DNA of 63,979 bases, counting the filler, from Octopus bimaculoides (taxonomy: Eukaryota): NCBI RefSeq assembly GCF_001194135.2. It is 5 parts of 4 records of this genome, joined end to end, with 100 filler letters (N's around TTAATTAATTAA, not from the genome) between each part and the next. Parts side by side here need not be neighbours in the genome. Positions count along the whole stretch, not along the records: positions 29,293 to 35,801 come from NC_068983.1; 4 more parts are not named here. One strand, 5' to 3'. Within the stretch, counting starts at the first letter, position 1; every line of letters begins with the position of its first letter. The notes under the pieces were generated by a model. That model saw only the letters and a list, made by a program, of their open reading frames with translations, searched no databases and was not told where the DNA came from. This document shows positions 1-63,979 of this stretch, one piece after another. The translations under genes and the position numbers were made by a program.

Positions 1-19
1 GCACATTGAGGCTCTTGAA

Positions 20-330
20 TGAGTTTTAATTTTCATATAACACCACAAATTTTCAATGGGGTTCAAGTCAGGTGACTGGCTTGGCCATTCTAATAATTTT
101 ATATTGTGATTGACAATCCATTTTTGGTAGACTTCGCCGTGTGCTTAGGGTCGTTATCCTGTTGTAAAACCCACCCTTCACAAAGCTAGAGCTTTTCTAC
201 AGAGTCCCATAAATTATTGTTCAAAATATTTTGGTACATCTCTGCATTCATTCTACCATCTATCACATATAAATTGCGAGTGCCATTTGCAGAGAAACAC
301 CCCCACACCAAGGGCAAGTCTATCACCGCA
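20..330 (-). mobile_element. Degraded Tc1-family transposase (DDE region)
   Basis: Minus-strand translation gives WGCFSANG...IDGRMNAEMYQNILNNNL...LQQDNDPKHTAKST, then a decayed WP.QSPDLNPIEN-like tract; contains stops. Confidence 0.75.
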
Positions 331-1195
331 TTGGTTCCCTGTTACCCACAAATGAACAACCACAGTTTCTCCAAATCTACTTTATGAGTGATGTGGGACA
401 ATAAACCCGAAGGAGGTGTCAACATTTCAGATGATGGGTCTTGATAGACACAGCGCCGACTGCTGCAAAAGAGAGTATATCCACTGACAGCTTCTTGGTG
501 CATTCAAATTTCACATAACCCCCACTGGTTAGGGCCTGAAATACTCCAAAAAGACACATAGCATGTTGCTTAGTGGAATTAGCCCATCATTTACTCCACA
601 AATATTTTGTTGTCAATGCTGCACTTTCCCATATCACCTGTTTCAACATAACTGTAATATATTGTATACAAACTATGTGATTTTAATCTCGAGCAATGCC
701 AGGTATCTCTGCTAGTATATATCTGTCAGACAGGACCTTGATGACTGCCATGTGGCAGGAAAGTATGCTAGTCTTTATATATTTAATACTCTATATTTAA
801 TACTCAATATTTCATATATTCAATAAGACATTCAAAACTTCATTTTATTTTACTATTTATATTATATATTCCATATTCTATATCCCACATTAATTTTATA
901 AGAATATGAATAAAACATAAAAAACAGACAGAGTTGGAACTCTTTTAAATAATATATTCCTCTATACACGATCATACAAACCCTTTTTNNNNNNNNNNNN
1001 NNNNNNNNNNNNNNNNNNNNNNNNNNNNNNNNNNNNNNNNNNNNNNNNNNNNNNNNNNNNNNNNNNNNNNNNNNNNNNNNNNNNNNNNNNNNNNNNNNNN
1101 NNNNNNNNNNNNNNNNNNNNNNNNNNNNNNNNNNNNNNNNNNNNNNNNNNNNNNNNNNNNNNNNNNNNNNNNNNNATATGTATATATCTATGTGT

Positions 1196-1425
1196 GTGTG
1201 TCTTTGTTTCTCTGTTTGTCCCCCATCATCACCGCTTGATGACCAGTCTTGTTGTGTTTATGTCCACGTAACTTAGTGGCTCAGCAAAAGAGACCGATAG
1301 AATAAGTACTAGTCTTAAAAAAAAAATAAGTCCTGGGGTCGATTAGATTGGCTTGAACCCTTCAAGGTGGTGCTCCAGCCTGGCCACCGTCAGATGACTG
1401 AAACAAGTGAAAAAATAAAAGAATA
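1196..1425 (+). mobile_element. tRNA-derived SINE family A (OR1/OR2-like), 3' half
   Basis: Matches the 3' half of the near-complete copy at 43094-43532 (gaataagtcctggggtcga...ggtgctccagc...gactgaaacaag). Confidence 0.8.
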
Positions 1426-1444
1426 TATGCACACACTCACACAT

Positions 1445-1479
<35 letters not shown>

Positions 1480-1699
1480 AATATGTTAGTGAGATTGAGT
1501 ACATTTTTTACTCATGTGTATGTGTACATGTGCATCTATGCATGTGTATGTGCATGCATGTGTGTGTGTGTGTATCACTGTGTCTCCCTCCACCATGTTA
1601 CACACGTACATAATAGCATGGAACCATGTTTTTAATACTGACTGCTTGAATTAAATGAAATGTTTGAATTGGAAATTGGGACAAAATCTCTCGAAGGGG

Positions 1700-1775
1700 A
1701 GTTTAAAGCACATTGACCTTTCCATCGCTGTTGTTCTTCCGAGGGTACAAGTAACCATACACTGGCGGGCTGAAC
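1700..1775 (-). mobile_element. Possible RTE LINE fragment
   Basis: Minus-strand RTTAMERSM resembles the AMERSMLG motif of RTE ORF C-termini; very short. Confidence 0.35.
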
Positions 1776-2184
1776 TTTTGATAAAATATTTCATTACAAT
1801 GTAGAACATCAGGAAGGGTGATGGGGGTAAGTCTAGGACATTAGAATTTCTAGACTTCATGCTGTTTAACTATAGAACTAGGTTAAACTATATTATATTT
1901 AAAACAAACTATAACGAGCATCAGTGCATGTGTGTTTAAGGGGATTTTTCGTTTTTATCGGTACAAGCAACCATACGGCTTCAGATTTTGCACCGTTGCG
2001 CAACACCTTGGGCAAGTATCTTCTACTATAGCTCCGGGTCGACCAGTGTCTTTATCAGTGAATTTAGTGGATGAAAATTGTGTGGAAGCTTGCCATATAT
2101 AAAATACATCTATCTGTCTTTCTGTCTGTCTGTTTACCTATATGTTCATATATACATGTATGTATTTATGTGCATATATATGTC

Positions 2185-2237
<53 letters not shown>

Positions 2238-2494
2238 NNNNNNNNNNNNNNNNNNNNNNNNNNNNNNNNNNNNNNNNNNNNNNNNNNNNNNNNNNNNNNN
2301 NNNNNNNNNNNNNNNNNNNNNNNNNNNNNNNNNNNNNNNNNNNNNNNNNNNNNNNNNNNNNNNNNNNNNNNNNNNNNNNNNNNNNNNNNNNNNNNNNNNN
2401 NNNNNNNNNNNNNNNNNNNNNNNNNNNNNNNNNNNNNNNNNNNNNNNNNNTAGTGTGTGTGTGTGTGTATATATATATATACACACACACACAC

Positions 2495-2725
2495 ACTAGG
2501 TGGAACCCAAAAGAAACTAGAATTTTGCAACATTATTTTATTCACTTTGTTTGACACGTTTACACTTTTATCGCCTTCAAAGTATTTTTTTATTTGAAGC
2601 AATGCATCAGTCCAGACACGTTTTCCACTGTTCAAAGCAGTTCTGGGACTCTTGCAAAGTGATGCTTTTTAACACCTCAGTTGTTTTTTTCTTCACCTCA
2701 TCCACATCTGCTAAACGTTTTCCAT
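2495..2725 (-). mobile_element. Mariner transposase C-terminal remnant
   Basis: Minus-strand LNGKRLADVDEVKKKTTEVLKSI...QNCFEQW...YFEGDK matches the mariner end motif LKG.RF...CF..W..R...YFEGD; frameshifted. Confidence 0.7.
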
Positions 2726-3785
2726 TAAGGACTTTTTACATTTGGGGGAACAAAAGAACTGTGTCACTGGAAGCAAGATCAGATGAATAGGGAATGTGGG
2801 TGAGAGCTATAAATGTGTTCCAGCAATAACTGGGAAAGCTAACCCCGTGGTAGACTAGCACCTTGTCCAGTGGGATGTGTAGTGATGTCAGTCACTTTTA
2901 CACTATGGAATCCAGGGTAAGCTCTGGACTTATGAGCTCTAGGGTTCATGGCACATCTAAGTTATTCATTCCCACATGTTGGGCAAAGCTCCCAAAATAT
3001 TCTTTTCTAATCATGGCAATCAAGCTTACCGAACTCTCCTAATAAATTAACAGCTAAGTTAATTAGATTATCAACTAAGCTAATTAGCTTATCAGCTCAG
3101 CTAATTAACTTCCTTCTGCTATATTGGAATCAAACAGACTGATTAGAACATATTTAGGTATTGACTCTACTTTTGTTTCAAATATCAGTTCTTAATTATT
3201 CTTATGGTAACAGTTTGATATTCTAAATAACAGATGGAAACTGCAACAAAGCAATAAACAAACATTTTAATTAACAAATGTAGTTTATTAACCTAAAACA
3301 CTTAATTAGCTGAGCTATTAGAGCAACAGGCAAATAAATGCCTTGCAGTAATTATTTTGGTTTTTTGCATTGAGTTGAAATCCTTACAAAGGCAACTTTG
3401 CTTTTCGTTTTTTTTTTCCGGGGATAATAAAATACAAGTTAAATACTGGAGTAAATTGATCTATCATTTAAATTCACCTGTGCCTTTCATCCTTCTCAGG
3501 GAGAGGAGTGGTGATAAAATACCAGTCAAATACTGGGGTAAATTGATCTATCATTCTTTATATTACTCTCAGAGCAGCTACACAGTACTGTGTGAAGGCT
3601 GTGAGGGCCTAGTCACAGTGTCTCTTACCTCTAAGAAATTGAAGAGGATTGGCAAAGGAACTAACAAATTTTTCTCATCTAGCATGCTCTATAGACCATC
3701 CAGTGGTCATGGATTAGCTGATGTACTGTACAGTGTGGAGCACTTTACAAAGTTTACATTCAACGGTTATTTGTCCTCATCTTGT

Positions 3786-3857
3786 TTGGTCAACCAGAGG
3801 GTATAGCAGAAAAAAACTTGCCCAAGGTGCCATGCTGTGAGACTGAACCAGAAACCA

Positions 3858-3860
<3 letters not shown>
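3786..3860 (-). repeat. 75-bp perfect inverted copy of 4469-4543
   Basis: Base-by-base reverse complement of 4469-4543, including private mutations of that old SINE copy such as the 7-T run. Confidence 0.9.
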
Positions 3861-3900
<40 letters not shown>

Positions 3901-3912
3901 GTTCAGATCACT

Positions 3913-4209
3913 GGCATATGGCATAGTGGTTAAGAGTGTGGGCTACTAACCCCAACATTCCGAGTTCGACTCCAAGCAGTGACCTGAGCAATAACAATAA
4001 TAATAATAATAGTAATAATAATAATAATAACAATAGCATTGAAAAATACTTTAGGAGTGAGAACCCAGGTTCGAAATTTCCCCAAGACACCTGAAGAAGG
4101 CTGGAGGGTATATCAGCTGAAATGTGTTAACAACAAATAAGATGAGGACAAATATCCGTCGAATGTAAATAATGTACAGAATTCCTCATCTCTTAAATAT
4201 AGAACTGTA
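3913..4209 (+). mobile_element. tRNA-headed SINE with hammerhead motif, copy 1
   Basis: A box tggcatagtggtt and B box gagttcgactcc, (AAT)n, body gaaaaatac...gaacccaggttcgaaatttcccc, hammerhead-like core, gatgagga/tcctcatc hairpin, tail tcttaaatatagaactgta; body also at 56405-56542 (-), tail also at 58644-58678. Confidence 0.85.
4086..4128 (+). ncRNA. Decayed minimal hammerhead ribozyme
   Basis: gacac-CTGAAGA-A-ggctg/gagggtatat/cagct-GAAA-t-gtgtt; stem III bases are deleted relative to the intact copy at 56450-56495. Confidence 0.65.
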
Positions 4210-4314
4210 CTTTACACAGTTGTTTACAAAAAAGTTTAAGTGACAGAAGACTCTTTTTTCCATTTGTATTTCATCCTTAGTAATGAAGGATCCATAATTT
4301 GAATTCAAATTTTG

Positions 4315-4590
4315 GCACAAGACTAGCAGTTTTGAGGAATGGGGCAAGTCAATCGCATCGACTCCAGTACTCAACTGGTACTTATTTTATTGACTCCAAA
4401 AGAACAAAAGGCAAAGTTGACCTCGGCAGCATTTGAACTCAGAATATAAAGACAGATGCTTCCCAACCACATGGTTTCTGGTTCAGTCTCACAGCATGGC
4501 ACCTTGGGCAAGTTTTTTTCTGCTATACCCTCTGGTTGACCAACCCTTTGTGGGTGGATTTGGTAGACGAAAGAATCCTGTAGCATACAT
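4315..4590. mobile_element. Adjacent SINE fragments: family B (-) then family A 5' part (+)
   Basis: actggtacttattttattgac...gcaaagttgacctcggc...tttgaactcagaa, followed by ccaaccacatgg...ccttgggcaagt...ggatttggtagac. Confidence 0.7.
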
Positions 4591-5034
4591 ACATACACAC
4601 ACACAAACATATGTGTATGTTTCTTTGTCTTGTAATCGCACCATAGCTGTAAACGAGCATCTTTGTCATACTAGTGGTGTAATTCATTTTCAATCTTTCA
4701 TGGAACCGTGTCCAATCATGGTAAAATGTTAGCTTACTTGGAAACAGTTGAGGGATGGTAACTTCCCTCAACAAGCATAGCAAAATGAACATTGAAACAA
4801 TGATGATGTTATGTCAATATTCTTAATGTTCTGTACTTGACAGAAATGGGAATACCCATACTCTGTGGATTATTCACACAAGAGTGGTTAGACCATGAAT
4901 GTTCCAGATTTGTTGCTATTACTGTTACTATTAACCTACCCAGTTTATGAAGTTTAACTGATAGATTTTTCAGCTGTTCTGAATGAGCCATGTAATCATT
5001 TGGATCACCTTGGCTGTCTGGTACTGAATCATCT

Positions 5035-5375
5035 CTGCTGGCCACAGCATTCACTCCATTCTCTTTGTGCTCTCGCCATTCTCCGCCACGTTGTTCCAAA
5101 CATTTTTGTTCAATCGTCTTCCTACTTGATTGGAGGTCTTCCAAGTGGCCTCTTCCGTTCAAGTGGGTACCACTCAACTACTATGTGGGTTCACCGATTG
5201 TCTGTGAACCTTGCAACATGATCAGCCCATCATAACTTTGTGTGGGGGTACTCTGTGACAACGTGCTTCACTCCAGTTCTATCCCTGATCTCCTCGTTCT
5301 GGATGGGATCTCTTAGCGAGATTCCCAACTTCGACCTTCCCGTAGTTCTCTGCAGAGAGTGCAGAGCTAAATAAT
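5035..5375 (-). mobile_element. RTE-clade LINE 3' ORF fragment
   Basis: Minus-strand ...QNEEIRDRTGVKHVVTEYPHTKL.WADHVARFTDNR.THIVVEWYPLERKRPLGRPP matches the RTE C-terminal WAGHVAR / W.P...KRP.GRP motifs. Confidence 0.8.
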
Positions 5376-5760
5376 AGGTTTTGTAACAGCAACTTAAACT
5401 TCTTAATTTAACTGGTATTAATTATTATTCATTTGTTTTTTTTTTCTTAATTTCATATTTGAAACAACTGATTAATTAGATACAATTGGTTTTATTATTA
5501 CTGTTCAGTAGTTTTATTTTTATAACGTGCTTTCACTTCACTACCAAGCGCAGCTCTGTGTGCCTTGGGTATGTGCTGTGGTTTGCTGTGATGGTCTTAT
5601 TGTTACTGTATTGAAAGTGTTTTGCGTAGAATGTGTGCAGTGCCCAGTAGTGCAATATTATTATTATTATTATTATTATTTTTTTAATATTTCTTTTTTT
5701 TTTTGCTTATTGTTATTTCGCATTTATGTATCTCATAAATTTTGTTTCTATTCGTTCCAG

Positions 5761-5842
5761 TGCAGAAATAAGTAGTCCACCCGGGCACCAGAACAGGCGG
5801 CTACAAATATTTTTGTTTATCTATTGTGTCGTAGTTACTGCT
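5761..5842 (+). CDS. ACER3: Alkaline ceramidase 3, internal exon (82 nt)
   Basis: ttccag acceptor, gtaagt donor; AEISSPPGHQNRRLQIFLFIYCVVVTA; phase joins the next exon. Confidence 0.75.
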
Positions 5843-5977
5843 GTAAGTAAAATCTATTACATATTTTGTCTTAAGATATTATACTGTATCGAAATCGGGA
5901 GGTTTCGTAGATTAATTGCATAGCTAATCTGAGGCAATCGAAGTTTTTCCCCCTTTATCGTATTACACTTGTAAATG

Positions 5978-6009
<32 letters not shown>

Positions 6010-6600
6010 CTCTTCCTCTCATGAAACGCATTATCGCCATTAATGCAAGGAAGATAACTTCCGAAGCTAAATTAATTTCATTACACGGATATTGGAGTTA
6101 TGTCCCTTGGAAAATTATTCTGTGACGGTAAGTTTACAGAATAAATTTGCAGAGAAGATTATGTTAAGATTCAAAGAGGCTGCATATAACCTTTGGTTTT
6201 TTAAAATTTCATTAATATTTCATAAACAATGTTTACACAACATTTCATTAATATTACTGAAATGAAACGAAATTTCATAAACAATGTTTAGCTTCTAACG
6301 TTTCATGGAGTTAGGCATATTCAGGGACATGTACAATTCTTGATGTTACTTGGTAGCTTCACCTGCTGCAGGACATTGCTACTGATTATAGAGATTGGTT
6401 CTTGTTTGTCTGTACTGTTTAATCCTGTTTTAACTATTCTGATCAATTTGACATTTTCATTATATGTTATGAGGCACCCCAATATCCCTGTCCAAAGTTC
6501 TATTGCTTCCTCCATATTCAGTGTTAATTTTTCTGATGTACCTACTCAAATTTTACTGAAACACTTTGCTTTCATCAGAAACTACTACTACTACTACTAC

Positions 6601-6643
<43 letters not shown>

Positions 6644-6675
6644 TATTATTATTATTATTTATTTATTTATTGCAG

Positions 6676-6711
6676 GTCTATTTGTCGATAAAGAACCCAG
6701 TCTTTCATGAA
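6676..6711 (+). CDS. ACER3: Alkaline ceramidase 3, internal exon (36 nt)
   Basis: tgcag/gtaagt; VYLSIKNPVFHE aligns with ACER3 VYLKVKEPIFHQ. Confidence 0.9.
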
Positions 6712-6899
6712 GTAAGTATATCTTCCTAATTCTAATTCTGTAGTTACCTGGTGCCAGGCACCTATGAACATAAGTGAATATGAAAAAAAAGCTAGGACAC
6801 AAAGCACACTCATTAATCTAGATACATTCAACAAATCGTCAGATTCAGTGGTGCCCCTGTTGTAACCAGAGAAGCAATTGCATTATAGGGTTAGATGAC

Positions 6900-7200
6900 A
6901 CCTATTCATGCCACCTATCACACCACAGATGCATTAATCCAGAAGAATCATATTAGGATAGCTAAGAAACCACATGATGTTGGCGAGTATATATTGTCGG
7001 GGTGGGCAGGAGGACAAATGAACACATGGTTCTTCCAGTTCTTACTGGACAGAAACTGACATTTCCCCATCATGTATAAATTGTATCTGGTGTTTTCATG
7101 CACCACATGTTTGATAATAGACTCTACCACCTGCTTGGTGATCACATTTATCAGCTTTCAGGGGTTGTCATTCATGATATTCAAGACCTATTAAATGGAC
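6900..7200 (+). mobile_element. Possible ancient CR1/L2-type reverse transcriptase remnant
   Basis: Broken frames give W..QFLLDR and IVSGV, like WI.SFL.DR.Q...SGVPQG; heavily decayed. Confidence 0.35.
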
Positions 7201-8236
7201 TCAAGTTTATCTTGTCCACATGACTCATTCCTTCACTGTCAAAGAACTCCAGCTCTGATCAAGAAGGACCTGGCCACATTTAAGAAGGTGATAATCTTCG
7301 AGCCTCTATGGTTGGTAGCTAGAGCTGTCAGCATGCCTTTTTCTTTTCTTTTTTGGAATGGAATCTACCCTATTTGTGCCATCGATATATCCAACAGAAA
7401 AACAAGAAAGTTAAAATTTTGCATTTGCTGCATAACATTACAGTAGCTAGATTTTCATTTATGGCTCACCAAATTCTCTTCACAAATACCTTATGTATTC
7501 TTCTGTATAGGATTATTATGAAGATTGTCATTGTTGTTGTTGAATAACTATAATTTGCTGCTTAACAAAGAGGAACTCGCTCTTACAGACAAGAAACTGT
7601 CAACAGAAAAACATTCTAATCGTCAACTTCAGACAAAAGCTTTCCATAATCTTAGTAAGCCTAGCCATTCATTTCAGACCTTCATTGTAATTATTGAATT
7701 TTTAAGTTGCCTAGTGTGTCACATTTTGTTCTACACTCTAAAATTATCATATATATACACATCCACATTTAGGTAAATATTGAACTCAATTAAAAAGAAT
7801 TCCTTTACATATTGAAGGTTTGCATGTTTAATGTGTTTGCATGTAAGAATGTTTTTTATATCATAAATAATATTTTACTAGTTATTAACCTACAATAATT
7901 TAAATTTCTCTTTTTATATTTCAGTTAAGCTTTGTCAAATATTACATCCTTCCACTAGTTTCATTATCCATCGATCTTTTTTACTTATCACCTCCCGCTT
8001 TCTTGTACATTTACTTTTTCCCTTCCATTTCCTCAATTTTGTTTATTCTTGCTCTTTTCTTGCACCCCCTAACTCTCTCTCTCTCTCTCTCTCTCATTTA
8101 TATGCGTGTACACACACACACATACACACACACACACACACACATTCAATGTGCTTTTGGTTTTCCTCTATTAGCAATACATGTTTATTCATAAACCAGT
8201 CAGCTATTTATAAAATACTTGTTATTTCATTTTCAG

Positions 8237-8292
8237 TTTGCATATGGTTTATTGGTAGTGAGTCTGGTGGTTTTTGCAATGAAAGTCATCAG
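8237..8292 (+). CDS. ACER3: Alkaline ceramidase 3, internal exon (56 nt)
   Basis: tttcag/gtaagt; FAYGLLVVSLVVFAMKVI(R), a transmembrane segment like VMYGMLVFTLV. Confidence 0.88.
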
Positions 8293-8326
8293 GTAAGTAA
8301 TCCTGCTGCTGCTAATAATAATAATA

Positions 8327-8362
<36 letters not shown>

Positions 8363-8869
8363 TTAATAATAAAGCTATAGGCACAAGGAGGGGTCTGAAT
8401 TTTTGGGGGATGGGTTAGTCGATTACATTGACTCCAGTGTTTAACTGGTATTTATTTTATCAACCTCGAGGTTGATAAAATACGTACGTACGTACATACA
8501 TGCATGCATGCATGCATACATACATACATGTTTTTATGTTAGCATTCTCAGTTGGCAATATATCCCATTGCTCTGCTTTTTACTTTCAATGACCAGTGGA
8601 ATAAAGAAAAAAATATCCCTTACTTGAAATATAAGTAAGGGTTAGCGATATTAGAGTCATCTGGCCATAGAATGCTGCCTCAAATAAGTTTCCGTCCACT
8701 CCATACCAGAATGAACAAAAAAAGAAATGTATAATCAGCAAATGAACAAAAATTTTAAACAAATGTTGTAACAACTTAAAATTCAAAATTAAATATTGCT
8801 CAAAGTTTTCATAACAGCCATGTATATCTATTTGCATATTTGTAATTATTTCTTTTCTATTGTTTACAG

Positions 8870-8971
8870 GAAATGTGAACACAATCTGATATTAGTTATA
8901 TCTGGAATGAGTATTTACTTATTTGGATTTCTATTGTGGAATATTGACAATAACTTTTGTCCACGAATTAG
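8870..8971 (+). CDS. ACER3: Alkaline ceramidase 3, internal exon (102 nt)
   Basis: ttacag/gttagt; KCEHNLILVISGMSIYLFGFLLWNIDNNFCPRI(R) contains the diagnostic GF..WNIDN.FC. Confidence 0.95.
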
Positions 8972-9601
8972 GTTAGTATTACTTATTAATTTCATTACTT
9001 ATTTGTTCTCTTTTCTGGTTTCTGTTCCTGAACAGTAGCCGTGATGGAGTGTTAATTTTTGGTGGATTATATTAACCTCCAATACCTTGCCTCTATATAT
9101 TTTATCAATCTCTGTTTATCAATTGGTTGAATTTGTCTCAAGTTATGTACCCTATTAGGGAATTATCTACCCTTAGTGAATTCCCTACAGGAAATTTGCA
9201 CCAATGCATACACACACGCACACACACACACAGTTGGGATTTTCTTTAGTTTCTATTCACCAAATTTCACTCAAAAGGCAGTGGGCATGCAAGGTTATAA
9301 GCGAAAGACAACTTGACTTAGATTCTGTGCTCTGGGATTAAACCTACAACTATATGGGTGCAAAGATAAACACACACTTACATATACATATATTCAGACA
9401 CACACACACACACACTTCTATGTACAGAAGGAGTTGGTTGGCTTAGAGCTATAGTAGAAGACTCTTAGCCAAGTTGCCATTCAATTGGACTGAACCAAAA
9501 AACCATGAAATTTTAACGCAAACTTCTTAACCATATTGCCCAGTATTTGATCATTGTAAACATTTACCTAAAATTTTCTTTTTTGGTTTGTTTTATTCCA
9601 G

Positions 9602-9703
9602 GAGTGTTCGTTGGAATCTTGGTACACTTGGCCCCATCAGCCAGTTGCATGCATGGTGGCATCTGTTGGCAGGTATTGGGACCTATTTAGCTATTATTTT
9701 CTG
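9602..9703 (+). CDS. ACER3: Alkaline ceramidase 3, internal exon (102 nt)
   Basis: ttccag/gtaagt; SVRWNLGTLGPISQLHAWWHLLAGIGTYLAIIF carries the CREST-family H.WWH zinc-binding motif. Confidence 0.96.
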
Positions 9704-11080
9704 GTAAGTCATTCAAAGCAATAAAATACAATTATTGTTGTTTATGCGATATAAAATTTGAAATTTCAAGAAATGGGAAATAAATTGTTTTTCTAACCAT
9801 GAAACTCAAAATAGAATATCTGTCACATTTACAGATGTGACTTCATGTCCCATGGGTAGCCTCACTAGTGGGAGGTCCGCTCCAGGTGACACTTTTAAAG
9901 GGGCAGCACTTTTCATTCTGTTGTAGGCTATAAGCCTACAACAGACTCTGTGAGTCCCAACGTCTGTAATTGTTATCTCTCCTTTTTTCACCTTATTTTA
10001 TACTGATATAATGGTTTCAAATTTTGTCACGGGGTCAGCCATTTTAGGGGAAAAGAGTTAGTTGATTGCATCAACTCTGGTACTTGACTGTTACTTTATT
10101 TTAATGATCCAGAAAAGATAAAAAGCAAAATTGAATCTGGTGGAATTTGAGCTTGAAACATAATGAGCCAGAACAAATGTCACTATGCATTTTGCTCAAT
10201 TTTGCTCACCACCTCATTTTATACTGTTATAATAACTTCTCATCATACTCATTTCTTCCAGTTCATGTATCCTACCAAACCAGTTGACATTTCATCTCCC
10301 TGAATCAAAGGGTTCTACCTAAAACAAGAGTCGCCAAAGGGGATCTGAGAGACCCCTAGGAGTCGATGAGGAATTACAGGGGGTCGATGATAGCCAAGGG
10401 GTTGAATGGGGGTCGGCATGTGAAAGACCATCTCACTCAGATGAACTGCTTGAAATGCTTAGTCAGCACCTTGAAACATGGGAAAACATGATAAATTTTC
10501 ACTACAGCATTTGAGACCTGATGTCGTAATCTGTATCACAATTGAAGATTGAGAGGCATGATTGAAGTGATGCAGACTGTCAAGTGTTGTTTGCTTATGG
10601 AAATGACAAGGCCTGCTAGGGGAGATAAGATATTAAATACATACCTCATAAATGTTTGGCCAGCATCAGTATCCAGTACGTATTTAAGATATGGTACATT
10701 TGGGTATTAAGATATTTTAAATTAGGAGGATGGTTGATGTGGAAGGAGAAGAGGCTAAAGGGGCTTGATGTGGAAGGAGAAATGGCTAAAGAGGGTCAAT
10801 GGTTGAACTTTCTGGATGGATTTCCATGCATGACCAACTGAGACTAATGGATATTATACCTTAAAACATTACACTTCCTTTCTTCATGGTTTAAAAGTTA
10901 TTCCAATGCATGAATTATTTCTATTATTTCTATGTGTTCAGTCCTTTGTAAATAAACCAATAAAGTTGTTTTGATTTTCTTCCTTAGACTTTATTTTAGT
11001 ATTGTTTCACTAAATAATGTATTTCACTTATGAAAACCATTTGAACATTCTATATAATATCGATTTGCTTATCATTACAG

Positions 11081-11126
11081 CATTCATACAAGATATTTAT
11101 ATTTAAAGAAGGATCCAAGTATAAAG
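11081..11126 (+). CDS. ACER3: Alkaline ceramidase 3, penultimate exon (46 nt)
   Basis: ttacag/gtaaaa; (C)IHTRYLYLKKDPSIK aligns with LYTRTLYLRYRPKVK. Confidence 0.9.
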
Positions 11127-12084
11127 GTAAAATCATCTATATAATAATCTGCTTGTTCATTCACCTGTTATACTTTAGTTAGTTTGAGAAGTGGAGTTGG
11201 AGTGGGTGGGAGGTGGAATAAAATTGAGAGAGAGGAGGGGGGTGAGTAGAGAAGAAAGAACTGCAGAAGAAGTAGAGAAAGAGATATAATAGTTATGTGT
11301 CTCCAAAAATACCCAAGAAGAACCATTGTTTCTCAACAATTGTATGAGGATTTTGTTTATTTAAGCCACCACATTATCAGTTTTATACGTTTGTATTTTA
11401 CTTTGAGGTTTGAAATTGATAATCTTTCTCTGGAGGCACCTTGAGCAAGTGTCTTCTCTATAGCTCTGGGTTGACCAATGCCTTGTGAATGAATATGGAA
11501 GATATAAACTATGTGGAAGCCTGTCATATATCCATCCATCAATCAATCGATCAACCAGTCCATCCATCATCCCTACCCACTATTCCAGGGAGGGTTGTTG
11601 GAGTAGAGTCCTCAGGCATTGCCTCCATAAGGTCCTAACAAAAGTTACCATCATTGCACTTTCTGGGTGGATTCGCATGCGTGACCAACTGAGACTAATG
11701 GATATTGTACAACCATCTCATTTTCAGCTTACCCGTAGATCTCTTGCTAGCTGTTTCAGCTTCAAGAATCCTGTCATGTGTGTCTCTGTGTGTGTGTGTG
11801 ATTGTGTTTGTTCCCTCTTTCCCCCCACCACTTGACAAGTGGTGCCAGTTTGCTCCCATCCTTTTAACTTACTTCAGCGTAAGAGGCCAATACAGTAACT
11901 GTTAGATTTAGAAATAAGAACTAGGAGCAATTTGTTCAATTAATACTTTCAAGGTGGTACTCCAGCAAGGCCTCACTCCAATGACTGAAAGAAGTCAGAG
12001 ATAAAAGATAAGATAAATCTAAACTGAAATTGGAGTAAGAAATATTGAAGAGAACATTCTGTATTTTTATACACTTACACTTTT

Positions 12085-12290
12085 ACTTGTTTCAGTCATT
12101 TGACTGCATCCATGCTGGAGCACCGCCTTTAGTCGAGAAAATCGACCCCAGGACTTATTCTTTGTAAGCCTAGTGCTTATTCTATCGGTCTCTTTTTGCC
12201 GAACCGCTAAGTTACGGGGACGTAAGCATACCACCATCGGTTGTCAAGCGATGTTGGGGGAACAAACACACACACAAACATATACACACA
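12085..12290 (-). mobile_element. SINE family A, 3' half
   Basis: tttcagtcatttgactg...ggagcaccgcctttagtcgag...gaaccgctaagttacggggacg; runs into microsatellite and gap. Confidence 0.9.
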
Positions 12291-12295
12291 CATAC

Positions 12296-12333
<38 letters not shown>

Positions 12334-26990: not shown

Positions 26991-27949
26991 TAACTTCAGC
27001 AAAAAAAAAAAAATAATAAATAAAAAAGGAAAATTTACCTGTATTATTTTTTATAAACTGGCCGTTTTGATTGCCAAATTTCTTTCTTTTTTCTTCNNNN
27101 NNNNNNNNNNNNNNNNNNNNNNNNNNNNNNNNNNNNNNNNNNNNNNNNNNNNNNNNNNNNNNNNNNNNNNNNNNNNNNNNNNNNNNNNNNNNNNNNNNNN
27201 NNNNNNNNNNNNNNNNNNNNNNNNNNNNNNNNNNNNNNNNNNNNNNNNNNNNNNNNNNNNNNNNNNNNNNNNNNNNNNNNNNNNNNNNNNNNNNNNNNNN
27301 NNNNNNNNNNNNNNNNNNNNNNNNNNNNNNNNNNNNNNNNNNNNNNNNNNNNNNNNNNNNNNNNNNNNNNNNNNNNNNNNNNNNNNNNNNNNNNAGTTGT
27401 TTGTTCAATAGAATTGCCCACTAATTTAATTACTGGTGTCAGTAGTTATGTATTCCACAGACATGGAATGGAATTTTGGGGTGGAATTAGCATGGCCTTG
27501 TTTGTGAGACAAAGCCTATTTTTTGTATGAACAGATACAGTTTCCTTCTGACACTCAGTGATAAGCTTGTGTTGACCTGAGGCTTGGGTAGATGACCTTT
27601 GGTCAAGGTGCCAAGCATTGAGACAGAACCTGCAACCTTGTAAATGTGATTCAATCTTCTTAACCAGTCACTCAAACCTGCAAATACACACATACATACA
27701 CAAAACTAATTGGGTGTATAATATCATAAACATGTGACTATTAAAATGCTGGAATTAATAAAGCTAATAACACAATCAGAATTATTTTCATATAGTATTT
27801 AAGGAGTGGTGATGTGAGCTTTCCTGAACAGATATCAGTAGACAAAAATGAAAGAACTAATTACAAAACTTATGTGAAAAAAAAAAACATTCAAAGTAAA
27901 AAAAGAAAACTGCTTAAGCACTCACCCATAATTTATCTCTTGTCTTTTA

Positions 27950-28362
27950 TTTTTTACTTACTTTCAGTCATTAGACTACAACCAGGTGGAGCATCACCCT
28001 AGAAATTTTTTAATGGAATGAATCACCACCCCTAATACTTGTATGTCTTTTTTAAGCCTGATACTTATTCTGTTGGCCATTTTTGCTGAACCACTAAGTT
28101 ACACAAACACAAACACACCAATGACGATTGTCAAGCAATGATAGGGGACAAACACAAACACACACACTCTCTCTCTCTCTCACACACACACATATATATG
28201 ACAGGTTTCTCTCAGTTTCCATCTACCAAATCCACTCACAAGGCTTTGGTCATCCCAAGGCTAATGTAGAAGACACTTGCCCAAGGTGCCATGCAGTGGG
28301 ACTGAACCCAGAACCATGTGGCTGGGAAGCAAGCTTCTTACCACACAGCTATGCCTGCACCT
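27950..28362 (-). mobile_element. SINE family A, full-length, CpG-decayed
   Basis: Collinear with 43094-43532 over head, central microsatellite and tail. Confidence 0.85.
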
Positions 28363-28851
28363 GGCTGAAAATAGTAGATTCAGAACTTACAGTAAGTAAA
28401 AGAAAATTTGCTTAAGAACTAGTTGAATGCATATGAACCACCTGACAGACCTATGACCAAGGGTATTCCAACCACTCATTCCAGTCCCAGTCCATTTTGT
28501 ATATCAAAAACATTACCTAGTGTGTCTTTTTCTGGTAAAAGTCTCTTGTGTGTAATTCAAAGAAGATTTGGCTGCTATTTCTAACAGGCCCAGAAGCCAA
28601 ATGCAGGCTCACTTGTTTTCAACTAACTGCGAATGATTAATGGAGAAAAAGAATGTTGGAAGCAAAAATGAGGAAAAAAAATCTAAACAATGTCAAATAT
28701 ATTATTTTGTAAATTGTTTTTGTAACTTAATGAATAAATAATATCATTAAAATTATATTTTTCTTCAAGGAATTCTTTATATATACCTACCTAACCCCTT
28801 CACACACACACATTATTATTATTGTTGTTGTTGTTGCTATTGTTGTTATTA

Positions 28852-29175
28852 AGGTGAGGAGCTAGCAGAATCACTAGCACGCCAGTTGAAATGCTTAACG
28901 GTATTTTGTCTGCCACTGCGTTCTGAGTTCAAATTCCGCCGAGGTCGACTTTGCCATTCATCCTTTCGGGGTCGATAAATTAAGTACCAGTTACGGACTG
29001 GGGTCGATATAATCGACTTAATCCGTTTGTCTGTCCTTGTTTGTCCCCTCTGTGTGTAGCCCCTTGTGGGCAGTAAAACAATAGGTATTTCGTCTACTGC
29101 TATGTTTTGAGTAAAAATTCTGCTCAAGGTCGACTTTGCTTTTCATCCTTTCGGGGTCAACTAAATAAGTAGCAG
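28852..29175 (+). mobile_element. SINE family B with internal partial duplication
   Basis: Near-consensus head and body; ggtcgactttgc..ttcatcctttcggggtc occurs twice. Confidence 0.88.
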
Positions 29176-29192
29176 TTTGTAGTGGCCGCCAT

Positions 29193-29292
29193 NNNNNNNN
29201 NNNNNNNNNNNNNNNNNNNNNNNNNNNNNNNNNNNNTTAATTAATTAANNNNNNNNNNNNNNNNNNNNNNNNNNNNNNNNNNNNNNNNNNNN
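29193..29292. other. Artificial scaffolding gap (N44-TTAATTAATTAA-N44)
   Basis: Exactly 100 bp with a central six-frame stop linker; identical at three other sites. Confidence 0.95.
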
Positions 29293-29528
29293 CGAAATTC
29301 CCACATTCAATCAGAACATTCACAACGATTTCAATGTATTTATTCTTTGAATGCAAAATGCTTTATTAAAAATACCTATACAGCAACACAACACTTATTA
29401 GTTTAAACTTTCGTGTTTAGCCCAAGGTAGACCACTTGAATTTTAACATGTTCTAATCTGTTAATGAGGAGATAAATCAAAGAGATATTTCACTCATCTA
29501 CTAACTGCGTATATGACCATGCGCTTAC

Positions 29529-29696
29529 TGATGTTTTAAATACTTTGTTTGGAAAAACGGATGGCAAGGGGTGATCTGTCGATGGTCCATTAGAATTGAC
29601 GAAATGCTGGGAGTAAATCCGGCTATTTGCAGTGTAAACAAAGTCTTTTCTCACAAGTCTCGATCTCTGAAGCCAAATACGACGAATAAGCGACAT
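29529..29696 (-). CDS. Possible first coding exon of a mitochondria-targeted protein
   Basis: ATG start; MSLIRRIWLQRSRLVRK is Arg-rich and acid-free like a presequence; gtaagc donor after 56 codons; unique CpG-containing DNA; no family recognised. Confidence 0.4.
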
Positions 29697-29988
29697 TTGC
29701 AGGGTATCTATGAAGTGAAATAACTTTGCCGTCTACATTCTTCCCTCTATAATTGCTGCATATACAACAGTATTAGCGCGATTTCTTCGGAGACATATTA
29801 ACCGGTTATACAGTCTGTGAGTCATTAGTCCGCGTATGTAAAAGCAAGTCACTGAGCATGCGTACATGTCATACGGGAGAGTTCCAATCAGGGGCGGATA
29901 AGTAACTTATCGGAACCACTTATAGGCATACGCAAATGAAATCTCTGAAAACAAGTTGTTTAGTTAATTGAGTAAGGGTACCTTCTCG

Positions 29989-30619
29989 ATGTCATCAATA
30001 ATGGGTACCCTTGGTAGGTGCGATTTGTGTATAGTCTCGTATACATCCAAACAACACAAAGAAAGTCATTTAAAGGGAAAGAAGCATCAAAAAAAATTTT
30101 CTGAAAGAGAACGTTTTTGCACATCTCTACCTATTCGGCAGGTAGAATCGCCAAGTAATGTACAGCCGGTACACGCAGCTTTGAGTAACATACCCCCATA
30201 TAATACCGAAGCCATTACAGAACCGACAAGATCACAAAATGTATCTATTAACGTGCAGACGACACAGACGTGCAAAGAAGATGAGAACATTGTTTCGCTA
30301 CGGCCCACGTCTTTAGATCGTAACGAATTTATACGCATTTATAAAGATGAAGACGACGAGATAATAGGATATAAATGCACTCTTTGTTCTAAAAAACTTC
30401 AATGTGCTAGTGCTGTAACTTCTCATTTGCAAAGTAGCGCACACTGCAAAAATGTCTCCGAACAACCATCAAAACTTTATAATTTACCTCCTATCGTACA
30501 CCACTGTGAAGACCCGATCGATGAAGCTTATTGCTTGACAGATTCAATTCCGAGAGGTTACCAAGTCGAATTGTTTGAAAAATCTTATTGTTACGACAGC
30601 ATTATATTTTTACCCACAG
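29989..30619 (+). CDS. First coding exon: two JAZ/U1-type C2H2 fingers plus start of a Dicer/RIG-I/FANCM-type SF2 helicase
   Basis: 210 open codons; CDLC-x12-H-x5-H and CTLC-x12-H-x5-H; PRGYQVELFEKSYCYDSIIFLPTG equals Q motif plus the first half of motif I; GT donor (ACAG/gtttga) inside the Gly codon. Confidence 0.75.
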
Positions 30620-30907
30620 GTTTGATAGATATTTTCTGCTTTTTTAATATATTTTAAAAATAATTCCCGAAATATTGTAAATTTGCTCATTTTCAAAGGG
30701 TAAAAAAACACGAACAGAAAAAAAAAAACTTACGAACATTGGATTTCAGCAATAAGAATCGACCCCCCCCCCAAAAAAAAACTTGAAAAAAACCATAAGA
30801 TTCAAGACAAAATTTACTCTCACTTAGTGTTTTTTTAGGACTAAAGCAATCATCGATTCTAGGATTAGTTAAATTTTCATTTTAGTATGTTACTAAATCG
30901 AAAGTAA

Positions 30908-32599
30908 GTGTCCCACCCACGTCTTTGGATATTTCAGAAAAATGGATATTTTTTAANNNNNNNNNNNNNNNNNNNNNNNNNNNNNNNNNNNNNNNNNNNN
31001 NNNNNNNNNNNNNNNNNNNNNNNNNNNNNNNNNNNNNNNNNNNNNNNNNNNNNNNNNNNNNNNNNNNNNNNNNNNNNNNNNNNNNNNNNNNNNNNNNNNN
31101 NNNNNNNNNNNNNNNNNNNNNNNNNNNNNNNNNNNNNNNNNNNNNNNNNNNNNNNNNNNNNNNNNNNNNNNNNNNNNNNNNNNNNNNNNNNNNNNNNNNN
31201 NNNNNNNNNNNNNNNNNNNNNNNNNNNNNNNNNNNNNNNNNNNNNNNNNNNNNNNNNNNNNNNNNNNNNNNNNNNNNNNNNNNNNNNNNNNNNNNNNNNN
31301 NNNNNNNNNNNNNNNNNNNNNNNNNNNNNNNNNNNNNNNNNNNNNNNNNNNNNNNNNNNNNNNNNNNNNNNNNNNNNNNNNNNNNNNNNNNNNNNNNNNN
31401 NNNNNNNNNNNNNNNNNNNNNNNNNNNNNNNNNNNNNNNNNNNNNNNNNNNNNNNNNNNNNNNNNNNNNNNNNNNNNNNNNNNNNNNNNNNNNNNNNNNN
31501 NNNNNNNNNNNNNNNNNNNNNNNNNNNNNNNNNNNNNNNNNNNNNNNNNNNNNNNNNNNNNNNNNNNNNNNNNNNNNNNNNNNNNNNNNNNNNNNNNNNN
31601 NNNNNNNNNNNNNNNNNNNNNNNNNNNNNNNNNNNNNNNNNNNNNNNNNNNNNNNNNNNNNNAAAAATGGAGGATATTTTAATATTTTTTAATGAAATTT
31701 TCTACGAATATGTGCTATACCATGTAGATTCCGAATAGACAAAACTTTTGGGGTAAAATGTTTTAGGAGGGGTGGGTGGGGAATTTCCGGAAATTCACCG
31801 GCGCCCACTTCAATTCGTCTTAACTTTCAAGAAAATAGATATTTTTTAATGAAATTTTCTACAAATATACCTCGGACTATGTAGATTCCGAGAACATATG
31901 AATTTTTTGGGAAAACAGTTGGGCGTTACTTTTGAGGACCGTTCCCCCACTTGGGGGGTGTTTTGGAACAAGTCGTCCATATTAGTTTCATTTTCTCCGT
32001 TTTTTGCGTTTGTGCATCCGTAGATTTCTAGTCTCTCTCTCTCTCTCTCACACACACATATATATGTAATTAAAAAGTTCAAACAGGGAATTATTCTTTT
32101 CAATGTCTTTTTTTTAGAAACGTTTAGACCTTTAGCTGGTATTTTTAGCATTAGTTTTCTGGTGACAGCTTCATTGCTTGCTTCTTCAGTAGAAATCTAC
32201 GGATGCACAAACGCACAAAACGGAGAAAATGAAACTAACATGGACGACTTATTCCGAAACTCCCCTGAGTGGGAAACGGTCCTCAAAAGTAACCCCCAAT
32301 TGTTTCCCCCTTCAAAATCCCTACGTTCTTGGAATCTACATAGTCCGAGGTATATTTGTAGAAAGTTTCATTAAAAAATATCTATCTTCTTGAAAGTTAA
32401 GACGAATTGAAGTGGACGCCGGTGAATTTCCCGAAATTCCTCACCCTCCTAAAACATTTTCCCCCAAAAGTTTTGTGTATTCGGAATCTACATGAGATAA
32501 CACATTCGTAGAAAATTTCATTAAAAAATATCCATTTTTCTGAAAGTTATGATCATCCAAAGTCGGTGAGGAAGGGGTGCAGAAGTCCGTAGTTATGCC
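30908..32599. mobile_element. Foldback element with long subrepeated TIRs (Merlin-like)
   Basis: About 31663-32030 is the reverse complement of about 32190-32550, with internal subrepeats of about 170 bp; 160-bp spacer; left arm interrupted by a gap. Confidence 0.75.
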
Positions 32600-32798
32600 C
32601 GATTTTTGTATAATCGATCCATCGTAGGATCTACTAAGTTTCGTGTGAATTCCCGTGTGTAGAATACAGATACGCTAAAGTTTTCAAACAATTCAAAATA
32701 ATAATAATAATAGTAGTAGTAAAAAAAAAAAGTTACGAGGTGTTTGTTATATGGCGTGCTCAGAGTAGAATTCCGTGTTTATATAAATATCTGGCAAA

Positions 32799-32868
32799 GG
32801 TAAAGAATACCACCCGTTTTCGGCGATTGGGGTTACTCCGAAAACGGGTGGTGTGCGTATTCTTTACC
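32799..32868. repeat. Short GG-terminated hairpin / mini-MITE
   Basis: ggtaaagaatac-cacccgttttcgg pairs with ccgaaaacgggtg...gtattctttacc, with a 6-nt indel. Confidence 0.6.
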
Positions 32869-33074
32869 GACTATATCAGAATTTAATATGAAAAAATAAA
32901 TTTGGTGGGCTCGTACACGTGACCGCCCAAAGTCTGGGGGGTAAAACCCTGTAGTTATGCCCACGTACATACTAACACGTCACGTATATCTACAAAATGA
33001 AACTTGAAATTTCGAAGAAATTAGTGATATGTGTCGTATGTATGTGAATGTTCTTGTTTTCTTGTCAAATCAAA

Positions 33075-33238
33075 GGTAATTTTTCAGATTAACACCCGCA
33101 TGATCTTCACTAGGGTTTTAGGGTTTGGGTTAGGGAATTCCGTCCCTAACCCTAACCCTAAAACTTTAACCCTGACCCTAAAACCCTAACTCTAACACCC
33201 TAGTGAAAATCGTGCGGGTGTTAATCTGAAAAATTACC
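33075..33238. mobile_element. Merlin-type MITE containing inverted telomere-like repeats
   Basis: 42-bp TIRs starting GG; exact 8-bp TSD aaatcaaa (33067-33074 and 33239-33246); interior TTAGGG-like then CCCTAA-like units. Confidence 0.85.
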
Positions 33239-33460
33239 AAATCAAATTCCGATATAATCGTAATTTACATACTCTGAAAAGTATTTGTAGAAGGTAATCT
33301 TTCAATATAAGGTGTTTAAAAAAATAAATAAAAATTAACGGGGAAATAAGGGGAGATAAATAAGGGAACTTACTGTTAAATAACGTAGACATTGGCTATA
33401 GCCACCGAAAAATGAACAAAAGTCTTTTTCTTTGGTACAGAATTCCTCCATAATAAACTA

Positions 33461-33590
33461 GTGTAAATATGAAACAAATAAATTGTCTGACGTTCCAAAC
33501 TGACGTCGTAATTTTCTTTTTATCCGCATCCATATATTCTGCACATTTTGCGTATGGACGTCGTTATTTGTCGGATAATAAAATTTCATT
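33461..33590 (-). mobile_element. Merlin/IS1595-family transposase remnant
   Basis: FYYPTNNDVHTQNVQNIWMRIKRKLRRQFGTSDNLFVSYL matches the Merlin motif VHTQ.IE..W...K......G......YL. Confidence 0.75.
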
Positions 33591-35801
33591 AAAAAATTAC
33601 TGATGTTATGAAGAAACAAAGCTAACGTGTGTGAATTTCCCGAAGCTCCTTCCCCCTCCACAGTGTGTAAAAAAAAAATGTGTATGAAACGAATATGAAA
33701 ACAAAAATGCTCGCAAATCAACCTGGAGGTGGGAAGAGGACTTTTTGAAAATTCACAAGGTCTTTGAGGAAAATAGATATCTTTTGATGAAATTTTATAT
33801 AAATACCTTTCAAAGAGCATACATTATGGTTATAAAGAAATTCGTGGGGAAAATCTTTTCCGATGACATGGGGAGAGGTCTTTCGAAGAGAAAGAGGTTA
33901 TTCATAAATTATTTTTTTGCTTGAGGGTAATGGAAAAAAGTTTGAAAAACGGTGGAACCACATGCCTTGCCACCCATGAAAAAAGGGTGCGCAACAATCT
34001 CTACAGCTCACTGAAAATGAACGGCTGAAACAAGTGAAACAGCATGTTTCACGTACCTTTTGTATATGTTGGGCTTGTTTTTTCACTTTAAAGGTAAACG
34101 ATTCTCATAGAAGCAAACACGATATTAAATAATTCTCCGTCATACGTCTATTAAGAACTTTAACATACTGCCAAAATGGGATTTCATCCGCGTGCGTCTA
34201 TGTGTAGGTAAGGGTGTGTGTGCGCTGGGTGGTGAGGGGTGTGTGGATCAAATTTGGAGTTTTTCATATAAAGTTTGAAATTATTTAATTTTTTGTTTTT
34301 TGCATATTCAGAATCTCCGTCATCGAAAACCAAAGAATCCGCTGAGAAAAAAATAAAAAATTCCGAAAGCTTGTTTTTTTTGAGGGAGGAGTGTGACTGA
34401 CTGTTGTCCAGCTCCACCTGAAAAAAGAACTTAGATTCATTTTTTTCTTGTTTGAGTAATAGAAAAAGGTTTTTAAAAAGATCCCATGTATCATGATGAG
34501 AGAGAAAAATTCATAAATATGGTGTTGAATATGGTTTCACTATAGAAAAAAGTTAAGGCTGATTTAGCTGTTGTTTTTAGCATATTCACGACCGTCTGAT
34601 ATCATCCACATTTGTTTAATATTTTCGGTTAATTACTACAAGTTTGCTGAGCCACCAGTTAGCAAGTTAACAGCCTAATGGGTGTAGGAAGATCTGTATT
34701 GAATGTTTTACAGTATAAGCCTAGTTGGGAGTAAGAAGAATGTTTTAAAGTGTAAAAAATGCACCAACGTACCTTTTAGGAGTTATTGGTGAGCAACATC
34801 AAGAACCGGGATACATTCTTCCATATCATCAGGAACATGAGTATAGTCTTGCAGCCTCCAAAAAAAACTAATGAAGTCGCTGGGTTGGCTAGGTCTCATT
34901 CCAAGTCAAACAATACACCTTTTCAGGCTTCCCCCATAAACACTCAGTATTTTGAGTCTGAATAGAAAGGTATGCCGTTTGAAAGGTATTTATATAAAAC
35001 TAGCAAACGTATGGTTTAAGTTGCTTTGAACTACTGAGAAGGATAATGCACAGCAATCTATGTTTCCGATTAACCTAGGAATGCAAAACCAAATTGAAGG
35101 CTGGCTATTGTTGAGGTCGTTGCACTTTTTGATGCAAAGTAGAGCTACTGAAGTGTTTTGGGAGTAGATTACAGATAACGACAATAAAATATAGTGGTTT
35201 TACATGAAAGTGAAATTGCTTGTCAAAAACAGCCACATAAATGGTGTAAGGAAGACGTTAAAACTTCCACTCTGCGATTTTATTCAACAGTAAAGGGAAC
35301 TATTTTTTTTGGAAAGAAGTATGATTGGTATGTTAAAAAATGGTAGTGTACGACCACTCTGAAATTGACTTCAGGTAACGATGAATGAAGACATGAAGAG
35401 TTTGACTTCAGTTAAGGAATACTGCTTTGCATCTTAAGCAGTTCACAGTTGAAAGATGTTGCATTGTAAGGCAGACAAACAATAAATAAAAAAAAAAAAC
35501 GTGAAAACAACAAAAAAATATTCTGTAATGAAAATATAGGACCATACAGATTAAAACAGTATGGAAAACAGTCGAAACAACTAAATAAACAAAATGCTTT
35601 CACTTTACAAAATACACACCAATACACATAAAGAAATATAGAAAGTAATAATACACAATTACAACATAAATAAATAATAGAATAATTGTGAAAACCACTA
35701 GAAAATATTCTCTAATGCCAATATACAACCATATACATTAAAAAAGTATAGAAGACCCTACATACAAAAAAACTATGTACATACAATCATCATCATCATC
35801 A

Positions 35802-35901
35802 NNNNNNNNNNNNNNNNNNNNNNNNNNNNNNNNNNNNNNNNNNNNTTAATTAATTAANNNNNNNNNNNNNNNNNNNNNNNNNNNNNNNNNNNNNNNNNNN
35901 N
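35802..35901. other. Artificial scaffolding gap (N44-TTAATTAATTAA-N44)
   Basis: Same 100-bp linker structure. Confidence 0.95.
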
Positions 35902-35919
35902 ATATATATATATATATAT

Positions 35920-36154
35920 AAAGGGTGTTTAAAAAAATCTTTCCACACTAAGTATTTAATGGTTTTCGGACGATTTTAGTACACTGACCTTTTACTTCCT
36001 CCTCGGAATAAAAACCTGGCGGTGTTAAATCAGGTGATCTTGAAGGCCAAAGTCCCTTCGAAATAATCCATTCACCGAAAAACTCTTGAAGTAACGCCAT
36101 GGTGATGCGCAGGATGAAAAATTCACTGCGGAGAGATTTTTTGAACACCCTGTA
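35920..36154 (-). mobile_element. Internally deleted mariner element
   Basis: TIR-like ends (aagggtgtttaaaaaaatc / gagattttttgaacaccctgta); ALLQEFFGEWIISKGLWPSRSPDLTPP. Confidence 0.8.
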
Positions 36155-36159
36155 TACAT

Positions 36160-36325
36160 ACGATGAACTTCTTTCAGTTTCCGTCTACCAAATCCACACA
36201 CAAGGATTTGGTCGGCCCGTGGCTATAATAACAGACACGTTCCCAAGGTGTCACGCAGTAGGACTGAACCTAGAACCACGTGGTTGGTAAGCAAGCTTAT
36301 TATCACACAGCGACTCCTGCGCCTA
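36160..36325 (-). mobile_element. SINE family A, 5' half
   Basis: ttctttcagtttccgtctaccaaatcc...ggttggtaagcaagc. Confidence 0.85.
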
Positions 36326-37129
36326 ATATTAAAAAAAAATTCCGTTATATTTTTATAATTAAATATTAAGAAATGTGAAAACAAAATTATTGAAATATTT
36401 TGTGCATTGTAGATATATTGCACATAATCTTCAACCGCTAAATCTTCTTTGAGCTCCTTTCTGGGAACCACTGTAGCAGAATGTCGCAAGAAATGCTTTC
36501 CGATATTTCTTTCTGGTTCTTTGCAAATAGAAAATTTGAGTACTTCAGGATCTAAAGTCAGAGGAGTTCAATTCCTGCAGAAGTCAACTTAGCTTCTTGA
36601 CCTTTCGAGGTTGATAAATACAGTACCAGTCAAATACCCGGGTCGATGACATCGATTAATCTCCCCACCCCTCCATCGATTTTATTGGTCTTTTTCTCAA
36701 GTCAGACACCATTTTATTTCATTTGAAGAATTCCCATGGGAATTCTCGTGCCGGATGATCCATAATGTCATACGTTGATCTATTAATTCTCTGGTGATGT
36801 GAGTTAAAATTGGAAGAACTTATAAAATGTCATGGAAAGCAAGAACGCTTGCAGAGAAGGAATGGGTTTTGGCCCTGGCAACCTGCCAGAAACGATAGCA
36901 AAAGAAGAAAAAAAAACCCATAGATTATTACATTTATATCACAAACATCCTTGGGAAGGCAATGAACATCATCACATCCTCTCCTCCATCGCCGAAAGTA
37001 ACCAATGTCATTTTTCTAGAAACTTCATCTCAATACTACTCCTTGGTAAATTCTTCCCGCCACGATACCGTTCCCACTTCGTAGAAGAAAATGTTCATAT
37101 CTAAGAAGAAATTATCACTATTATTGCCA

Positions 37130-37236
37130 TCATCATGATCATGATCATCATCATGATCATGATGATGATGATCATCATCACCACCACCACCACCACCACC
37201 ACCACCATCATCAACATCATCATCATCACCACCACC

Positions 37237-37270
<34 letters not shown>

Positions 37271-38880
37271 TCATCATCACCACCACCACCACCACCACCA
37301 CCACCACCANNNNNNNNNNNNNNNNNNNNNNNNNNNNNNNNNNNNNNNNNNNNNNNNNNNNNNNNNNNNNNNNNNNNNNNNNNNNNNNNNNNNNNNNNNN
37401 NNNNNNNNNNNNNNNNNNNNNNNNNNNNNNNNNNNNNNNNNNNNNNNNNNNNNNNNNNNNNNNNNNNNNNNNNNNNNNNNNNNNNNNNNNNNNNNNNNNN
37501 NNNNNNNNNNNNNNNNNNNNNNNNNNNNNNNNNNNNNNNNNNNNNNNNNNNNNNNNNNNNNNNNNNNNNNNNNNNNNNNNNNNNNNNNNNNNNNNNNNNN
37601 NNNNNNNNNNNNNNNNNNNNNNNNNNNNNNNNNNNNNNNNNNNNNNNNNNNNNNNNNNNNNNNNNNNNNNNNNNNNNNNNNNNNNNNNNNNNNNNNNNNN
37701 NNNNNNNNNNNNNNNNNNNNNNNNNNNNNNNNNNNNNNNNNNNNNNNNNNNNNNNNNNNNNNNNNNNNNNNNNNNNNNNNNNNNNNNNNNNNNNNNNNNN
37801 NNNNNNNNNNNNNNNNNNNNNNNNNNNNNNNNNNNNNNNNNNNNNNNNNNNNNNNNNNNNNNNNNNNNNNNNNNNNNNNNNNNNNNNNNNNNNNNNNNNN
37901 NNNNNNNNNNNNNNNNNNNNNNNNNNNNNNNNNNNNNNNNNNNNNNNNNNNNNNNNNNNNNNNNNNNNNNNNNNNNNNNNNNNNNNNNNNNNNNNNNNNN
38001 NNNNNNNNNNNNNNNNNNNNNNNNNNNNNNNNNNNNNNNNNNNNNNNNNNNNNNNNNNNNNNNNNNNNNNNNNNNNNNNNNNNNNNNNNNNNNNNNNNNN
38101 NNNNNNNNNNNNCTCCCTCCCTCCCTCCTTCTCGCCTTCACTCTCTCTCTCCCTGTCTGCATATGTGTGTGTGCGTGTCCGTGTGTGCGTATCTGTGTGT
38201 GCGTGCGTGCGTGTATGTGTGTGTGTGTGTGCTTTATCCCACTAGCTTCTTTGATTCTGTGCTAGTTTGTCGCTTTGTCTCTCTGTTGAATGTCTATTAT
38301 TCAGTAATGACTGCTTTTGTGATCTTTTTCGTTGGGTATGTGTTTCTAGATTTCTGGCTGTCGTTATTTTCCTCATCATGATGAGGATGATGGCAGTGAT
38401 GTTTTTTTTGTGGCGATGGTGGTCGTGGCGATAGTGGTGATGACGGTGGTAGTGGTGGTGGTAGCGTGGATTATGATGGTGATGCCGGTGATGGTGGTGA
38501 TTGTGATGACGATGTTGATGACAATGATGATGATGATGATGATGATGATGATGCGGTGACGTACGAGAAGTAAGGTTATGGTCATGGTAGTGGTAATGAT
38601 GATGATGTTCATGATGATGATGATGATGATGATGATTACGATAGCAGTAATGACGATAGTGGTTGTGGTGATAATGGTGGTGGTGGTAGGGGGAAGATGA
38701 TTATGACGACGACGACGACGATGATGATGATGACGATGATGATGATGATGATGATGATGATGACGATGATGATGATGATGATGGCGCTGGTATTAGTGGT
38801 GATGAGGACTGTGACGACGACGACAGTGACGACGCCGACGATGAGTACGCACGACGATGGAGATGGTAATAATGACGATG
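37130..38880. repeat. Compound (CAT/CAC/GAT/GAC)n trinucleotide arrays around a gap
   Basis: Direct inspection; source of the poly-I/T/M/V pseudo-ORFs. Confidence 0.9.
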
Positions 38881-39110
38881 ATTTGCCGCATTATTTGACG
38901 TGACAAGAACCCCACAGTTTACGTTTTCTTGTTTTGCTGGAGACGCACTCAATTCAATTGGTAAATAAAATTGCTTATTTTGTATTCTATAGATAACATG
39001 AAGACGGGAAACAAAACCAGCAACTATTTATGTGGTTATTCTGAAGAGACATCGCTTTCGGTACCTATTTTGTTTAAGGCATTAAAATAACCTTCCAATT
39101 TTGTTGGAAG

Positions 39111-63979: not shown

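What the first reader, a model, noticed from the sequence alone, without database searches (positions are those of the whole stretch)
29989..30619. JAZ-type zinc fingers fused to a Dicer/RIG-I-like helicase start
Seen: two C-x2-C-x12-H-x5-H fingers followed by PRGYQVELFE...SIIFLPTG, with an intron donor exactly where motif I (LPTGxGKT) would continue. Established: this finger spacing is the JAZ/ZNF346/U1-matrin class, which often binds dsRNA. PR.YQ.EL plus LPTG is the Q motif and motif I of Dicer, RIG-I/MDA5 and FANCM/Hef helicases; canonical RLRs carry CARDs and canonical Dicers carry no N-terminal fingers. Inference: a non-canonical dsRNA sensor or RNAi helicase, of interest in an animal with extensive RNA editing.
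Basis: partly seen in the sequence, partly recalled or inferred. Interest (0 to 1): 0.75.

Follow-up and report, generated by a model that had tools for sequence, protein, structure and literature searches.

The report
Zinc-finger dsRNA helicase gene, first exon
This is the true first exon of an octopus gene that joins two RNA-binding-type zinc fingers to a Dicer/RIG-I-like helicase with no nuclease or signalling domain; the gene is split in the current annotation, and its family runs from corals to molluscs with no study of it found.

Summary
Window 29989-30619 (+) is an ATG-initiated exon with two C-x2-C-x12-H-x5-H fingers (Pfam zf-met above threshold), a Q motif (PRGYQVELFE) and LPTG, ending at a phase-1 GT donor.

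The piece is 100% identical to Octopus bimaculoides chromosome CM046603.1. About 10.9 kb downstream, outside the piece, an exon starts ...ttttacag|GA ACT GGT AAA ACT. A 10-N assembly gap breaks that exon, and the annotation splits the gene into a 239-aa finger protein and a 499-aa truncated helicase (LOC128246994).

Fused full-length orthologues exist in O. vulgaris (732 aa, 77% identical over the exon) and Argonauta, which has the same intron position. Contigs of 3.7-5.5 kb, taken to be cuttlefish transcripts, carry the fusion in one ORF.

The protein is fingers plus Hel1-Hel2i-Hel2 plus a short tail. It has no RNase III, PAZ, CARD, RIG-I C-terminal domain or ERCC4. All ATPase motifs are intact.

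It belongs to a clade found in molluscs, hemichordates and a coral that lies outside the Dicer, RLR and Hef clades. Its closest characterised relative is Dictyostelium HelF. No literature on the family was found. Function is inferred: a dsRNA-bound ATPase acting as an RNAi or dsRNA-surveillance cofactor or regulator.

The parts
29989..30619 (+). Coding exon 1 (ATG at 29989) of the zinc-finger/DRA-helicase gene: 210 codons plus the first base of a Gly codon
   Evidence: Translation. It is 77% identical over its full length to residues 1-225 of O. vulgaris 'dicer 2-1' P0165. It is 100% identical to O. bimaculoides CM046603.1.
30019..30087 (+). Zinc finger 1, C-x2-C-x12-H-x5-H (aa 11-33)
   Evidence: Pfam zf-met best stretch at aa 10-33. 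Cys and His are conserved in O. vulgaris and Argonauta. The AF2 model of the orthologue gives a beta-beta-alpha fold with pLDDT 84-88.
30376..30444 (+). Zinc finger 2, C-x2-C-x12-H-x5-H (aa 130-152); the helicase-proximal finger conserved across the family
   Evidence: Second zf-met stretch. This finger lies 79 aa before motif I here and 73-81 aa before it in 16 of the 19 proteins tabulated, from coral to octopus; the two cuttlefish proteins and the unnamed JGI protein do not fit the pattern search. pLDDT is about 90 in the orthologue model.
30445..30549 (+). Conserved linker between finger 2 and the helicase (…LYNLPPIVHHCEDPIDEAYCLTDSI)
   Evidence: Family consensus is APxRxLPP…LTxxxPRxYQ. 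Block-mean pLDDT is 88-95 over the corresponding part of the orthologue model.
30550..30579 (+). Q motif PRGYQVELFE
   Evidence: Y, Q and L are invariant in the 24-sequence family alignment. It aligns to TPRPYQVELLE of the ancestral Dicer helicase and to GYQLE of LGP2.
30610..30619 (+). Start of motif I (Walker A): L-P-T plus the first base of the Gly codon
   Evidence: LPTGTGKT is invariant in the family. It is completed by exon 2 at L001 16193.
30620..30621 (+). GT splice donor of intron 1 (phase 1)
   Evidence: The sequence reads ACAG|GTTTGA. Argonauta has the same intron position and phase: ACAG|GTtagat … ttttcag|GT ACT GGT.
30620..35801 (+). Intron 1 (partial; it continues past the piece to L001 16192). 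It contains repeats and an assembly gap.
   Evidence: tblastn of P0165 and P0166 places exon 2 at L001 16193-16313, which is 10.9 kb downstream.
30957..31662 (.). Run of N (assembly gap) inside intron 1
34312..34400 (+). Terminal exon of the annotated 239-aa 'zf-met' gene model (…FLPT|ESPSSKT…ECD*); probably a prediction artefact
   Evidence: A gene is called at L001 4650-9061 with a 239-aa product. The model was rebuilt exactly from exon 1 plus 34312-34400. This tail has no counterpart in the fused orthologue sequences.
35340..35374 (+). First exon (MVVYDHSEIDF) of LOC128246994 (P0166), the truncated helicase model carried under an NCBI accession; it lies inside intron 1 and is probably an artefact or a minor alternative start
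   Evidence: tblastn of P0166 gives 100% identity at window 35340-35375. The sequence is followed by AG|gtaacg. The orthologues have no such peptide.

Best explanation
**Shown.** Window 29989-30619 is the first coding exon of a four-exon Octopus bimaculoides gene.
- The product is about 720-730 aa.
- Its order is: zf-met finger, disordered linker, second finger, conserved ~35-aa linker, then a complete Dicer/RLR-type SF2 helicase, ending about 43 aa after motif VI.
- The helicase has the Q motif, LPTGTGKT, DEVHH, TASP, TSVAEEGVD and QMRGRAR, with an all-helical Hel2i-like insertion and a terminal pincer-like helix.
- It has no nuclease, PAZ, CARD or RLR C-terminal domain.
- The current annotation splits the gene in two because a 10-N gap interrupts exon 2.
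- It is the octopod member of a conserved clade present in molluscs, hemichordates and a scleractinian coral. That clade is distinct from Dicer, RLR and Hef/FANCM and is nearest to Dictyostelium HelF-like helicases and to helicase-RdRP fusions.

**Inferred.**
- The fingers hold the protein on A-form duplex RNA. They take the place of HelF's dsRBD or the RLR C-terminal domain.
- The Hel1-Hel2i-Hel2 ring clamps the duplex and hydrolyses ATP in a dsRNA-dependent way, by translocation or remodelling rather than cleavage or CARD signalling.
- The protein therefore works as a stand-alone cofactor or regulator of RNAi-type dsRNA processing or dsRNA surveillance. Its closest functional analogies are HelF (a natural RNAi restrainer) and LGP2.
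- Whether it promotes or restrains silencing is unknown.
For: **Gene structure**
- The piece is 100% identical to L001 3954-10462 of CM046603.1.
- Exon 2 has its acceptor and phase at L001 16193, interrupted by 10 N. Exons 3 and 4 are at L001 21846-21970 and 38338-39584.
- Argonauta has the same four exons and the same phase-1 intron in the Gly codon of motif I.

**Fusion is real**
- O. vulgaris P0165 (732 aa) starts MSSTMGTLGRCDLC and runs through FLPTGTGKT.
- Argonauta P0001 is 787 aa.
- P0167 and P0282 are fused 1115-1130-aa ORFs on 3.7-5.5-kb Logan contigs, P0282 being seen on 49 contigs. I take these to be transcripts, because Logan assembles public sequencing runs and each ORF is unbroken. 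Their cluster contains a Sepia pharaonis fragment.

**Helicase class**
- PDB phmmer scores are: ancestral Dicer helicase 120 bits, LGP2 105, DCL1 104, MDA5 103, RIG-I 100, Hef 73, FANCM 50.
- The AF2 model has pLDDT 78.7. Foldseek matches RIG-I, MDA5, LGP2 and the ancestral Dicer helicase over about 565 columns, with E from 1e-23 to 1e-20 and TM 0.47-0.59 apart from one outlier (3tbk, 0.38/0.50).
- All motifs are invariant in 24 family members.

**Separate clade**
- In the NJ tree the family has bootstrap 95, RLR 100 and metazoan Dicer 100.
- Every family member scores best on the HelF-like profile (228-323 bits), ahead of Dicer 177-241, helicase-RdRP 169-240, RLR 134-195 and Hef 126-182.

**No accessory domains** at Pfam E<=1.

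**HelF** is dsRBD plus helicase, 837 aa (PMC4894637). Its deletion makes cells hypersensitive to RNAi (PMC2175303).
Against: - No biochemical, expression or genetic data exist for any member. No paper on the family was found.
- The two octopus fingers do not reach the Pfam JAZ threshold. zf-met and U1-type fingers also occur in spliceosomal and ribosome-biogenesis proteins, so dsRNA binding is not proven.
- About 15 codons of exon 2 are hidden by the assembly gap, so intactness in O. bimaculoides is not fully shown.
- No O. bimaculoides transcript was examined.
- The tree is neighbour-joining on saturated distances. It has no arthropod Dicer-2, no DRH-1/3 and few named RLRs. The deep nodes that join the family to HelF and the helicase-RdRP fusions have only 65-68% support.
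Confidence: 0.6

Rival explanations
1. It is an RLR-like cytosolic sensor. The fingers and helicase recognise viral dsRNA and trigger a transcriptional antiviral response through an unknown adaptor, as RIG-I and MDA5 do through MAVS.
For: The best structural matches are RIG-I, MDA5 and LGP2 bound to dsRNA. NCBI names the Mytilus and Glandiceps members 'RIG-I-like'. The ATPase motifs are intact.
Against: There is no CARD, death-fold or RIG-I C-terminal domain at Pfam E<=1, and the protein ends about 43 aa after motif VI. It lies outside the RLR clade (bootstrap 100) and scores lowest but one on the RLR profile. No signalling module is visible.
Confidence: 0.2
2. The annotation is right. Exon 1 belongs to a separate small zinc-finger protein of 239 aa that ends at 34312-34400, and the helicase gene downstream is independent.
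For: The collection's gene calls on the O. bimaculoides assembly GCA_001194135.2 list exactly these two genes. The 239-aa model can be rebuilt with GT-AG junctions.
Against: - A free-standing protein would end in a Q motif and half a Walker A, which has no function alone.
- Exon 2 fits in phase and completes GTGKT.
- The 499-aa model lacks motifs Q and I and begins with a peptide that is absent from all orthologues.
- O. vulgaris, Argonauta and the cuttlefish contigs are fused.
- The split coincides with an assembly gap inside exon 2.
Confidence: 0.04
3. It is a DNA-repair or branch-point translocase of the FANCM/Hef type with DNA-binding fingers.
For: JGI labels one member 'ERCC4-related helicase'.
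Against: Hef and FANCM are the weakest PDB and profile matches: 73 and 50 bits against 100-120 for Dicer and RLRs, and 126-182 bits against 228-323 for HelF-like. There is no ERCC4, HhH2 or Hef insert domain (PF21210). Hef sequences form the outgroup in the tree.
Confidence: 0.04
4. It acts in nuclear RNA processing, such as snRNA or pre-mRNA duplex remodelling, because U1/matrin-type fingers are typical of spliceosomal and ribosome-biogenesis factors.
For: The nearest solved finger matches are ZNF622/REI1, which are 60S biogenesis factors. Family members give weak SF3a60_Prp9_C hits. HelF is described as a nuclear protein in the title of Popova et al. 2006, as cited in PMC2175303.
Against: Those matches are weak (E 0.14-0.5, or below the Pfam cut-off). 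The helicase is of the dsRNA-clamping Hel2i type, not DEAH/Ski2.
Confidence: 0.1

Closest known systems
Dictyostelium discoideum HelF (Q86L44, DDB_G0294407)
   Same: Both have an N-terminal dsRNA-binding module, a linker, a Dicer-type SF2 helicase and a short tail, with no nuclease. The HelF-like profile is the best-scoring outgroup profile for every family member, at 228-323 bits. HelF-like sequences group with the family in the NJ tree. HelF's domain map is given in PMC4894637.
   Different: HelF uses a canonical dsRBD where this family uses 1-13 zf-met/JAZ fingers. HelF is amoebozoan and this family is animal. The deep node has only 65% support. HelF's role as an RNAi restrainer (PMC2175303) has not been tested for this family.
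RIG-I-like receptors, especially LGP2 (DHX58)
   Same: Both have the Hel1-Hel2i-Hel2-pincer architecture, and these are the top Foldseek matches (E 1e-23 to 1e-20). Like LGP2, this protein has no CARDs. LGP2 scores 105 bits by phmmer.
   Different: This protein has no zinc-binding C-terminal RNA-end-recognition domain (PF11648). N-terminal C2H2-type fingers stand in its place. It lies outside the RLR clade.
Dicer helicase domain (animal Dicer-1/Dicer-2; reconstructed ancestor AncD1D2, PDB 9mw6)
   Same: AncD1D2 is the best single PDB sequence match at 120 bits, aligned across Q motif to motif VI. The family groups with Dicers rather than RLRs at bootstrap 83. Databases call members 'dicer-like protein 1' and 'dicer 2-1'.
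   Different: This protein has no Dicer partner-binding domain signature, no DUF283, no platform-PAZ and no RNase IIIa/b or dsRBD. Motif II is DE[AV]HH rather than DECH. It lies outside the metazoan Dicer clade (bootstrap 100).
JAZ/ZNF346 and dsRBP-ZFa type dsRNA-binding zinc-finger proteins
   Same: The finger spacing is the same, C-x2-C-x12-H-x5-H. Fingers are repeated and separated by long linkers. Pfam zf-met is met, and zf-C2H2_jaz is met in Argonauta, Haliotis, Argopecten and other members.
   Different: Those proteins have no enzymatic domain. In O. bimaculoides the JAZ model stays below threshold at 16.4 bits against 22.6.
Helicase-RdRP fusion proteins (P0178-P0182; compare the Dictyostelium RdRPs, which from my own knowledge carry a Dicer-like helicase)
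   Same: Their helicase is the top non-family hit of the family profile, at 336-340 bits. They cluster with the family in the tree.
   Different: They carry PH_met_RdRP and RdRP domains and no fingers. Their source organism is unknown. Gastropods have the finger-helicase but are reported to lack RdRPs (bioRxiv 10.64898/2026.07.10.737666).

Membership tests
Duplex-RNA-activated ATPase (Dicer/RLR-type) SF2 helicases | Q motif and motifs I, II, III, V and VI intact | tested here: met
   PRGYQ…LPTG is in the window. TGKT is in exon 2. DEVHH, TASP, TSVAEEGVD and QMRGRAR are in P0166 and P0165. These motifs are invariant in 24 family sequences.
Duplex-RNA-activated ATPase (Dicer/RLR-type) SF2 helicases | Helical Hel2i insertion between the RecA lobes, plus a pincer helix | tested here: met
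   The AF2 model has an all-alpha block at about 433-580 and a terminal helix at 702-728. Foldseek aligns about 565 columns to RIG-I, MDA5, LGP2 and the ancestral Dicer helicase. This rests on a prediction for the O. vulgaris orthologue.
Duplex-RNA-activated ATPase (Dicer/RLR-type) SF2 helicases | ATPase stimulated by duplex RNA | not testable with these tools
   Needs purified protein.
Dicer | Tandem RNase III domains | tested here: not met
   No PF00636 or PF14622 hit at E<=1 in five members. The protein ends 39-56 aa after motif VI in all members where motif VI was found except Dreissena.
Dicer | Dicer dimerisation domain (DUF283), platform-PAZ and the Dicer partner-binding Hel2i signature (PF20930) | tested here: not met
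   None reported at E<=1. The Dicers retrieved do carry PF20930 and PF03368.
Dicer | Helicase groups inside the Dicer clade | tested here: not met
   Metazoan Dicers form a clade with bootstrap 100 that excludes the family. The Dicer profile scores lower than the HelF-like profile for all 18 members. Arthropod Dicer-2 was not sampled.
RIG-I-like receptors | C-terminal zinc-binding RNA-recognition domain (RIG-I_C-RD, PF11648) | tested here: not met
   No hit at E<=1. The tail after motif VI is too short.
RIG-I-like receptors | N-terminal tandem CARDs (RIG-I and MDA5, but not LGP2) | tested here: not met
   The N-terminus consists of zf-met fingers and a disordered linker.
RIG-I-like receptors | Helicase groups inside the RLR clade | tested here: not met
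   The RLR clade has bootstrap 100 and excludes the family. RLR profile scores are 134-195 bits against 228-323 for HelF-like.
FANCM/Hef | ERCC4 nuclease or pseudo-nuclease, (HhH)2, and the Hef-type insert domain (PF21210) | tested here: not met
   None at E<=1. These give the weakest PDB and profile scores.
zf-met / U1-matrin / JAZ class C2H2 fingers | C-x2-C-x12-H-x5-H spacing and the Pfam zf-met gathering score | tested here: met
   There are two fingers, scoring 28.7 bits against a cut-off of 21.2. The pattern is rare in shuffles, 221 in 200,000.
zf-met / U1-matrin / JAZ class C2H2 fingers | Pfam zf-C2H2_jaz (dsRNA-binding subtype) gathering score | tested here: not met
   The window exon scores 16.4 bits against 22.6. 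The score is met in Argonauta (23.9), Sepia-like (26.1), Orbicella (26.7), Glandiceps (29.7), and Haliotis and Argopecten (about 129-130).
zf-met / U1-matrin / JAZ class C2H2 fingers | Binding of A-form duplex RNA | not testable with these tools
   Needs EMSA or a structure.
HelF-like helicases (dsRNA-binding module plus Dicer-type helicase, no nuclease) | Helicase most similar to HelF-like sequences | tested here: met
   The HelF-like profile is the best for all 18 members. The NJ grouping has bootstrap 65, which is weak.
HelF-like helicases (dsRNA-binding module plus Dicer-type helicase, no nuclease) | N-terminal canonical dsRBD (PF00035) | tested here: not met
   No dsrm hit. zf-met fingers stand in its place.
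HelF-like helicases (dsRNA-binding module plus Dicer-type helicase, no nuclease) | Loss causes hypersensitivity to RNAi | not testable with these tools
   This is known only for Dictyostelium (PMC2175303).

The most novel reading that the evidence does not exclude
Animals have a third ancient lineage of Dicer/RLR-type dsRNA helicases beside Dicer and the RLRs. It is the zinc-finger counterpart of amoebozoan HelF, it was present in the cnidarian-bilaterian ancestor, and it is retained in corals, hemichordates and molluscs. It works as a stand-alone dsRNA motor. One possibility is that it supplies the ATP-dependent dsRNA handling that mollusc Dicer-1 appears to have lost; molluscs also have no Dicer-2. 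The other is that it shields endogenous duplex RNA, including ADAR substrates in cephalopods, from silencing.
Probability: 0.2. Interest if true: 0.8.

Novelty: new variant of a known kind. Interest (0 to 1): 0.6.

Why it matters
Dicer and the RIG-I-like receptors are the two recognised animal branches of the dsRNA-activated helicases. Much of invertebrate antiviral biology is interpreted through them.

This family is a conserved, apparently catalytically intact third branch. Its RNA-recognition module is zinc fingers, not a C-terminal domain, dsRBD or PAZ. It is currently hidden under the names 'uncharacterized', 'dicer-like' and 'RIG-I-like'.

Surveys that define Dicer by RNase III or RLRs by the C-terminal domain would not pick it up. 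Formaggioni et al. (PMC11114477) looked for the RNase III domain when annotating DICER.

The family is found in exactly the animals reported to lack Dicer-2 and to have a diverged DECH box in Dicer-1 (molluscs; PMC11114477). Some snail Dicers even lack Hel1 (bioRxiv 10.64898/2026.07.10.737666). A trans-acting helicase there would change how RNAi and dsRNA sensing are modelled in lophotrochozoans.

On the practical side, the O. bimaculoides gene models need merging: the 239-aa finger protein plus LOC128246994.

Tried and rejected
- **Word-index homologue search with the exon.** It returned nothing, although a 77%-identical orthologue is in the database. The exhaustive phmmer search and a search seeded with the Argonauta protein were needed.
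- **Scan of the piece for a GxGKT exon in all frames.** None was found. The exon lies beyond the piece and was reached by fetching the O. bimaculoides locus.
- **Look-up of the O. vulgaris gene locus.** It is not on record, so no Ka/Ks could be computed. Argonauta is too divergent for Ka/Ks (41% aa identity) but served for intron conservation.
- **Popova et al. 2006, the HelF paper.** It is not held. HelF facts were taken from PMC2175303 and PMC4894637.
- **Nine literature searches**. They found no description of the family or of any of its accession numbers.
- **Rfam, tRNA and tandem-repeat scans of the piece**. Only a CCCTAA-like repeat turned up.
- **Remnant of Dicer-2 after loss of the nuclease half in molluscs.** I consider this unlikely. 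The family is also present in a coral and in hemichordates, tracks the species tree, and sits outside the Dicer clade. It is not excluded, because no arthropod or cnidarian Dicer-2 was in the tree.
- **Obligate partner of an RdRP.** I consider this unlikely as a general rule, because gastropods have the family but are reported to lack RdRPs.
- **Sub-threshold Pfam DAAD deaminase hit** (16 bits, cut-off 25). I treated it as Cys/His composition noise.
Full report
**1. The observation**

Window 29989-30621 (+) translates without a stop to 211 aa.
- It begins at an ATG that is preceded by an in-frame TAA at 29965-29967.
- It carries two C-x2-C-x12-H-x5-H fingers, at aa 11-33 (nt 30019-30087) and aa 130-152 (nt 30376-30444).
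- It carries PRGYQVELFE (nt 30550-30579) and ends …SIIFLPTG.
- The Gly codon is split by ACAG|GTTTGA, with the donor at 30620-30621.

Pfam zf-met is above its gathering score (28.7 against 21.2 bits, two stretches). zf-C2H2_jaz is below threshold here (16.4 against 22.6). A finger pattern arises in only 221 of 200,000 shuffles of the exon's residues.

**2. Where the piece comes from and what follows it**

No GxGKT-encoding stretch exists in the rest of the piece. The remainder is intron, with an N run at 30957-31662 and foldback repeats.

An exhaustive phmmer search with the exon gave 241 hits at E<=0.001. The best was Argonauta hians 'dicer-like protein 1' (P0001, 787 aa), which has zf-met, JAZ, ResIII/DEAD and Helicase_C domains.

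Seeding a search with P0001 recovered two more octopus proteins.
- O. vulgaris 'dicer 2-1' (P0165, 732 aa) is 77% identical to the whole exon, starts at the same Met, and continues FLPTG-TGKTLISIM….
- O. bimaculoides LOC128246994 (P0166) is 499 aa.

Fetching the P0166 locus (L001, CM046603.1:92764148-92813731) showed that the piece is 100% identical to L001 3954-10462.

Mapping the orthologue onto L001 gives four exons.

| Exon | L001 coordinates | Junction detail |
|---|---|---|
| 1 | 4650-5280 | equals window 29989-30619 |
| 2 | 16193-16313 | acceptor …ttgctcttttacag\|GA ACT GGT AAA ACT C |
| 3 | 21846-21970 | |
| 4 | 38338-39584 | |

Exon 2 is interrupted by a 10-N gap (L001 16208-16217) that hides about 15 codons before …RRPVLFIVDKV.

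Argonauta (L002, no gaps) has the same four exons and the same phase-1 intron: ACAG|GT … ttttcag|GT ACT GGT.

**3. Why the annotation misses it**

The O. bimaculoides record carries two gene calls.
- The first is a 239-aa 'zf-met' product spanning window 29989-34400. I rebuilt it exactly as exon 1 plus 34312-34400 (…FLPT|ESPSSKT…ECD*).
- The second is the 499-aa P0166. Its first exon, MVVYDHSEIDF, lies at window 35340-35374 inside intron 1 and splices directly into the post-gap half of exon 2.

Neither extra peptide exists in the orthologues. The 499-aa model lacks the Q motif and motif I. The split coincides with the gap in exon 2, and I read both models as artefacts of that gap.

Independent support for a single fused mRNA comes from P0167 and P0282. 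These are 1115-1130-aa ORFs on 3.7-5.5-kb Logan contigs, one of them seen on 49 contigs. I take them to be transcripts because Logan assembles public sequencing runs and each ORF is unbroken; the tool does not say what kind of run they came from. Their 90% cluster contains a Sepia pharaonis fragment.

**4. What the protein is**

Pfam at E<=1 finds only zf-met/JAZ-class fingers, ResIII/DEAD and Helicase_C in the octopus, cuttlefish, coral and hemichordate members. No RNase III, PAZ, Dicer dimerisation or partner-binding domain, CARD, RIG-I C-terminal domain, ERCC4 or Hef insert was found. The chain ends 39-56 aa after motif VI in the 17 members where motif VI was found, except Dreissena.

In a 24-sequence alignment the following are invariant or nearly so:
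- Q motif: P-R-x-Y-Q-x-E-L
- LPTGTGKT
- DE[AV]HH
- TASP
- TSVAEEGID
- QMRGRAR

PDB sequence search with the Argonauta protein gives these scores.

| PDB match | Bits |
|---|---|
| Ancestral Dicer helicase AncD1D2 | 120 |
| LGP2 | 105 |
| DCL1 | 104 |
| MDA5 | 103 |
| RIG-I | 100 |
| Human Dicer | 87 |
| Dcr-2 | 74 |
| Hef | 73 |
| DRH-1 | 72 |
| FANCM | 50 |

An AlphaFold2 model of P0165 has pLDDT 78.7 and pTM 0.69.
- Both fingers are beta-beta-alpha.
- The inter-finger linker (43-125) is disordered.
- Finger 2 and its linker are confidently modelled next to the helicase (pLDDT about 90).
- An all-helical insertion at about 433-580 lies between the RecA lobes.
- A terminal long helix spans 702-728.

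Foldseek against the PDB returns RIG-I, MDA5, LGP2 and the ancestral Dicer helicase over about 565 columns. E runs from 1e-23 to 1e-20. TM is 0.47-0.59 for all but one of the 50 listed matches; mouse RIG-I 3tbk is lower at 0.38/0.50.

It is therefore a Dicer/RLR-type (duplex-RNA-activated) helicase with an unusual N-terminal RNA-binding module and nothing else.

**5. Family and phylogenetic position**

Named members are listed below.

| Group | Members |
|---|---|
| Cephalopods | Octopus (two species), Argonauta, Sepia |
| Bivalves | Mytilus (two species), Pinctada, Argopecten, Mercenaria, Dreissena, Potamilus, Crassostrea |
| Gastropods | Haliotis (two species), Aplysia, Plakobranchus, Babylonia, Bulinus |
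| Hemichordates | Glandiceps, Ptychodera |
| Coral | Orbicella |

Most are called 'uncharacterized'. The rest are called 'dicer-like' or 'RIG-I-like'.

Finger number ranges from 1-2 (Bulinus, octopods, Orbicella as modelled) to 11-13 (Argopecten, Mercenaria, Haliotis). One finger sits 73-81 aa before motif I in 16 of the 19 proteins tabulated, from coral to octopus, and 79 aa before it in the window. The two cuttlefish proteins did not fit because their helicase-proximal finger has x11 spacing, which the pattern missed. The unnamed JGI protein's last detected finger lies 85 aa before motif I.

I built a neighbour-joining tree of the helicase core (54 sequences, 465 columns, 200 bootstraps, rooted on archaeal Hef).
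- The family is monophyletic (bootstrap 95), with coral and hemichordates outside a mollusc clade that resolves cephalopods, gastropods and bivalves.
- The RLR clade (100) and the metazoan Dicer clade (100) exclude it.
- It joins an Ectocarpus helicase, the HelF-like dsRBD-helicases and the helicase-RdRP fusions (bootstrap 65-68).
- That assemblage groups with Dicers against the RLRs (bootstrap 83).

Profile scoring agrees. All 18 members score best on the HelF-like HMM.

| Profile | Score range for family members (bits) |
|---|---|
| HelF-like | 228-323 |
| Dicer | 177-241 |
| Helicase-RdRP | 169-240 |
| RLR | 134-195 |
| Hef | 126-182 |

The family HMM in turn scores the other groups as follows.

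| Group | Score on the family HMM (bits) |
|---|---|
| Helicase-RdRP | 336-340 |
| HelF-like | 295-312 |
| AncD1D2 | 250 |
| RLRs | 170-212 |
| Natural Dicers (animal and fungal) | 157-203 |
| Hef | 157-175 |

P0360 is HelF itself (Q86L44, DDB_G0294407, 837 aa, dsRBD plus helicase; PMC4894637).

The tree has limits. Distances are near saturation, the method is NJ, and no arthropod Dicer-2 or DRH-1/3 is included. Most RLR representatives are unnamed sequences.

**6. Mechanism**

Shown:
- The architecture.
- The intact ATPase motifs.
- The Hel2i-type fold, from a predicted model.
- Conservation of the finger-to-helicase spacing.
- The absence of nuclease and signalling domains.

Inferred from established knowledge of JAZ/ZFa fingers and of RLR and Dicer helicases:
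- The fingers tether the protein to A-form duplex.
- The helicase ring clamps the duplex and burns ATP on it.
- With no catalytic or signalling output of its own, the protein acts through partners as a cofactor or regulator of dsRNA processing or surveillance.

The nearest characterised relative, HelF, restrains RNAi (PMC2175303). LGP2 is a CARD-less regulator, which I state from my own knowledge.

Context from the literature:
- Molluscs are reported to lack Dicer-2 and to have a diverged DECH box in Dicer-1 (PMC11114477).
- Some snail Dicers lack Hel1, and snails lack RdRPs (bioRxiv 10.64898/2026.07.10.737666).
- This makes a trans-acting helicase attractive and makes an obligate RdRP partnership unlikely.

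The family is older and broader than coleoid recoding, and octopods have among the fewest fingers.

**7. Novelty and verdict**

The sequences are in public databases, but I found no paper describing the family or citing its accessions.

I rate it a new variant of a known kind: a DRA helicase with a new recognition module and a separate clade.

The functional reading is plausible but untested.

Interest is moderate to high for RNAi and innate-immunity evolution. It is lowered by the lack of any functional data and by the modest resolution of the tree.

Noticed in passing
window 29989-34400 and 35340-35374; L001 16208-16217: The O. bimaculoides annotation splits one gene into a 239-aa finger protein and a 499-aa helicase. 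The finger protein's terminal exon is 34312-34400. The helicase is LOC128246994, with its first exon at 35340-35374. The split coincides with a 10-N gap inside the real exon 2.
   Followed up: yes
window 31682-32552: A large foldback (MITE-like) element sits in intron 1. It has nested inverted repeats (136-nt arms at 93%, 76-nt arms at 93%, 62-nt arms at 92%) around a (CT)n(CA)n microsatellite near 32036-32062. Partial copies lie at 33580-33660 and 33745-33810.
   Followed up: partly
window 33075-33238: A hairpin with 57-nt arms (91% complementary) has an interior made of telomere-like TTAGGG/CCCTAA repeats. TRF reports 33144-33202 with consensus CCCTAACCCTAAAA. Its origin is unknown.
   Followed up: no
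L003 6001-9981 (ENA ERZ25067556, contig ctg25952): An intronless 1326-aa ORF fuses a Dicer-type helicase to PH_met_RdRP and RdRP domains. It lies next to a second RdRP gene whose product is called in several pieces. The organism is unknown. These fusions (P0178-P0182; two of the clusters have 598 and 776 members) are the best non-family match to the finger-helicase profile.
   Followed up: partly
family proteins P0002, P0008, P0044 compared with P0165 and P0001: The number of fingers varies from 1-2 (Bulinus, octopods, Orbicella as modelled) to 11-13 (Haliotis, Argopecten, Mercenaria). The spacing from the last finger to motif I stays at 73-81 aa in 16 of the 19 proteins tabulated; the exceptions are the two cuttlefish proteins, whose proximal finger has x11 spacing, and the unnamed JGI protein (85 aa). 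Dreissena alone has a 520-aa tail after motif VI.
   Followed up: partly
window 29989-30621 (protein aa 17-184): There is a sub-threshold Pfam match to DAAD, an AID/APOBEC-like deaminase (E 0.011, 16 bits against a cut-off of 25). It is probably Cys/His composition, but it is worth noting in an RNA-editing animal.
   Followed up: no
tool behaviour: The word-index protein search with the 211-aa exon returned no hit, although a 77%-identical full-length orthologue (P0165) is in the same database. A negative result from that tool on short or low-complexity queries should not be read as absence.
   Followed up: yes
window 35470-35801: The end of the piece is A-rich low-complexity sequence that finishes in (TCA)n. 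It is followed in the chromosome by a 3.8-kb N gap (L001 10463-14307).
   Followed up: no
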